DNA from: Patescibacteria group bacterium
GTDB taxonomy: Bacteria > Patescibacteriota > Minisyncoccia > Phycocordibacterales > UBA12079
Assembly (NCBI GenBank): GCA_018817595.1
Contig: JAHITU010000007.1
Span: 8,775 to 72,774, forward strand
Length of the DNA: 64,000 bases
Direction of reading: 5' to 3'
Of this stretch, positions 1-64,000 are shown piece after piece (positions within the stretch are counted from its first letter, which is position 1; each line of letters begins with the position of its first letter). Both the position numbers and the translations under genes were made by a program. Below the pieces are notes generated by a model. That model saw only the letters and a program-made list of their open reading frames with translations, was not told where the DNA came from and ran no database searches.

Positions 1-164
1 CTGCATCAGTCATTTTCTTCCCCTAAAAAAAGATTTACATTATTTTTCTAAATAAAAGTATATCATTAAATATACAATATGTCAATAACAAGAGCTGAAT
101 CAATCTTTGAATTTTCCACTGACTTTATAGACTTTATGGACTTTTGACTTTATACTTATATCCA

Positions 165-2471
165 ATGTATCTAAAATCTTTAGAAATAGTCGGTTTTAAA
201 TCCTTTGGTAAAAAGGCAAATTTGGAATTCAATTCTGATGTCTCTGCTATTGTGGGACCTAATGGTTCAGGAAAATCAAATGTGGCTGAAGCTTTTCGTT
301 TTGTTTTAGGTGAGCAATCCATTAAATCCATGCGAGGAAAAAGAGGAGAAGACCTAATCTTTAACGGGTCTCAAACAATTCCTCGAGGTAACCGAGCCAG
401 TGTCAAAATAGTTTTTGATAATTCTAAGAGATTTTTGAATCTGGATTTTGATGAAGTAATTATAGAAAGACATGTTCATAGAGATGGAACTAATCAATAT
501 TTTATCAATCGCTCTTCTGTGCGATTAAAAGATGTTTCAGAATTATTGGCAGGGGCTAATATTGGTTCTTCAGGTCATCATATGATTTCACAAGGAGAAG
601 CCGACAGAATTTTGAATGTTAATCCTAAGGAAAGAAGAATGATGATTGAGGAAGCTTTGGGCTTGAAAATCTATCAATATAAAAGAATCGCCAGTGAAAA
701 GAAATTAGACAAGGTTAAAGAAAATATTGATTCTGTGCAGGCTCTGAGAAAAGAAAATGCCCCTCATTTGAAATTCCTGAAAAGACAAATTGGTAAAATG
801 GAAAAGACTTTGGAAATGAGAAAAGAGTTAGGCACCTTATATCGTGAATATTTTAAAAGAGAAAGTGCTTATTTAAAATATTGGAGTGATAAAATCACCA
901 ATGAAAAAAATCCATTAATCGAAAAATTAAAAGATTTAGAACATAGGTCTCAAGAAGCTAAAGCTATTTTGGAAAAATCCCGTGCTGAAGATAAAAGACC
1001 TTTTGAATTAACAGATTTAAAAAACCAGCTGAATTCTCTAAGGAGAGAAAAAGATCAATTTACTTTTAAATTAGGCAGGGTAGAGGGGGTAATTTATGCC
1101 TTAGAGAATAAACCTAAGAAAATAGAAGAGGTTGATAATACAAAGATTTCCTTAAATAAAATTAAAGAATTAGAGTCCGTCATAAACGACCAGATAGAAA
1201 TCGCTTCTAATTTAGAAGAAGTAAACCAAATTAAAGGTATTTTAAATAGAATCAAAGAATCTTTTACTCAATTTATAGTTAAACACTCAATGGCTCAACA
1301 TCCGCCAGCTGGCGGAGAGCTGTTGAATAACGAGATTGATGAAAACTCTAAAAAGATTGAAGAGTTGAAAAATGAAAAGAAGCAAATAGAAGATTCAATA
1401 AAAGAGATAGAAAATAAAGAAGACATTGTTTTAGGGAAATATAACACTCTTAAATCAGAAATAGAACAGGATAAAAACTCAAACCAAGAAGCAGAATTGG
1501 CTGTTTTAGAAATTATGGCTCACCAGACTGAAAGTCGTTCTCAACTAAACTCTCTAGAAATGAAAGAGATTCAAATTGTTTCAGCTCAAGAGAATTATAA
1601 AAAAGAAATGAACGAATCATATATTTTGGCGGGTAGAGATGCTGTGCAATTTAAGGATTTAGATTTACATAATTCTGCAGGAGTAGTTTTGAGCGAGGAA
1701 GAAATTCTGAAAGAAGATAGACAATATCAAAATGAGAGATTGAAAAAAATAGAAAGAATCAAAATTCTTATCGAGGACTCAGGAACTCTTTCTAGTGAAG
1801 ATGTGGTTAAAGAATATGAAGAAGCCTCAAAAAGAGATGAGCACTTATCTAATGAGATTGAAGATTTAGAGAAATCAGCCGAATCATTATTAACTTTGAT
1901 TGAAGAGTTAAAGAAAAAATTAGATATTGAATTCAGAAACGGTTTAGAAAAGATTAATGCTCAATTTAAAGAGTTCTTTATTTTAATGTTTGGAGGAGGA
2001 AGAGCTAATTTAGATTTAGTAAAGGAAAAAGTAACTAGAAAAAAGAAAGACGATTTGAATATGAGTGAGGAAGACTTGGTTAATGAAGTTGAAAACGCAG
2101 ATGGAGAAGACAATGAGATGGGGATTGAAGTAGATGTGTCCTTACCTAATAAAAAAGTAAAAGGTTTACAAATGTTATCAGGCGGGGAGAGGTCTTTGAC
2201 TTCAATTGCTTTGTTGTTTGCTATGTCTCAAGTCACTCCACCCCCCTTTATTATTCTTGATGAAACCGATGCTGCCTTAGATGAAGCCAACTCTAGAAAA
2301 TACGGAGATATGATTGAAAGACTTTCCTCTCATTCACAGTTAATTTTAATTACTCATAATCGAGAAACCATGGCGCGAGCTAATATACTATACGGAGTAA
2401 CCATGGGTTCTGACGGAATCTCAAAATTACTTTCTGTTGAATTTGCCGAAGCAGTAAAGGTAGCAAAATAA
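165..2471 (+). CDS. smc: SMC-family chromosome segregation ATPase (short form)
   Basis: MYLKSLEIVGFKSF N-terminus, Walker A GPNGSGKSN, signature LSGGE, Walker B/D-loop ILDETDAALD, coiled-coil middle; ATG at 165 preferred to TTG at 144. Confidence 0.9.
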   Translation: MYLKSLEIVGFKSFGKKANLEFNSDVSAIVGPNGSGKSNVAEAFRFVLGEQSIKSMRGKRGEDLIFNGSQTIPRGNRASVKIVFDNSKRFLNLDFDEVIIERHVHRDGTNQYFINRSSVRLKDVSELLAGANIGSSGHHMISQGEADRILNVNPKERRMMIEEALGLKIYQYKRIASEKKLDKVKENIDSVQALRKENAPHLKFLKRQIGKMEKTLEMRKELGTLYREYFKRESAYLKYWSDKITNEKNPLIEKLKDLEHRSQEAKAILEKSRAEDKRPFELTDLKNQLNSLRREKDQFTFKLGRVEGVIYALENKPKKIEEVDNTKISLNKIKELESVINDQIEIASNLEEVNQIKGILNRIKESFTQFIVKHSMAQHPPAGGELLNNEIDENSKKIEELKNEKKQIEDSIKEIENKEDIVLGKYNTLKSEIEQDKNSNQEAELAVLEIMAHQTESRSQLNSLEMKEIQIVSAQENYKKEMNESYILAGRDAVQFKDLDLHNSAGVVLSEEEILKEDRQYQNERLKKIERIKILIEDSGTLSSEDVVKEYEEASKRDEHLSNEIEDLEKSAESLLTLIEELKKKLDIEFRNGLEKINAQFKEFFILMFGGGRANLDLVKEKVTRKKKDDLNMSEEDLVNEVENADGEDNEMGIEVDVSLPNKKVKGLQMLSGGERSLTSIALLFAMSQVTPPPFIILDETDAALDEANSRKYGDMIERLSSHSQLILITHNRETMARANILYGVTMGSDGISKLLSVEFAEAVKVAK

Positions 2472-2526
2472 TTTTCAAAAATTTATTTATTATTATTAAA
2501 TAATAATAAATAAAATAATCAATTAA

Positions 2527-2564
2527 ATTATATTATACGATTATATATAATCGTATAATATAAT
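2527..2564. repeat. 38-bp perfect palindrome upstream of wHTH gene
   Basis: attatattatacgattata|tataatcgtataatataat; core repeated at 2903-2932. Confidence 0.9.
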
Positions 2565-2598
2565 AAATAATAATTATTAAAATAATAAATAAATTAGT

Positions 2599-2892
2599 AT
2601 GAAATTTACAGGGAAACAAATAAAATTGCTAGAGCTTTTTTCAAAAGCTCTAGCAAACAAAAATAGAATTAAAATTTTAATTTTAATAAATGAAAAACCG
2701 AAACTAAATGTGGTGAGTATAGCTGATAATTTAAAAATGAATTATCAATCAGTAGCTGTTCACACTCAGAGATTAGAAAAGGTAGGTTTTATACATAAAA
2801 GATATAAAGGTTTGTTAATGGAACATATAATTACTGAAAGAGGAAAACATTTTTTGATTTCATTTCAAAAAGTTTTAAATCTAAAATCTTAA
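2599..2892 (+). CDS. ArsR-like winged-HTH protein
   Basis: FSKALANKNRIKIL...VAVHTQRLEKVGFI pattern; paralog at 28340-28633. Confidence 0.8.
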   Translation: MKFTGKQIKLLELFSKALANKNRIKILILINEKPKLNVVSIADNLKMNYQSVAVHTQRLEKVGFIHKRYKGLLMEHIITERGKHFLISFQKVLNLKS

Positions 2893-2902
2893 CATAAGTA
2901 TT

Positions 2903-2932
2903 TATTATACGATTATATATAATCGTATAATA
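2903..2932. repeat. 30-bp palindrome downstream of wHTH gene
   Basis: tattatacgattatatataatcgtataata, identical to the core of the upstream copy. Confidence 0.9.
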
Positions 2933-3069
2933 GGTTTTTCAATAAATTTAAAAAACAAAGAAACAAATCTAATATTTTTTCAATTGTATTTATGGTTTTT
3001 TTATGATATTTTGAGGGTCAGGATGTTATTTAACTATTTTGAGTAAAAAACTTATAAAGGAGGTCAAGA

Positions 3070-3564
3070 ATGACCAATAACACATGTAGTGACGCAGGAA
3101 AAAAGGCAGGAGTGATTCGCGAGCTTTCAACTATAAATTCTCTGGATGAAAGAAGAACCAATATTCTTTTAGCTTTGATTAAGTATATCAAAGCCGGTTA
3201 TCCCATGGAAAATGGAAAAACATGGAAAAGGTTTTTTGGAAAGATCAGAGAGTGTTGGTTTTCTGAAAATCCTCTTAAAGTTTGGAAAAAACTTCTCACT
3301 AGCTCCAATTTCAAAAAATTGGATATCTGTGAAAGAAGACTTGTTCAGGAATCTTCACCTTTTGCTGATTGTTTCTTTATTTCTGTGGGGGATACTGTAG
3401 AGGGTTCAGCTCTAAGAGAAAATCTTCTCTGTTTTGCTGAACCTATTCTTGTTGAAGAAGTGAACGGTCACGGGAATAAACATTGCAATTTGAACGAATT
3501 GGTTTTTGTTGTTTCTGAAGATAATTTTGAAGGGAGTTTTTTAAATGTTACTCTTTTCATTTAA
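3070..3564 (+). CDS. hypothetical protein (orphan, strong SD)
   Basis: 164-aa ORF, aaggaggt upstream, terminator immediately downstream. Confidence 0.7.
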   Translation: MTNNTCSDAGKKAGVIRELSTINSLDERRTNILLALIKYIKAGYPMENGKTWKRFFGKIRECWFSENPLKVWKKLLTSSNFKKLDICERRLVQESSPFADCFFISVGDTVEGSALRENLLCFAEPILVEEVNGHGNKHCNLNELVFVVSEDNFEGSFLNVTLFI

Positions 3565-3574
3565 GTTTTTAGTC

Positions 3575-3617
3575 AAAAAGCACTGGTTACCGTTGTTACG
3601 GAACCAGTGCTTTTTAT
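3575..3617. terminator. bidirectional intrinsic terminator
   Basis: aaaaagcactggtt...aaccagtgcttttt between convergent genes. Confidence 0.75.
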
Positions 3618-3626
3618 TTTATATTT

Positions 3627-5618
3627 TTATTCTGAAATCAATTCAAAATCGATTACTTGTTTGTCTAAATCAGTTTTGACTAATTTTACTCTAACCTTGT
3701 CTCCTAGGGTATGCTTTACCCTTGTTTTTTGTCCCACTAGGCGATAATGCTTAGTATCTAATTCATAGTAATCATCCTGAAGAGAACGAACACTAATCAT
3801 TCCTTCAGCTCCGTTTTCTGCTTGGACATACACACCCCATTTTGTAATTCCAGAAATAATTCCTTCGAATTCCTGACCAATTTTACTCGACATTAACTCT
3901 GTGAACTTATATTTCGTAGAAGCTCTTTCGGCTGTTACGGCTGCAATTTCTTGTTGAGTGGATTTGCTGGTTAATTCTTTGTATTTTTTAATAGAACGAG
4001 GAGAAAGATTTTTCCCTGCTAAATAATTTTTCATCAAACGATGCACCATCATATCAGGGTAACGACGAATAGGTGAAGTGAAGTGAGTATAATGTTTGAA
4101 TCCTAAACCAAAATGCCCAATATTTTGAGTCGAGTAAATTGCCTTTGCCATTGATTTAAGCATAGCCGTAGCAATCAAATCTTCTTCTGGCAAACCTTCA
4201 ATTTTCATTAATAAATCATTCAATTCTTTTGAAGAAACTTTATTATCTTTGATTTTTAAATTGAATCCAATAGTTTTTAGGAACTCTGACAATTCTTTCA
4301 ATTGTTCTGTTTTAGGTACATCGTGAATTCTATAAACAAAAGGTAATTGAATCTTCAGTTTTTCTTCTTGATGACTTATATATTGGGCTACTTCGCGATT
4401 AGCTAAAAGCATAAAGTCTTCAATTAACTCATTAGTATCCATCATTTGCTTTTCGTAAACATCAATAGCCTTTCCGGTTTTGTCCAAAATAAATTTGTAT
4501 TCGTTTGATCCAAAGGAAATAGAACCTTTTTCGGTTCTGTCAGCTCGGAGAATTAGAGCCAATTCATTCAAGGTATTTAATTCCTTATAGAATTCACCAG
4601 CTTTATTATCCAAGGTTTCTTGAGCATTTTTGTAGGTGAATCTTTTGTCAGAATGAATAATAGTTTCTCCAAACCATCTAGCTTTTACTTGTGCATTTTT
4701 ATCTATTATGAAAACAGCAGAATAAGTCAATTTGTCTTCATTAGGATTAAGAGAACATAGGTTATTAGAAAGCACTTCAGGAAGCATCGGAATCGTACGG
4801 TCTATTAGATAAACAGAGGTACATCTAACAGTAGCTTCACGGTCTATTGGGGAGTCAATAGGAACATAGTGGGTTACATCAGCGATATGAACTCCAATTT
4901 CATAATCCCCATTTTCTAATTCTTTGAACGATAAAGCATCATCAAAATCCTTGGCGTCATCAGGGTCGATAGTAAAAGTAATTCTGTCTCGCATATCCTT
5001 TCTCTTAGGAATTTCTTGAGCGAAGTCTTTTAGAGCTTGTTTGGATATAACTTCGGCTTCAGCTTCGACACCTTCTGGAAAATCAGGTTCAAAACCTTTT
5101 TCATAAAGAATAGCTTGCATTTCAGTTTCATTGTCACCCTTATGTCCGATTACTTTAATTATTTTTCCTTGAGGATTTTTCTTTGGGTCATTCCATTCAG
5201 ACATTTCAGCTACGATTTTTACATCATGGCTGGGGATTTCTCCATCACTAAGGTCTAGGTCTAAACGGGGGTAAAATTTAATATCATCGGCAACTAAAAA
5301 ATAACCTTCATTATCTTTTCCTAAGGTTCCTACAAATTTAGTTTTAACTCTGTTTAATATTTCAGTAACTTTGGCTATTTTAGTCCCTGCCTGCCGAGAG
5401 GCATGGTTTCCTCTTTTAGCTACTTTGATTTTTACTATATCTCCATTTAGAGCAGTATTCAAATCAAAGTCAGAAATTTCAAAATCTCCGTGTTCGGTTT
5501 TCAAGAAACCACGCTTTCTTGTGGTTACTATAATATTACCTTCATAAAATTCTTGCTCTTTATCTTGAGATTTTTTATGTTTCTTTTCATATGTCTTGTT
5601 TTTCTTCATACCCCACAT
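3627..5618 (-). CDS. rnr: ribonuclease R
   Basis: RNB motifs TIDPDDAKDFDDA, HFTSPIRRYPD; C-terminal S1 domain. Confidence 0.93.
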   Translation of the reverse strand: MWGMKKNKTYEKKHKKSQDKEQEFYEGNIIVTTRKRGFLKTEHGDFEISDFDLNTALNGDIVKIKVAKRGNHASRQAGTKIAKVTEILNRVKTKFVGTLGKDNEGYFLVADDIKFYPRLDLDLSDGEIPSHDVKIVAEMSEWNDPKKNPQGKIIKVIGHKGDNETEMQAILYEKGFEPDFPEGVEAEAEVISKQALKDFAQEIPKRKDMRDRITFTIDPDDAKDFDDALSFKELENGDYEIGVHIADVTHYVPIDSPIDREATVRCTSVYLIDRTIPMLPEVLSNNLCSLNPNEDKLTYSAVFIIDKNAQVKARWFGETIIHSDKRFTYKNAQETLDNKAGEFYKELNTLNELALILRADRTEKGSISFGSNEYKFILDKTGKAIDVYEKQMMDTNELIEDFMLLANREVAQYISHQEEKLKIQLPFVYRIHDVPKTEQLKELSEFLKTIGFNLKIKDNKVSSKELNDLLMKIEGLPEEDLIATAMLKSMAKAIYSTQNIGHFGLGFKHYTHFTSPIRRYPDMMVHRLMKNYLAGKNLSPRSIKKYKELTSKSTQQEIAAVTAERASTKYKFTELMSSKIGQEFEGIISGITKWGVYVQAENGAEGMISVRSLQDDYYELDTKHYRLVGQKTRVKHTLGDKVRVKLVKTDLDKQVIDFELISE

Positions 5619-5640
5619 TATATGATAAAACTTTAAAATT

Positions 5641-5673
5641 GTCGCCTCATCGGCGACCCGCCGATGAGGCGGG
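5641..5673. repeat. double-hairpin GC-rich repeat
   Basis: gtcgcctcatcggcgacccgccgatgaggcggg; near-identical copy at 25758-25790. Confidence 0.8.
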
Positions 5674-5742
5674 AAAGAAAATAAAAAATGATTATTACTT
5701 ACAAAGTTTTGTGGTAAAATATAAAAAAATTAAAAAATAGAT

Positions 5743-6174
5743 ATGAGTGATAATAAAAAAATTAAATTACAGGTTGGAGTAAAAATATTTTTAAAAAATA
5801 AAAATAATAAGTACTTAATTTTACATAGAAATATAGAAAAGTACCCTGATAACGATGGAAACTGGGATATAGTAGGAGGGAGGATTGATCGTGGTATTTC
5901 ACTTTTAGAAAATTTACAAAGAGAGGTAAAGGAAGAAACTCAATTAGATTTAGAAAATAATCCTCAACTTATAGGCGCTCAAGATATCTTACGAGTAAAA
6001 GGACTCCATGTAGTAAGACTAACTTATATTGCTAATATAGAAGGAGACCCCACTTTAAGTGATGAACATGATAGATTTAAATGGCTTTCCATTGAGGGTA
6101 TAAAAAAACTTATTGCTGAGAACAGAATGGATATTTATTCTAAAGAATTGATAGAAAAAGGGTTGTTAAAATAA
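5743..6174 (+). CDS. NUDIX hydrolase
   Basis: Nudix box GGRIDRGISLLENLQREVKEETQL. Confidence 0.88.
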   Translation: MSDNKKIKLQVGVKIFLKNKNNKYLILHRNIEKYPDNDGNWDIVGGRIDRGISLLENLQREVKEETQLDLENNPQLIGAQDILRVKGLHVVRLTYIANIEGDPTLSDEHDRFKWLSIEGIKKLIAENRMDIYSKELIEKGLLK

Positions 6175-6305
6175 TTTATATAATTTTATAAAAAACTATG
6201 GACGTACTACGTCCATAGTTTTTTAATTTAAAATCTAAAATTTAAAATTTATAATTCCGACTTTTTTAATAAAAAAAAGTCGGCTGTGGATAACTATGTT
6301 TGCTC

Positions 6306-6353
6306 AGTGGGACAGAGTGTTATAGAATATGCACCAGGTGGTAGAAAGTGGGA
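6306..6353 (+). promoter_or_regulatory. probable MraZ operator repeats
   Basis: GTGGGA/GTGGTA/GTGGGA boxes upstream of mraZ, resembling known TGGG-type MraZ boxes. Confidence 0.55.
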
Positions 6354-6436
6354 AGTTAGAAATAAAGAAAAACTTGCTTTAGCAAATTTTTACCTAAAAG
6401 CTAAGTTTACCTAACCTACTAACCCCCTAAAACATT

Positions 6437-6871
6437 ATGTTAATCGGAGAATATACACACACATTAGATCCAAAGAAGCGGGTATCATTACCGGCTAAAT
6501 TTCGAGCTGTTTTGGGAAAATCTATGGTGATTACTCGTGGTCTAGATCATTGTATTTATATTTATACTCAAAATGAATGGAAAAAAGTTTTAGAGCAACT
6601 TTCTAATCTATCAATGCTACAAGCGGATTCTCGTTCATTTAAAAGATTTATGATTTCAGGAGCTGAAGAAATTTCTGTTGATTCAGTAGGAAGAATATTA
6701 GTACCAGACTTTTTGAAAAATTATGCAAAATTGAAAACTAAAGTCGTTTTGGCAGGAGTGAATGATCACATTGAAGTTTGGGATGAAAAGACATGGAAGA
6801 TTTACAAAGAAAAGGTTGAAAATTCAGCAGATGTATTGGCAGAAAAATTAGGTGAGATAGGAATAATTTAA
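6437..6871 (+). CDS. mraZ: transcriptional regulator MraZ
   Basis: MLIGEYTHTLDPKKRVSLP, DSVGRILVP; first gene of the dcw cluster. Confidence 0.95.
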   Translation: MLIGEYTHTLDPKKRVSLPAKFRAVLGKSMVITRGLDHCIYIYTQNEWKKVLEQLSNLSMLQADSRSFKRFMISGAEEISVDSVGRILVPDFLKNYAKLKTKVVLAGVNDHIEVWDEKTWKIYKEKVENSADVLAEKLGEIGII

Positions 6872-6874
6872 ATT

Positions 6875-7777
6875 ATGACTATTCACAAACCAGTTCTTTT
6901 AAAAGAAGTGATAGAAGGATTAGATATCCAAGTCGGTGATGTTGTTATAGATGGCACGGTTGGCGGCGGAGGATATCTTATAGGCATTTGTTCTCATTTA
7001 GGCAAAGGGGGAATTATGATTGGTTTGGACCAAGATAATTCAGCCCTAGAAAGAGTCAAAAAAAAACTTTCTTTTCAAAATATTGTTTGTAAAACACATT
7101 TAGTAAATGCAAACTTTAGGAATCTAGATTCTGTTTTAAAGGATTTAAATTTAGAGAAAGTAGATAAAGTTGTCTTTGATTTAGGAATTAGTTCAGATCA
7201 GTTAGATAACTCAGGTAGAGGTTTTTCCTTTCAAAAGGATGAACCATTGATAATGTCTTTGAAAAAAGATTTAACTGAAGACGATTTGACTGCCTCTGAG
7301 ATAGTAAATAATTGGGATGAAGATAATTTAGCTGACATTATTTTTGGCTACGGAGAAGAAAAGTTTTCTCGAAAAATTGCCAAAGAAATTTGTGAAGCTC
7401 GAAAAGAGAAAAAAATTGAGACTACTTTTGAGTTAGTTGAAATAATAGAGAGAGCAGTTCCCAAATGGTATTTATTTAAAAAAACCCATTTTGCTACCAA
7501 GACTTTTCAGGCATTAAGGATTACTGTAAACGACGAAATTGAATCTTTAAGAGAAGGTATGCAAAAAGCATATGACGCTTTAAATTCAGATGGAAGATTA
7601 GCAATAGTATCTTTTCATTCAAGAGAAGACCGAATTATTAAAAGGTTTTTTAGAGAAATGAAAAATGAGAAAAAAGGAATTTTAGTAAATAAAAAACCTA
7701 TCAGTCCAAGCCCAGAAGAGTTAAAGACAAATCCTCGTTCACGTTCTGCAAAATTAAGAATTATTCAAAAGATTTAA
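6875..7777 (+). CDS. rsmH: 16S rRNA m4C1402 methyltransferase
   Basis: HKPVLLKE, DLGISSDQLD, NPRSRSAKLR. Confidence 0.95.
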   Translation: MTIHKPVLLKEVIEGLDIQVGDVVIDGTVGGGGYLIGICSHLGKGGIMIGLDQDNSALERVKKKLSFQNIVCKTHLVNANFRNLDSVLKDLNLEKVDKVVFDLGISSDQLDNSGRGFSFQKDEPLIMSLKKDLTEDDLTASEIVNNWDEDNLADIIFGYGEEKFSRKIAKEICEARKEKKIETTFELVEIIERAVPKWYLFKKTHFATKTFQALRITVNDEIESLREGMQKAYDALNSDGRLAIVSFHSREDRIIKRFFREMKNEKKGILVNKKPISPSPEELKTNPRSRSAKLRIIQKI

Positions 7778-7945
7778 GAATTAAGATTTAAGATTTAGGA
7801 ATTAAAAATAATGAAGAAAAATTTGCGACTAAAACATTTTAAAAAATGTTCGTCCAACCAAAACTGTGTTTTGGTTTAGGAAGCAAATTCTTCTTCAAAA
7901 AGCTAACACCTAATCCGCCAGCTGGCGGACTAAACAACTAATAAA

Positions 7946-8266
7946 ATGACAGAAGCAATAGTATTAAAAATAAATAATATAAATAAAAAGAAAATCTTTA
8001 TTTCTTTGATTTTTGCATTGGCTTTTTTCTCTTGTTCTTATATTTATTTGATTCTTCAAACAACAATGAACATAACTACATATCAAGACATTAAACAAGA
8101 AATAATAGAATTAGATTCACAAATCGGTGATCTTGAATTTGAATATATGTTCCTGAAAAAAAATATCAATTTAGAAATGGCTAAGACTTTGGGTTATGTC
8201 GAAGCTTCTAATATTAATTTCATAGATAAAGATATCGTAACTAATAAACTTTCTTTAAAAGACTAA
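7946..8266 (+). CDS. ftsL: FtsL-like cell division protein
   Basis: single TM plus coiled coil, located between rsmH and ftsI. Confidence 0.65.
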   Translation: MTEAIVLKINNINKKKIFISLIFALAFFSCSYIYLILQTTMNITTYQDIKQEIIELDSQIGDLEFEYMFLKKNINLEMAKTLGYVEASNINFIDKDIVTNKLSLKD

Positions 8267-8278
8267 TATTGAATTTAA

Positions 8279-10012
8279 ATGAAAAAATCAAGTTTTTTAT
8301 TTAGAATAAAATTTTTGTATGCAGGTTTATTCCTGTTTTTCTTTATTTTAGTTGGTCAATTATATATGATTCAAATAGTTAAGGGTGATGAATATAGTGA
8401 AAAAGCCGACAATCAATATATTAAACCTCAGTATATTTTCAATCGAGGAAATATTTATTTTGAAGATAAAAATGGAAAAAGAATTTCTGCTGCTATGACT
8501 CGCTCAGGTTTCCAATTAACTATTAATCCTTCTTTGATTGAGGATGCAGAAGGCACCTTTAACAAATTATCTCAAATAATAGAAATAGACAAAGAAGACT
8601 TTATGTATCGAGCTGGGAAAAAAGATGATACTTATGAGGTAATAAAAAGACAAATTATAGACGATAAAATATCAAAACAAATAAAAGATTTAAAATTAAA
8701 AGGGGTTACTCTTGAATTAGATAAGTGGCGTTTCTACCCAGGAGATAAATTAGCTTCTCATGTTTTAGGTTTTGTTGGTTACAACGAAGATTCTCTTGAA
8801 GGAATTTATGGAGTGGAAAAATATTATAATTATATATTAAACAGAGAATCAAAAAATCTTTTTGTGAACTTTTTTGCAGAGATTTTTTTGAATGTGAATT
8901 CTGTTATTGATGGAGACGACTCAAAAAAAGAAGGAGATATTGTTTTAACTATAGAACCTACTGTGCAAGAATACTTAGAAACTACATTAGAAGACTTGGA
9001 AGAAAAATGGAGTACTGATTTGGCAGGTGGAATTATAATAGACCCCAATAACGGAGAAATAATCGCTATGGGTTTTTCTCCTTCTTTTGATCCAAATAAT
9101 TTTTCTAAAGCTAAAGATGGAGTGCTTTTTGGAAATCCTATGGTGGAATCTGTATATGAAATGGGTTCTATTATTAAAGCCTTGACCATGGCTATTGGTT
9201 TAGACACTGGTGTGGTTACTGCAGAGACCACCTACAATGACACTGGTTTTAAAACCTTGAATGGAAAGACTTTTTATAATTATGATGGAAAAGCCAGAGG
9301 GGTGGTTCCTATGCAAGAAGTTCTAAATCAGTCTTTGAATATTGGCGCAGCCTTTGTCGAAAACAAAATAGGAAATGAAAGATTTGCAAAATACCTTTTG
9401 GATTTAGGTATCGGGGAAGAAACGGGAATTGATTTACCTAATGAAACTTATGGTTTGGTTTCTAATTTAGAATCCACTCGAGATATTGAATATGCTACTG
9501 CGTCATTTGGACAAGGAATAGCTATGACTCCAATAGAGACAGTTAAAGCTTTATCAGCTTTGGCTAATGGAGGAGTCCTAATAACTCCGCATTTAGTTAA
9601 AGAAATAAAATATAGTGTTTTATCTTCTGATGAAATATCGTATGATGATAATGAAAGGATTTTTAAAGAAGAGACTTCTGATGAAATCAGTCGAATGTTA
9701 GTTCAGGTTGTGGATGAAGCATTGTTAGGAGGAACAGTAAAATCTGAAGATTATACTATCGCCGCTAAGACAGGAACCGCTCAGATGGCAAAGGAAGACG
9801 GAAGAGGGTATTATGATGATAAGTATCTACACAGTTTTTTCGGCTATTTCCCAGCTACTCGTCCTGAGTTTTTAACATTTTTATATGTTGTGGACCCAAA
9901 GAATGTAAATTATGCCTCTCATACTTTAACACAGCCCTTTATGGACATTTTTAAATTTTTAGTTAATTATTATGAAGTGGTACCCGACAGAGTCGGAGTC
10001 GAAAGTCTGTAA
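8279..10012 (+). CDS. ftsI: class B penicillin-binding protein (FtsI/PBP2)
   Basis: GSIIK, SLN, KTGTAQ motifs; RGNIY dimerisation domain. Confidence 0.9.
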   Translation: MKKSSFLFRIKFLYAGLFLFFFILVGQLYMIQIVKGDEYSEKADNQYIKPQYIFNRGNIYFEDKNGKRISAAMTRSGFQLTINPSLIEDAEGTFNKLSQIIEIDKEDFMYRAGKKDDTYEVIKRQIIDDKISKQIKDLKLKGVTLELDKWRFYPGDKLASHVLGFVGYNEDSLEGIYGVEKYYNYILNRESKNLFVNFFAEIFLNVNSVIDGDDSKKEGDIVLTIEPTVQEYLETTLEDLEEKWSTDLAGGIIIDPNNGEIIAMGFSPSFDPNNFSKAKDGVLFGNPMVESVYEMGSIIKALTMAIGLDTGVVTAETTYNDTGFKTLNGKTFYNYDGKARGVVPMQEVLNQSLNIGAAFVENKIGNERFAKYLLDLGIGEETGIDLPNETYGLVSNLESTRDIEYATASFGQGIAMTPIETVKALSALANGGVLITPHLVKEIKYSVLSSDEISYDDNERIFKEETSDEISRMLVQVVDEALLGGTVKSEDYTIAAKTGTAQMAKEDGRGYYDDKYLHSFFGYFPATRPEFLTFLYVVDPKNVNYASHTLTQPFMDIFKFLVNYYEVVPDRVGVESL

Positions 10013-10080
10013 GGTCTATAAAGTCAAAAGTAACAAATTTTTACTTCGTAAAAATTCGTAGACGAAAAGCTAAAGCTTTT

Positions 10081-10159
10081 CGTCTTTGCGAGGAGTGTAG
10101 CGTAGCGAAATGACGAAGCAATCTCTTTACGTTCGTCTCTGCGAGGAGCGGAACGCAGT
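10081..10159. repeat. tandem pair of cgtcYYtgcgagga...gacgaagcaRtc hairpin repeats
   Basis: same family at 13338-13413, 26521-26634, 41035-41148, 42577-42641, 60853-60920. Confidence 0.75.
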
Positions 10160-10224
10160 GGAGCGATGTGGCAGTCCAGAAATAATAAATTTATTATAAA
10201 ATATGATAAAGTAATATATACAAA

Positions 10225-10361
10225 AAAATACAGCCCAGAATTCAATTGTTACATTGAATTCCGGACTGGTTGAAACTCAGGGTTCCTTCTAAAAATTCCT
10301 ATTTTGCAAAGAATTTCCGATCCATAAGATCTTTCAGAACACCCTAATCCTCTCGAGAACT
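10225..10361 (-). ncRNA. candidate small RNA
   Basis: minus-strand TTGACA (10390-10395) and TAAAAT (10368-10373), internal stem, terminator hairpin 10231-10268 with T tract; no useful ORF. Confidence 0.35.
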
Positions 10362-10403
10362 AATATTATTTTAATATAAATAAACAACTTGTCAAGTAAT
10401 ATC

Positions 10404-11729
10404 ATGAAAAACATATTCAAAAAAATAATAGTTTCAATTCTTCAATTTGAAGCCAAATTAGTATTGAAGAAATATAAACCAAAGATTGTGGCTGTGACTG
10501 GTTCAGTAGGAAAGACCACTACCAAAGATGCAATTTACACAGTTTTAAATTCAGCTTTTTATGTTAGAAAATCTGAGAAATCTTTTAATAGTGAAATTGG
10601 TGTACCTCTAACTATTTTAGGTTGTGAAAATGCTTGGAGTAACCCTTTTCTTTGGGTTAAAAATATCTTTATAGGTTTAGGAGTTATTTTATTAAAAAAT
10701 CATTATCCAAAATGGTTAATTTTAGAAGTTGGTGCTGATGCTCCGGGAGACATAAAGAGGTCAGCTAAACTATTAAGACCAAACATTGTGGTTATGACTC
10801 AATTTGCTAAAGTCCCTGTTCATGTTGAATTTTTTAAATCCCCTCAAGATTTAATGGATGAAAAAAAGAAGTTAGCTAAATATATGAGAAGAAATGGAAT
10901 TTTAGTTTTTAATTATGATGATGAAGATATGGCTTCCATTAAAATTCCAACTGATGCCCAAAAAATATCTTTTGGTTACAAAGATGGAGCAGATATTCAA
11001 GGAATGAATGATGAAATATTATATAAGGATGGAGCTCCTGTAGGACAAATGTTTAGAGTCGAATATGCTGGAGCTTCAGCCCCTATGAAATTAAATGGTG
11101 TTATAGGAAAAGCTCATAGTTTTTCAGCCTTAGCAGCTATTGCTGTGGGAGCCTCACAAAATTTAAACGTCGCTCAGATTTCAGAAGCTTTAGCTAAAAA
11201 TTATAGAACTCAACCAGGAAGAATGAGAGTTCTAAAAGGAATAAAGAAAACTACATTAATCGATGATTCATATAATGCTTCTCCTATTGCTGTGCAAAAA
11301 GCTGTAGAAACTATGGGAATGCTAAGGGTTAAAGAAGAGGGGGTTGATCCTGAAGAACATCACGGTCGCAAAATAGTGGCTTTAGGTGATATGCTCGAGC
11401 TTGGAAAATTCTCAGCAGAAGAGCATAAAAAAATAGGGGAGTTAGTTGCTAAGAATGCAGATGTTTTAGTAGCTGTTGGTCTGCGAGCTCAACAACATAT
11501 TGTAGAAGGAGCTTTGATTGGTGGCATGAGTGAAAAAAATATTTTTTCATTTGAAAAATCAGATGAAGCTGGAAAATTTTTACAGAATGAAATTCACGAA
11601 AACGATATTGTTTTAATAAAAGGTTCTCAGTCAATTCGTATGGAAAAAATTACCGGAGAAATAATGGCAGAACCAGAAAAAAAGAGGGAATTGCTAGTGA
11701 GACAAGAAGCCGAATGGCTGCTGCGCTAA
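10404..11729 (+). CDS. murF: UDP-MurNAc-tripeptide:D-Ala-D-Ala ligase
   Basis: VTGSVGKTTTK, IDDSYNASP, LGDMLELG, LIKGS. Confidence 0.92.
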   Translation: MKNIFKKIIVSILQFEAKLVLKKYKPKIVAVTGSVGKTTTKDAIYTVLNSAFYVRKSEKSFNSEIGVPLTILGCENAWSNPFLWVKNIFIGLGVILLKNHYPKWLILEVGADAPGDIKRSAKLLRPNIVVMTQFAKVPVHVEFFKSPQDLMDEKKKLAKYMRRNGILVFNYDDEDMASIKIPTDAQKISFGYKDGADIQGMNDEILYKDGAPVGQMFRVEYAGASAPMKLNGVIGKAHSFSALAAIAVGASQNLNVAQISEALAKNYRTQPGRMRVLKGIKKTTLIDDSYNASPIAVQKAVETMGMLRVKEEGVDPEEHHGRKIVALGDMLELGKFSAEEHKKIGELVAKNADVLVAVGLRAQQHIVEGALIGGMSEKNIFSFEKSDEAGKFLQNEIHENDIVLIKGSQSIRMEKITGEIMAEPEKKRELLVRQEAEWLLR

Positions 11730-11961
11730 AAATGATTAGGGGTCGTTCCTCTTAATAAAGATAATTGTAATCTTTAGGCAAAAATTAAAAAGCTAAGATA
11801 ACCGAGGTGCGACCCCTAATTTAAATTTTAAATTATGAAGTCCGATTTCTGTCTGCCCCTGCGCGCCGGCAGGCGTGGGCATAGGCAGGGGTTGGGGTGT
11901 TCAAATGGCTAAAACCTTAATAATAAATAGCCCAACCGGTTGGGCTATTTAATTTACTTCA

Positions 11962-12001
11962 ATTTCTATTATAGTATTATGCATAATACTATAATAGAAA
12001 T
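11962..12001. repeat. 40-bp perfect palindrome (same consensus as wHTH-flanking sites, no gene)
   Basis: atttctattatagtattatg|cataatactataatagaaat. Confidence 0.85.
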
Positions 12002-12058
12002 AGAAATATAAAAACAAAAACCGCTCAAACAAAACTGAGCGGTTTTTGTTTGAGCGGG

Positions 12059-12223
12059 TTATCTTGTCACGATTATTTTTTTGCCGTGTATATGGTATAT
12101 TTCCTTATTTATTTTTCCACCACTTAGCCCTGTTCTGTGCTTTGTCTTTATAAATCCATCTTGTTGGGGTAAGTTTTCTTTCGGTACTTTATTTTTTTCT
12201 TCTTTTTTCGAATCCTTTTCCAT
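12059..12223 (-). CDS. 54-aa hypothetical protein (not in ORF track)
   Basis: MEKDSKKEEKNKVPKENLPQQDGFIKTKHRTGLSGGKINKEIYHIHGKKIIVTR; AGAGG SD, TTTACA/TATACT promoter, terminator at ~12012-12051. Confidence 0.6.
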   Translation of the reverse strand: MEKDSKKEEKNKVPKENLPQQDGFIKTKHRTGLSGGKINKEIYHIHGKKIIVTR

Positions 12224-12293
12224 TTTGAACCTCTTTTTTTATAGATTAACAACTATAATCAGTATATAATTTTTTATACTTTTGTAAAGTGAT

Positions 12294-13160
12294 TTAACCC
12301 CTAACCCTAATCTTTCCTAAAGATTGAGAAATTAATCCTTTGATTTCCATTGAGGATAGAAGAATATTTATTTGGCTAGTGGGTAAATTCAATTCTTGAA
12401 TTAACTCATCCCTCGTTTTAGGTTCACGGATATTTTCTAAGATAAGCTTTTCTTCTTTTGAGCAATCGTTAAACCTCATTTCTAATTGCTGAGAGGTGTC
12501 TAATAAATCAAAGCCCAAAACTTGGAGTAAGTCCTGACTAGAATTAATAGGAGTGGCTCCTTCGTTTAATAATCGATTAGAACCCTTGGAGTAAAGGGAA
12601 AAAACAGAATTAGGCACAGCGCAAAGTTCTCGATTATAATCCAATGCCAGACGAGCAGTAATTAAAGTGCCTGATTTTTCGGTGGCTTCAATAACCAAAG
12701 TGGCTTTAGCTAAGCCAGCCATAATTCTATTTCTTTGAGGAAAAGTCCACGGTGCCGCTCCTTGGTTTGGTTCGTATTCTGATAATAAAGTCCCTCCTGA
12801 TTTCAATATTTTTTCAGCCAAGGGTAGATTCGATTTTGGATAAAGAACTTTTCTATCCAACCCTGACCCAGGTACAGCCATAGTATTCAGTCTATTTTCT
12901 AGGGCCGAGTTATGAGCAATAGCATCAATGCCTAAAGCCAAACCAGAAACAATCGTAATATCGTAGCCTTTTAGCCCTGCAATTAATTTCTCACAAACTT
13001 CTTTTCCGTATTGAGAATATTTACGAGAACCCACCACAGTTAAAAAAACAGAATCCCAATTAGGTTTCATTCCAATATAATACAATTGCTCAGGAGCATC
13101 GTTCATTTCCAAAATATTCTCTGACCAATCTTCTTTTTTTAATTTTAATATTTCTTCCAC
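12294..13160 (-). CDS. dprA: DNA-processing protein DprA
   Basis: VVGSRK, VSGLALGID, FPQRNRIMAGL, C-terminal wHTH. Confidence 0.95.
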   Translation of the reverse strand: MEEILKLKKEDWSENILEMNDAPEQLYYIGMKPNWDSVFLTVVGSRKYSQYGKEVCEKLIAGLKGYDITIVSGLALGIDAIAHNSALENRLNTMAVPGSGLDRKVLYPKSNLPLAEKILKSGGTLLSEYEPNQGAAPWTFPQRNRIMAGLAKATLVIEATEKSGTLITARLALDYNRELCAVPNSVFSLYSKGSNRLLNEGATPINSSQDLLQVLGFDLLDTSQQLEMRFNDCSKEEKLILENIREPKTRDELIQELNLPTSQINILLSSMEIKGLISQSLGKIRVRG

Positions 13161-13633
13161 TGAATATATTTTAACATATTATATCCCACCTCTTTTTATT
13201 TTATTTGTTGATAAATGCCATACTAGTCCAATCGATTGGAATATTCCAATCGATTGGACTATTTTTTTGTTTATTATTTTGTTTACTTTTTTAATTTTAA
13301 TATTTCTGCTAATATTATAGTAACGCACAACCTCATAACGTCTCTGCGAGGAAGCCTGCACTATTTTTGAAAATTAGAATTTTCAAAAATAGTGCTGGGT
13401 GACGAAGCAGTCCAGAGTTATAAGCAAGCGATTTTTAATGAAAATGTTTTTAAATTATAACAAAAGAATAAATTCAGCTTCAAAAAGCCCTAAACCTTTA
13501 AGCAAAAAGGTTTAGGGCTAATTCCAGACTCGGAAAATTGTTAATTAATAAGCCAACGGAAAAGAGTTTGAGAAATTTGCAAAGAAAATTTCTCCCTAAC
13601 AACCTAATTCCTAAAAGCTAACCTACTAAAAAA

Positions 13634-15223
13634 ATGTTAGATATAAAATTTATAAGAGATAATAAAGAAGCTGTGCAAATGGGTGCTAAGAAAAAGCACA
13701 TTGATTTTGATGTAGAAAGATTATTAAAAGTAGATGATGAAAGAAAAGGAGCAGTGGCTTCTGTGGAAAGACTTAGAACTGAACAAAATATAATTTCAGA
13801 CAGAGTAGCCAAAACAGAACAATTTGCTCAAAAGGAATTGTTGATTGAACAATCTCAAAAACTAAAAGCCGAATTACAAAAATCAGAAGAGGAATTGAAA
13901 GACATAATGAATCGTTGGAAATTATTGATGCTACAAGTGCCCAATATTCCAGATATGTCAGTGCCAGAAGGAGAGTCAGATGAAGAAAATCAAGAAATCA
14001 AAGCTTGGGGAGAAAAAACATCTTTTGATTTTGAAGCCAAAGACCATGTTCAAATTATGAATGATTTGGAAATGGTAGATTTTGAAAGAGGAACAAAGAT
14101 TCATGGATTCAGAGGTTATTATCTTATAGGAGACGGAGCCAGACTTTCTTGGGCTATTTGGAATTATGCCAATGACTTTTTTGGAGCCAAAGGTTTTGTT
14201 CCAATGATTCCTCCTGCTATTGTGCGAAAAGAAAATCTTTATGGAACAGGACATTTACCTAATGATGCTGATGATGTTTATCAAACTCAAGACGAAGACT
14301 ATTTAATTGGAACAGCTGAAATTCCAGTAACAGGTTTCCATTCAGGAGAAATTTTAAAGGATACAGATTTACCTAAAAAATATTTAGGATTTTCTCCTTG
14401 TTTTAGAAGAGAGGCTGGAAGCCACGGCAGAGACACCAAAGGACTTATCCGAGTAAATGAATTTTTTAAAGTAGAACAAGTTATTCTGTGTGAAGCCAGT
14501 CACGAAGAGTCAGTTAAATGGCATGAATGGATAAATAGAAATACAGAAGAATTTATTGAGTCTTTAGGGATTCCTTATCATACAGTGATTAACTGTGGAG
14601 GGGACCTAGGACAAGGTCAGGTTAAAAAATACGATGTTGAATTATGGGTTCCAGGAGAACAAAAATATCGAGAAATTTCTTCAGCTTCATATTTTCATGA
14701 TTTTCAAGCCAGAAGATTTAACATTCGCTATAAGAAAGGCGAGGAGAAGGCCAAGTATGTGCATACTCTGAATTGTACTGCTATACCAACTCCTAGAATT
14801 TTAGTTTCTTTAGTGGAAAACTTTCAACAAGCTGATGGCTCTGTAAAGATTCCAGAAGCTCTTCAAAAATATATGGGAGGAAGAGAAGTAATTAAAAAAG
14901 AAATTCTTGAAGATAAAAAAGAAAAAATCGAAGAAAAACCTGTGCTTGATAATGAAGATATTCAAACCACTCAGCCAAAAGTTGTCGAAGAAATAACTCA
15001 AGAACAAAAACCTTTTGTAGAAGAACCAATTCAAAGACAGAAACAAGTAGAAATTCAAGAAAATAATACTGAAGAAAAACCTGTGTTTGATAATGAAGAT
15101 ATTCAAACAACTGATTTTGTTCAACAAAATCCGTCTATTGAAGAAGTCGAACAAACTCCAAATATAGAATTACCAATTCAAGAGGAAAATAAACCAGAAG
15201 ACTCAGAACAACTAAGATATTAA
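13634..15223 (+). CDS. serS: serine--tRNA ligase with acidic C-terminal extension
   Basis: MLDIKFIR, FRREAGSHGRDTKGLIRV, EISSAS, HTLN. Confidence 0.95.
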   Translation: MLDIKFIRDNKEAVQMGAKKKHIDFDVERLLKVDDERKGAVASVERLRTEQNIISDRVAKTEQFAQKELLIEQSQKLKAELQKSEEELKDIMNRWKLLMLQVPNIPDMSVPEGESDEENQEIKAWGEKTSFDFEAKDHVQIMNDLEMVDFERGTKIHGFRGYYLIGDGARLSWAIWNYANDFFGAKGFVPMIPPAIVRKENLYGTGHLPNDADDVYQTQDEDYLIGTAEIPVTGFHSGEILKDTDLPKKYLGFSPCFRREAGSHGRDTKGLIRVNEFFKVEQVILCEASHEESVKWHEWINRNTEEFIESLGIPYHTVINCGGDLGQGQVKKYDVELWVPGEQKYREISSASYFHDFQARRFNIRYKKGEEKAKYVHTLNCTAIPTPRILVSLVENFQQADGSVKIPEALQKYMGGREVIKKEILEDKKEKIEEKPVLDNEDIQTTQPKVVEEITQEQKPFVEEPIQRQKQVEIQENNTEEKPVFDNEDIQTTDFVQQNPSIEEVEQTPNIELPIQEENKPEDSEQLRY

Positions 15224-15310
15224 AATTAAAAACGGAGAGGTTGAACCTCTCCGTTTTTAATTTGGATTGAATCTAAACCTGAAGTCAGAATTTTTGTATA
15301 TGAGATCCGA

Positions 15311-15403
15311 CCCAGCACTTTGTTGCAATAGTATAAATATAGTTTATAAGAAATAAATATTATTTTTTAAATAAAAATAAGTAATTTAATTCAAAGTGCT
15401 GGG
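15311..15403. mobile_element. 93-bp MITE-like element with 12-bp terminal inverted repeats
   Basis: cccagcactttg...caaagtgctggg; copies at 26532-26624, 41046-41139, and a longer one at 18750-18950. Confidence 0.65.
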
Positions 15404-15520
15404 TCGTACCTCTAAATTATTGATAAGTTTAATCTAAATTTGAAATCTAACTCCGCTTAACGGTAGTCTTTACAGACTTTTGACTTTCGACTTTAGACTG
15501 GTTGATGCTATAATATTTTC

Positions 15521-16516
15521 ATGTTAAGAAAATTTAGATCAGAAGAAATTGCTAAAAAACATAAGAGAATTTTTTGGTTAAAATTCACCTTGTTTTGGAT
15601 TTTGTTGTTCGCTTTGGTTTATTCACTTTCCTATGCTTCTAAACAAGAAAAAATAAATATTCAGAATATAAATATAAACGGAAACAAAGTAATTCAAGAA
15701 GAAGAAATCCTAAAAATAGTAAACGAAAATTTAGAAGGTAATTATCTATGGTTGTTTCCTAAATCAAATATTTTTATCTACCCAAAATCTAAAATAAAAG
15801 AAGATTTATTAAATTCTTTTTTGAGGATAAAAGAATTAATGGTGACTTTTAATGATTTACAAAGCATAGATATAAATATAGAAGAAAGAACCCCCTTCGC
15901 CTTATATTGTGAAAAAAAAGACACTAACTTGGCAGTTGAACTGCCAAGTGAGGAATTAGAGCAAAATGATGAAATAAATAATGAAATTAATAATGAAATA
16001 GCTACTTCAACTAATTTCGCAACCAAGTTGCCAAATGATTCGGGTTTTGTCGATTTAGGAGAAATAAATGAAGAAGAATGTTATTTTATGGATAATGAAG
16101 CTTATATTTATGCAAAAGCAATGAGCTTTACCGATGATGTTTACTTTAAATATGAACAGGAATCATTAAAAACAAATAACTTGGGGGTAACACTCCCAAG
16201 TGATGGTAGAATATTAGGAAGAACTTATTTATCAGAATCTCCAGAAAGACATTTTGAAAAAATAAATTTATTTATTCGTTTTTTGAAGGATATTAATATC
16301 GATGTTTATAGATTGTTAGTAAAAGAAAACGGAGACTATGAACTAAGTTTTGATAATGGTTCGTTATTAATATTTGATGAAAAACAGGACTTTGATGTAT
16401 TATTAGAAAATCTCCAAGCCGTATTAATAGATCTTGGAGATTTAGAAGATAAAAAATTCGAATATATAGATTTAAGGTTTGATAATAAGGTACTCTATAA
16501 GTTTAAAGAGAAATGA
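15521..16516 (+). CDS. ftsQ: FtsQ/DivIB-like cell division protein
   Basis: N-terminal TM, POTRA-like region (ININGNKVI...IEERTP), C-terminal YIDLRF. Confidence 0.75.
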   Translation: MLRKFRSEEIAKKHKRIFWLKFTLFWILLFALVYSLSYASKQEKINIQNININGNKVIQEEEILKIVNENLEGNYLWLFPKSNIFIYPKSKIKEDLLNSFLRIKELMVTFNDLQSIDINIEERTPFALYCEKKDTNLAVELPSEELEQNDEINNEINNEIATSTNFATKLPNDSGFVDLGEINEEECYFMDNEAYIYAKAMSFTDDVYFKYEQESLKTNNLGVTLPSDGRILGRTYLSESPERHFEKINLFIRFLKDINIDVYRLLVKENGDYELSFDNGSLLIFDEKQDFDVLLENLQAVLIDLGDLEDKKFEYIDLRFDNKVLYKFKEK

Positions 16517-16606
16517 TTCTAAATTTAAAAACTTTGCCACCTCTTTATTTAAAAAGGTGACAAAGTTTTAACAAACGTTAGTGATATTTTATTCAATTTT
16601 TCGAGT

Positions 16607-16891
16607 TTAAAGTTTAAAATTCTCAAGACTTTTCGCGAACATAACTTCTTCTTGATTATTTTTACACCCCCAAATAACAATAGTTTCAGGATCTAGCCTT
16701 TTACAACAATGGCAAAATCCTTGTTGTTCACCTACAGGAGCTACCCCTAGAATTTTAAAATTTAATCCGTTTTTATGGGTTAAAATATCTCCACTTTTCA
16801 AACTAAATAATAGATTGGTTTCAAATTGTTTAAAGCACCCAGGAGAATTATCTATCTCAATTGATGTCCCAATTATTGTTGTTACATTCAT
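16607..16891 (-). CDS. hypothetical protein (orphan, strong SD)
   Basis: true start likely MNVTTIIG at 16891 preceded by aaggag; the longer ORF overlaps dus. Confidence 0.6.
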   Translation of the reverse strand: MNVTTIIGTSIEIDNSPGCFKQFETNLLFSLKSGDILTHKNGLNFKILGVAPVGEQQGFCHCCKRLDPETIVIWGCKNNQEEVMFAKSLENFKL

Positions 16892-16974
16892 TTCACATCT
16901 CCTTATTATAAAAAGATTTTTATTGATACAAACTACTAAAAATGATATTATCAAAAAATAATAAAATATGCAAT

Positions 16975-18102
16975 ATGTCAAATTTTTGGAAAAAAATAAA
17001 AGAAAACAAAAACTCCTCCTTCGCTGAAGCTTCGGCGAACAGGCCTTTTTTTGCATTGGCACCAATGTTGGATGTGACTGATTCGGCTTTTAGAGAAATA
17101 GTGGCTAAATATGGCAAACCAGATGTTTTGTGGACTGAGTTTGTTTCTTGTGATGGTATGTGTTCTGAGGGAAAAGAAAAATTAATGCACCTTTTGCATT
17201 ATACAGAAAAACAAAGACCGATTGTGGCTCAATTATTTGGGTCTAATCCAGAAAATTTTAAAAAAACTGCTCGCATTGTGGCTGAATTAGGATATGACGG
17301 AATTGATATAAATATGGGTTGTCCTCAAAAAACTATTCTTAAACAAGGAGCAGGGGCGTGTTTAATCTCCACTCCAGATTTAGCTCGAGAAATTATTAGA
17401 GCCACCAAGAAAGGAGCAGGGGATTTACCTGTGTCAGTCAAAACTAGAATTGGATATAAAGAAGACACATTAGAAGAATGGTTACCTGTAATTATAGAAG
17501 AAAAACCAGTGGCTATTACTGTTCATGGAAGGACTCAAAAAGAAATGTCTCAGGTGCCTGCTCGTTGGGATAGAATTAAAAAAGCAGTAGAAATGGCAAA
17601 AGGAACTGGGATTATAATGATTGGAAATGGAGATGTTAAATCTATTGAGGAGGGAATTGAGCGAGCCAAAGAATCAGGAGTGGACGGAGTAATGATTGGT
17701 CGCGGAATCTTCGGCAACCCATGGTTATTTAGTAGAAAATGCGGACAGGACGCTGATATATACAGAATTAACGCGGAAAAATTTGTAGGTACCGAGTACC
17801 TACAAATAGATAATGACTTGGACACCGGGTGTCCAAGTATTGAAGAAAAGTTAGGGGTTTTGATTGAACATATCGAATTGTATGAGAAATATTATGCTAA
17901 AGAATACAAAGAAGGGGATTGGGTCTTTAAGTCTTCTCGCTCTGATGGGCGAATAAAACCTTTTAATATGATGAAAAAACATATAGGAGCTTATGTAAAA
18001 GAATTCAAAGGAGCCAAAGAGCTAAGAATGGAATTAATGGAAACAGAAAGTGAAAAAGAAGCGGTAGATATTTTAAAAAAATATCTAAGATTTAAGATTT
18101 AA
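16975..18102 (+). CDS. dus: tRNA-dihydrouridine synthase
   Basis: LAPMLDVTD, QLFG, DINMGCP, VHGRT, GNGD, MIGRG. Confidence 0.92.
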   Translation: MSNFWKKIKENKNSSFAEASANRPFFALAPMLDVTDSAFREIVAKYGKPDVLWTEFVSCDGMCSEGKEKLMHLLHYTEKQRPIVAQLFGSNPENFKKTARIVAELGYDGIDINMGCPQKTILKQGAGACLISTPDLAREIIRATKKGAGDLPVSVKTRIGYKEDTLEEWLPVIIEEKPVAITVHGRTQKEMSQVPARWDRIKKAVEMAKGTGIIMIGNGDVKSIEEGIERAKESGVDGVMIGRGIFGNPWLFSRKCGQDADIYRINAEKFVGTEYLQIDNDLDTGCPSIEEKLGVLIEHIELYEKYYAKEYKEGDWVFKSSRSDGRIKPFNMMKKHIGAYVKEFKGAKELRMELMETESEKEAVDILKKYLRFKI

Positions 18103-18345
18103 GAATTATGATTTAAGAACGAATTTTACTCTGCAAAATAAATGAAAAGCCTGCGGACAGCCTGCCCACTCCTGCCGGCGCGCAGGGGCGGACAGGCGAC
18201 TTGAGGTGTTGGATTTCAACAATTTGGGCTTGATTTTTGGAGTAATGTCAGATATTCTAATTTAAAGAATAGTTCTGTTTTTCAATGTAATTTTTTAATT
18301 ATGTTGAAAATGTAATTTAACCTAGTAAATTAGAGGAGAGTATTT

Positions 18346-18582
18346 ATGGTTGGTTTATGTTGCTCTGGTAAGAAAAGAGGTGATAAGGGTGAGGGTTTAG
18401 GTTCTCATCCAGTTAGGCTTGATAAAAGTGAGGGTCGTTTGGTTGTTCTAAAAAGTCCAAATGGAACTTACACAGAATTCTTCAACCCTGATATTGCAAA
18501 ACCTATAGCTCAAACAGAAAGAAGAAAGGGGCAAGTTGGTCCAAATAGAGGACGAAGGTCTTTAGACCATCTTCAGATTTAA
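18346..18582 (+). CDS. small hypothetical protein (orphan, strong SD)
   Basis: gaggag SD; terminator at 18594-18629. Confidence 0.55.
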   Translation: MVGLCCSGKKRGDKGEGLGSHPVRLDKSEGRLVVLKSPNGTYTEFFNPDIAKPIAQTERRKGQVGPNRGRRSLDHLQI

Positions 18583-18629
18583 GAATCAAACAAAAAGCCC
18601 GTCAGCTGTGGTTAAGCTGACGGGATTTT

Positions 18630-19447
18630 ATTATGTTCTTTTATATCTATAAGCCGGATTCTGTTATCATCCGATCATTAAAAATGATTTAGGATAATAG
18701 ATAGTTATTTATCTGGATATATTGTCGCCAATATATCTCAAGCGGCACCCCCAGCACTTTGAGCATAAGCTCAAAAATTTTCAATTTACAATTTACAATT
18801 TTCAACCAATGAAATAATTTTCAATTTACAATGACGAATTTTGGCAGAGCCAAAATTCGTAAACATTGAACATTTAATCATTGAAAATTCATTGAGAATT
18901 GAAAATTGATTATTGGAAATTCTTTGTTTGCTTACAAACAAAGTGCTGGGTACGGCCTTGCATTTGGGTAAGGATTTAGCCGTTTCAATCTTCAAGTTTC
19001 CATGAAGCTAATCCCGAAGGATTCTGATTTTCTTTCGATTGTCAGCGTCTCTGTTCGCACCTCAGAAGCACCTCGCTATCGCTCGTTGCAGATTTAAGAA
19101 TATAGATTTAAGATTTAAGAGAAAAAATCACAAAGTGATTCTTCTGTTATCTTAATTCCTAATTCTTAAATCATAAATCTGTATCTCACGATAGTGAGAT
19201 GCTCCGACAGGTATTACCTGCTACCATTTTAACTAAGCACCTCGCTATCGCTCGTTGCAGATTTAAGAATATAGATTTAAGATTTAAGAGAAAAAATCAC
19301 AAAGTGATTTTTTATTTTCTTAATTCCTAATTCTTAAATCATAAATCTGTATCTCACGATAGTGAGATGCTTAAGTAAATGTCCGGACTTTCCTCCAAAT
19401 TTTTATAAATAAAAACTCGGCAACTATCCGATATAAAAGAACATAAT
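18630..19447 (-). ncRNA. rnpB: RNase P RNA with three large insertions
   Basis: minus strand GAGGAAAGTCCGGAC, AACAGAGAC, TGAAACGG, GCAAG, AGATAAAT, AACAGAATCCGGCTTAT; 18-bp P1 (18630-18647/19430-19447); TTGCTA-17-TATAAT promoter. Confidence 0.92.
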
Positions 19448-19663
19448 CACATTATACAATAAAATATAATATTTAGCAAAAGTTCATAAAAACTAAGTTG
19501 TGGATAATAAAATAACCATATATTCCAATATGTAGTATAATTGTTTAGGAAGTTAGGAAGTTAGGAAGTTAGGAAGTTAGGAATTAGTTAATTAGGAAAA
19601 AATTTACTTCGTAAATTTTTTAGCTAAAAACTAATAAGCTAACCCCTAATTAGCTAAACATTT

Positions 19664-20767
19664 ATGTCTAATAAAATAAAAACAGATAAAATATTCGCAT
19701 TTATAGTATTCCTACTGATTTCTTTTGGGTCTTTTTTATTCTTATCTGCTTCTATGGGTTTATTAGCAAAAGATAATGGAAATTTTCTTAATGTTTTTTT
19801 GAAACAAATTGGTTTTGGTCTAGGTGGGGGTTTAATTCTAATGTTTTTTTTGTCTAGATTAGATTATAGAAAATATAAAAAATATGCTTTTTATATTTTT
19901 CTCGGTTCTCTAATTATGTCCTGCCTAGTTTTTGTTCCAGGGATTGGTTTCGAACATGGAGGAGCGAAAAGATGGCTAGATATATTTGGTTTTTCTTTTC
20001 AACCTGCGGAATTATTAAAAATATCTTTTGTAGTATATTTTGCTGCTTTCTTATCTGCTTTTAAATCAAAATTGAATGATTGGAAGTATAGCATTTTACC
20101 TATTTTAATTTTATTATCTTTTGTTGCAGCTTTATCTTTTTTTCAACCAGATTACGGAACCTTAGTAATTATTATTATTACAGCCTTTGGAATGCTTTTG
20201 ACAGCTGAAGTTAATTTTAAACATCTAAGTATTATTATTGGTTCGGCAACATTGGCAGTTATCCCACTAGCTTTATATAAAACCTATATAATAGAAAGGT
20301 TATTAACTTTCCTAAGACCTGCTCAAGATGCTTTAGGGGCCTCTTATCAAATAAACCAATCATTAGTAGCTATTGGATCTGGAGGTTTTTGGGGAAAAGG
20401 TTTTGGTAAATCTGTTCAAAAGTTTGGGCTTTTACCAGAACCAATGGGTGATTCTATTTTCGCTGTGACTGCTGAGGAATGGGGTTTTGTAGGTTGTTTG
20501 TTTTTGATAACATTATTTTTATTGTTTGCAATAAGAGGTTTAAGGATTGCCACTCATTCAACAGATGTTTTTGGTAGACTATTAGCTATAGGTATTGTTA
20601 TACTAATAGTATCCCAGTCATTTATAAACATAGCCTCCATGTTAGGAATCTTCCCGATGATTGGAATGCCGTTAATTTTTGTTAGTCAGGGAGGAACGGC
20701 TTTGTTGTTTGCTTTGGCCGAGGTAGGTATTTTATTAAATATATCGAAATATAGTAAACAAAAATAA
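19664..20767 (+). CDS. ftsW: SEDS peptidoglycan polymerase FtsW
   Basis: GAKRWL, FQPAELLK, QPDYGT, DSIFAVTAEEWG; adjacent to murG. Confidence 0.92.
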   Translation: MSNKIKTDKIFAFIVFLLISFGSFLFLSASMGLLAKDNGNFLNVFLKQIGFGLGGGLILMFFLSRLDYRKYKKYAFYIFLGSLIMSCLVFVPGIGFEHGGAKRWLDIFGFSFQPAELLKISFVVYFAAFLSAFKSKLNDWKYSILPILILLSFVAALSFFQPDYGTLVIIIITAFGMLLTAEVNFKHLSIIIGSATLAVIPLALYKTYIIERLLTFLRPAQDALGASYQINQSLVAIGSGGFWGKGFGKSVQKFGLLPEPMGDSIFAVTAEEWGFVGCLFLITLFLLFAIRGLRIATHSTDVFGRLLAIGIVILIVSQSFINIASMLGIFPMIGMPLIFVSQGGTALLFALAEVGILLNISKYSKQK

Positions 20768-20875
20768 ACTTCGTTTATTTTTGAATTCGAAATTATAAAT
20801 TGTAGATTTTAAATTTTAAATTTTTCTAAACTTTAAACTTTAAAAACTTTACAAACTTTTAACTAATCTAATATT

Positions 20876-22012
20876 ATGAAAATTATATTAACAGGTGGAG
20901 ATAGCGGAGGACATTTTTATCCATTGATATCCGTTGCTCAAGAAATAAATAATATAGTAATTGAAAAGAAGTTACTAAAACCTAAAATGTATTTTCTTTC
21001 CAATAGTCCATACGATAAAAAAAAGCTTTTTGAAAACGGAATTGAATTCAGAAAAATTTCAGCAGGAAAGTTAAGAAGAAATTTTTCTATTTTAAATTTT
21101 TTTGGTTTGTTTAAAACAGCTTGGGGTTTTATTAAATCTCTTTTTATAGTTTTTAATATTTTTCCAGATATTATTTTTAGTAATGGAGGAAATGTGGCTT
21201 TTCCAGTATTACTCAGTGCTAAACTGTTAAAAATCCCAGTATTCATTCATATTTCTGATTCAGTCCCTGGAAGGACAAATAAATGGGCTTCCAGCTTCGC
21301 TAAAAGAATTTCTTTAGGTTTCCCTGACGCTATTGAATATTTAAAAGTAGATAAAAAGAAAGTGGCTTTATTAGGGAACCCTGTTCAAAAGGAATTAACC
21401 ATTCCTTTAAAAGAAGGAGCAGCTGAATTTTTACATTTAGAAAAAGATATACCAACTATTTTGGTTTTAGGTGGTTCAAGTGGGGCTATGACTATAAATG
21501 ATAATTTAATTGATATTCTCCCTAAATTAACTGAAAAATATCAAATTATTCATCAAACAGGTGTAAAACTATTTGAGGATGTTCAAGGACGAGCAAGAGT
21601 GGTCCTAGGTCAATCTGAAAATAAAGACCGTTACAGAGCTTTCCCGTATTTAGACACACTAGCTATGAGAATGTCAGCTGGTATTTCTGATTTGGTAATT
21701 TCTCGAGCAGGAGCCGGGTCTATTTCAGAGATATCTGTTTGGGGTAAACCAAGTATTATAATTCCTATTCCTAAAGAAGTTAGCGGTGATCAAAGAAAGA
21801 ATGCATTCGCTTATGCCCGAGCAGGAGCTTGTGTGGTTGTAGAACAAGAGAATTTAACTCCTCAATTATTTTTGGCAGAAATTAACCGTTTAATGGAAGA
21901 TAAAGAAAAAATGCAACAATTAAGTGAAAAAGCCAAAGCCTTTTCAGATACAGAAGCAGCAAATAAAATTGCCAATGAATTATTGGATGTAATAATTGAA
22001 CAAAATGAATAA
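20876..22012 (+). CDS. murG: lipid II GlcNAc transferase
   Basis: TGGDSGGHFYP, LGGSSGA, SRAGAGS, DQRKNA. Confidence 0.93.
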   Translation: MKIILTGGDSGGHFYPLISVAQEINNIVIEKKLLKPKMYFLSNSPYDKKKLFENGIEFRKISAGKLRRNFSILNFFGLFKTAWGFIKSLFIVFNIFPDIIFSNGGNVAFPVLLSAKLLKIPVFIHISDSVPGRTNKWASSFAKRISLGFPDAIEYLKVDKKKVALLGNPVQKELTIPLKEGAAEFLHLEKDIPTILVLGGSSGAMTINDNLIDILPKLTEKYQIIHQTGVKLFEDVQGRARVVLGQSENKDRYRAFPYLDTLAMRMSAGISDLVISRAGAGSISEISVWGKPSIIIPIPKEVSGDQRKNAFAYARAGACVVVEQENLTPQLFLAEINRLMEDKEKMQQLSEKAKAFSDTEAANKIANELLDVIIEQNE

Positions 22013-23363
22013 AGAAATAACAGAAAAAATAATAACACGATTACCTCCATCACCTACGGGTTTGTTTCATATCGGAACTGCTCGAACAGCTTTGTTTAAC
22101 TATCTTTTTGCTCGCCAGAACAATGGACAAATGCTTTTTCGTTTGGAAGATACAGATAAAGAAAGATCAAAAAAGGAATTTGAAGTAAATATTATTTCAG
22201 GATTAGAATGGTTGGGTCTAGATTATGATGGAGAAATCACAAAACAATCTGAAAGAACAGAAGTTTACAAAAAATATTTAGAAAAAATGATTGAAGGTGG
22301 GTTAGCGTATATTTCAGAAGAAGAAATAAAAAAAGAAGGTCAAAGAGGTTCTGTTATACGTTTTAAAAATCCAAATAAGGAGGTTATTTTTAAAGACTTA
22401 ATAAGAGGGGATGTAAAATTTGATACCACAGAATTAGGTGATTTTGTAATTGCTAAGTCTTTGGAAGAACCTCTTTACCATTTAACAGTGGTTGTGGATG
22501 ATTTTGAAGGTGAAATAACCCATGTTATTAGAGGAGAAGACCATATTTCAAACACTCCTCGACAAATTTTAATCCAAGAAGCTATCGGAGCAGAAAGACC
22601 TATCTATGCTCACCTGCCTTTGATATTGTCACCAGACAGATCAAAAATGTCTAAAAGACACGGAGCTACTTCCGTTGATGATTACAAGGAAAAGGGATAT
22701 TTGCCCGAGGCTATTATTAATTACTTGGCTTTAATGGGTTGGAATCCAGGAACAGAAGAAGAGATTTTTACTTTGAGTGAATTACTAGAAAAATTTGATA
22801 TCAAAAAAGTAAACAAAGGTGGAGCAATCTTTAACATCGAAAAATTGAATTGGATAAACAAAGAACATATCAAATTAATGCCAGAAGAGGACTTCAAAGA
22901 AAAAGTTTTGGAATTTTCTTCAGAAGAATTAAAAGAAAAATTTGTAAAATACCCTCGAGTTTTTGAAGAGATATTACCAATCATAAAAGAAAGAATTGAA
23001 AAATTTGAAGATGTCACAAAGATGTGTACTGATGGAGAATTTGATTATTATTTCTTTCAACCAGAATACGAGTTAGAAAAAATATTTTGGAAAGATGAAA
23101 ATGATCCATTCGTACTCCGACTACGAATGGAAAAAATTATAGAAATATTAAATTCCGTAGGAGAATTTACAGCTGAAAAAATTAAAGAAGCCCTTTGGGA
23201 TTATGCGACCGAAGAAGGAAGAGGTTCTGTATTATGGCCTTTGCGATACCTTTTGTCAGGCAGAGATAAATCTCCAGACCCTTTTACCTTGTCAGAAATT
23301 TTAGGAAAAGAAGAAACTATCAAAAGAATTAACTATGCTATTGAAAAAATTCAAAAATCTTAA
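22005..23363 (+). CDS. gltX: glutamate--tRNA ligase
   Basis: PSPTGLFHIG, RGEDHISNT, KMSKR. Confidence 0.95.
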   Translation: MNKEITEKIITRLPPSPTGLFHIGTARTALFNYLFARQNNGQMLFRLEDTDKERSKKEFEVNIISGLEWLGLDYDGEITKQSERTEVYKKYLEKMIEGGLAYISEEEIKKEGQRGSVIRFKNPNKEVIFKDLIRGDVKFDTTELGDFVIAKSLEEPLYHLTVVVDDFEGEITHVIRGEDHISNTPRQILIQEAIGAERPIYAHLPLILSPDRSKMSKRHGATSVDDYKEKGYLPEAIINYLALMGWNPGTEEEIFTLSELLEKFDIKKVNKGGAIFNIEKLNWINKEHIKLMPEEDFKEKVLEFSSEELKEKFVKYPRVFEEILPIIKERIEKFEDVTKMCTDGEFDYYFFQPEYELEKIFWKDENDPFVLRLRMEKIIEILNSVGEFTAEKIKEALWDYATEEGRGSVLWPLRYLLSGRDKSPDPFTLSEILGKEETIKRINYAIEKIQKS

Positions 23364-24663
23364 AAAAACAACCTTTTGGAAATACTATGTCCAAATGGTT
23401 TGTGTGATTTTGTTTGTGGGATTAATTTTCCCTTATGGTTTTAGTAATGCTGCTGATATAGAAGAATTGAAATCTAAAATAACAGAAAAGTCTAACGAAA
23501 TGCAGAAACTAGAACAAGAAATTCAAAAATGGGAAGGTGAATTAGAAGTAGTCGGAAAAGAGAAAAAATCATTAAATAACGAAATCTATTATCTTGATAC
23601 CACTGAAAAAAAATTAAAAACAAATATTAATTTAACTAATAATCAAATTTATAGTACTAGTCTAAAGATTGAAAAGTTAGGTATAGAAATTGATGAAAAA
23701 GAAGATGGGATTGAAAAAAATTCCAAAGCCTTAGCCGAAGCAGTTCGTTCTATTCACGAACAGGAATCCTATACTATTTTAGAAACAGTTTTAAAAAATA
23801 AAACAATGTCAGATTTTTGGAATGACTTAGAAGGTTTGCAGAAAGTTCAGTCAGAAATTCAAATAAAAACCAACGAACTTAAAAAATTAAAAGAAGGATT
23901 AGAAACTGATAAAAAAAGTTCAGAAATTCAAAAAAATAATCTATCAAATTACAAAGTTGAGTTAGATGACAGAAAAGTGATAGTAGAAAACACAAAAGAA
24001 GTTAAAAATGAATTATTAGAAGATACTAAAAACAAGGAATCAAATTACCAAAAGATTTTAGCTGAAAAGTTAGCTTTGAAAAAAGCTTTCGAAGCCGAAT
24101 TGGCTCAGTACGAAGAGGCTTTAAGAATAGCTGTTGATCCTCAAAGTATTCCAAATGCCAATAATACTATTTTGGCTTGGCCTCTGGATTCTATCCGAAT
24201 TACTCAATATTTTGGGAATACTCCCTTTGCCACACAGAATCCACAGGTTTATGGTTCAGGAAGTCACAATGGAATTGATTTTGGAGCAAGTACAGGAACA
24301 AAATTAAAAACAGCTTTAAGTGGAATCGTTACAGCTACAGGAAACACCGATGCAGATTGCCCCGGAGCTTCATACGGTAAATGGGTTTTGATTAAACATA
24401 ATAATGGACTTTCAACTCTGTATGCTCATATGTCATTAATTAAAGTAAGTTCTGGGCAAACTGTAGTAACGGGGGATACTATTGGTTATACGGGAAATAC
24501 AGGCTATTCAACAGGACCTCATTTACATTTTACTGTTTATGCAACTCAAGGGGTGAGAGTTCAAAATTATAATTTTAGATCCTGTTCCGGAAAGTCTACA
24601 ACAATGCCTTTAGCTCCTAAAGAAGCTTATTTAAATCCACTTTCTTATCTACCTGAATACTAG
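23335..24663 (+). CDS. coiled-coil M23 peptidase (EnvC/MepM-like)
   Basis: HNGID, YAHMS, GYSTGPHLHF. Confidence 0.88.
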   Translation: MLLKKFKNLKKTTFWKYYVQMVCVILFVGLIFPYGFSNAADIEELKSKITEKSNEMQKLEQEIQKWEGELEVVGKEKKSLNNEIYYLDTTEKKLKTNINLTNNQIYSTSLKIEKLGIEIDEKEDGIEKNSKALAEAVRSIHEQESYTILETVLKNKTMSDFWNDLEGLQKVQSEIQIKTNELKKLKEGLETDKKSSEIQKNNLSNYKVELDDRKVIVENTKEVKNELLEDTKNKESNYQKILAEKLALKKAFEAELAQYEEALRIAVDPQSIPNANNTILAWPLDSIRITQYFGNTPFATQNPQVYGSGSHNGIDFGASTGTKLKTALSGIVTATGNTDADCPGASYGKWVLIKHNNGLSTLYAHMSLIKVSSGQTVVTGDTIGYTGNTGYSTGPHLHFTVYATQGVRVQNYNFRSCSGKSTTMPLAPKEAYLNPLSYLPEY

Positions 24664-24703
24664 TCTTTTGACTTTAAGGACTTTCGACCTTATACTTGTG
24701 CAT

Positions 24704-24802
24704 ATGTTCGATCAAAAAAATCAAAAAAGAATAAAAATCGTTTGGGCAATTTTAGGAATACTAGTAGCAGTCAGTATGGTTCTCGTTTATATACCATTCT
24801 AA
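24704..24802 (+). CDS. 32-aa single-TM small protein (not in ORF track)
   Basis: MFDQKNQKRIKIVWAILGILVAVSMVLVYIPF. Confidence 0.55.
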   Translation: MFDQKNQKRIKIVWAILGILVAVSMVLVYIPF

Positions 24803-24902
24803 ATTTTAGATTTTAAATTTAAAAATTTACTTTGTAAATTTTTCCTAACACCTAAACCTGCCTGCTGGCAGGCAGGTAGCTAACACCTAACAACCTAATA
24901 AA

Positions 24903-25298
24903 GTGTCTTATCTAAATAATAAAAAGAAAAAAACTTACACAAAGCTTTATTCTTGGCTTATTATTTTTGTTTTGTTTGTAATCGTTTTATTTTTAACTAA
25001 AAATGTTTACGGAGTTTTGCAAGGGGAAAGAAAATCTCAGTTAAACAGAGAACAATCAGAAGCTATTCTTAGAGAATTGGAAGAAAAAAGAGATTCCATT
25101 TCTTCAGAGATAGAATATTTAAAAACTGAAAAAGGAGTGGAGACAGAATTAAGAGATAAATTTAGAATAGTAAAACAAGGTGAAGAAATGGCTGTTATTA
25201 TAAATCCTGAAAATGAAGATAAAGATTTATATATTAACGAAAAACAAGGTTTTTTTATCAAAATTAAAGATTTTTTTGGAGATTTAATCAAAAAGTAG
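24903..25298 (+). CDS. septum formation initiator (FtsB/DivIC-like)
   Basis: TM plus coiled coil, ELRDKFRIVKQGEE. Confidence 0.75.
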   Translation: MSYLNNKKKKTYTKLYSWLIIFVLFVIVLFLTKNVYGVLQGERKSQLNREQSEAILRELEEKRDSISSEIEYLKTEKGVETELRDKFRIVKQGEEMAVIINPENEDKDLYINEKQGFFIKIKDFFGDLIKK

Positions 25299-25463
25299 TA
25301 GAATAGTACAATGAGTCGAAAGTCTATAAAGCCTGCCTGCCGGCAGGCAGGTCCGTAAAGTCAAAAGTTATGAATTTTACTTTGTAAAATTCATTTTTGT
25401 CTGACGGCAAGTAATGGTTATAAAAAATTTTTTATATTAATAATTTAATAAAATATAAATAGT

Positions 25464-25697
25464 ATGACAAAAGTAAAAATGTATTCAACTCCAACTTGTG
25501 GTTATTGTAATATGGCCAAAGATTTTCTTGAAGAAAAAGGAGTAGAAGTAGAAGTTTTTGATGTCTCAGTTGATGAAGACAAAAGAAAAGAATTAGTTGA
25601 TAAAAGTGGTCAAATGGGAGTTCCTGTTTTGGAAATAGGAGATGAAATAGTTATCGGTTTTGATCAATCAAGAATTTCTCAACTTTTAAATCTTTAA
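25464..25697 (+). CDS. glutaredoxin-like protein (NrdH/YruB family)
   Basis: YSTPTCGYC, GQMGVPV, GFD. Confidence 0.9.
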   Translation: MTKVKMYSTPTCGYCNMAKDFLEEKGVEVEVFDVSVDEDKRKELVDKSGQMGVPVLEIGDEIVIGFDQSRISQLLNL

Positions 25698-25736
25698 AAT
25701 AAAAAATACAGACACCCGGTGTCTGTATTTTTTAAT

Positions 25737-25798
25737 GCCCTTGTAGTTCAATGGATAGTCGCCTCATCGGCGACCCGCCGAAGAGGCGGGAACAAGAC
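25737..25798 (+). pseudogene. interrupted 5' fragment of tRNA-Arg
   Basis: gcccttgtagttcaatggatag + 32-nt double hairpin + aacaagac. Confidence 0.8.
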
Positions 25799-25840
25799 TT
25801 CTTTGAATTCATAATTTAAAGTATCTTCTTACTAAAATTT

Positions 25841-25912
25841 GCCCTTGTAGTTCAATGGATAGAACAAGACACTCCTAACGTCTAGATCTAGGTTCGATTC
25901 CTGGCAAGGGCA
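25841..25912 (+). tRNA. tRNA-Arg(CCT)
   Basis: full cloverleaf, acceptor GCCCTTG/CAAGGGC, anticodon loop CT-CCT-AA, TTCGATT T-loop; CCA not encoded. Confidence 0.93.
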
Positions 25913-25967
25913 CAAAAGGAGAAATCAGTAGCGATCTAGCTACTGATTTTTCTTTTCTTTTGTAGGT

Positions 25968-26116
25968 CTTGCCAGGAATCGAAAGACGGAGGCGCGAAGC
26001 CAATTTGTGAGCTTGCGAACAAATTGAAGCCGAGTTCGGGTCGAAGGTTCTTATTAAAATTTGAGCTTACGAAAAATTTTAATTAGAAACCTGTGACCGA
26101 TTCCTGGCAAGGGCAC
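25968..26116 (+). repeat. tRNA-3'-associated structured element (Arg copy)
   Basis: antisense of tRNA 3' end 25968-25983, conserved core, sense copy 26098-26116. Confidence 0.85.
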
Positions 26117-26189
26117 TGTAAACAATTATTAAATCAAGATATACACAAATTTTATACTATCAAATGTTCTAATATGCTAAAATTTAAGT

Positions 26190-26504
26190 ATGGATTTAGA
26201 AGACAAAAAAATAATAAGAGAAAATCTTGAGATAGCTAAAGAAAATCAACAGATGATTAAAAAGATGCGTCGTAGCATGTTTTTAAGCAGTCTAACTCGA
26301 GTAATTTATTGGGTTATTATTATAGGGGCCTCTTTTGGAGCTTATTATTTTTTCCAACCTTATTTAGATATGGCAAAAGATACTTATGGACAAATTCAAA
26401 GTGGAGCCGAAGTGGTTACTGGTGGAGTGACAACTACTACTCAAAACACCACTCAAGCCGTTACATCTTTTTTAGATTTTTTTAAAGATTTAGCTGATTT
26501 TTAA
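26190..26504 (+). CDS. hypothetical single-TM protein
   Basis: 104-aa ORF with one hydrophobic segment. Confidence 0.7.
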   Translation: MDLEDKKIIRENLEIAKENQQMIKKMRRSMFLSSLTRVIYWVIIIGASFGAYYFFQPYLDMAKDTYGQIQSGAEVVTGGVTTTTQNTTQAVTSFLDFFKDLADF

Positions 26505-26675
26505 GAATTAATTCTATTTCCGTCTCTGCGACTCAGCACTTTGAATTTTATTACTTACCTTCTTATTATAAATAAATGTTTATTTACATAAACTTTGTTT
26601 ACATTGTTTTAACAAAGTGATGGGGAAGCAGTCCAGAGAATTTAAAAAACAGCTAAAAAGCTGTTTTTTATTTTG

Positions 26676-26872
26676 TGCTGAGGGGCGGGCTCGGTCACGA
26701 ATCACTAAGTCTTTTATTTCGCCCTGCCTACCCCTGCGCGCCGGCAGGCGTGGACAGGCGTGGGCAGGCAGGTTCGCTCATAAAAAACAAAGTGTTCTCA
26801 ACCCCGTCTCGGCTTTTTCTTTTGCTTCGCTCCAGAAAATAGACCTGTGACTTTCGAGCCCGCACGAAAGCA
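26676..26872 (-). repeat. tRNA-3'-associated structured element (Phe copy, with nested GC palindrome)
   Basis: minus strand gcgggctcgaaag...gccgagacggggttgagaacact...agtgattcgtgaccgagcccgcccctcagca. Confidence 0.85.
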
Positions 26873-26936
26873 AAGAAGTTTGCTTTCTCCTTCATCCCAA
26901 AATAAAAAAACAGCTAAAAAGCTGTTTTTTATTTTG

Positions 26937-27009
26937 TGCTGAGGGGCGGGCTCGAACCGCCGACCCTTCGCTCTTCAGGCGAATGCTCTACCAACTGAGC
27001 TACCTCAGC
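26937..27009 (-). tRNA. tRNA-Phe(GAA)
   Basis: GCTGAGG...TTCGC CT-GAA-GA GCGAA...GGCGG TTCGAGC CCGCC CCTCAGC A. Confidence 0.95.
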
Positions 27010-27020
27010 ATATTTTATTT

Positions 27021-27065
27021 TTCTACCTACTGAGCCTGTCTGCCGGTGAGACAGGCAACCTCAGC
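27021..27065 (-). pseudogene. interrupted 5' fragment of tRNA-Phe
   Basis: minus strand gctgaggtt + cctgtctcaccggcagacagg palindrome + ctcagtaggtaga. Confidence 0.75.
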
Positions 27066-27232
27066 ATATTGATATTTATATATCATACCTTATTTATAGA
27101 TTTTTTCAATAATATTTACAAAAATTACATTTGCAAAAAATTTGAAAAAGTTATATTCTAAAAACTAGAAAATAACTTGTAAATTTACATAGACCAAATA
27201 ATCAGATTCTTAGAATTTGAGAGGAGGTTGTT

Positions 27233-27784
27233 ATGTCTAAAAATAATAGGAATGGATTCTATGGATTATGTCCAGCCTGTATGTCTCGTGGCATTTTTAC
27301 TATCAATAAATTAGTTAAGCAACCTATTTTTCCTCCAAAATTTTACGGAAAAAATAAACCTTTTTTGTTTGTTTGCACAAGGTGTGCTAAAGAATTAAAT
27401 TTAATTTTAAACGAAAAGAAAAATAATGTTAAACATACTTATGATTTAACTAAAAAATTTGTTCGGGGAGGACTTTTTAATATTCCTTGGCTAAAGGGTA
27501 AAAATAGCAAGGGGAGAATAGGAAATATTTGTTCTCGATGTTTTAACGCAGGAATAATTCAAAAACACCATGTTCTTCCAATGGAACATTTTGGAAACAA
27601 TCAGTTTGTTTTATATATAGACAAAGATTGTCACGAATTAATTACTAGGGTAATAAATTCAATAGGAAAAATATCAGAAGAACAATATTTTGAACTGCAT
27701 AGAATATTTTTAATTGAAAAATCAGAAAAAGTTCTTTTTGAAACTGCTTCTAGAATGGAAAGAGAGAATTCTATTGCTGCTTAA
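27233..27784 (+). CDS. Zn-binding, HNH-like hypothetical protein
   Basis: CPAC, CTRC, CSRC...KHHVLP...DCHELI; gaggaggt SD. Confidence 0.55.
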   Translation: MSKNNRNGFYGLCPACMSRGIFTINKLVKQPIFPPKFYGKNKPFLFVCTRCAKELNLILNEKKNNVKHTYDLTKKFVRGGLFNIPWLKGKNSKGRIGNICSRCFNAGIIQKHHVLPMEHFGNNQFVLYIDKDCHELITRVINSIGKISEEQYFELHRIFLIEKSEKVLFETASRMERENSIAA

Positions 27785-28263
27785 ATTAACTCTTCAACAA
27801 CCTTTTTAACCAAAGCGCCGTCGACGTCTTCGCCGGTGCTTTTTATTTGTCCTAGTATTGCCCCGATTAAAATTCCCGCTCCTGCCTTGCCGGCAGGCAG
27901 GTTAGTTGCATCTTCTATACCTAATTCTGCTTTTTTAGCAATAGCTATTTCTCTTATTTTTTCTTCACTCATCATTTCAGGTAGGTATTTTTCTAGAATT
28001 TCTAGTTCTGCTTTTTCACTCGCCACTAAATCTTCTCGACCACCTTTTCCATATTGTTCAATAGAATCTTTTCTTTGCTTAACAGCCTTTTTAATTACAT
28101 TTAAAGCGTCTTTATCTTCAATAGGTTCTTGAGGTTTCTTACCTAAAGATATTAATTCATTAGTAAAACCAGCGATAAGACTTTTTAAAACCATTAATCT
28201 AACCTCTTCACGATTTTTCATGGCTTCTTTTAACTCCTCTCTTATTTTTTCTTGTATTTTCAT
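27781..28263 (-). CDS. GatB/YqeY domain protein
   Basis: LKEAMK, KQRKDSIEQY..GGREDL...E..ILEKYLP. Confidence 0.9.
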   Translation of the reverse strand: MKIQEKIREELKEAMKNREEVRLMVLKSLIAGFTNELISLGKKPQEPIEDKDALNVIKKAVKQRKDSIEQYGKGGREDLVASEKAELEILEKYLPEMMSEEKIREIAIAKKAELGIEDATNLPAGKAGAGILIGAILGQIKSTGEDVDGALVKKVVEELI

Positions 28264-28294
28264 TTTTATTTAATAATTAATTTTAATAATATCA

Positions 28295-28322
28295 ATTATG
28301 TTATTATGCATAATAACATAAT
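28295..28322. repeat. 28-bp palindrome downstream of second wHTH gene
   Basis: attatgttattatgcataataacataat; identical copy at 28672-28699. Confidence 0.9.
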
Positions 28323-28339
28323 ACTTTTATTCTTATAAT

Positions 28340-28633
28340 TTATTCTTTTAAATTTAAAATTTTTTCAAAAGAAAGTAAAAAGTGTATACCTTTTTTTGTA
28401 ATTATATGCTCCACAGCAAGTCCATTATATCTTTTATATATAAGACCAACTTTTTCTAATCTTTGAATATGAACAGCTCCTGTTGAGTAATTTATTTTTA
28501 AAATATTTAGAATTTCTTCGACATTTAATTTAGGTTTTTGATTAATAAGAATTAAAATTCTTATTCTTGTTTTGTTGGCAGTAGCTTTTGAAAATAACTC
28601 CAATAATTTTATTTGTTTCCCTGTGAAATTCAT
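28340..28633 (-). CDS. ArsR-like winged-HTH protein (paralog of 2599-2892)
   Basis: 70/97 identical residues by manual alignment. Confidence 0.8.
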   Translation of the reverse strand: MNFTGKQIKLLELFSKATANKTRIRILILINQKPKLNVEEILNILKINYSTGAVHIQRLEKVGLIYKRYNGLAVEHIITKKGIHFLLSFEKILNLKE

Positions 28634-28671
28634 ATTTTATTGTAAATTAATTTGTAATAAAAATATTAACA

Positions 28672-28699
28672 ATTATGTTATTATGCATAATAACATAAT
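28672..28699. repeat. 28-bp palindrome upstream of second wHTH gene
   Basis: attatgttattatgcataataacataat. Confidence 0.9.
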
Positions 28700-28797
28700 A
28701 GTTAATATTATAAAAACTTTTAAACAACTTCCACAGAAACATTTTGAGATATATGTTAAAATTATATTAATTTAACAAATCAACTATTATTTGAAGT

Positions 28798-31416
28798 ATG
28801 ATAAATTCACAACAAATTTGGTATGGTCTTAATCAAAAGGATTTAGAAGAAAAACTAGATTCTGATATGGATAATGGATTATCAAATGAGCAGGTTTTTG
28901 AAAACCGCAGGAAATACGGTAAGAATGTTTTGTCCAAAAAAACTGAAATAGGTATTTTAAGAAAAATATTTAACAGTTTAAAAAGTCCTCTTAATCTTAT
29001 TTTAATAATTGCGGGGGCCACAGCTTTCTTTTTAGGTTCTACTGTGGATGCCTCTGTTGTATTTTTTGCTGTAATTATAAATGTGGTTGTAGGAATAATA
29101 CAGGAAGACAAGGCGGATAAAGCTTTTGAAAAATTAAATGTAGCTCAACATAAAAGTGCTACTGTAATCAGAGAAGGAAAACAAAAAGTTATTTCTGCCA
29201 AAGATTTAGTTCTTGGAGATTTAGTTATTCTCAGGGCTGGAATGTATATTCCCGCTGATATCCGTTTAATAGAAGATAAAGATCTCTTAGCTAACGAATC
29301 AGTTTTGACTGGAGAATGGATGGGTGTTATCAAAAAATCAGATATTTTAGAAGACAAGGATTTACCTTTAACTAGTCAAACTAATATGTTGTGGATGGGA
29401 ACTGTAGTTTCTGCTGGTTACGGAAAAGGTTTGGTTGTTAAAATTGGTAAAGATACTGAATTGGGGAAAATTTCAAAATCACTTTCTGATTATGAAAGGA
29501 TTACGCCGATGAAAAGAAAAATGGATAGACTGGTTCGCTTTTTGATGATAACTGTTTTGTCTGCTACGGCTGTGATTTTTATCCTAGGGGTTGCTAAAGG
29601 GGAGTCTTATGTTGATATGCTTCTTATTGCTATCGCTGTTGCAATTGCAGTTATACCTGAAGGTTTACCTATTGCTACCACTTCTGTTTTAGCAGTAGGA
29701 ATGAAAGAAATATTAAAAAAAGGAGGTTTGGTGAAAAATCTTTTAGCTTCAGAGACACTAGGAAATGTTTCTGTTATTTTAACTGATAAGACTGGAACTA
29801 TTACAGAAGCCAAGATGAAATTAGCTGAGGTTATAACCTTAACAAACTCTAAAGAAGATAATCACGAAGCCTTAAAAAAAGGGGTATTGAGTTCAGATGC
29901 TTTTGTTGAAGTAGGAAGAAAATCAGAAGTCATTGTACAAGGACGCCCCTTAGAGAAAGCCATAGTTTCAGCAGGTTTAGAAGCAGGAATTTCTCAAAGT
30001 GAACTAGAAACAGAAAATAAAAGACTAGATTTATTATTATTTTCTTCAAAAAATGGATATGCAATTTCCTTAAATAAACTTGAGGGAGATAAACGCAGGG
30101 AATACATTGGGGGACGTCCAGAAAGGATTTTAGAAAAGTCTAAATATATTTTTGAAAATGGAAATAAAAGAGAAATCACTGAAAAAGATAAAAAGTATTT
30201 TTTACAAATTTTAACTGAAAAAACTGATTTAGGTATGAGATTAACAGCTCAAGCTTATAGAGATGTCAAAAAAGATAAAATACTTGATGAATCTCTAGAA
30301 AATTTAGTCTTTGTGGCTTTATTTGCTTTTGATGATCCTGTTAGAAAAGGGGTAAAGGAATCTATTGAAACTACTAAAAAGTTAGGAGTGAGAACTATTA
30401 TGTTAACAGGGGATTATGCAGGAACTGCTAGAAATATTGCTGAGGAAGTTGGTATTATAGAAAAGGGAGGAAGGGTATTAAGAGGAGAGGATATTGATAA
30501 AATGAATGATGAAGAATTAGAAGAAGTATTAAAAGAAGTAAATGCTTTTGCTCGAATGGATCCTAGTCAAAAATTGCGAATTTCTAAGAAATTAAAAGCT
30601 ATGGGAGAAATCATTGCTATGACTGGGGACGGAATAAATGATGCTCCTGCTCTAAGAAATGCTGATGTGGGTATGGCCGTGGAATCAGGCACAGAAGTAG
30701 CTAAGGAATCGGCTGATTTGATTCTCTTAGATAATTCTTTTTCGGTTATAGTCTTTGCAGTAGAGGAAGGTAGAAGAATTATTGATAATTTGAAAAAAAT
30801 TACTGCTTATCTTTTATCCACTTCTTTTTCAGAAGTTTTCATTGTAGCCGGTTCTTTGTTTTTTGGTTTACCTTTACCTATTTTAGCTTCTCAAATTTTG
30901 TGGATAAATATTATTGAAGAAGGTTTTATGAATTTTGCCTTTGTCTTTGAACCAAAAGAGGTTTATTTAAAAAGTAAAAAAGACAGAACTCATAATGTTG
31001 AAATCTTAACCCCTCGTTTGAGAAATATGATAACAATGATTGCAGTGATTACAGGTTCATTTTTGATAGTTTTCTATTATATTTTGATAAAATTAGAATT
31101 ACCTATGGATGAAATTCGCACTATTATGTTTGTAGCTCTTTCTATTGATTCTTTGTTTTTTGCCCTTTCTCTTAAATCATTACATAAGCCTATTTGGAAG
31201 ATAAATATTTTTTCAAATAAATATTTGATAATTTCTTGGGTTTTGAGCTTGTCTCTTATTTTAGCAGGTATCTATGTGCCTTTCTTGCAATTTATTTTGC
31301 ATACAGTCCCATTAAATATTTTTGACTTTTGGATTATGATTTTACTCGGAATTTTCAACCTAGCATTAATTGAAGGAGCTAAATATATATTTTTTGAGAA
31401 AGGAAATAACTCATAA
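28798..31416 (+). CDS. cation-transporting P-type ATPase (P2 type)
   Basis: PEGL, DKTGT, MLTGD, TGDGINDAPAL. Confidence 0.93.
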   Translation: MINSQQIWYGLNQKDLEEKLDSDMDNGLSNEQVFENRRKYGKNVLSKKTEIGILRKIFNSLKSPLNLILIIAGATAFFLGSTVDASVVFFAVIINVVVGIIQEDKADKAFEKLNVAQHKSATVIREGKQKVISAKDLVLGDLVILRAGMYIPADIRLIEDKDLLANESVLTGEWMGVIKKSDILEDKDLPLTSQTNMLWMGTVVSAGYGKGLVVKIGKDTELGKISKSLSDYERITPMKRKMDRLVRFLMITVLSATAVIFILGVAKGESYVDMLLIAIAVAIAVIPEGLPIATTSVLAVGMKEILKKGGLVKNLLASETLGNVSVILTDKTGTITEAKMKLAEVITLTNSKEDNHEALKKGVLSSDAFVEVGRKSEVIVQGRPLEKAIVSAGLEAGISQSELETENKRLDLLLFSSKNGYAISLNKLEGDKRREYIGGRPERILEKSKYIFENGNKREITEKDKKYFLQILTEKTDLGMRLTAQAYRDVKKDKILDESLENLVFVALFAFDDPVRKGVKESIETTKKLGVRTIMLTGDYAGTARNIAEEVGIIEKGGRVLRGEDIDKMNDEELEEVLKEVNAFARMDPSQKLRISKKLKAMGEIIAMTGDGINDAPALRNADVGMAVESGTEVAKESADLILLDNSFSVIVFAVEEGRRIIDNLKKITAYLLSTSFSEVFIVAGSLFFGLPLPILASQILWINIIEEGFMNFAFVFEPKEVYLKSKKDRTHNVEILTPRLRNMITMIAVITGSFLIVFYYILIKLELPMDEIRTIMFVALSIDSLFFALSLKSLHKPIWKINIFSNKYLIISWVLSLSLILAGIYVPFLQFILHTVPLNIFDFWIMILLGIFNLALIEGAKYIFFEKGNNS

Positions 31417-31497
31417 AAATTTAAAAGAGCATTTAACCTATTGGTTAAATGCTCTTTTGCAAATATATTTTTTTCAACATCAGCTCAGCTCCGCAAT

Positions 31498-32478
31498 TTA
31501 GTCTTTATCTTCAGGTTTCCAACCGTCCATTTCTTGGATCCTTTCGGTTTGTGCCTTTAAGGATTTCAAAGCTTCTTCCATCGTAGTCATCAATTCTGTG
31601 AATGTCGTTTTTTGGCTATGAAGAGATTCAGCTGTTTCGTTCTCAATAAATTTGATTTCAGTACCAAGACTTTTACAGATACGAATGACAGCTCTCATGG
31701 TTTGTTCTGTCGATGAAAGTTGTCTTTTCTGACCGCCTCTTCTAGAACGTCTTTTAATTCCGTGTTTTTCAGCAGCGGCTGTGAAAATTCTATTTAGAAA
31801 ATTTGGATGAAGCTTAATTGTTTCAGCCTTTTTTCCTAATTCCTCGGCTTTATCTTTACGGACTTCTAACCACAGATCATACATCATATCTTGATGATTT
31901 TCTTTAAAAGCAGCAATCATTAGAGCGATTCCATTATCAAGTTCCTCTGTTATAACCTTTTTTCTTAGAGATTCTTTTAGACGTAAAAGTTTAAGAGTAT
32001 TGCTTACAAACCCTTGGCTAAAACCAGAAACTTCTGCTACTTCGGATTGGTTTAAATTATAATCTTTCATTAATTGTTCAAAACCAATTGCAATTTCCAT
32101 TAAGGACATATCTGTCCTTTGTGTATTTGCTATAAAGCTTCTTTTATATACTTCTTTGTCTTCCATTTGGGGTTTGATAAGGCAAGAAATTTTAGTAAAG
32201 TTGTTTATCTTTGCTCCTCTAAAACGACATTCTCCATCAATAATCAGAACAAAACCATCACGTACGGTTACATTAATAGGAATTTCAACATCCCCTGCAT
32301 CCTTCATAGAATTTGCTTTCTTTTGCAGTTCACTTAACTTGAATTCTTTTCGGGGTTGCTCAGAGTTCCTTTTAATTAACCGAATTGGTATTTCAACAAC
32401 CATCCCTGGTTTGAGAGAATCTAAAAATTTCTGATCTTCTCTTCTCTGTTTTTCTGTATTTATTGCCACGACATTCAT
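31498..32478 (-). CDS. ParB/Spo0J-family protein (orphan)
   Basis: QPRKEF, IIDGECRFRG, ANTQRTDMS, HTH; start MNVVAIN preceded by aaggag. Confidence 0.8.
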   Translation of the reverse strand: MNVVAINTEKQRREDQKFLDSLKPGMVVEIPIRLIKRNSEQPRKEFKLSELQKKANSMKDAGDVEIPINVTVRDGFVLIIDGECRFRGAKINNFTKISCLIKPQMEDKEVYKRSFIANTQRTDMSLMEIAIGFEQLMKDYNLNQSEVAEVSGFSQGFVSNTLKLLRLKESLRKKVITEELDNGIALMIAAFKENHQDMMYDLWLEVRKDKAEELGKKAETIKLHPNFLNRIFTAAAEKHGIKRRSRRGGQKRQLSSTEQTMRAVIRICKSLGTEIKFIENETAESLHSQKTTFTELMTTMEEALKSLKAQTERIQEMDGWKPEDKD

Positions 32479-32611
32479 TTTTATCTCCTTTAAATTCGTT
32501 AAAAATATATTTATCAAAATTACTTCCAAAAGTAATTATTACTCACTTTCTACCTTAGATAATAGTTTAAATATTTTTATTGTCAATTAATTTTTATGGT
32601 ATAATGGTTTT

Positions 32612-33721
32612 ATGAATACAACACTTATATATGTTTTTATTATTGTCTTTTTAGTTTTAGTAAACGGAGTTTTCCTGTGGTTTATTTATAATCTTGTAAA
32701 AAAAGGACAGGAAGATAAAAATGAAGGGCAAAACGAAAATGCTTTTTCGCTTTTACAAAACCAAATGAACGAATTGAATAAAACTCTTGATTCAAAGATA
32801 GGGGAGTCTTCAAAATTGATGAGCGAATCAGTTAAAACTCAGTTTGGGGAATCTCAAAGATTGATGAATGACATAGCAAATAATTCACAAAAAATTATCA
32901 AAGATGTAACCGAGAAAATGACAGAAATTAAAGAAACCAATAAACAAGTTTTTGGAATGACTGAACAGCTTCAGAATTTGGAAAAAGTTTTAAAAAATCA
33001 AAAACAAAGAGGAAGTTTAGGGGAAGCTGGTTTAGATTTAATTTTAAGTAATATTCTTCCTCCTACTGCTTATCAAATGCAATATTCTTTTGCAGATGGA
33101 GATATCGTAGACGCCGTAATACACACAAAGGACGGCATTATTCCTGTAGATGCAAAATTTTCTTTAGATAATTATAATCGAGTAGTTAATGAGGATGATG
33201 AAAATAGAAAATTAATTTTAGAAAAAGAATTTACCAATGATTTAAAAAAGAGGATTGATGAGACTTCAAAATATATAAAAATAAAAGAAGGAACTTTGCC
33301 TTTTGCTATTATGTATATTCCAGCCGAAGCTATTTACTATGACTTATTAGTGAATGAGGTAGGTTCTATAAAAATAAATACAAAGTCTCTTATTGAATAC
33401 GCCTATAGAGATAGAAAAGTAATTATCGTTTCCCCTACAACTTTTGTGGCTTATTTAAATACAATTTTGCAAGGGTTCAAGGCTTTTAAAGTTGAAGAAT
33501 CAGCTAAAGAAATAATTAAAAATGTAGAAAAATTACAGGCTCATATTAAAGCTTACGATTCTTACCATACAAAATTAGGAGCTTCCTTGGCGACTACAGT
33601 AAATCACTTTAATACTTCTCGTAAAGAATTAGGAAAGATAGATAAAGATGTTTATAGAATTACAGGGGATTCTGCTGAAATTGAGCCTTTATTGATAGAA
33701 AAGCCTGATAAGGAAGAGTAA
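32612..33721 (+). CDS. rmuC: DNA recombination protein RmuC
   Basis: RGSLGE, VDAKF, MYIPAE, VSPTT. Confidence 0.9.
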   Translation: MNTTLIYVFIIVFLVLVNGVFLWFIYNLVKKGQEDKNEGQNENAFSLLQNQMNELNKTLDSKIGESSKLMSESVKTQFGESQRLMNDIANNSQKIIKDVTEKMTEIKETNKQVFGMTEQLQNLEKVLKNQKQRGSLGEAGLDLILSNILPPTAYQMQYSFADGDIVDAVIHTKDGIIPVDAKFSLDNYNRVVNEDDENRKLILEKEFTNDLKKRIDETSKYIKIKEGTLPFAIMYIPAEAIYYDLLVNEVGSIKINTKSLIEYAYRDRKVIIVSPTTFVAYLNTILQGFKAFKVEESAKEIIKNVEKLQAHIKAYDSYHTKLGASLATTVNHFNTSRKELGKIDKDVYRITGDSAEIEPLLIEKPDKEE

Positions 33722-33825
33722 AACGCGGACTAAATGCGGATTAAACGCAAAATTAATACAGAAAAGATTTAAATAAAAACCACCCCTTGTCATTGTAAGT
33801 AATACAACGACAAGGGGTTTTTGGT

Positions 33826-34185
33826 TTAGGCAGCTACGGGAACTTTCACTTTTTCATTTTCTTTGGCTGGTTTCCCACAGCCCAGAAGATAGGAAAAAGA
33901 AGAGTAGTTTTCCCAAAGGATTGATTTTCCTTCTCTGGCCTCTTCAATCAAGTTTGAAATAACAAACTCAACTGTTTCCAGAGAGATTTTGGAAAAGTTT
34001 GCTTCTGTGATTCTTACCAGATCGGCAGTTCCACCAAATTGAACTAATACTAATTCAGAAGCTCTTTTGTTGGAATAGACTCCCAACAAAAACGGTAATT
34101 TCGTCAATCCGATCTTGACGAAATCTGTCTTTGCTTTTTTCCAGAAGTCTTTCTCTTCCTTTACTGTCATTTTTGTGAATTTCAT
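33826..34185 (-). CDS. hypothetical protein (orphan, strong SD)
   Basis: aggaggtg upstream; terminator at 33778-33823. Confidence 0.65.
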   Translation of the reverse strand: MKFTKMTVKEEKDFWKKAKTDFVKIGLTKLPFLLGVYSNKRASELVLVQFGGTADLVRITEANFSKISLETVEFVISNLIEEAREGKSILWENYSSFSYLLGCGKPAKENEKVKVPVAA

Positions 34186-34422
34186 CTTTCACCTCCTAGT
34201 TTAAGTTACAATTTTTTACTGTTAAAATTATACAATAGCAATTATAAATATGCAAGTTTTTTAAATTTGACTAAATCTACCATAAGAATATAATTAAACA
34301 AAGGTTTTATTATTAATAATAAATAGAATATAAAGTATGGAAAGTGAAAAAAATATAAAAATTGAAAAATAATTTTTATCTTTATGGACTTTCGACTTTA
34401 TAGACTTTTGACTAATATACAT

Positions 34423-34743
34423 ATGGATAAAAAAATAAAAGAAAATAAAATAATTCCTTTAGCTGATAGAGTTTTAATTCGTCCTCTTACAGAAAAGGAA
34501 ATGGAGAAAAAAAGTAATTTTGGTATTATAATCCCAGATACTATTGATAAAGAAAAAACTCGTGATCAAGGAGTAGTCGTAGCCGTAGGAGAAGGTAAAT
34601 ATAGTGATGGAAAATTAATCAAAATGAATGTAAAAATAGGAGACAAGGTTCTATTTTCAAAATATGCCTATGATGAAGTAAAAATAAACGAAGAAGATTT
34701 TTTTATATTAAAAGAAGAAAACATCTTAGCGATTATAAATTAG
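34423..34743 (+). CDS. groES: co-chaperonin GroES
   Basis: PLADRVLI, GIIIPD, VVAVGEG, GDKVLFSKY; ATG at 34423 preferred. Confidence 0.95.
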   Translation: MDKKIKENKIIPLADRVLIRPLTEKEMEKKSNFGIIIPDTIDKEKTRDQGVVVAVGEGKYSDGKLIKMNVKIGDKVLFSKYAYDEVKINEEDFFILKEENILAIIN

Positions 34744-34898
34744 AAAGTTGAAATTTGAGGTCCGATCTCTGAATTAAAATAATAATGATCTTTAGTAATT
34801 TGCTTGGTTTTACCAGTGCTGAGATCGTACCTCTAAATTATTTTAATGAAGCAACCCAGAAAAAATTATAAGCTAAAAAATAACTAAACTATAACTAT

Positions 34899-36542
34899 AT
34901 GAGTAAAATAATTAAATTTAATTCAGAAGCTCGTGAGGCTTTAAAAGCGGGAATTGACAAAGTAGCTGATGCCGTAAAAACTACTATTGGACCAAGAGGT
35001 AAAAATGTTGTTTTAGAAAGAAGTTATGGCGCTCCTACAATTACTAATGACGGAGTAACCATTGCTAAAGACATTGTTTTAAAAGACAAGTTCGAAAACA
35101 TGGGGGCTGATATTCTTAAAGAAGTAGCTTCAAAGACTAACGATTTGGCAGGTGACGGAACAACTACTTCTATGGTTATTGCTCAAGCCATAATTGAAGA
35201 AGGAATGAAAAAAACAACCATGGGTGTAAATGCTATGGGTATTAAAGCTGGAATTGAAAAAGCAACAGAGGAAGTTGTTAAGGAATTAAAGTTAATGGCA
35301 AAGCCTATAAATAATAAAAAAGAAATTCAACAAGTAGCAACTATTTCGGCTGAGTCAGAAGAAATTGGAAAAATTATTGCAGATACTATTGAGAAAGTAG
35401 GAAAAGACGGAGTGGTAACAGTAGAAGAATCTCAATCATTTGGAGTTGAATCAGAAGTGGTTAAAGGGATGGAATTCAATAATGGATACATTTCTCCATA
35501 TATGATTACTAACACAGAAAGAATGGAATCAGAATTTAATGATACTCCTATTTTGCTAGTAGACAAAAAGATTTCAACTATTAAAGAAATTTTACCAGTT
35601 TTAGAAAAATTAGCAGAGACAGGAAAAAAAGATTTAGTGATTATTGCAGAGGATGTGGACGGAGAAGCTTTAGCTACTTTTGTAGTGAATAAAATAAGAG
35701 GTGCATTTAATATTTTAGCTATTAAAGCCCCAGGCTTCGGAAATAATAAGAGTGAAATAATGGAGGACATCGCTGTTATGGTTGGTGCCAAAGTTGTTTC
35801 AGAAAAGACTGGAATGAAATTAGAGAATACAGAATTAGATGTTTTAGGTAAAGCTAATAAAGTATTATCTACCAAAGACCGAACAATTATTGTTGATGGA
35901 AAAGGTAAAAAGTCTCAAATAGAAAACAGGGTAGCTTCTTTGAAAGGACAATTTAATTCAACTAAATCAAAATTTGATAAAGAAAAATTACAAGAAAGAA
36001 TTGCAAAATTAACTGGAGGAATTGCTGTTATCAAAGTAGGTGCATCAACCGAAACAGAAATGAAGTATCTAAAATTAAAAATAGAAGATGCCGTTAATGC
36101 TACAAAAGCTGCTATTGAAGAAGGGATTATAATCGGTGGGGGATCAGCTTTGGTAAAGATTGCTCAAAAACTAGAAGGAAAAGTAATCAAATCAACTTTG
36201 AAGAACTTTGAATCAGAATTTAAAGTAGGTTTTGATATTTTAATCAAAGCATTAGAGGCTCCTTTGCGACAAATCGCCATTAATTCAGGAAAAGATGATG
36301 GATCAGTAATTGTGGATAAAGTTAAAAATATAAAAGGGAATGGTGGTTATGATGCATCTAGTGATATGATAATTGATGATATGTTTAAGGCTGGAATTTT
36401 GGACCCTGTAAAAGTAGCACGAAGTGGAATCCAGAATGCAGCTTCCTCAGCTGGAATTCTTTTAACTACAGAAGTGGCTATTGCCGATGAACCAAAAGAC
36501 GAATCAGAATTACAGCATGGACACGGAGGAGGAATGAATTAA
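34899..36542 (+). CDS. groEL: chaperonin GroEL
   Basis: [25 protein letters not shown] tail. Confidence 0.97.
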
Positions 36543-36764
36543 ATGAGTCAAAAGTCCATAAAGTCTGTAAAGTCAAAAGTCACGAATTTTTACTTTGTAA
36601 AAATTTGTCTTTACGAGAAGATAAAATTTAATATTTAAAAAAAAGCTCAATAGAGCCAAAATAAATAGCCCATCCTGTTGGGCTATTTATTTCTTGCCTT
36701 TAAATAATTTTCGGCTATACTCAAAATAGCTGTTTAAATTTTATTTTAAAAAAAGGAGAGAATC

Positions 36765-37181
36765 ATGAAAAGTCTAATGTGGGAGATTTTAACTGAAGGT
36801 AAAGTAGATCTTTTTAAAGATGACTTTTACATTGGCCATGTTCTTCTTGGTGAAATGTTGTTGAAGGACATCTTGGCTTTAGACAAAGAATTAAAGGTGG
36901 ACGCCAGGTGCCATTTAATTGGCTGGCTAAATGAGATGTATTTTCGTGCCCAGCAGGTTTGTGCCAAAGAAGCTCTTGTTGGGAAGTGGATTTCACTTGA
37001 TAAAGCTTTTAAAAAGGAAGAATTAGGTTTTTCACATTCTAACTCGATGCGATTTTTCCCCGTTGCAACCCTCAAGGTTATTCATTCTGATAACCCAGAA
37101 GGTTTTTTGTTAAAAATTATCGATATGGATGGTAAATTTTTATCCATCGATACAAACACAACAATAAAAATCGCTCCATAA
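36765..37181 (+). CDS. hypothetical protein (orphan, strong SD)
   Basis: aaggag SD; terminator at 37192-37229. Confidence 0.65.
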   Translation: MKSLMWEILTEGKVDLFKDDFYIGHVLLGEMLLKDILALDKELKVDARCHLIGWLNEMYFRAQQVCAKEALVGKWISLDKAFKKEELGFSHSNSMRFFPVATLKVIHSDNPEGFLLKIIDMDGKFLSIDTNTTIKIAP

Positions 37182-37288
37182 GGTTAAGGTCAAACAGGTT
37201 GGTGTATCTATAAGCACCAATCTGTTTTTTATTTTGTTTTACACAGTTTTTAATATATAAAAATCAGATAATAATGTATAATTGGTAA

Positions 37289-38044
37289 ATGTCGGGTAAA
37301 GAAAACTACAATGTAGTCACCGAGGTTTTTTCAGGACCTCTGGATTTACTTTTGCACTTGATTGAAAGCAAAAAAATGCACATTAGTGATATTTCATTGT
37401 CTAAAATAGCCGATGATTATATAAACTATTTGGACAAATTAGAGAAATTTTCTTTAAAATCTTCGGCCGATTTTATTTTAACAGCTTCAGTTTTAATGTT
37501 GATAAAATCAAAATCATTACTTCCAGAGTTAGATTTAACCTCTGAAGAAGAACAATCCATAGAGGAGTTAGAAGACCGATTAAAAGAGTATCAAAAAATA
37601 AAGAAATTAAGTGGAAATATTGAAAATATTTTTGGCAAAAGAATTGTTTTTTCTCGTCAGATAAATAGAAGAAAAGAAATTATATTTTCTCCTGACGAAA
37701 ATATAAAAAAAGAGAATTTGCTGTTTTTAATAAAAGATGTTATAAAACAAGTTCCTAAAAAAATTATATCTCCTAAAGCTGTTGTTGATAAGATAATTTC
37801 TTTAGAAGAAGTAATAGAAAACTTAAGTCAAAGGATACAGACTTCTTTGAAAATGAGTTTCAAAGAATACTCTGGATTAAATTCAAACACAAGTTTTTCT
37901 AGAGAAAAAAAAGTAAATATTGTTGTTAGTTTTCTCGCTATGCTTGAATTAGTTAAACAAGGAGTAATTAATGTTAAACAGGATAGTCAATTTGGGGATA
38001 TTGATATGGATACTCAAAAATTAAATACACCGAATTATATATAA
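37289..38044 (+). CDS. scpA: segregation/condensation protein A
   Basis: FSGPLDLLLHLI, IKSKSLLP, FLAMLELVK. Confidence 0.92.
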   Translation: MSGKENYNVVTEVFSGPLDLLLHLIESKKMHISDISLSKIADDYINYLDKLEKFSLKSSADFILTASVLMLIKSKSLLPELDLTSEEEQSIEELEDRLKEYQKIKKLSGNIENIFGKRIVFSRQINRRKEIIFSPDENIKKENLLFLIKDVIKQVPKKIISPKAVVDKIISLEEVIENLSQRIQTSLKMSFKEYSGLNSNTSFSREKKVNIVVSFLAMLELVKQGVINVKQDSQFGDIDMDTQKLNTPNYI

Positions 38045-38188
38045 ACAAGTCAAAAGTCCATAAAGTCAAGAAAGTCCATAAAGTCAAAAAATTTGCAAAT
38101 GAATTTTTCACTTTCGATTTTCGACTTCTGCTGACAAGCAGATCTGACTTTTGAATTTAAGGACTTTACAGACTTTCAACTAATCGTA

Positions 38189-38743
38189 ATGTTAACACTT
38201 GAAGCAAAAATAGAAGCAATTTTATTCTATACAGGGGAACCTGTCTTAAAAACAAAATTGTCTAAAATACTTGAAAAAGATTTGGATGAAATTGAAGAAT
38301 CTTTAAATAGACTAAGAATCCTGTTAGAAGAAAGAGGGGTTGTTTTAATTATGAACGATGATTCAGCTTCCTTAGGGACCTCGCCAGAAGTTTCTGATAT
38401 AATAGAATCAATTAGTAAAGAAGAAATAAACAAAGATTTAGGAAAGGCTTCTCTTGAAACATTATCTATAGTACTATATAAGGGGCCTATTACTAGGGCA
38501 AAAATTGATTATATAAGAGGTGTTAACTCTAATTTTATTTTAAGAAATTTACATATTCGAGGTTTGATAGAAAAAGTTGAAAACCCTAATGATTCAAGAA
38601 GTTATCTTTATAAAGCTTCAATAGACTTACTATCATTTTTAGGACTATCTAGAATTGAAGACTTGCCTGAATATGGTGAAGTTAAAAAAGAAATAGAAAT
38701 TATTAATAACAAAGAGGAAGATGTTTTTCCTGAAAATAATTAA
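38189..38743 (+). CDS. scpB: segregation/condensation protein B
   Basis: IEAILF, LETLSIVLYKGPITRAKIDYIRGVNS. Confidence 0.93.
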   Translation: MLTLEAKIEAILFYTGEPVLKTKLSKILEKDLDEIEESLNRLRILLEERGVVLIMNDDSASLGTSPEVSDIIESISKEEINKDLGKASLETLSIVLYKGPITRAKIDYIRGVNSNFILRNLHIRGLIEKVENPNDSRSYLYKASIDLLSFLGLSRIEDLPEYGEVKKEIEIINNKEEDVFPENN

Positions 38744-38856
38744 TAAATAGCAAGTAGATAGTAGATAATAGTGGGTGGTAAAGTTTTTGCTCTGCAAAAA
38801 ATTATAAAAATCACATTCTACCTTTCACCTTCTATATACTAAATAACTAAATAATC

Positions 38857-39834
38857 ATGGATGAAGAAAAAGAATTTAAATTTACAAAAAAACAATTAAT
38901 TTTAGCTTTAGGGGTAGCTTTGGTTGCTGGTTGTTTTTTCCTGGCTGTCCAAGCTGTTTTGTATTTTAACTTGCAATATGAAAAATCTCTTATAGAGAAA
39001 AGGGATTTAACTGAAATGAGAGGAGCTATCAAGGAGGATGTTTTTAAAAATTTATCTTTGTCAGCTAGAGCTTACTTAGTTTGGGATACAAAAAGCCAAA
39101 AGATAATTACCTCAAAAAATGAAGAAATGCAATTACCTTTAGCTTCCTTAACTAAATTAATGACTGCATATATTGTTTTTAATGACATAAAAAACAATTC
39201 AACCTTAACCATTCAAAATAATAATTTAGAAAAAGAAGGGGATAATGGCCTTCTTTTAGGAGAACAGTGGAATTTATTAGATATGATTGATTTTGTTTTG
39301 ATGTCTTCGTCTAACGATGGAGCGAGTGCCTTAGCCTCAATGGTATCTTCTATCAAAGGAAAAGCCCCTGAAGACTTTATTCAAGAAATGAATAACAAAG
39401 CAAGAGAATTGGGGATGACCCAGTCTTTTTTTCTAAATGAATCTGGTTTGGATTTAAATGAAACTATGAGTGGAGCCTATGGTTCAGTTAAGGATACTGT
39501 AATTTTAATGGAAAATATTTTAAAAGATAATAAAAATTTATTAGAAGCCAGCACTCAAAAAGAACAAGAAATGACTTCAGATACCTTAACTCATAAAGCG
39601 GTAAACACAAATATAATAATTGATAAGTTACCAGGAGTGATTGCTTCAAAAACAGGCTACACAGATTTAGCAGGAGGAAATTTAATTATGGCCTTTGATA
39701 TAGGAATTGGGCATAATATAATTATCTCTGTTTTAGGGTCAACAAAAGAGGAGAGATTCAGTGATTTGGAAAAATTATTTTGGGCAAGTGTAGAAGATCA
39801 ATATCAAAATTATGAATTAGGTATTAAAAATTAA
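38857..39834 (+). CDS. D-alanyl-D-alanine carboxypeptidase (S11)
   Basis: ASLTK, SSN, KTGYT. Confidence 0.9.
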   Translation: MDEEKEFKFTKKQLILALGVALVAGCFFLAVQAVLYFNLQYEKSLIEKRDLTEMRGAIKEDVFKNLSLSARAYLVWDTKSQKIITSKNEEMQLPLASLTKLMTAYIVFNDIKNNSTLTIQNNNLEKEGDNGLLLGEQWNLLDMIDFVLMSSSNDGASALASMVSSIKGKAPEDFIQEMNNKARELGMTQSFFLNESGLDLNETMSGAYGSVKDTVILMENILKDNKNLLEASTQKEQEMTSDTLTHKAVNTNIIIDKLPGVIASKTGYTDLAGGNLIMAFDIGIGHNIIISVLGSTKEERFSDLEKLFWASVEDQYQNYELGIKN

Positions 39835-39905
39835 ACAAGTCTGTTAATCATCAAAATCAAAAAACTTTTGACTTTCGACTTTAAAGACTTTAGACTAGTT
39901 ACATT

Positions 39906-40961
39906 ATGTTATTAGATGTAGTAAAAATATTTGTGCCATGGACAGTTTCTTTCTTTATTGGCTTAGCTATTGCTCCTGCCTTAACCCACTACTTATACAA
40001 GCACAAAATGTGGAAAAAGACTTCTGGTAAACAAAAAGGCTTAGGTGGTGGAGGAACTCCTATTTTCAACAAATTACATAAAGAAAAAGACACAGGAACT
40101 CCTAGAATGGGGGGTATTGTTATTTGGATGAGTGTTTTGATTACTATCTTTATATTTTGGTTAATTTCTTGGCTTTACCCAACAGATTTTACTCAAAAAA
40201 TGGACTTTATGAGTCGAGGTCAAACTTGGTTGCCGTTATTTACTTTGATAGCTGGCTCTCTTGTCGGTTTATTTGATGACATTTTAGTTGTTTCAGGAAA
40301 GGGTAAATATATAGCAGGAGGATTATCTCTAAAAGCAAGAATTTTAATTGTCCTATGGATAGGATTAATCGGAGCTTTTTGGTTTTATTTTAAATTAGAT
40401 GTAACCAGTGTACTTATTCCTTTTATTGGGGAATGGTACTTAGGATTATTCTTTATCCCATTTTTTATGTTGGTTATGTTAGCACTTTTTGCTAGTGGGG
40501 TAATAGATGGGATTGATGGTTTATCGGGAGGGGTAATGGGAACTATTTTTTCAGCTTATGCAGGGATAGCTTTTTTTCAAAATCAAATCGACTTGGCCGC
40601 TTTCTGTGCCGTTATAGTAGGAGGAATTTTGGCTTTCCTTTGGTTTAATATTCCACCTGCTCGGTTTTATATGTCAGAAACAGGTATCTTGGGATTAACT
40701 GTAACCTTAACAGTGGTGGCTTTCCTAACAGGACAGGTTTTAGTTTTGCCTATTATTGCATTCCCACTTTTTGCTACAGTTTTAGGAAACATTATCCAAG
40801 TTGCCTCTAAAAAAATCAGAGGTAAAAAAGTATTTTTAGTAGCCCCGATTCATCATCATTTTGAGGCTTTGGGATGGCCTAGTTATAAAGTAGTAATGCG
40901 TTATTGGGTAATCAGTATCATTTTCGCCATTATGGGAATGGTCATTGCTTTGATAGGTTAG
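39906..40961 (+). CDS. mraY: phospho-MurNAc-pentapeptide transferase
   Basis: GTPRMGG, DGIDGL, APIHHHFE. Confidence 0.93.
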   Translation: MLLDVVKIFVPWTVSFFIGLAIAPALTHYLYKHKMWKKTSGKQKGLGGGGTPIFNKLHKEKDTGTPRMGGIVIWMSVLITIFIFWLISWLYPTDFTQKMDFMSRGQTWLPLFTLIAGSLVGLFDDILVVSGKGKYIAGGLSLKARILIVLWIGLIGAFWFYFKLDVTSVLIPFIGEWYLGLFFIPFFMLVMLALFASGVIDGIDGLSGGVMGTIFSAYAGIAFFQNQIDLAAFCAVIVGGILAFLWFNIPPARFYMSETGILGLTVTLTVVAFLTGQVLVLPIIAFPLFATVLGNIIQVASKKIRGKKVFLVAPIHHHFEALGWPSYKVVMRYWVISIIFAIMGMVIALIG

Positions 40962-41176
40962 CGAGTCGAAAGTCAAAAGTCCATAACCTGCCTGCCGGCA
41001 GGCAGGAGTCGAAAGTTAAAAAATTTTAATTTTTCGTCTTTGCGACCCAGCACTTTGTTATAATCATATAAATAAAATTTATTAAAAATAAATAATAATT
41101 GTAAGATAAAAAATAAGTAATTTTATTCAAAGTGCTGGGGAAGCAATCTAGAAAAAGTTTTGATAAAATTTCTATA

Positions 41177-42001
41177 ATGAAAACTAATAAAAAAAATTTA
41201 AAAAAAATAAAGCCAATAATTTTTCAAGAAAAAGAGGTTCGAAGAATTTGGGATGAGAAAAAAGAGGAGTGGTATTTTTCTGTTATTGATATTGTTTCAA
41301 TTCTTACTGAACAAATTGATTTTAAAAAAGCTAAAAGTTATTGGACAACTCTTAAAAAACGATTAAAAGATGAAGGAAGTCAGTTGGTCACAGATTGTGA
41401 CCAACTGAAATTAAAATCTGCCGATGGGAAATTTTATTTAACAGATGTAGCAGACACAAGAACTATTTTTAGATTAGTTCAATCAATTCCTAGTAAAAAA
41501 GCAGAACCTTTTAAGTTATGGTTGGCTAAAGTTGGAAATGAAAGAATAAATGAAATTTATGATCCTGAAATAGCTATTAATCGAGCAATTAAAACATATC
41601 AAAGAAAAGGTTATGACGAAAAATGGATAAACCAAAGATTAAAATCAATTGAAATTAGAAAAGAATTAACTGATGAATGGAATAAACGAGGAGTAACCAA
41701 AGATGTGGAATACGCTATTTTAACTAATGAGATTTTAAAATCTTGGAGTGAGATGAATACTCAAGAATATAAGAAATTTAAGGGTTTAAAGAAAGATTCT
41801 TTGAAAGATAATATGACTAATTTAGAATTAGTTTTAAATATGTTAGCAGAAACTTCTACTACAGAAATTAGTAAGACAGAAAAACCACAAAATTTTAATG
41901 AAAATAAAAAAGTAGCTAAAAAAGGAGGAACTATAGCAAAAAAAGCAAAAATTGAGCTAGAAAAGAAGTTAAAAAGAAAGATATTAAAAGGTAAAAATTA
42001 A
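41177..42001 (+). CDS. Bro-N domain protein
   Basis: VRRIWDE..EEWYFSVIDIV, QSIPSKKAEPFKLWLA; ATG at 41177 (upstream part lies in a repeat). Confidence 0.85.
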   Translation: MKTNKKNLKKIKPIIFQEKEVRRIWDEKKEEWYFSVIDIVSILTEQIDFKKAKSYWTTLKKRLKDEGSQLVTDCDQLKLKSADGKFYLTDVADTRTIFRLVQSIPSKKAEPFKLWLAKVGNERINEIYDPEIAINRAIKTYQRKGYDEKWINQRLKSIEIRKELTDEWNKRGVTKDVEYAILTNEILKSWSEMNTQEYKKFKGLKKDSLKDNMTNLELVLNMLAETSTTEISKTEKPQNFNENKKVAKKGGTIAKKAKIELEKKLKRKILKGKN

Positions 42002-42116
42002 TAAGTGAACAACCTGTGGAAAAAAGAAGATGTTATTGATTTGTTAGCTTGATATCTTTAAAAAAGATTTAAGAAAAAGAGATACAAAAATAAAAAACTT
42101 TGATATAATATTTATT

Positions 42117-42569
42117 ATGGATAAAGAAACAAAAATAAGAAAAGAAGAAAGAGATAATTTCACTATTGTTTTGGAGGGTCTTCGTTCTGATTTCAAAATG
42201 TTTGGAGAGGGTCTTAGTGGTGTTAATGAGAGTCTAGGTAATAAAATAAATGAAGTTAATGAAAATCTAAGTAATAAAATAAATGTAGTTAATGAAAACC
42301 TAAGTAATAGATTAGATCATGTTGCGAAAAAAGTAGACATGAATTTTGAAGAGATTGGAAATATTAAAACAGAATTAAATGAAATAAATAATCATTTAGA
42401 TACTATAGATGGTCGTCTTGATAATATTGAAAAAGAAGTAGTATCTATAAGAAAAGATTTTGATTTTGTGAAAAATGAATTAAATTTAAAAGTTGATATT
42501 GATTATATAAAAGGTATTGAAAAACGATTAGAAAAAGTTGAAAAGCATTTAGAATTAAAAACAGCATAA
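42117..42569 (+). CDS. coiled-coil hypothetical protein with 11-aa tandem repeats
   Basis: VNESLGNKINE/VNENLSNKINV/VNENLSN. Confidence 0.75.
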   Translation: MDKETKIRKEERDNFTIVLEGLRSDFKMFGEGLSGVNESLGNKINEVNENLSNKINVVNENLSNRLDHVAKKVDMNFEEIGNIKTELNEINNHLDTIDGRLDNIEKEVVSIRKDFDFVKNELNLKVDIDYIKGIEKRLEKVEKHLELKTA

Positions 42570-42821
42570 CCTTACTGTCTTCGCGAGGAATAAGTATTTT
42601 TTTTAATTTTTTAAAAAATAAAAAATACTTCTGACGAAGCGAACTATAGTTATAAGTTTCAAAAAATAGGAAAAACCCATCGGGTCACTAGTGAGCTGAT
42701 AGGTTTTTTAATCTTTATTGCAGTTTAAAGGTTTTTTGAACAAGTTATTCACATTTTATGCATTGGTAAAGACAGTCTAAAAAGTTTATAATATAAGCAT
42801 TATAAGTAACAAAAACAAAAA

Positions 42822-45212
42822 ATGGATACAACAATAAGTTTAAATAAAACTTCTTCTTTAAAGAAGATACCTTTTTTGATAGGGGTGGTTCTATCATTTC
42901 TTTTGCCAATTTTTATTATTCCAGCGAATACATATTCTTTTGTTTTAGGAAAAAATGTGATTTTATTTTCATCTGTAGCCTTGCTATTTTTGCTTTGGGT
43001 TATTGAAAGAATTAAAAGCAAGGATTTCTTTTTATCAAAAAATCTTTTGGTAATATCCGCTTACTTGGTGCCTATTTCTTATTTACTATCAGCACTTTTC
43101 TCTGGTTCAATAATGGCTGGGTTGATTGGTTATGGATTTGAAACTAGCACTTTTGTATTTATAGGTTCTCTATTTGTGCTTATGTTTCTTACAGCTAGAG
43201 CCTTCAACAATAAACAGAAAGTGTTATATTTATATACTGGATTAATTTTGTCTTCAGTGATAATGGCGATTGTTCATATCCTAAGATTATTCTTTGGTGC
43301 TGATTTTCTTTCTCTAGGTTTGTTTAATACAACTACCTCAAACTTAATTGGGTCATGGAATGAGTTTAGTTTATTCTTTGGTTTGATTGCCTTGATTTCA
43401 CTTATCGCTAATGAATACTTGGGTAGAGATAAAATGACCAAAATATTAAGTTCAATATTGTTGGTAATTTCATTATTATTTGTTTGGTTAGTTAATTTCA
43501 ATTTAGTTTGGATGTTTTTGATGTTAGCTTCTCTATTCTTGGTTATTTACAGTCTTTTCTTAAATAAAAGACAAGAGGACTCAGTGGATTACAGCAAACT
43601 GTATAAAACACCTGCACCATATGTTTTTGTTATAACTCTACTATTTGTATTCTTACAAGGAACAATAGGAGGAATCTTACCCTCTATGTTCGGAATTTCA
43701 AACTACGAGGTAAGACCTACTATTTCTAGTACATTTTCTATCGCTATATCTAGCTTAAAAACTGATCCTCTATTGGGGGTAGGCCCAACAAAATTTATTA
43801 ATCAGTGGGTAGCTTATAAACCTCAAGGAGTAAATAATACAGAATTCTGGAATACTGATTTTAATACAGGAGCTGGATTTATTTTAACTTCATTAACTAC
43901 AGTTGGTTTACTAGGATTTATCTCTTGGATGTTATTTATTATTTCTTTTATCTATTTAGGTTTCAGATTGTTGAAAAAATCTAGAAATAATCAGTTAGAC
44001 CATTTTGTGGCTTTATCTCTGTTCCTATCAGCTGTATATTTAATCATGTTCTTAGTTTTCTATATTCCAGGGATAGTAATTTTAGGTTTAACTTTCTTGA
44101 TTCTTGGGGTTCTATTATCTTTCTTGAAACAAGATAATTTAGTAAAAGTGAATAAAATTTCTTTACTACATTCAAAATCAAAGTCTATAGGGCTTGTTAC
44201 TACAATGATAATATTCATAGGAGTAAATGGTTTTGGAGGATATTTGTTCACTCAAAAAGTATTGGCTTCTGTTCAATTTAACGAGGGAGTTCTAGCTATC
44301 AATGTTGATAACGATTTTAACAAAGGTTATGAAAAGATAGTTGGAGCAGTAAATAAATACCCTACTGATTTTTATTACAGAAATTTGACCGATTTGAACT
44401 TGATGCAATTACAAAATGTGTTCAATCAAAAAGATGTTTCAGAAGAAGATTTACAAAAACAATTCCAAGATGTATTTTCTGCTACTGTAGGGTCAGCTCA
44501 AAGAGCATTGCAGTTGGATATGAATAATTACCAAAACTGGGTGAACATAGCTAAAGTTTACGGAGCTGTTGTTCCGTTGAAATTAGAAAATTCATACGAG
44601 AGTGCCTTGCAGGCTTATTCAGAAGCCATTAGATTAAATCCTTCTAACCCTTTGTTAGTTTTGAATTTAGCTAATCTAGAAATTGCTAATGAAGACCTAG
44701 AAAAAGCTCGAGAATACATTGGAATTTCAATTCAAATGAAAAATAATTATTCAGATGCTTATTATTTGTTGTCTCAAATAGAATTAAACGCAGGAGATAA
44801 AGAAAAGGCAATTCAAGTGATTGAAGCTTTGGCAAATGTTTCTCCTAATGACCCACAGGTATTCCTACAATTAGGAGCTTTCAATTATGAAGAAAAGGAT
44901 TATGAAAGAGCTCAAGCCTTTCTAGAAAGAGCTGTTATTTTGAATCCTTATTACTCAGATGCTAAATATTTACTAGCCTTAACATACGATGTTATGGGTG
45001 AAAAAGAAAAAGCCCTTGGTCAATTTAGTGACCTAAAAATCTTAAATCCTAATGATGAAAACATAGATGCTATTTTGAAAAATGTAGAAGAGGGAAGAGA
45101 CCCATTCTATGGTTTTGAACAACAGGCATCTGCACCAGCGCCTGCACCTGCTGAGGATGTAACAACAGAAGAAGACAACACAGAAGTACCCGAAGAAGTA
45201 GTTGAAGAATAA
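42822..45212 (+). CDS. polytopic membrane protein (O-antigen-ligase-like) with C-terminal TPRs
   Basis: ~12 TM segments, PLLGVGP motif, TPR-like repeats. Confidence 0.75.
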   Translation: MDTTISLNKTSSLKKIPFLIGVVLSFLLPIFIIPANTYSFVLGKNVILFSSVALLFLLWVIERIKSKDFFLSKNLLVISAYLVPISYLLSALFSGSIMAGLIGYGFETSTFVFIGSLFVLMFLTARAFNNKQKVLYLYTGLILSSVIMAIVHILRLFFGADFLSLGLFNTTTSNLIGSWNEFSLFFGLIALISLIANEYLGRDKMTKILSSILLVISLLFVWLVNFNLVWMFLMLASLFLVIYSLFLNKRQEDSVDYSKLYKTPAPYVFVITLLFVFLQGTIGGILPSMFGISNYEVRPTISSTFSIAISSLKTDPLLGVGPTKFINQWVAYKPQGVNNTEFWNTDFNTGAGFILTSLTTVGLLGFISWMLFIISFIYLGFRLLKKSRNNQLDHFVALSLFLSAVYLIMFLVFYIPGIVILGLTFLILGVLLSFLKQDNLVKVNKISLLHSKSKSIGLVTTMIIFIGVNGFGGYLFTQKVLASVQFNEGVLAINVDNDFNKGYEKIVGAVNKYPTDFYYRNLTDLNLMQLQNVFNQKDVSEEDLQKQFQDVFSATVGSAQRALQLDMNNYQNWVNIAKVYGAVVPLKLENSYESALQAYSEAIRLNPSNPLLVLNLANLEIANEDLEKAREYIGISIQMKNNYSDAYYLLSQIELNAGDKEKAIQVIEALANVSPNDPQVFLQLGAFNYEEKDYERAQAFLERAVILNPYYSDAKYLLALTYDVMGEKEKALGQFSDLKILNPNDENIDAILKNVEEGRDPFYGFEQQASAPAPAPAEDVTTEEDNTEVPEEVVEE

Positions 45213-45232
45213 TCATTTTAATTTAAGAAAAG

Positions 45233-46867
45233 ATGATAAAAAGAGTTTTCAATTTTTTAGATAAAGATATAAGCGGTCTGCATAGGGCCGCTTATGTTTT
45301 GGGTTTTTCAGCCCTTTTATCTCAATTATTAGCTCTGTTAAGGGACAGGATATTAGCCCATACATTTGGAGCTGGGGAAGTTCTCGATATCTATTATTCA
45401 GCTTTTAGAATTCCTGATTTTATTTTTATCACAGTAGCTTCGATTGTTTCTGTTTCTGTTCTAATTCCATTTCTATCACAGGAGAAGAGTGAAGAAAAAG
45501 CCAAGAACTTTATGAATGAAGTTTTTTCGGTTTTCTTTTTTCTGGTTTTAATAATATCTGCTATTACTTTTCTTTTAGTTCCTAAAATAATCCCTTTTGT
45601 TTTCCGAGGTTTTTCTGCTGATGTTTTAGAGCAAGTTATTCTCTTAACCAAGATAATGTTAATGTCTCCAATTCTCTTAGGTTTATCAAATTTCTTTACT
45701 TCTGTTATTCAAACTCAAAAAAAATTCTTTGTTTATGCTCTTAGTCCTTTGCTTTATAACATAGGTATAATTATCGGAATCTTGTGGTTTTACCCTTTGT
45801 GGGGTATTTCTGGGCTTGCCTTTGGGGTTGTAACAGGAGCTTTTCTGCATTTAGTTATTCAATTACCCTCTATTTACAAACTTGGTTTTATTCCTAAATT
45901 CACTTTCAAGATTCACATTAATAAAATAAAGGATTTAATGGCTTTATCTTTGCCTCGAACTCTCGCTGTTTCTGCTAGTTCTTTGGCTATCTTGGTTTTG
46001 ATTTCTATTGCTACTTATATGCGACAAGGTTCCATTGCTATCTTTAACTTTTCTTATGCCTTGCAATCCGTTCCCTTAACTATTATTGGGGTTTCATATA
46101 CTACTGCTGCTTTTCCTATGTTGTCTAAAATATCTAAGGAAAAGAGGGTTGAATTTATGGATCAAATTAGTATAACGGCTCGACATATTTTGTTCTGGAC
46201 TATTCCAGCTCTAGTTTTATTTTTTATATTAAGAGCCCAAATAGTGCGAACTGTTTTAGGCTCAGGAGAATTCACTTGGGTAGATACTCGTTTAACCGCG
46301 GCTTGTTTAGCGATTTTTGCTTTGTCTATTCCGGCTCAATCCTTGATTTTGTTTTTTGTCAGGAGTTATTATGCCGCAGGAATAACCAAGAGACCTGTTT
46401 TGATAAATGTAATTTCTTCAGTTTTTATTATAATTTCAGTTTTTTTGTTCAAATGGATTTTCACAAGCTTACCCATTCTTTTAAATTTGTTTGGCTATCT
46501 ATTAAAGATTCAAGACATTTCAGATATTCAAGTGATTATTTTACCTTTAAGCTTTACTATTGCTACTATTATAAATTTATTTTTGTTATTCTTTTTTATT
46601 CAAAAAGATTTTCAGTATTCATTAAAAGACTTATCACAAACTATTATTCAAATTTCTATTGCTTCAATTTTAATGGGAATAATCGCTTATTTCTCTTTGA
46701 AGATTTGGGATAATGTTTTTGATATCCAAACCCTAATCGGAGTTTTCCTACAAGGACTATTCTCTGGACTAACAGGCATAATTGTTTGGTTGATTACTCT
46801 AAAGTTTTTAGATAACGAAGAAATCAACACTATTATCTATGCAGTAAAAGACAGGGTAGGGAAATAA
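45233..46867 (+). CDS. murJ: lipid II flippase MurJ
   Basis: LLRDRILAHTFGAG, AFRIPD, PLLYNIGII. Confidence 0.9.
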   Translation: MIKRVFNFLDKDISGLHRAAYVLGFSALLSQLLALLRDRILAHTFGAGEVLDIYYSAFRIPDFIFITVASIVSVSVLIPFLSQEKSEEKAKNFMNEVFSVFFFLVLIISAITFLLVPKIIPFVFRGFSADVLEQVILLTKIMLMSPILLGLSNFFTSVIQTQKKFFVYALSPLLYNIGIIIGILWFYPLWGISGLAFGVVTGAFLHLVIQLPSIYKLGFIPKFTFKIHINKIKDLMALSLPRTLAVSASSLAILVLISIATYMRQGSIAIFNFSYALQSVPLTIIGVSYTTAAFPMLSKISKEKRVEFMDQISITARHILFWTIPALVLFFILRAQIVRTVLGSGEFTWVDTRLTAACLAIFALSIPAQSLILFFVRSYYAAGITKRPVLINVISSVFIIISVFLFKWIFTSLPILLNLFGYLLKIQDISDIQVIILPLSFTIATIINLFLLFFFIQKDFQYSLKDLSQTIIQISIASILMGIIAYFSLKIWDNVFDIQTLIGVFLQGLFSGLTGIIVWLITLKFLDNEEINTIIYAVKDRVGK

Positions 46868-46909
46868 ATTTTGCTTTTTTATTTCAAATTGATATAATCC
46901 GAGCTAATT

Positions 46910-47263
46910 GGCTCTATCGTCTAACGGTTATTGGAATTAAAAGCAAATTTCTTTGCTTTTAATCCGGTTCTGAGCGATAGCGAAGAAATGACCGATGTTT
47001 ACGAGGTCATAGGATAAGCCTTCGTTGAAGGCGATGTCTTTGAAATATAGCAGACAATGTTAATTTAAAATATAATATATAGTAATGGCCTTATCGTCTA
47101 ATGGTTATTGGAATTAAAAGCAAATTTCTTTGCTTTTAATCCGGTTCTGAGCGATAGCGAAGAAATGACCGATGTTTACGAGGTCATAGGATAAGCCTTC
47201 GTTGAAGGCGATGTCTTTGAAATATAGTAGACAATGTTAATTTAAAATATAATATATAGTAAT
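46910..47263 (+). repeat. two 177-bp tandem units, each an interrupted tRNA-Glu 5' copy
   Basis: units start at 46910 and 47087 with ggcYYtatcgtctaaYggtta; the real tRNA starts one period later at 47264. Confidence 0.88.
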
Positions 47264-47335
47264 GGCCTTATCGTCTAATGGTTAGGACATCGCCTTCTCA
47301 AGGCGGCAATCCGGGTTCGATTCCCGGTAAGGTCA
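47264..47335 (+). tRNA. tRNA-Glu(CTC)
   Basis: GGCCTTA...TCGCC TT-CTC-AA GGCGG...CCGGG TTCGATT CCCGG TAAGGTC A. Confidence 0.93.
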
Positions 47336-47380
47336 CAAATCAAAAATAACAGTCTTTCTGACTGTTATTTTTTGATTCTA

Positions 47381-47520
47381 GTGAATCTCCTGTGGAGATA
47401 ATCGAAGGTCGGAAGAAAATCCGAGATTTTCTGAGACGGGGTCGAGAACACTTTGTAAAATTTGAGCAAAGCGAAAAATTTTACTTAGTGATTCGTGATC
47501 GATTCCCGGTAAGGTCACAA
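47381..47520 (+). repeat. tRNA-3'-associated structured element (Glu copy)
   Basis: degenerate antisense (gtga...aatcgaa), core gagacggggtcgagaacact...agtgattcgtga, sense copy 47499-47520. Confidence 0.82.
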
Positions 47521-47811
47521 AAAACAAAAACCTACACTTTATCGACCGTCAATAAAGTGTAGGTTTTTGTTTTGTTTTGCAAAAAGTAGGGGTAGCACCC
47601 CTACTTTTTAAATTATAAGATATTGTTGAAAAACTTCATAATTTCTTTATTTTTTCTTTACTGAAACTTCATAATAAATATGTATAAATTTGTAATTAGT
47701 GTGTTCTTACAGAAATGAAAGGAGGTGATATACTATTCTTTTGAGAGTTATCTTAGTAAATATTTTTTCACTAAATTTAAACCTAAATTAAAAAAGACCT
47801 AGGAGGTCAAA

Positions 47812-48246
47812 ATGAAAACTAGAATTAGTTTGATAGTTGGAATTATCTTTTCACTATTGATGTTTGTTGGTGTGAGTTTTTTGCAAGCTGATGTTATTGC
47901 GGCTTATGATACCAATGTAGCCGTTCCTGGTTTAAGTTGGTTGGATCATACTTATGTATGTGTAGATAATTCTTCTAATTGTCGATCTTTTCCAAGTGGA
48001 AGTGCTACAACAGGTGGTTCTGTTGTGACAAGCGGATCTGCTACAGATTCCCAAGTATTAAATTCTTTATGTTATGCTGCGGGTAGTATGACTTATCTTG
48101 TTCAAGGAGTTTGTCATCAACACTCAAACCGTATGTTGTATCCTATTAATAAAGAGTTGGATTCTTCAGTTAATGGATACAGTACTAGTCGTTGGTTATA
48201 TGGTACTTACGGGACAAATTTTTGGTCAATTTACTGTAATTATTGA
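47812..48246 (+). CDS. secreted Cys-rich protein, possible permuted papain-like hydrolase
   Basis: signal peptide, DHTYV...Y..QGVCHQHSNR; aggaggt SD. Confidence 0.6.
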   Translation: MKTRISLIVGIIFSLLMFVGVSFLQADVIAAYDTNVAVPGLSWLDHTYVCVDNSSNCRSFPSGSATTGGSVVTSGSATDSQVLNSLCYAAGSMTYLVQGVCHQHSNRMLYPINKELDSSVNGYSTSRWLYGTYGTNFWSIYCNY

Positions 48247-48281
48247 TATCTTCTAACTTATAATTTATAGGAAAAGAGAAA

Positions 48282-48851
48282 ATGTTTAAAATAAATCAAA
48301 TAGTATTTTTTTCAACAATGTTGTTTGTTATTCTTTTTGGTGGTGTTGCATTTGCTCAAAATCAACAATTAGAAATAAGAGATGGTGAGCTTTATCTTTT
48401 AGAAGGTTTAAAAGAAGATTCCAATATTGTTTTCAGAAGACAATATTACAGAGAACAAACAAGAAGTATTTATGAAAATAAAGAGTTGTTTGAGGATAAA
48501 GAACTTCTTCTTGTTAAAGATTTTAGTTTTGCTATAGATGAAGCTCTGGGAGTTGATTTTCCTACAAAAAAGAAAGAGCTTCTTCAGAAATATCAATACA
48601 ATATGTTAAAACAGAAAACTTCCTTTGATAAACTTTACGAAAACGGTTTATTAGATGAAAAGTTATATTTAAGATTTGTTTCTGATATTTTTGAACAAAG
48701 TTTACATGAATCAGCTTATGTTTTAAATGATGAGGAATTTTTCTTGTTATTTTGTATTAACAAAAATCAAATAGACGGACTTTTTTATGGAATTGCGAAT
48801 ATAGGGCGTCTTGATCATGAAAAGCTTGTTAATGATGAAAGAAAAAAATAA
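48282..48851 (+). CDS. secreted hypothetical protein
   Basis: signal peptide ending AFA; co-oriented with 47812. Confidence 0.65.
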   Translation: MFKINQIVFFSTMLFVILFGGVAFAQNQQLEIRDGELYLLEGLKEDSNIVFRRQYYREQTRSIYENKELFEDKELLLVKDFSFAIDEALGVDFPTKKKELLQKYQYNMLKQKTSFDKLYENGLLDEKLYLRFVSDIFEQSLHESAYVLNDEEFFLLFCINKNQIDGLFYGIANIGRLDHEKLVNDERKK

Positions 48852-48907
48852 AATAAACATTTAATAAATTATTTTTTAACCTCTAGTGTTTGTAACACTA
48901 GAGGTTT

Positions 48908-49273
48908 TTAATCATTTGTAGAAAAACTTAATATAAAGCTCCCAATTATTATGAAAATTAAAGGTATTGTAATCATGACTATACCTATAGGAGATTTTGT
49001 AAATAAAAATAATATATTTTCTATACGAACATTCATAACAATTAAAGCGGATAATCCTGAAAAGATAAATATTTTACCGGCGAGACGAGGACTGTTTTTG
49101 ATAAAAAATAGTGCAATTATTGAAAAAAGTGAAATTATTAAAAATAATATTCCTGTGATAAATTCCTTTGTTTGAACACCCCCAGAAAAAGCATAATAAA
49201 ATAAGCTTTGGAGTGAGAAAATTAAAACACTAAGAATCCCAAATATATATATTAAAAATTTTTTATTTTTCAT
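48908..49273 (-). CDS. 4-TM membrane protein
   Basis: four hydrophobic segments. Confidence 0.65.
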   Translation of the reverse strand: MKNKKFLIYIFGILSVLIFSLQSLFYYAFSGGVQTKEFITGILFLIISLFSIIALFFIKNSPRLAGKIFIFSGLSALIVMNVRIENILFLFTKSPIGIVMITIPLIFIIIGSFILSFSTND

Positions 49274-49334
49274 CTAAATAAATTATAACACACATATAAA
49301 ATAGTTAAATATAATTATGGTATAATAAAATTTA

Positions 49335-50690
49335 ATGAAAAAGAGAATAATCATTTTAATATTTGCTATTATAATCCTATTTATTTCTTGGAATATGATA
49401 AGCAGAAATAGTGGTGTTAATTATATTGTTCAAAGTGAACAAATAAAATCATTAAATTGGAATAATGTCGTTCCAGATATAACAGAACCAGTATTTGAAG
49501 AAAGAGAGTTTTTAATAAAACCAGAAGAATATATTGAAATAACACTTTGTGGTAAAAAAGTAGAAGCTGAAAACGTTGTTTTTGGTGGTTTTAGTTTTAC
49601 TAAAGCTTTTGAGAGAATTGTTAAAGAAAATGTTGAGGCCAGTTTTTGTGGAAATGAAGGTAATTTGAATCTTGATTTTTATGATAGAGTTCTTGGTGTT
49701 ATAGTCAAAGAACAGAGATGGAATCAAATAGAAAATAATATTGATTATATTCCTGAAAAATACGGACCAACTAATATGTATGTTATGTCTTTATATTCTA
49801 AGTCTGACAAAAATCAATTGAGTGATTCTTTTAGTCGAACTAGTTTTGTTTATAAATTTGATTTTAATAAAAAAGAGGTTTTATTACAAATGGCTATTGA
49901 TGGAAGTTTCCGCAAAGTAGGTTTGATTAAAGAAAGTGATTTTAATGATTCATTAAAATCACTTTCAGTAGTTGATGAATTAAAAATTCGTTTCAAAAAT
50001 ATTGATAAAACATCAGATATTCAATCAGACCAATCAATTATTTGGTGGAATGATGAGAATGGTTATAATCTTAATTTTCCAGCCAATGAATCATTTTTTG
50101 TAGCAAAAGAAGAAAAGAATCATATTGACCAATCGCTTATTGCCTATGAATATTTTTATAAGGAATTGGCTTTAGTTAAACAAGTATTTACAAACAGAGG
50201 TTTTATTTTAAATAAAAACAATTCTTCTGATGATTTTACAGATAATCGTTTTTATGATTACATTCAAGCCTATGAAAGAGGAAATGAATTATGTGTTGTG
50301 TTGGTTAATTTAGATTGTACTTCATATAGAAGTGGTAATTATGACAAAGCTTGTCATTTAGTTTTGTCTTGTGGAAATTCTTTAGAGGAAGCCCAAATAG
50401 AACAAATCCCTCTTTTAAACGCCTTAGATTATAAAAATAGAAATAATATTGCTATGATTAGAAACCAATTAGGTGATTTTTATGAAGTAATTGTAAGTGG
50501 ACGGCGAGGGGGTTCAACAGCTATTATGAAAAAAGAAGGTGAGAATTACAGAGTTTTATATATAAGCCAAGAAGATCCATTTTGTAGTCTAATAGAAGAA
50601 GAAAATATACCCAATGAAGTTTTAAAAGCATTTGAAATAAATGGTTGTTTTGGTGATAATGGAAGTAATTATAAAAGATTTAATGAGTAG
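49335..50690 (+). CDS. secreted or membrane-anchored hypothetical protein
   Basis: N-terminal hydrophobic anchor, 451 aa, paired cysteines. Confidence 0.7.
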   Translation: MKKRIIILIFAIIILFISWNMISRNSGVNYIVQSEQIKSLNWNNVVPDITEPVFEEREFLIKPEEYIEITLCGKKVEAENVVFGGFSFTKAFERIVKENVEASFCGNEGNLNLDFYDRVLGVIVKEQRWNQIENNIDYIPEKYGPTNMYVMSLYSKSDKNQLSDSFSRTSFVYKFDFNKKEVLLQMAIDGSFRKVGLIKESDFNDSLKSLSVVDELKIRFKNIDKTSDIQSDQSIIWWNDENGYNLNFPANESFFVAKEEKNHIDQSLIAYEYFYKELALVKQVFTNRGFILNKNNSSDDFTDNRFYDYIQAYERGNELCVVLVNLDCTSYRSGNYDKACHLVLSCGNSLEEAQIEQIPLLNALDYKNRNNIAMIRNQLGDFYEVIVSGRRGGSTAIMKKEGENYRVLYISQEDPFCSLIEEENIPNEVLKAFEINGCFGDNGSNYKRFNE

Positions 50691-50698
50691 AGAATAAA

Positions 50699-51025
50699 AT
50701 GAATTATTTAACTTTAATTGTCGTTGGAATAGCAGGGGTTATTGTAGGGTCTTATTTTGGAATGCAGAAAGGGAATGGTGGAAAGAAAAATATACTTTCA
50801 AAACAAGCTGAAGCTAAGATCGAGAACAAACAAAAAATTTTAGAATTTTTAAAAAATAACGAAAACCTGCCTGCCGGTGAGGCAGGAATCACTAACAATA
50901 ATGTTGAGGAATTATGTTCTGTTTCCAATGCCACAGCAGAAAGATATTTAGATGAGTTGGAAAGGGAAGAAAAATTAGTTCAACATGGTAAAATAGGGAC
51001 AGGTGTATTTTATACGTTAAAATAA
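50699..51025 (+). CDS. membrane-anchored wHTH (DeoR-like) protein
   Basis: TM + ITNNNVEELCSVSNATAERYLDELE. Confidence 0.7.
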   Translation: MNYLTLIVVGIAGVIVGSYFGMQKGNGGKKNILSKQAEAKIENKQKILEFLKNNENLPAGEAGITNNNVEELCSVSNATAERYLDELEREEKLVQHGKIGTGVFYTLK

Positions 51026-51112
51026 GAACACTTTAATCAATTAACTCAACGAGTTGAGTTAATTAAAAAGGGAAGGATAACTTAAAATATATTAAAAATG
51101 TTAAAATAAAAT

Positions 51113-51748
51113 ATGTTAGTTTTTATTGATGAATCCGGAGATCCAGGATTAAAAATGAATAGCGGTTCAAGTCGGTTTTTTACTATTGCTTTGGTAGTAT
51201 TTGAAGATTATGATGAGGCTACTAATTGTGATAGAAGAATTGAATTATTAAAGAAAGAATTAAGTTGGAGTGATAATTCAGAATTTCATTTTAAGAAAAA
51301 CTCTTTAAGAGTTAGGGATTCGTTTTTTAAAGCTGTTATGCCTTATAATTTTTTCTATTATGGTATTGTCATAAACAAAGATCCTAACAAACTTTATGGA
51401 GAAGGTTTCAAGAATAAATCTTCTTTTTATAAATATGCATGTAGTCTTGTTTTTGAGAATGCAAAAGATAAATTAAGTAAATCAATTGTTGTTATAGATA
51501 AAAATGGAAATAATGAATTTCGTAATCAATTAGCTAAATATTTAAGAAGAAAGATGAACATTGATAAAAAGAAGATTAGAAAAGTTAAGATGCAGAAATC
51601 TGAATCCAACAATTTGTTACAGTTGGTTGATTATGTTGCTGGGGCAATAAATAGATCTATTGTTAACTCAAGAAAAGATTCTCAGGTTTTTAGAAAAATG
51701 CTTAGTCGTAAAGAAATGTATGTTCAAGTGTGGCCAAAAAAAGAATAA
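51113..51748 (+). CDS. DUF3800 family protein
   Basis: FIDESGDPG N-terminus, EFHF, LQLVDYVAG C-terminal motif. Confidence 0.85.
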   Translation: MLVFIDESGDPGLKMNSGSSRFFTIALVVFEDYDEATNCDRRIELLKKELSWSDNSEFHFKKNSLRVRDSFFKAVMPYNFFYYGIVINKDPNKLYGEGFKNKSSFYKYACSLVFENAKDKLSKSIVVIDKNGNNEFRNQLAKYLRRKMNIDKKKIRKVKMQKSESNNLLQLVDYVAGAINRSIVNSRKDSQVFRKMLSRKEMYVQVWPKKE

Positions 51749-51749
51749 A

Positions 51750-51821
51750 AGAAAACCACCGAACCTATCCTTGCGGAACGCAGTGATAAACACTACAGTT
51801 TGGTTCGGTGGCACTTCCTTA
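51750..51821 (-). ncRNA. DUF3800-associated structured RNA (candidate)
   Basis: 10-bp basal stem ccaccgaacc/ggttcggtgg enclosing two hairpins, GCAA tetraloop and U-G wobble on the minus strand, TTGATT/TATAGT promoter. Confidence 0.65.
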
Positions 51822-51954
51822 ATTGAAACTATAACATTTTATATCAAAAAATCAAGTAAACTGTGGATAACTAAAACATTGTAAATAAAATTTAAATTAG
51901 CTCTAAAAGAGCAGAACGGCTCAACGACTTGAGCTATTTAAAATAAATGAAAAT

Positions 51955-52632
51955 ATGAAAAAAATATACTTAAAAATAATATTATGTTTGTTTATTTTTA
52001 TACCTTCTTTTTCTTTAATATCCGCTTCAAGCTTGAATGATTTTGACTTATTTTTAAGTAAAAAAATATATAATGACTGTAAAGACCAAAAAATCAATTT
52101 AAGATCTAATTCTACTTTAGGTATTTTATTAGTGGAATATTTTAATATAGAAAAGATAACACCTGATTTAGAATTTATTTCTATAGAACCTAAACAAACA
52201 AATATAAACACAGTAATAGAATGGATATCTAGATATAAACCTTATGCAACTTATATTAATTACCCCGAAAATCCACAATTATATGAAGGTCTTAATAAAT
52301 TAGGGTATAAATCAACACAGGGTAAAGAGTTTTCTTTTTATTCTGATGGGCTTAATATTTTTAATTGTGGAGGTAAAAATATGGATATTAATGGAACTCA
52401 ATATTTTTGGGATAAAGAACTTATTGAATTACCTAAGATAGAAAATTATTACGATAATAACTATACATTATTTGGTTTAAATATTATTCAAAATGGTGGA
52501 ATTACAATATTTGGAATTACTATTTTATCTTTTAGTATTGTGGGAGGTCTAACCTTTTTATCTATCGGATCACTACTTATTCCTTTTATTAGAAAAAAAT
52601 TTATAGTGATAATAAAACGAAAGGTAAATTAA
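51955..52632 (+). CDS. hypothetical exported protein with C-terminal TM
   Basis: signal peptide plus C-terminal hydrophobic anchor. Confidence 0.65.
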   Translation: MKKIYLKIILCLFIFIPSFSLISASSLNDFDLFLSKKIYNDCKDQKINLRSNSTLGILLVEYFNIEKITPDLEFISIEPKQTNINTVIEWISRYKPYATYINYPENPQLYEGLNKLGYKSTQGKEFSFYSDGLNIFNCGGKNMDINGTQYFWDKELIELPKIENYYDNNYTLFGLNIIQNGGITIFGITILSFSIVGGLTFLSIGSLLIPFIRKKFIVIIKRKVN

Positions 52633-52678
52633 AATAAAAATATAACACCTCAACGACTTGAGGTGTTAAAAATAACAC

Positions 52679-53000
52679 AAATAACCCCAAAATCAGATGA
52701 AATTCGAGGAAGTGAGGGAAAATATTTTGAGTTTTTAAAAAGAGGTACGACTTCGGAATTGGTAAAACTAAACAAATTACTAAAGATTGCTGGTATACAC
52801 GTTAAGAAGTCGGACCTCGAAAACTTAAATATTTTCCAGAGGGCTGACGAAGAAGTTCGTTGGTTTTTAGATTAGGTTGTAAATAACTCAAAATTAAGTG
52901 AAGTTCGAGGAGGTAAGAAAAAATACCTTGAGTCGTATCGGGCATACGACGAAAGGTATTTTTTTGAAACCGACAATGAAATTCCTTAATTTTGGGTTAT
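52679..53000 (+). repeat. two large ttcgagga...gac(g/a)a hairpin repeats
   Basis: ataactcaaaatt...aattttgggttat arms with inner tgagtcgtat..atacgacgaaa; related inverted copy at 59083-59147. Confidence 0.6.
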
Positions 53001-56000
53001 TTACTTAAGTTCTTTTATTTTTTCGGCTAATAAAGATGTCTCATCATTCCTCTTCGAAATCTTCCCCTTAATCATCACACATTTTTCTTGTTCTAATAGT
53101 TCGGCGAATTCTTCATAGACTTTAGGGAAAACTACCACTTCTAATGACCCACTGAAATCAGACAGTCTCACAAAAGCCATTTTATCTTGTTTTTTCTTGG
53201 TTAAAATTACTTTGCATTCCTCAACTATACCTGCCACCACTGTGGTTACACCCTCTAGCATTTCCTTTTTAACTTTAGATAAATTACTTCGGCTCTTAGA
53301 AAGTTGTTGAGAGAATTTGTCTAAGGGGTGTCCTGAAATATACAAACCTAATAATTCTTTTTCCCAATTTAATTTTTCTTCCATAGTGGCTGATTCTGTT
53401 TTTTCAAGAGTGATTTCTGTCACACTGGTATCTGCTCCGAATAAGGAATCCTGTCCTTGAGGTTTAGAAGCAAAGTCTTTGGAGTATTGTAATAATTCAT
53501 ACATATTGTGAATTATTTGTTTTCTTTCACCCAGTTTATCCATCGCTCCGCACATAGTTAAGGCTTCAAGAGATCTTTTGTTCATATTTTTACCTTGCAC
53601 CCTCTCTAACAAATCTACCAAGGATTTGAATTTTCCGTTTTCTTTTCTTTCGGCAATTATTTCGTTAGCAATTCCTTCACCAAAGTTCTTTATTGTTTGC
53701 AGTCCAAAACGAATGGCTTCATTTCCAGATTCTCCTTTTACAATAGTAAAGTCAGTAAAGGACTCATTGATATCAGGCGGAAGCACCTCGATTTTCAAGC
53801 GTTTACATTCTGTAATTATTTCAGAAACTTTATCCACATCACCCGAATCCGCCATCAATAAGGCAGTCATATATTCAATAGGGAAGTTAGCCTTCATATA
53901 TGAAGTTTCGTAAGCTACTCGTCCATAGCTGGCTGAATGAGCTTTGTTGAATCCGTAGGCAGCGAAAGTTTCAATAGTCTCCCATAGCTTTTGTACAGTT
54001 TTTTGTTCGATACCATGATTAAGACAACCTTTAAAGAATTTTTCTTTTTCCTGTTGCATCATCTCTGGGATTTTCTTTCCCATCGCTTTTCGAAATTTGT
54101 CGGCTTCAGCCCAAGTATAACCAGCAAGGTTCACAGCAATAAGCATGACATCGTCTTGATAGATAATAATTCCATAGGTTGGTTTTAAAATAGCTTCAAG
54201 TTCAGGATGCAGATAGGTTACTTTAGAAGGGTTTTCCTTTCTCTCAATATAGTCAGGAATAAAAGCCATAGGTCCTGGGCGATATAAAGCTACCATCGCC
54301 ATGATGTCCCAAATATCTTTGGGTTTTAATTCCTTTAGATACTGAGTCATTCCTTGTCCGTTCAATTGGAAGGTCCCCAATGTTTCACCTCTGGCTAGCA
54401 TTTCGTAGGTTTTCTTATCTTGTAAATCAATATTATCAAAATCTACATCTATATTATGTATTTTTTTAACTAGCTTAGCTGCATTGGCTAAAATAGAAAG
54501 ATTCTTAATTCCCAAGATATCGAATTTAGGTAGATTAACCACCCCGTCACGATTACCTGTGTACATATCGTACTGAGTAATAATTTTTCCGTCTTTATCG
54601 ACTTGAATAGGGGTGTAATCATCAACTCGAGAAGGGGAGATAAGTACCCCTGCGGCATGGGTAGAAATATGACGGGCACAACCTTCAATTTTTTGAGCAT
54701 ACTTAATTATCTCTTGAACATCTTTATCTGATTTATGTAATTCTTGCAGGTCTTTTTCCATTTCTAAAGCCCGAGCGATTGTCATAGGAAAACCTTGGGA
54801 ACCCATCGGAATTAATTTGGCGATTTTATCTCCAAGGTCATAAGGGAAACCTAAAGCCCGAGTTACATCTCGCACAGAACCTCGAGCCGCCATAGTTCCA
54901 AAAGTCCCGATTTGAGCGACTGCTTTTTTACCGTATTTTTGTCGCATATAATCAATCACATCATCCCGACGAATATCGGCGATATCAACATCGATATCAG
55001 GGATTCCGGGGCGCCCAGGGTTCATAAATCGTTCAAAAGGAAGTTTTAATTCAAGAGGGTTAACCTTAGTAATAAAGTTTAAATAGGAAACTAGAGAACC
55101 AGCAGCTGAACCCCTAGTATTGGTAAAAATACCCACAGAACGAGAGTGATTAATTAAATCAGAAACAATTAAGAAATATGAAGAATACCCCTTGTCTTTA
55201 ATAATTTTTAATTCATATTCAATTCTATCCAAAACCTCTTTTGATTCTGGTAATCCTCTTTTAGAAATTCCTTCAAAAGTCTTTTTTCTTAAGTAGGAAT
55301 TGTAATTTTCTCCATCAGGAATATTTATATCAGGGAAATACCAAGAATCAATATCTAGTTCGACATTACATTTATCTACTATTTTAGAAATATTCTCTAA
55401 GGCTTCGGGAGTGTCTTTAAAATATTTATTAGCAGTTTCTTGATCAATAAAAGAAAAATCTTCTTCGTCATTTCTGTATTTTGAGTTAGAGGACTGGATA
55501 GACATTAAAATGTCTCGAGCTTTTTTATCGTCAGCATGCATATAGTAAACATCTTGGCAGGCTACCAATTCTAAATTCTCGTCCTTGGAAAAATCAATGA
55601 CTTTCTTTTTTAATTCTGTTTGACCTTCAATTTCTGGATGATGCACAATTTCCATATAGAAATTAGGGAAGGTTTTTCTGTACCAGTCTGTGCTTTCTTT
55701 GGCTTTTTCAACATCACCGTATTGCAGGGCTTTGAGGGCCTCTCCTCCAAATTGAGGCATTATACAAATTAGACCTTCTTTAAATTTTTCCATTAATTCT
55801 CGGTCTATTCTCGGTCGGTAATAAAAACCGTCAAGATATGACTTACTGACTAATTTAATTAGATTTTTGTAACCTTGCTCATTTTTGGCCAAAAGGATTA
55901 AACGGTTGGAACGATTGTCGATTCCAGGTCTTTTGTCATGTCGGGTTTTTAAAGCTACATAAAAGTCTACTCCTAAAATAGGTTTGATTTCTTGTTTGTG

Positions 56001-56165
56001 GCATTCTTGGTAAAACTCAATAGTCCCATACATATTCCCATTATCAGTAATGGCTAAAGCAGGCATATTATATTTTTTTGCTTGGGAAACCAATTCCTTT
56101 ATTTTGGGTAGTGCATTTAAAAGACTATAGTGACTGTGAGTGTGTAAATGAGAAAATTGTTTCAT
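53001..56165 (-). CDS. dnaE: DNA polymerase III alpha subunit
   Basis: HLHTHSHYSLL PHP domain, RGSAAGS, PDIDVD, YGFNKAHS. Confidence 0.97.
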   Translation of the reverse strand: MKQFSHLHTHSHYSLLNALPKIKELVSQAKKYNMPALAITDNGNMYGTIEFYQECHKQEIKPILGVDFYVALKTRHDKRPGIDNRSNRLILLAKNEQGYKNLIKLVSKSYLDGFYYRPRIDRELMEKFKEGLICIMPQFGGEALKALQYGDVEKAKESTDWYRKTFPNFYMEIVHHPEIEGQTELKKKVIDFSKDENLELVACQDVYYMHADDKKARDILMSIQSSNSKYRNDEEDFSFIDQETANKYFKDTPEALENISKIVDKCNVELDIDSWYFPDINIPDGENYNSYLRKKTFEGISKRGLPESKEVLDRIEYELKIIKDKGYSSYFLIVSDLINHSRSVGIFTNTRGSAAGSLVSYLNFITKVNPLELKLPFERFMNPGRPGIPDIDVDIADIRRDDVIDYMRQKYGKKAVAQIGTFGTMAARGSVRDVTRALGFPYDLGDKIAKLIPMGSQGFPMTIARALEMEKDLQELHKSDKDVQEIIKYAQKIEGCARHISTHAAGVLISPSRVDDYTPIQVDKDGKIITQYDMYTGNRDGVVNLPKFDILGIKNLSILANAAKLVKKIHNIDVDFDNIDLQDKKTYEMLARGETLGTFQLNGQGMTQYLKELKPKDIWDIMAMVALYRPGPMAFIPDYIERKENPSKVTYLHPELEAILKPTYGIIIYQDDVMLIAVNLAGYTWAEADKFRKAMGKKIPEMMQQEKEKFFKGCLNHGIEQKTVQKLWETIETFAAYGFNKAHSASYGRVAYETSYMKANFPIEYMTALLMADSGDVDKVSEIITECKRLKIEVLPPDINESFTDFTIVKGESGNEAIRFGLQTIKNFGEGIANEIIAERKENGKFKSLVDLLERVQGKNMNKRSLEALTMCGAMDKLGERKQIIHNMYELLQYSKDFASKPQGQDSLFGADTSVTEITLEKTESATMEEKLNWEKELLGLYISGHPLDKFSQQLSKSRSNLSKVKKEMLEGVTTVVAGIVEECKVILTKKKQDKMAFVRLSDFSGSLEVVVFPKVYEEFAELLEQEKCVMIKGKISKRNDETSLLAEKIKELK

Positions 56166-56310
56166 ATCACTATTATATATCATTGATACAAAAAGTAGAA
56201 ATTTGATAAATGTTTATAAGATTAAAGAATAATAAGGCTCAAAAAACTTCATAATTTCTTTATCTTTTCTTTATTAAAAATTTATATGTAATTTATTAAA
56301 ATATAAGCAT

Positions 56311-56871
56311 ATGAAAAAACCTTTATTAATAATTCTTTTAGGTCCTGTCAGTGTAGGGAAAACTACTATTGGAGAAAAGGTATCTAAGGAATTAAATTTA
56401 CCCTTTATTAACAAGGATTCATTAAAGGAAGTGATTTTTGATACTAATGGGTGGAGGGATAAAGAATATTCTAGAGAAATTGGAAATACTGCTTATTCTA
56501 TTTTATATCATTTTACTAATTGTCTTTTGGGAAACTCCTCTGCTGTTATAGTAGAGGCTAATTTCTTACCTAAATATGCCAACAACAAATTAAACAATTT
56601 AATAAAAAAATATAATGCACATGCTATTCAATTAAATTGTTGGGCTCAAGAAGGTGTTTTAATAAAAAGATTTAAAGAGAGAAATAAATTAGGTTATAGA
56701 CATCCGGGACATTGTGAAGATTTTATTTTTAATGATATAAAAGATTCCTTGAATAGAGGAAGGGTTGAGAGTTTAGATATCGAGGGAGAGGTCTTAAATA
56801 TAGAAACAACTGATTTAAATAAAATTAATTATACAGATTTGATAAATCATATAAGTTCAAGAATTTATTAG
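56311..56871 (+). CDS. P-loop kinase (AAA_33-like)
   Basis: GPVSVGKTT, INKDSLKE, RHPGH. Confidence 0.8.
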   Translation: MKKPLLIILLGPVSVGKTTIGEKVSKELNLPFINKDSLKEVIFDTNGWRDKEYSREIGNTAYSILYHFTNCLLGNSSAVIVEANFLPKYANNKLNNLIKKYNAHAIQLNCWAQEGVLIKRFKERNKLGYRHPGHCEDFIFNDIKDSLNRGRVESLDIEGEVLNIETTDLNKINYTDLINHISSRIY

Positions 56872-56926
56872 AATCTTCACTAAAAACATTGCATTTTTTT
56901 TGAAATAGTCTATAATTCTAACCTAT

Positions 56927-57226
56927 ATGTCATCAAGAATGAGAATAACAAGTGGTAAAGCACGAACTCGTCGCTCTCACCACGGAATAGACGCTCCTAG
57001 ATTATCCACATGTGTAAAATGTGGTTCATTTCATTTGCGTCATAGAATGTGTGATACTTGTGGAACTTATAAAGATCGACAAGTTATCGATATTAATGCT
57101 AAAATAGAGAAGAAGAATGAAAGAAGAGTTGCTAAAATGAAATCTTTAGGTATTGACCCTAATGCTAAAGATAAAAAAGAAGCACCTCTAGATGTTAAGA
57201 AATTGTCTGAAAAGAAGAAAAAATAG
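56927..57226 (+). CDS. rpmF: 50S ribosomal protein L32 with C-terminal extension
   Basis: RTRRSH, CVKC...HRMCDTCGTY. Confidence 0.92.
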   Translation: MSSRMRITSGKARTRRSHHGIDAPRLSTCVKCGSFHLRHRMCDTCGTYKDRQVIDINAKIEKKNERRVAKMKSLGIDPNAKDKKEAPLDVKKLSEKKKK

Positions 57227-57317
57227 ACTTATTTATTAAAATATTAATAGGACACCTCCCGCATAGCTTTTTATGGATGAATGACTGCTATTTTGGAGGT
57301 GTTTTTAATTTTAAATT

Positions 57318-58235
57318 ATGTTAGATAGACATTTATTGAGATCAATAGCTTTACAGTCCCTTTTCGAATGGGATATTAGAAAGGATGAAAAAGAAAAAGA
57401 GGATATACAGGACATCCTTAGGAAAAATCTAAAAGATTTTGCTCAAACTGAAAATATTCCTCCTTTTATTGAAAAAATTATATCTTGTGTTTTTGAGAAA
57501 TTACAAGACGTAGATAATATTATTCAACAAGCTGCTCCTCAGTGGCCTATTGATAAAATTCCGGTAGTGGATAGAAATATTTTAAGAATTGGAATCTGTG
57601 AACTTTTGTTTTCTGATAGAGGAGAAGTTCCGCCCAAGGTCGCAATTAATGAAGCTATCGAATTAGCCAAAGCTTTTGGTGGGGAAAATAGTAGCAAATT
57701 TATTAGTGGAGTGATGGGGACTATTTATAAAGAATTAGGAGAACCTCAAAAACACGAGACTAGTGAATCCAGAAAGAAACAAATTGATACTGAAAATTTA
57801 CCATCCCATTATCTAGCTGGAGTAATGATTTATGCTAAGAATGAAGACCATTATGAAGTAATGATGGCTCACAATATTTTTGGTTACTGGACTTTATTAA
57901 AAGGGAAGGACGAAGAAGGGATGACTGCCAAAGAGAACATTATTACAAAAACAAAAAGAAAAACTGGTTTAGATATTAAACTTCAAGATAAAATTGGTGG
58001 AAATGAATATATTGCCTTTCATACAGAAAACGGACATATCAAGAAAAAATTAGATTATTATTTAGCTGAAACGGAATATCAAGAATTACATTTAGAGGAG
58101 GATTCAAAAGAAAAGAAAGGAATAGATGAGATTAAATGGTTTAAATTAGATGAAGTAGAAAAGCTAGAATTATATGATGATATGAAAGAAGTTATAAAAG
58201 AAGGGATTAAGGTCTTGAAAGTTAAAAAAGATTAA
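57318..58235 (+). CDS. nusB: NusB fused to a degenerate NUDIX-like domain
   Basis: DRNILRIG, VAINEAIELAKAFG, FISGVMG; C-terminal WTLLKGK...KTGL. Confidence 0.88.
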   Translation: MLDRHLLRSIALQSLFEWDIRKDEKEKEDIQDILRKNLKDFAQTENIPPFIEKIISCVFEKLQDVDNIIQQAAPQWPIDKIPVVDRNILRIGICELLFSDRGEVPPKVAINEAIELAKAFGGENSSKFISGVMGTIYKELGEPQKHETSESRKKQIDTENLPSHYLAGVMIYAKNEDHYEVMMAHNIFGYWTLLKGKDEEGMTAKENIITKTKRKTGLDIKLQDKIGGNEYIAFHTENGHIKKKLDYYLAETEYQELHLEEDSKEKKGIDEIKWFKLDEVEKLELYDDMKEVIKEGIKVLKVKKD

Positions 58236-58273
58236 GGCTTTACTTTTCCAAACTTAAACTATAAACTAACAAA

Positions 58274-58966
58274 ATGCCTGATTACGAAAAATTTGCCGAA
58301 AAAATAAATATCAAATTTAATAATATTAAATTACTACAAACTGCCTTTACTCACAGGTCTTATTTAAATGAGCATAAAGGAAAAGACTTAGAACATAACG
58401 AGAGATTTGAATTCTTAGGAGATGCAGTTTTAGAATTAGTTACAACTTATCATTTATTTGAAAAGTTTCCAGATGAAAAAGAAGGAGTCTTAACTTCTTA
58501 TCGTTCAGCTATAGTGAACACCACTTCTTTATTGAGAGTAGCCGAGGAATTAGGAGTAAATGATTATTTGTTATTATCAAAAGGGGAAGCAAAAGATACA
58601 GGAAGAGCTAGAAATTTTATTGTGGCAAATGTTATCGAAGCAATTATAGGAGCTATTTATATAGACCAAGGTTACGATTCCGCAGCTAAATTTATTGATA
58701 CATATTTCTTGTCTATTACTGATGATGTAGTAGAGAATTCATTATGGCAAGATGCCAAGAGTCATTTCCAAGAAAAAGCCCAAGAATTTGAAAAAGCGAC
58801 ACCAAGTTACGAAACAATAGAAGAAGTTGGACCTGATCATGATAAAAAATTCAAAGTAGGGGTATTCATTAGAAATAAACTTATCGCAGAGGGAAGTGGA
58901 GTTTCTAAACAAGAAGCCGAACAAATCGCAGCTAAGAATGCTTTAGAAGCGAAACAATGGCAGTAA
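58274..58966 (+). CDS. rnc: ribonuclease III
   Basis: NERFEFLGDAVL, dsRBD GPDH...SKQEAEQ. Confidence 0.96.
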   Translation: MPDYEKFAEKINIKFNNIKLLQTAFTHRSYLNEHKGKDLEHNERFEFLGDAVLELVTTYHLFEKFPDEKEGVLTSYRSAIVNTTSLLRVAEELGVNDYLLLSKGEAKDTGRARNFIVANVIEAIIGAIYIDQGYDSAAKFIDTYFLSITDDVVENSLWQDAKSHFQEKAQEFEKATPSYETIEEVGPDHDKKFKVGVFIRNKLIAEGSGVSKQEAEQIAAKNALEAKQWQ

Positions 58967-59223
58967 AATAATTAAATAAAAAACTACAAGCAAAAAGCTT
59001 GTAGTTTTTTATTTAATTATTTTAGTATTAAGTATTATGTAGTAAGTATTATGGAGGCCCGACTCCTGCTTATGGCAGGTTCAGGAAAATATTTTTCATC
59101 GTATGCTCGATACGACTCAAAATATTTTCCTGCTCTTCCTCGAACTGTATTCAATTTTGGGATTATTTAAAAAATTAAGCAATTAACTTTAAGGTCGGCA
59201 TTACCGACCTTTTTAAATTATTC

Positions 59224-59640
59224 ATTACAGCGCTCCAAGCGCTGTAATCATGTCGCAAAATTACTTGGACACCCGGTGTCCAAGTGGTTTTAATTTCTAG
59301 AAATTCTGATTGCGTCAAAATTAATCACAGTTCGCTAAAGGTGAACCATCTCTTTGAGCCTGTCCGTCTCAGATGTGGTGATAGCGAAACTATAACTATA
59401 GATGGTTACAAAATCAATCCAGAATCCATTCAACGAAGCAAGTCAGAAAATAATTTAAACTATTCCAATTGATTGGAATAGTTAAAAAATATCGCAAAAT
59501 TACTTGGACACCCGGTGTCCAATGATTCTAATTTTTAGAAATATTGATTTTTCTTGCTAATTCCTTAAATTTAATGTATAAAATCAACAGAAGTTTGGAT
59601 GAAAATTGAATAAATATTAAATAAAAAGGGGAGTAAAGAT
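59224..59640 (+). repeat. ~420-bp upstream module, copy 1
   Basis: near-identical to 60646-61114; start repeated again at 61931-61992. Confidence 0.9.
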
Positions 59641-60592
59641 GAAAGCTTTAAAACCGAAAAGTTCAGAATTGTTTGTAGATTCTGTTAAAAGTAAAAAGGA
59701 ATGGATTATGAAAATAATTCTCTTTATTTTGGGAATTTTTATTTTGTTCTGTCTTTGGTGTGTCGGAACTGAGGCTGTGGCTGGAATAACCCAGCAAGAA
59801 ATAACCAATGACGGGGTAAACTCAGGAATGGGCGAAATCCCACAGATTTATAAAAAGGATGGAAAATTCTTTATTCATAAATCTCCAGCGGATATGGTTG
59901 TTGATGAGGCTCCAAAAGAATGGGGGATTTCGTCAGAAGATCAAGAGTCATTGGCTCTTGGTAAAAAGAGTTTTGTCTCTGTTTCTTCAAAGAAAATTGA
60001 ATTTATTTTTTGGGGAAAGTGGATCCCTGAAACCTTGACCGTTATTTACAAAAAAATAGTTAGAATTGAGGATGGAAAATTTTTTCTTTATCATCTTGAT
60101 CCTGTTATGGAACCTAAAATCCAATTTGTACTTCTAACCCTATCCTTCTTTGTCTTTAGTTGTGGTCTGGTTAATGGAAGATTTGCAGGTGTAAATAATG
60201 GTGGATTCTTATGGATTCCTCTTTTTTTATTAGGTCCTATAATTGTGTTGTTAATTATTTTCCTAATTCCATTAATTAATAAAATAATTTTAGAATTCGA
60301 AATTATTTTATTAGCAATTATTTTTTGTTTTATTTTATTATATTACTTATTCCATAAAAACAAAAAAAAAATAGTAACAACTAATGTAATTTCAATTTCA
60401 ATAATCATAATAATAATTGCAGTTTCATTTTTTTCTTGCAATTATTTACAGAATTTTTACTATTTTTTCCTTTTATATTTTCTTTCATATTTTATTTCTT
60501 TTTTCTTTACTCGAAGAAAAGAAGTAAAAGAAAAGAGGAAAGACATGAATTTTTCAAGAATAAGTGGAGTAGGGGGTTCTAAAAAAAATTAA
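59639..60592 (+). CDS. hypothetical membrane protein (paralog of 61113)
   Basis: shares MK.LK.K.S.LFVDS leader and FWGK..PE motif; C-terminal TMs. Confidence 0.75.
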   Translation: MKALKPKSSELFVDSVKSKKEWIMKIILFILGIFILFCLWCVGTEAVAGITQQEITNDGVNSGMGEIPQIYKKDGKFFIHKSPADMVVDEAPKEWGISSEDQESLALGKKSFVSVSSKKIEFIFWGKWIPETLTVIYKKIVRIEDGKFFLYHLDPVMEPKIQFVLLTLSFFVFSCGLVNGRFAGVNNGGFLWIPLFLLGPIIVLLIIFLIPLINKIILEFEIILLAIIFCFILLYYLFHKNKKKIVTTNVISISIIIIIIAVSFFSCNYLQNFYYFFLLYFLSYFISFFFTRRKEVKEKRKDMNFSRISGVGGSKKN

Positions 60593-60645
60593 TCAGTGAA
60601 TACAACCCCAACCGGTGAGCCTTGTGCCCACCGGTTGTTTTATTT

Positions 60646-61114
60646 ATTACAGCACTCCGAGCGCTGTAATCATGTCGCAAAATTACTTGGACACCCGGTG
60701 TCCAAGTGGTTTTAATTTATAGAAATTCTGATTTCGTCAAAATTAATCACAGTTCGCTAAAGGTGAACCATCTCTTTGAGCCTGTCCGTCTCAGATGTGG
60801 TGATAGCGAAACTATAACTATAGATGGTTACAAAATCAATCCAGAATCTATTCGTCTTTGAGAGGTGAATGGATTTTTGGTTTTTGTAAAAACCAAAAAT
60901 CCATTCAACGAGGCAAGTCAGAAAATAATTTAAACTATTCCAATTGATTGGAATAGTTAAAAAATGTCACAAAATTACTTGGACACCCGGTGTCCAATGA
61001 TTCTAATTTTTAGAAATTTAATATTTCTTGCTAATTCCATAAATTTAATGTATAAAATCAACAGAAGTTTGGATGAAAATTGAATAAATAATTTATAAAA
61101 AGGGGATTGAAGAT
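60646..61114 (+). repeat. upstream module, copy 2 (53 bp longer)
   Basis: extra segment at ~60849-60901. Confidence 0.9.
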
Positions 61115-61877
61115 GAAAACTTTAAAGTTTAAGGGCTCGGATTTGTTCGTGGATTCCATGAGAAACAACAAAAAAGTTTTGATAAAAACCTTTTTGATCA
61201 TACTGGGCTTGTTTATTTTATTTTGTATTTGTTGTGCTATTTGTGAAGCAAATGAGCAAGTATCGAATTTAAATCAGCAGGGGATTTTCTCTTCTGAAAT
61301 CTCTGAGGTTAAAAATGTTTTTAAAACAAGGACGGGGTGGGTAGTGTATAATGATTACCCTGACCAGGTTTTCATAGACCCTTTGGCCGATTGGGATTAT
61401 ATGAGAATTGATCCTAATTATCATAAAGAATTAAAAAAGGTAATCTTAGGCCAAGAAAGTTGTTATTCTGCCACTAAATTAAAAAGATATGTTGTTTTCT
61501 GGGGAAAATTAGTTCCGGAAGTGAGGAGTAAAACCATTTATCGAAAAATTTTTGTAAGGGATGGACAATGGGGTATTGTTGAATCTAATCCTTTTCACAG
61601 TAATGAAACCAATGCTTTCTTTTTATTGGTTCCTTTATTTGTGATTTTATTGGGAATTGTAACATGGATTTTTTTTAAGGATGACAGTCGAATAGGATTA
61701 TCGTTTTTTATATTGATAATTTCAGCTATGTCATATATTTTTAGTTTAGATTATTGGATGAACAGTTTATATTTTTTAATTTTTATTTCTTTGGGATTTT
61801 TCTTAGGCCTTCTGAACGAAAAGAAAAATAAAAAACCTTATTCAAAAACAGGCTCAACTCAAAGTGCTGAGTTGTAG
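61113..61877 (+). CDS. hypothetical membrane protein (paralog of 59639)
   Basis: MKTLKFKGSDLFVDS, FWGKLVPE; ATG at 61113 aligns with the paralog start. Confidence 0.75.
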   Translation: MKTLKFKGSDLFVDSMRNNKKVLIKTFLIILGLFILFCICCAICEANEQVSNLNQQGIFSSEISEVKNVFKTRTGWVVYNDYPDQVFIDPLADWDYMRIDPNYHKELKKVILGQESCYSATKLKRYVVFWGKLVPEVRSKTIYRKIFVRDGQWGIVESNPFHSNETNAFFLLVPLFVILLGIVTWIFFKDDSRIGLSFFILIISAMSYIFSLDYWMNSLYFLIFISLGFFLGLLNEKKNKKPYSKTGSTQSAEL

Positions 61878-62046
61878 TTGAAAACACAAACCCCAACCGG
61901 TGAGCCTTGTGCCCACCGGTTGTTTTATTTATTACAGCACTCCGAGCGCTGTAATCATGTCGCAAAATCACTTGGGAATCCAATTTCCAAGTGGATTTAT
62001 TTTTGTAAAAATTACCTAATCTATTATTTTTTGATATAATATTTCC

Positions 62047-63084
62047 ATGGATAAAAATAACTTAGTTTTATATAGAAAATACCGTCCTTCAAAATTCTCT
62101 GAGGTTTTAGGACAAGATCATATTGTGGATACATTACAAAAAGCTATTTCCTTAGGGAATATTGCCCACGCTTATTTGTTTTCTGGTACTCGAGGAACTG
62201 GCAAAACTTCTATTGCTAGACTTTTGGCTCAAGAAATAAAATGCTCAGCCAACGATTTAAATGAAATTGATGCTGCTTCCAATCGTGGAATTGATGATAT
62301 TCGGGAACTGCGAGAAGCTGTGACAGTTTTGCCTTTTGAATCTCCCTACAAAGTTTATATTATCGACGAAGTTCATATGCTTACCAAAGAGGCTTTCAAT
62401 GCTCTTTTGAAAACATTAGAAGAACCACCTAAACATGTTGTTTTTGTTTTGGCGACAACTGAGTTAGAGAAAATCCCTGATACAATTATGTCCCGTTGCC
62501 AGACCTTTAATTTTAAAAAACCTTCTCTAGAAATTCTTAAAAAAGCCATCCTAGATATTTGTAAAAAGGAAAAACTTGAATTAGAAAATGGAGCCGAGGA
62601 TTTGATTGCTTTACTAGGTGATGGTTCTTTTAGAGATACTTTAGGAATTTTACAAAAAGTAATTTCAGCTTCTAAGGATTCAAAAATATCTACCAAAGAA
62701 GTAGAAAAAATTACAGGAGCTCCAAAAGGGGAGTTGGTAAATGATTTTATTTCAGCTATTTCAGAAAAGGATTTAGATAGGGGATTAAAGGCTGTGCAAC
62801 AAGCCAGTGAAGACTCTATTGATGCCCAATTGTTCTTAAAATTGATTTTACACAAGCTTAGAGCGATTCTGTTGGTAAGATTTGCCAAAGATATGTTAAA
62901 GACTGTAAGGGATGATTTTTCAGAAATAGATTTTGAATTTATACAGGAATTAGCCAATCGTAATGATTCAAACCTAAACTCTAAAACACTGGTTTCACTA
63001 ATTGAATCCTCTTCTTTAATTAAACAATCTTATATTTCTCAATTACCATTAGAATTGGCATTGATGGAATTGATTGAAAATTAA
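62047..63084 (+). CDS. dnaX: DNA polymerase III gamma/tau subunit (short)
   Basis: LYRKYRP, GTRGTGKTS, EIDAASNRG, DEVHML, SRC. Confidence 0.95.
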   Translation: MDKNNLVLYRKYRPSKFSEVLGQDHIVDTLQKAISLGNIAHAYLFSGTRGTGKTSIARLLAQEIKCSANDLNEIDAASNRGIDDIRELREAVTVLPFESPYKVYIIDEVHMLTKEAFNALLKTLEEPPKHVVFVLATTELEKIPDTIMSRCQTFNFKKPSLEILKKAILDICKKEKLELENGAEDLIALLGDGSFRDTLGILQKVISASKDSKISTKEVEKITGAPKGELVNDFISAISEKDLDRGLKAVQQASEDSIDAQLFLKLILHKLRAILLVRFAKDMLKTVRDDFSEIDFEFIQELANRNDSNLNSKTLVSLIESSSLIKQSYISQLPLELALMELIEN

Positions 63085-63136
63085 TTTAGTTGAAAAAAAA
63101 CTAAAAAAAGGTAGAATGTATGTCAACGCATTAATT

Positions 63137-63207
63137 TGCCGGATCGTCTAATGGTAGGACACTGGTTTTTGGTACCAGCGATCGGGGTTCGAGTCCCTGT
63201 CCGGCAA
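63137..63207 (+). tRNA. tRNA-Gln(TTG)
   Basis: TGCCGGA...CTGGT TT-TTG-GT ACCAG...CGGGG TTCGAGT CCCTG TCCGGCA A. Confidence 0.93.
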
Positions 63208-63258
63208 CTATAAAAATAAAGACACTAGAATGAATATTCTAGTGTCTTTATTTTTATT

Positions 63259-63409
63259 TGTCCGGCAGGGGCTCGAAAGACGAAGGCTGCGAAGCCAGTT
63301 TTTCGAAGAAAAACTGTAGCCGAGTCGGGGTCGCGAGTACTTATTATTTTTGAGTGCGAAGCACGAAAAAAATAATTAGTAACTCGTGACCGAGTCCCTG
63401 TCCGGCAAC
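63259..63409 (+). repeat. tRNA-3'-associated structured element (Gln copy 1)
   Basis: tgtccggcaggggctcgaa...core...cgagtccctgtccggcaac. Confidence 0.87.
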
Positions 63410-63458
63410 ATATAAAATATAGACCCTAAAGCACTAGCTTTAGGGTCTATATTTTATT

Positions 63459-63611
63459 TGTCGGACAGGGACTTGAAACGAGCGAAATATATTTTTCTGA
63501 AGCGTTAGCGGAAGAAAAATTTGAGTGAGCAGGGTCGCGAGTTCTTAATAGAATTGAGTCCGTAGGACGAAAATTATATTTAGAACTGGAGACCGAGTCC
63601 CTGTAAAACAA
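63459..63611 (+). repeat. tRNA-3'-associated structured element (Gln copy 2, more diverged)
   Basis: tgtcggacagggacttgaa...agggtcgcgagttct...agaactggagaccgagtccctgt. Confidence 0.8.
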
Positions 63612-63846
63612 CATGATTAAATAACCCTAAAGCACTAGCTTTAGGGTCTATATTTAATATCCATCTACTATCACAGGTTCGAACCTGTGTGATGTTTAAT
63701 ATGGTTGGGTAGGGAATAGGTTTTGAAAACTAGTTAGTTAAAGAGAAATTATTGCATTAAATTTTAAAATGCGTTGCTATTTTTTTAGTAAGAGTGTATT
63801 TTATTAATAGATAGTTCGTTCAAATAAATCACTTAAGAGGTGTCCT

Positions 63847-64000
63847 ATGTTAAAAAATAAAGTTTTGTGTCGTTGGGAACCTTCTTTGAAAAAAATTCTT
63901 TTTTCATTTAATGGTTCTCTTAGAGCAATAGAAATGAGCGATATTATAGAATCTGGTTTAGAAAACTTTTTTTTAGTTAATAAAGATAAGCGTTTTGATA
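63847..64000 (+). CDS. hypothetical protein, truncated by window end
   Basis: agaggtg SD, open frame MLKNKVLCRWEPSLKK... to the end of the window. Confidence 0.5.
   Translation, partial: MLKNKVLCRWEPSLKKILFSFNGSLRAIEMSDIIESGLENFFLVNKDKRFD

Follow-up and report, generated by a model that had tools for sequence, protein, structure and literature searches.

How an essential ribozyme comes to be more than twice as long as expected, where the additional sequence originated, and whether it stays in the RNA are the questions raised by a single locus in the window, a stretch of 64,000 nucleotides from a Patescibacteria group bacterium. The sequence-only reading of this DNA had proposed an RNase P RNA of about 820 nt, enlarged by three hairpin insertions. 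The genome assembly that contains the window (G000) comprises 815,563 bp in 34 contigs, with 31.5% G+C and a completeness of 97%.

The RNase P RNA gene, rnpB, occupies window positions 18631–19446 on the minus strand and measures 816 nt from P1 to P1. The conserved segments had been described as lying in order on this strand, and motif matching places each there once: CR-I at 19395–19382, CR-II at 19060–19047, CR-III at 18987–18980, CR-IV at 18714–18700 and CR-V at 18665–18650. The P1 arms form an inverted repeat (5′ strand 19446–19430, 3′ strand 18647–18631) in which 17 of 17 positions pair. No ORF of more than 44 codons was found in the CR-I to CR-V span. On one side the gene is neighboured by a Dus-family gene and a convergent short ORF, on the other by divergent ftsW. 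A sigma-70-like promoter (TTGCTA-17-TATAAT, 19451–19479, minus, 10/12 matches) ends 5 nt before P1; its predicted start, at about 19445, coincides with the 5′ end of that helix. Promoter-like sites are not commoner here than in shuffled sequence (3 found vs a mean of 5.2); a comparable site stands at the equivalent position in the genus relatives G002, G004 and G005. Downstream, an intrinsic-terminator-like hairpin of 10 bp, 7 of them G-C, is followed by a U tail (18590–18624, minus). In the surroundings, an arm of the type found in inserts A and B (see below) overlaps the 3′ end of the Dus gene (18074–18118), and the stretch from rnpB to ftsW contains an 8-nt tandem repeat (19545–19584). Elsewhere in the window, SerRS (13634–15223) carries an acidic repetitive C-terminal extension of ~110 aa past its TIGR00414 match.

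The suspicion that standard annotation may overlook this gene proved justified. RF00010 scores 28.3 bits against a gathering score of 100, matching the 3′ 181 nt only, and an Rfam scan of the whole window at gathering level misses rnpB. Matches to TD-2, Ref1C, MIR859, PreQ1 and RsaJ near the gene fall far under their cut-offs and were discarded as chance. A DUF3800-IX RNA motif (51751–51812, minus) does exceed its gathering score, and the tmRNA of G000 is called at 422 nt. A second rnpB, which would have spoken against the earlier reading, was not found in the 34-contig assembly by Rfam, motif or profile: RF00010 matches once, the CR-I and CR-V motifs occur in single copies, and a profile of ten short relatives matched the rnpB locus alone, in four ordered pieces (19438–19369, 19233–19204, 19067–18935 and 18756–18637). 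The genome also encodes rnpA in an open frame (PF00825, 56.6 bits).

Core pairing is intact throughout. Besides P1, all enforced pairs are standard in P2 (8/8), P5 (5/5), P7 (5/5), P8 (4/4), P15 (3/3) and P18 (9/9); the fold with forced core helices lies 9.5 kcal/mol above the unconstrained minimum and keeps inserts A, B and C as local hairpins. Following the minus strand from its 5′ end, the P2 5′ strand and a short P3 hairpin occupy 19395–19429 (P2 at 19422–19429 pairs with 18699–18706), CR-I with the P4 5′ strand and the P5 5′ strand 19377–19395 (P5 at 19377–19381 pairs with 18961–18965), and the P7 5′ strand with P8 19208–19225 (P7 pairs with 18967–18971). CR-II, three consecutive native hairpins of the P12 region and CR-III follow at 18980–19060, then the P15 5′ strand and the 5′ side of L15 at 18951–18959, assigned by motif and pairing. 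The L15 GGU (18747–18749), the P15 3′ strand, GCUUGAG and P18 with a GCGA loop of the GNRA type span 18716–18749, and CR-IV, the P2 3′ strand, P19 and CR-V with the P4 3′ strand span 18650–18714, assigned by Rfam match and motif. The P4 pseudoknot with its bulged U is present, and its CR-I/CR-V covariation is concordant in 11 of 11 aligned rows, GUCCGGA being combined with UCCGGCUU in four rows (the window included) and GUCCGAA with UUCGGCUU in seven. All invariant columns of this alignment are kept in the window gene.

The architecture does not fit the established classes. P13 and P14 are absent after CR-III in all 11 aligned rows, where CR-III runs straight into the P11/P10 3′ strand. P16 with the L15 GGU, a class A trait, is present as one long hairpin (baseline segment 38 nt), while P17 and the P6 pseudoknot were not seen by inspection; the full-length gene, inserts included, stays below the class A threshold of RF00010 (100 bits). 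Class B is defined, in Table 3 of PMC2858038, by P5.1, P10.1 and P15.1 without P16. The window RNA does have a hairpin at the P5.1 site, but P10.1 and P15.1 would not fit and P16 occurs, so that the structure departs from class B (RF00011). With P13/P14 missing, it does not count as canonical class A either. Between CR-II and CR-III it shows three consecutive hairpins (18989–19046, minus) instead of a single P12. The same arrangement was seen in most of the loci L003–L202, in 95 of 102 genes with a 55–80-nt segment, with a GNRA loop in the first hairpin in 92/95 and in the third in 76/95. The second and third hairpins may substitute in function, from a new position, for the absent P13/P14. The accessible text of PMC8172020 makes no mention of a three-hairpin P12 region.

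Three long hairpins are found within this layout. Insert A (19235–19371, minus, 137 nt) is a 51-bp hairpin at the J5/7 (P5.1) site, built from a GC-richer shell, AT-rich heptamer-repeat arms and a 3-nt tip loop. Insert B (19066–19203, minus, 138 nt), likewise a 51-bp hairpin, stands in place of P9 and its usual GNRA loop. Insert C (18750–18950, minus, 201 nt) is a 76-bp hairpin in place of P16, closed by CCCAGCACTTTG/CAAAGTGCTGGG. A and B had been called near-identical and self-complementary, and they are 97% identical, with four clustered differences in 138 columns, at a distance of 169 nt; their folding z-scores are −9.7 and −8.7. C, correctly recognised as bounded by an inverted repeat, has a z-score of −8.5, and 0/200 shuffles fold as well as the inserts. 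Uninterrupted stacks within the stems reach at most 10–12 bp. The J5/7, P9 and P16 segments measure 155, 165 and 217 nt in the window, against medians of 27, 36 and 38 nt among the parsed genes described below. Thus, the inserts replace native helices rather than interrupt them. This changes the earlier account in two respects. The proposed sites (P5.1, P9 and the P15 region) are right, the third being precisely P16 with the L15 GGU kept, but the native helices there are replaced. Similarly, the ~340 nt said to remain without the inserts is correct as arithmetic (818−137−138−201 = 342), but these deletions take native helices too, and the native-equivalent RNA is ~380 nt. With ~436 nt of extra sequence, “more than doubled” still holds.

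Short P9 helices carry a GNRA loop in 86 of 97 cases. As B replaces this loop, the L9–P1 contact should be lost. According to the accessible part of PMC8457005, that contact contributes little in the type A RNAs tested and its loss is nearly silent in other bacteria, the L8–P4 and L18–P8 contacts mattering most. P8, and P18 with its GCGA loop, are intact in the window gene.

A decaying gene, or inserts that are introns spliced out with religation, could each be argued from the very low Rfam score; a 34-contig assembly could hide a second rnpB, and introns are described as common in CPR rRNA genes (PMC11270868, in part). We regard either version as highly improbable, in view of the conservation of every invariant column and core pair and of the promoter-like and terminator-like sites. 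Furthermore, a search of 17500–20500 yielded no Rfam intron family at E values up to 1, and exact removal of the inserts would delete P9 and P16.

The origin of the extra sequence is found within the genome itself: all three outer helices (the J5/7 hairpin, P9 and P16) are built from its own palindromic repeat families. The ends of insert C recur as 28 inverted CCCAGCACTTTG..CAAAGTGCTGGG pairs in G000 (C and 27 other sites), mostly of 91–96 bp and all of at most 235 bp, and none of the 28 lies inside an ORF of at least 90 aa. One pair encloses an insert in the single 16S rRNA gene (G000:C14:23607–23841, L220). This insert of 235 nt has C-type ends in the orientation opposite to C and replaces the loop of a helix near model position 1160 of the 16S rRNA, which we take to be helix 40. 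It aligns with C at 70% identity over 241 columns, compared to at most 53% for shuffles. Over 148 nt, the inner part of C shares 87% identity with a hairpin lying between genes on contig C7. A larger repeat, CGTCTyTGCGA-[slot]-GAAGCArTCCAG, has 66 hits in G000; a C-type hairpin fills the slot in 14 of them, and two further slots hold GCGATAGC, a mini-hairpin that also occurs in the 3′ shell of A and B. The C-type copies resemble MITEs in being dispersed, non-coding and bounded by terminal inverted repeats. Inspection by eye found no direct repeat, i.e. no target-site duplication, flanking the 28 copies, most of which sit in the fixed slot of the larger repeat.

For the AT-rich inner arms of A and B, G000 contains many matching intergenic hairpins, and the arm motif gives 66 raw hits compared to 27 in a reversed control. 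The arms also match the inverted arms around a 23S_rRNA_IVP gene (G000:C34:10509–10823). This is one of five such four-helix-bundle genes, all outside rRNA (the others at C20:31841–32152, C31:20526–20834, C14:3479–3784 and C21:23984–24292). Judged by eye, four of the five are wrapped in inverted heptamer-repeat arms, and the arms of three other IVP genes match rnpB inserts of G002, G003, G005, G010 and G014; the C14 copy has an internal stop. Three near-identical A/B-type hairpins (G000:C7:28928–29059, 31275–31404 and 31753–31876) lie between genes of an apparent ribosomal-protein cluster. Elements behind tRNA genes at C2:26830, C20:815, C20:2317, C28:1604, C30:10353 and C30:20758 carry GAGCGATAGCGA, a motif shared with the 3′ shell of inserts A and B, and are bounded by a repeat of the tRNA 3′ arm. 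By a rough test, 7 of the 40 tRNA genes in G000 have CCA at the 3′ end.

It is very probable that the window locus is a working rnpB with repeat-derived helices, whether the hairpins are retained or not; its activity is a prediction from sequence.

The CR-I motif turned up in 58 of 61 genomes; matches in G015 and G022 that lie within coding DNA were rejected as chance hits. Records matching a 19-nt CR-III motif belong mostly to Patescibacteria, Paceibacterota, Nomurabacteria and Saccharibacteria, with a few Elusimicrobia and chance matches. Of 191 loci examined, 156 were parsed, the remaining 35 being chance matches, contig ends or motif variants; 40 loci with only 300 nt per side (L163–L202) were left out of the unbiased length figure. 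The CR-I to CR-V span ranges from 233 to 920 nt among relatives and is 746 nt in the window. Five other genus members have spans of 391, 410, 592, 651 and 920 nt, and 10 of 13 other family members 285–811 nt. Medians are 368 nt for the 36 genes at order level and 309 nt for 69 of the 80 named loci with full flanks, seven of which reach at least 500 nt. Large rnpB genes are thus nothing unusual in this genus and family; the window gene belongs to the upper length tail without being unique, since four of the other 155 parsed genes exceed it. L012 (G057) and L036 (G004) extend over 878 and 920 nt from CR-I to CR-V; L012 has a long P3 insert too, and its total is likely >1,000 nt.

For 20 chosen loci (15 from the genus or family, three long, two short) the Rfam cut-off was reached by four. 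The short relatives score 101–129 bits on RF00010, while L036 and L012 give no match at E 0.001. At genus and family level 2 of 15 genes pass, the window gene not among them. This failure explains why rnpB seems to be missing from many CPR genomes.

Extensions occur at six sites among relatives (P3, J5/7, P9, the P12 region, P16 and P19), which marks these as places where an essential ribozyme can accommodate additional sequence, as much as ~310 nt at a single site. In 97 of 137 genes the P7–P9 segment measures 35–36 nt. Within the family, the A/B shell is found again at P3, J5/7, P9 and P16, and the baseline P9 is kept in no genus member. Both observations could be read as signs that the extensions are adaptive, long helices replacing lost contacts (P6, P13/P14, L9–P1) or binding protein; a Deinococcus P9 extension is described to act through a pseudoknot (PMC8457005, in part). 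We consider an adaptive role very unlikely, however. Length, inner sequence and module type vary at 95–98% core identity, the tips are generic 3-nt loops in both orientations, and the family member G012, with a 285-nt core, has none of the long hairpins.

Modules are in fact exchanged rapidly between close relatives. L203 is 98% identical to the window gene in the core from CR-II to P15 and has different P9 arms and a different P16 module. G004, at 95% core identity, has a P16 that is 74% identical to C, and a C-type hairpin at J5/7. Exact internal repeats of 29–128 nt between two sites were found in 7 of 33 long genes. Insert A has counterparts at its own site in G005 (82% identity) and L203 (71%). 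Insert B has no counterpart above 67% among relatives and is therefore likely a recent copy of A into an existing shell. As additional relatives, a metagenome scan for P9-insert junctions, aimed at RNA-derived contigs or P9 inserts with an ORF, returned three loci, all on contigs of at least 22 kb. As an alternative to recent copying, insert B could be an assembly artefact, with the A sequence misplaced at P9 through the shared shell. Such an error is conceivable for elements this similar and this close in a 34-contig assembly, and the close relative L203 does have other inner arms at P9. Yet the four clustered differences between A and B could not be created by collapse, and same-gene duplications occur in independent genomes, e.g. 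a 128-nt exact repeat between P9 and P16 in G010. We therefore rate an artefact as extremely unlikely.

Candidate agents for the spread of the repeats are small GIY-YIG nuclease genes. P16 of G060 (L027/L212) and of JBAYVZ010000003.1 (L148) contains a sense-strand GIY-YIG ORF (PF01541, 64 and 72 bits) closed by arms of the CCCCCACCACTTT type (CCCCCAC-type). Altogether, five relatives have an 81–85-aa gene of GIY-YIG type in P16, two of them Pfam-confirmed and three (L215, L217 and L218) recognised by eye. Among 401 order-level genomes, CCCCCACCACTTT-type arms were present at P16 in 10; four of these enclose an 81–85-aa ORF (G060 and the three identified by eye), four are short and gene-less as parsed, and two that did not close in the parse look short by eye. 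The arms resemble the ends of C via intermediates such as CCCAGCACCACTTT in G002, a likeness of ~10 nt only with a 3-nt gap. Given so short a match, the mobiliser step is one that we infer. No nuclease or transposase gene with exactly the ends of insert C was found in G000 among all 28 end pairs. A 99-aa GIY-YIG gene in G000 (C7:10124–10423, PF01541, 56.7 bits) has the slot-bearing CGTCTyTGCGA repeat on both flanks. A second small GIY-YIG gene (G000:C2:27072–27284) lies directly upstream of tRNA-Asn and is preceded by a partial copy of the 5′ end of that tRNA, interrupted by a GC-rich palindrome. Searching for transposases of the Y1 family only, Y1_Tnp gave five hits in G000, and the four flanks viewed carry other palindromes. 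Y1 (IS200/RAYT-like) genes lie at C7:877–1635, near C11:52019–52240 and at C32:453–680, those on C7 and C11 each amid their own GC-rich palindromes, and an IS200-type gene is split across both ends of contig C7 (C7:2–268 with C7:45775–45993). The Ssn nucleases characterised so far are described to cleave ssDNA at the hairpin repeats that flank them (Chenal et al. 2025, PMC11893778, in part). The published SRM pattern has 0 hits in G000 and one in the reversed control, and the insert-related repeats were not filed as SRMs.

The remaining question is what happens to the hairpins in the transcript. We place an even measure of confidence in the reading that the only RNase P RNA gene found in G000, with three outer helices built from repeats, gives a ribozyme that works with its hairpins attached. 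The repeats would spread at the DNA level, probably nicked or mobilised by small GIY-YIG nucleases, and would be copied between helices by recombination between shared shells, as B probably was from A in recent times. They would persist only where they fold on themselves and spare the L8–P4 and L18–P8 contacts. The product would be one RNA of ~850 nt, terminator included, which binds RnpA and trims pre-tRNA. That its hairpins are mostly retained rather than excised is the weakest step of this proposal. In favour of it are a continuum of lengths down to hairpins of 20–60 nt with the same ends, the short uninterrupted stacks and the nearly silent effect of losing L9–P1 elsewhere. Among 66 long rnpB segments, 51 fold better as the sense strand, compared to 64 of 106 intergenic hairpins; as the intergenic control is biased too (p = 0.04), and kinship and mutational bias confound the comparison, this is at best a weak sign of RNA-level selection, and it was rejected as proof.

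Conversely, RNase III could excise the three hairpins without religation, with gene and origin as proposed, leaving a four-piece ribozyme held together by pairing and RnpA. Hairpins of 51–76 bp have the size of known RNase III-excised intervening sequences, and those considered here measure 51, 51 and 76 bp. The RNase III gene reported at 58274 is indeed intact (rnc, 58274–58966, plus; TIGR02191, 247.8 bits vs a cut-off of 166), and the repeat family of C is shared with the 235-nt insert at a helix tip of the 16S rRNA. Arms matching the inner ones of A and B enclose 23S_rRNA_IVP genes, whose family is known from 23S IVSs that are excised, and RNase III IVS status has been proposed for short non-intron CPR rRNA inserts (both PMC11270868, in part). 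Active complexes can form again from pieces of E. coli RNase P RNA that are themselves inactive (PMC11143913, in part). Release would presumably also ease translation of the sense-strand P16 nuclease ORFs of relatives. On the other hand, the stems are interrupted every 12 bp or less, and short forms with the same ends, too small to cut, occupy the same sites. Furthermore, 106 long-hairpin intergenic stretches between co-directional ORFs, a few of which overlap rRNA or tRNA genes, suggest that such hairpins are tolerated. We consider excision less likely than retention, but a real possibility. We know of no natural fragmented bacterial RNase P RNA. In a broader and rather unlikely scenario, the rnpB of Patescibacteria would be a home for IVS-like mobile hairpins, in which nuclease cassettes and their gene-less derivatives move among rnpB, rRNA and intergenic DNA and RNase III clips them. 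If true, the ribozyme of this organism would consist of four separate RNA pieces, a first among natural bacterial RNase P RNAs. The present findings tie the unexplained short CPR rRNA insertions, the wrappers of IVP genes, small GIY-YIG cassettes and RNase P extensions to shared repeat families.

Extended helices in CPR RNase P RNAs are already published. Lui et al. (2021, PMC8172020) describe such RNAs with “large extensions of helices” that are missed at Rfam thresholds. The window gene agrees with them in gene, inferred lineage and sub-threshold score and, according to the accessible text, in the lack of P13 and P14 and in an extension of the P15 region; P17, which is missing there as well, was not seen by inspection in the window gene. 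That text is without lengths, repeat origin, a link to rRNA inserts or nuclease cassettes, and here three sites are extended at once; a supplementary figure of PMC8172020 could show a comparable case. No paper on a repeat origin or on nuclease cassettes of CPR RNase P RNA was found in a search that covered subscription journals thinly, and literature combining RNase P with GIY-YIG concerned, among the matches listed, organellar genomes only.

Genome-wide short repeats inside rnpB have a precedent in the STRR repeats of heterocyst-forming cyanobacteria (Vioque 1997, from the reference list of PMC2858038). In both cases, short tandem repeats found throughout the genome have entered the same gene. 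The cyanobacterial STRR are said to sit in one helix as plain tandem heptamers, whereas in the present case three helices, a nested palindromic architecture and the exchange of whole modules are involved. The Ssn/SRM system (PMC11893778, in part) shares with G000 a small single-domain GIY-YIG gene that has a dispersed hairpin repeat starting with CGTC on both flanks. Here, the variable slot of that repeat often holds C-type hairpins. In the accessible text on Ssn, mobility is not demonstrated and no repeats inside stable-RNA genes are reported, and its published SRM pattern is the one without hits in G000. Rickettsia palindromic elements and prokaryotic MITEs (PMC10969869 and PMC3184786, in part) likewise are dispersed palindromes of 100–200 bp tolerated in functional genes; the accessible main text of neither review contains RNase P. 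Unlike those elements, the 28 C-type copies avoid ORFs, and neither a target-site duplication nor a cognate transposase was found for them.

Further parallels are inserts in rRNA. RNase III-cut IVSs, as in Salmonella and Coxiella (PMC11270868, in part), are also long imperfect stem-loops that replace a small helix, are sporadic among close relatives and occur where RNase III is present. Short non-intron inserts in CPR 16S and 23S rRNA (Tsurumaki et al. 2024, PMC11270868) resemble those in the window gene in their position at a helix tip, their length below 250 nt and their lack of an intron signature; they are associated with 23S_rRNA_IVP and GIY-YIG genes, as here. In its accessible main text that study is confined to rRNA, with “RNase P” appearing 0 times, and excision is proposed, not demonstrated. 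Unlike the rRNA IVSs, the inserts described here reside in RNase P RNA and consist of a genome-wide repeat, and insert C, through its direct homologue in the 16S gene of the same genome, links them to the CPR rRNA inserts.
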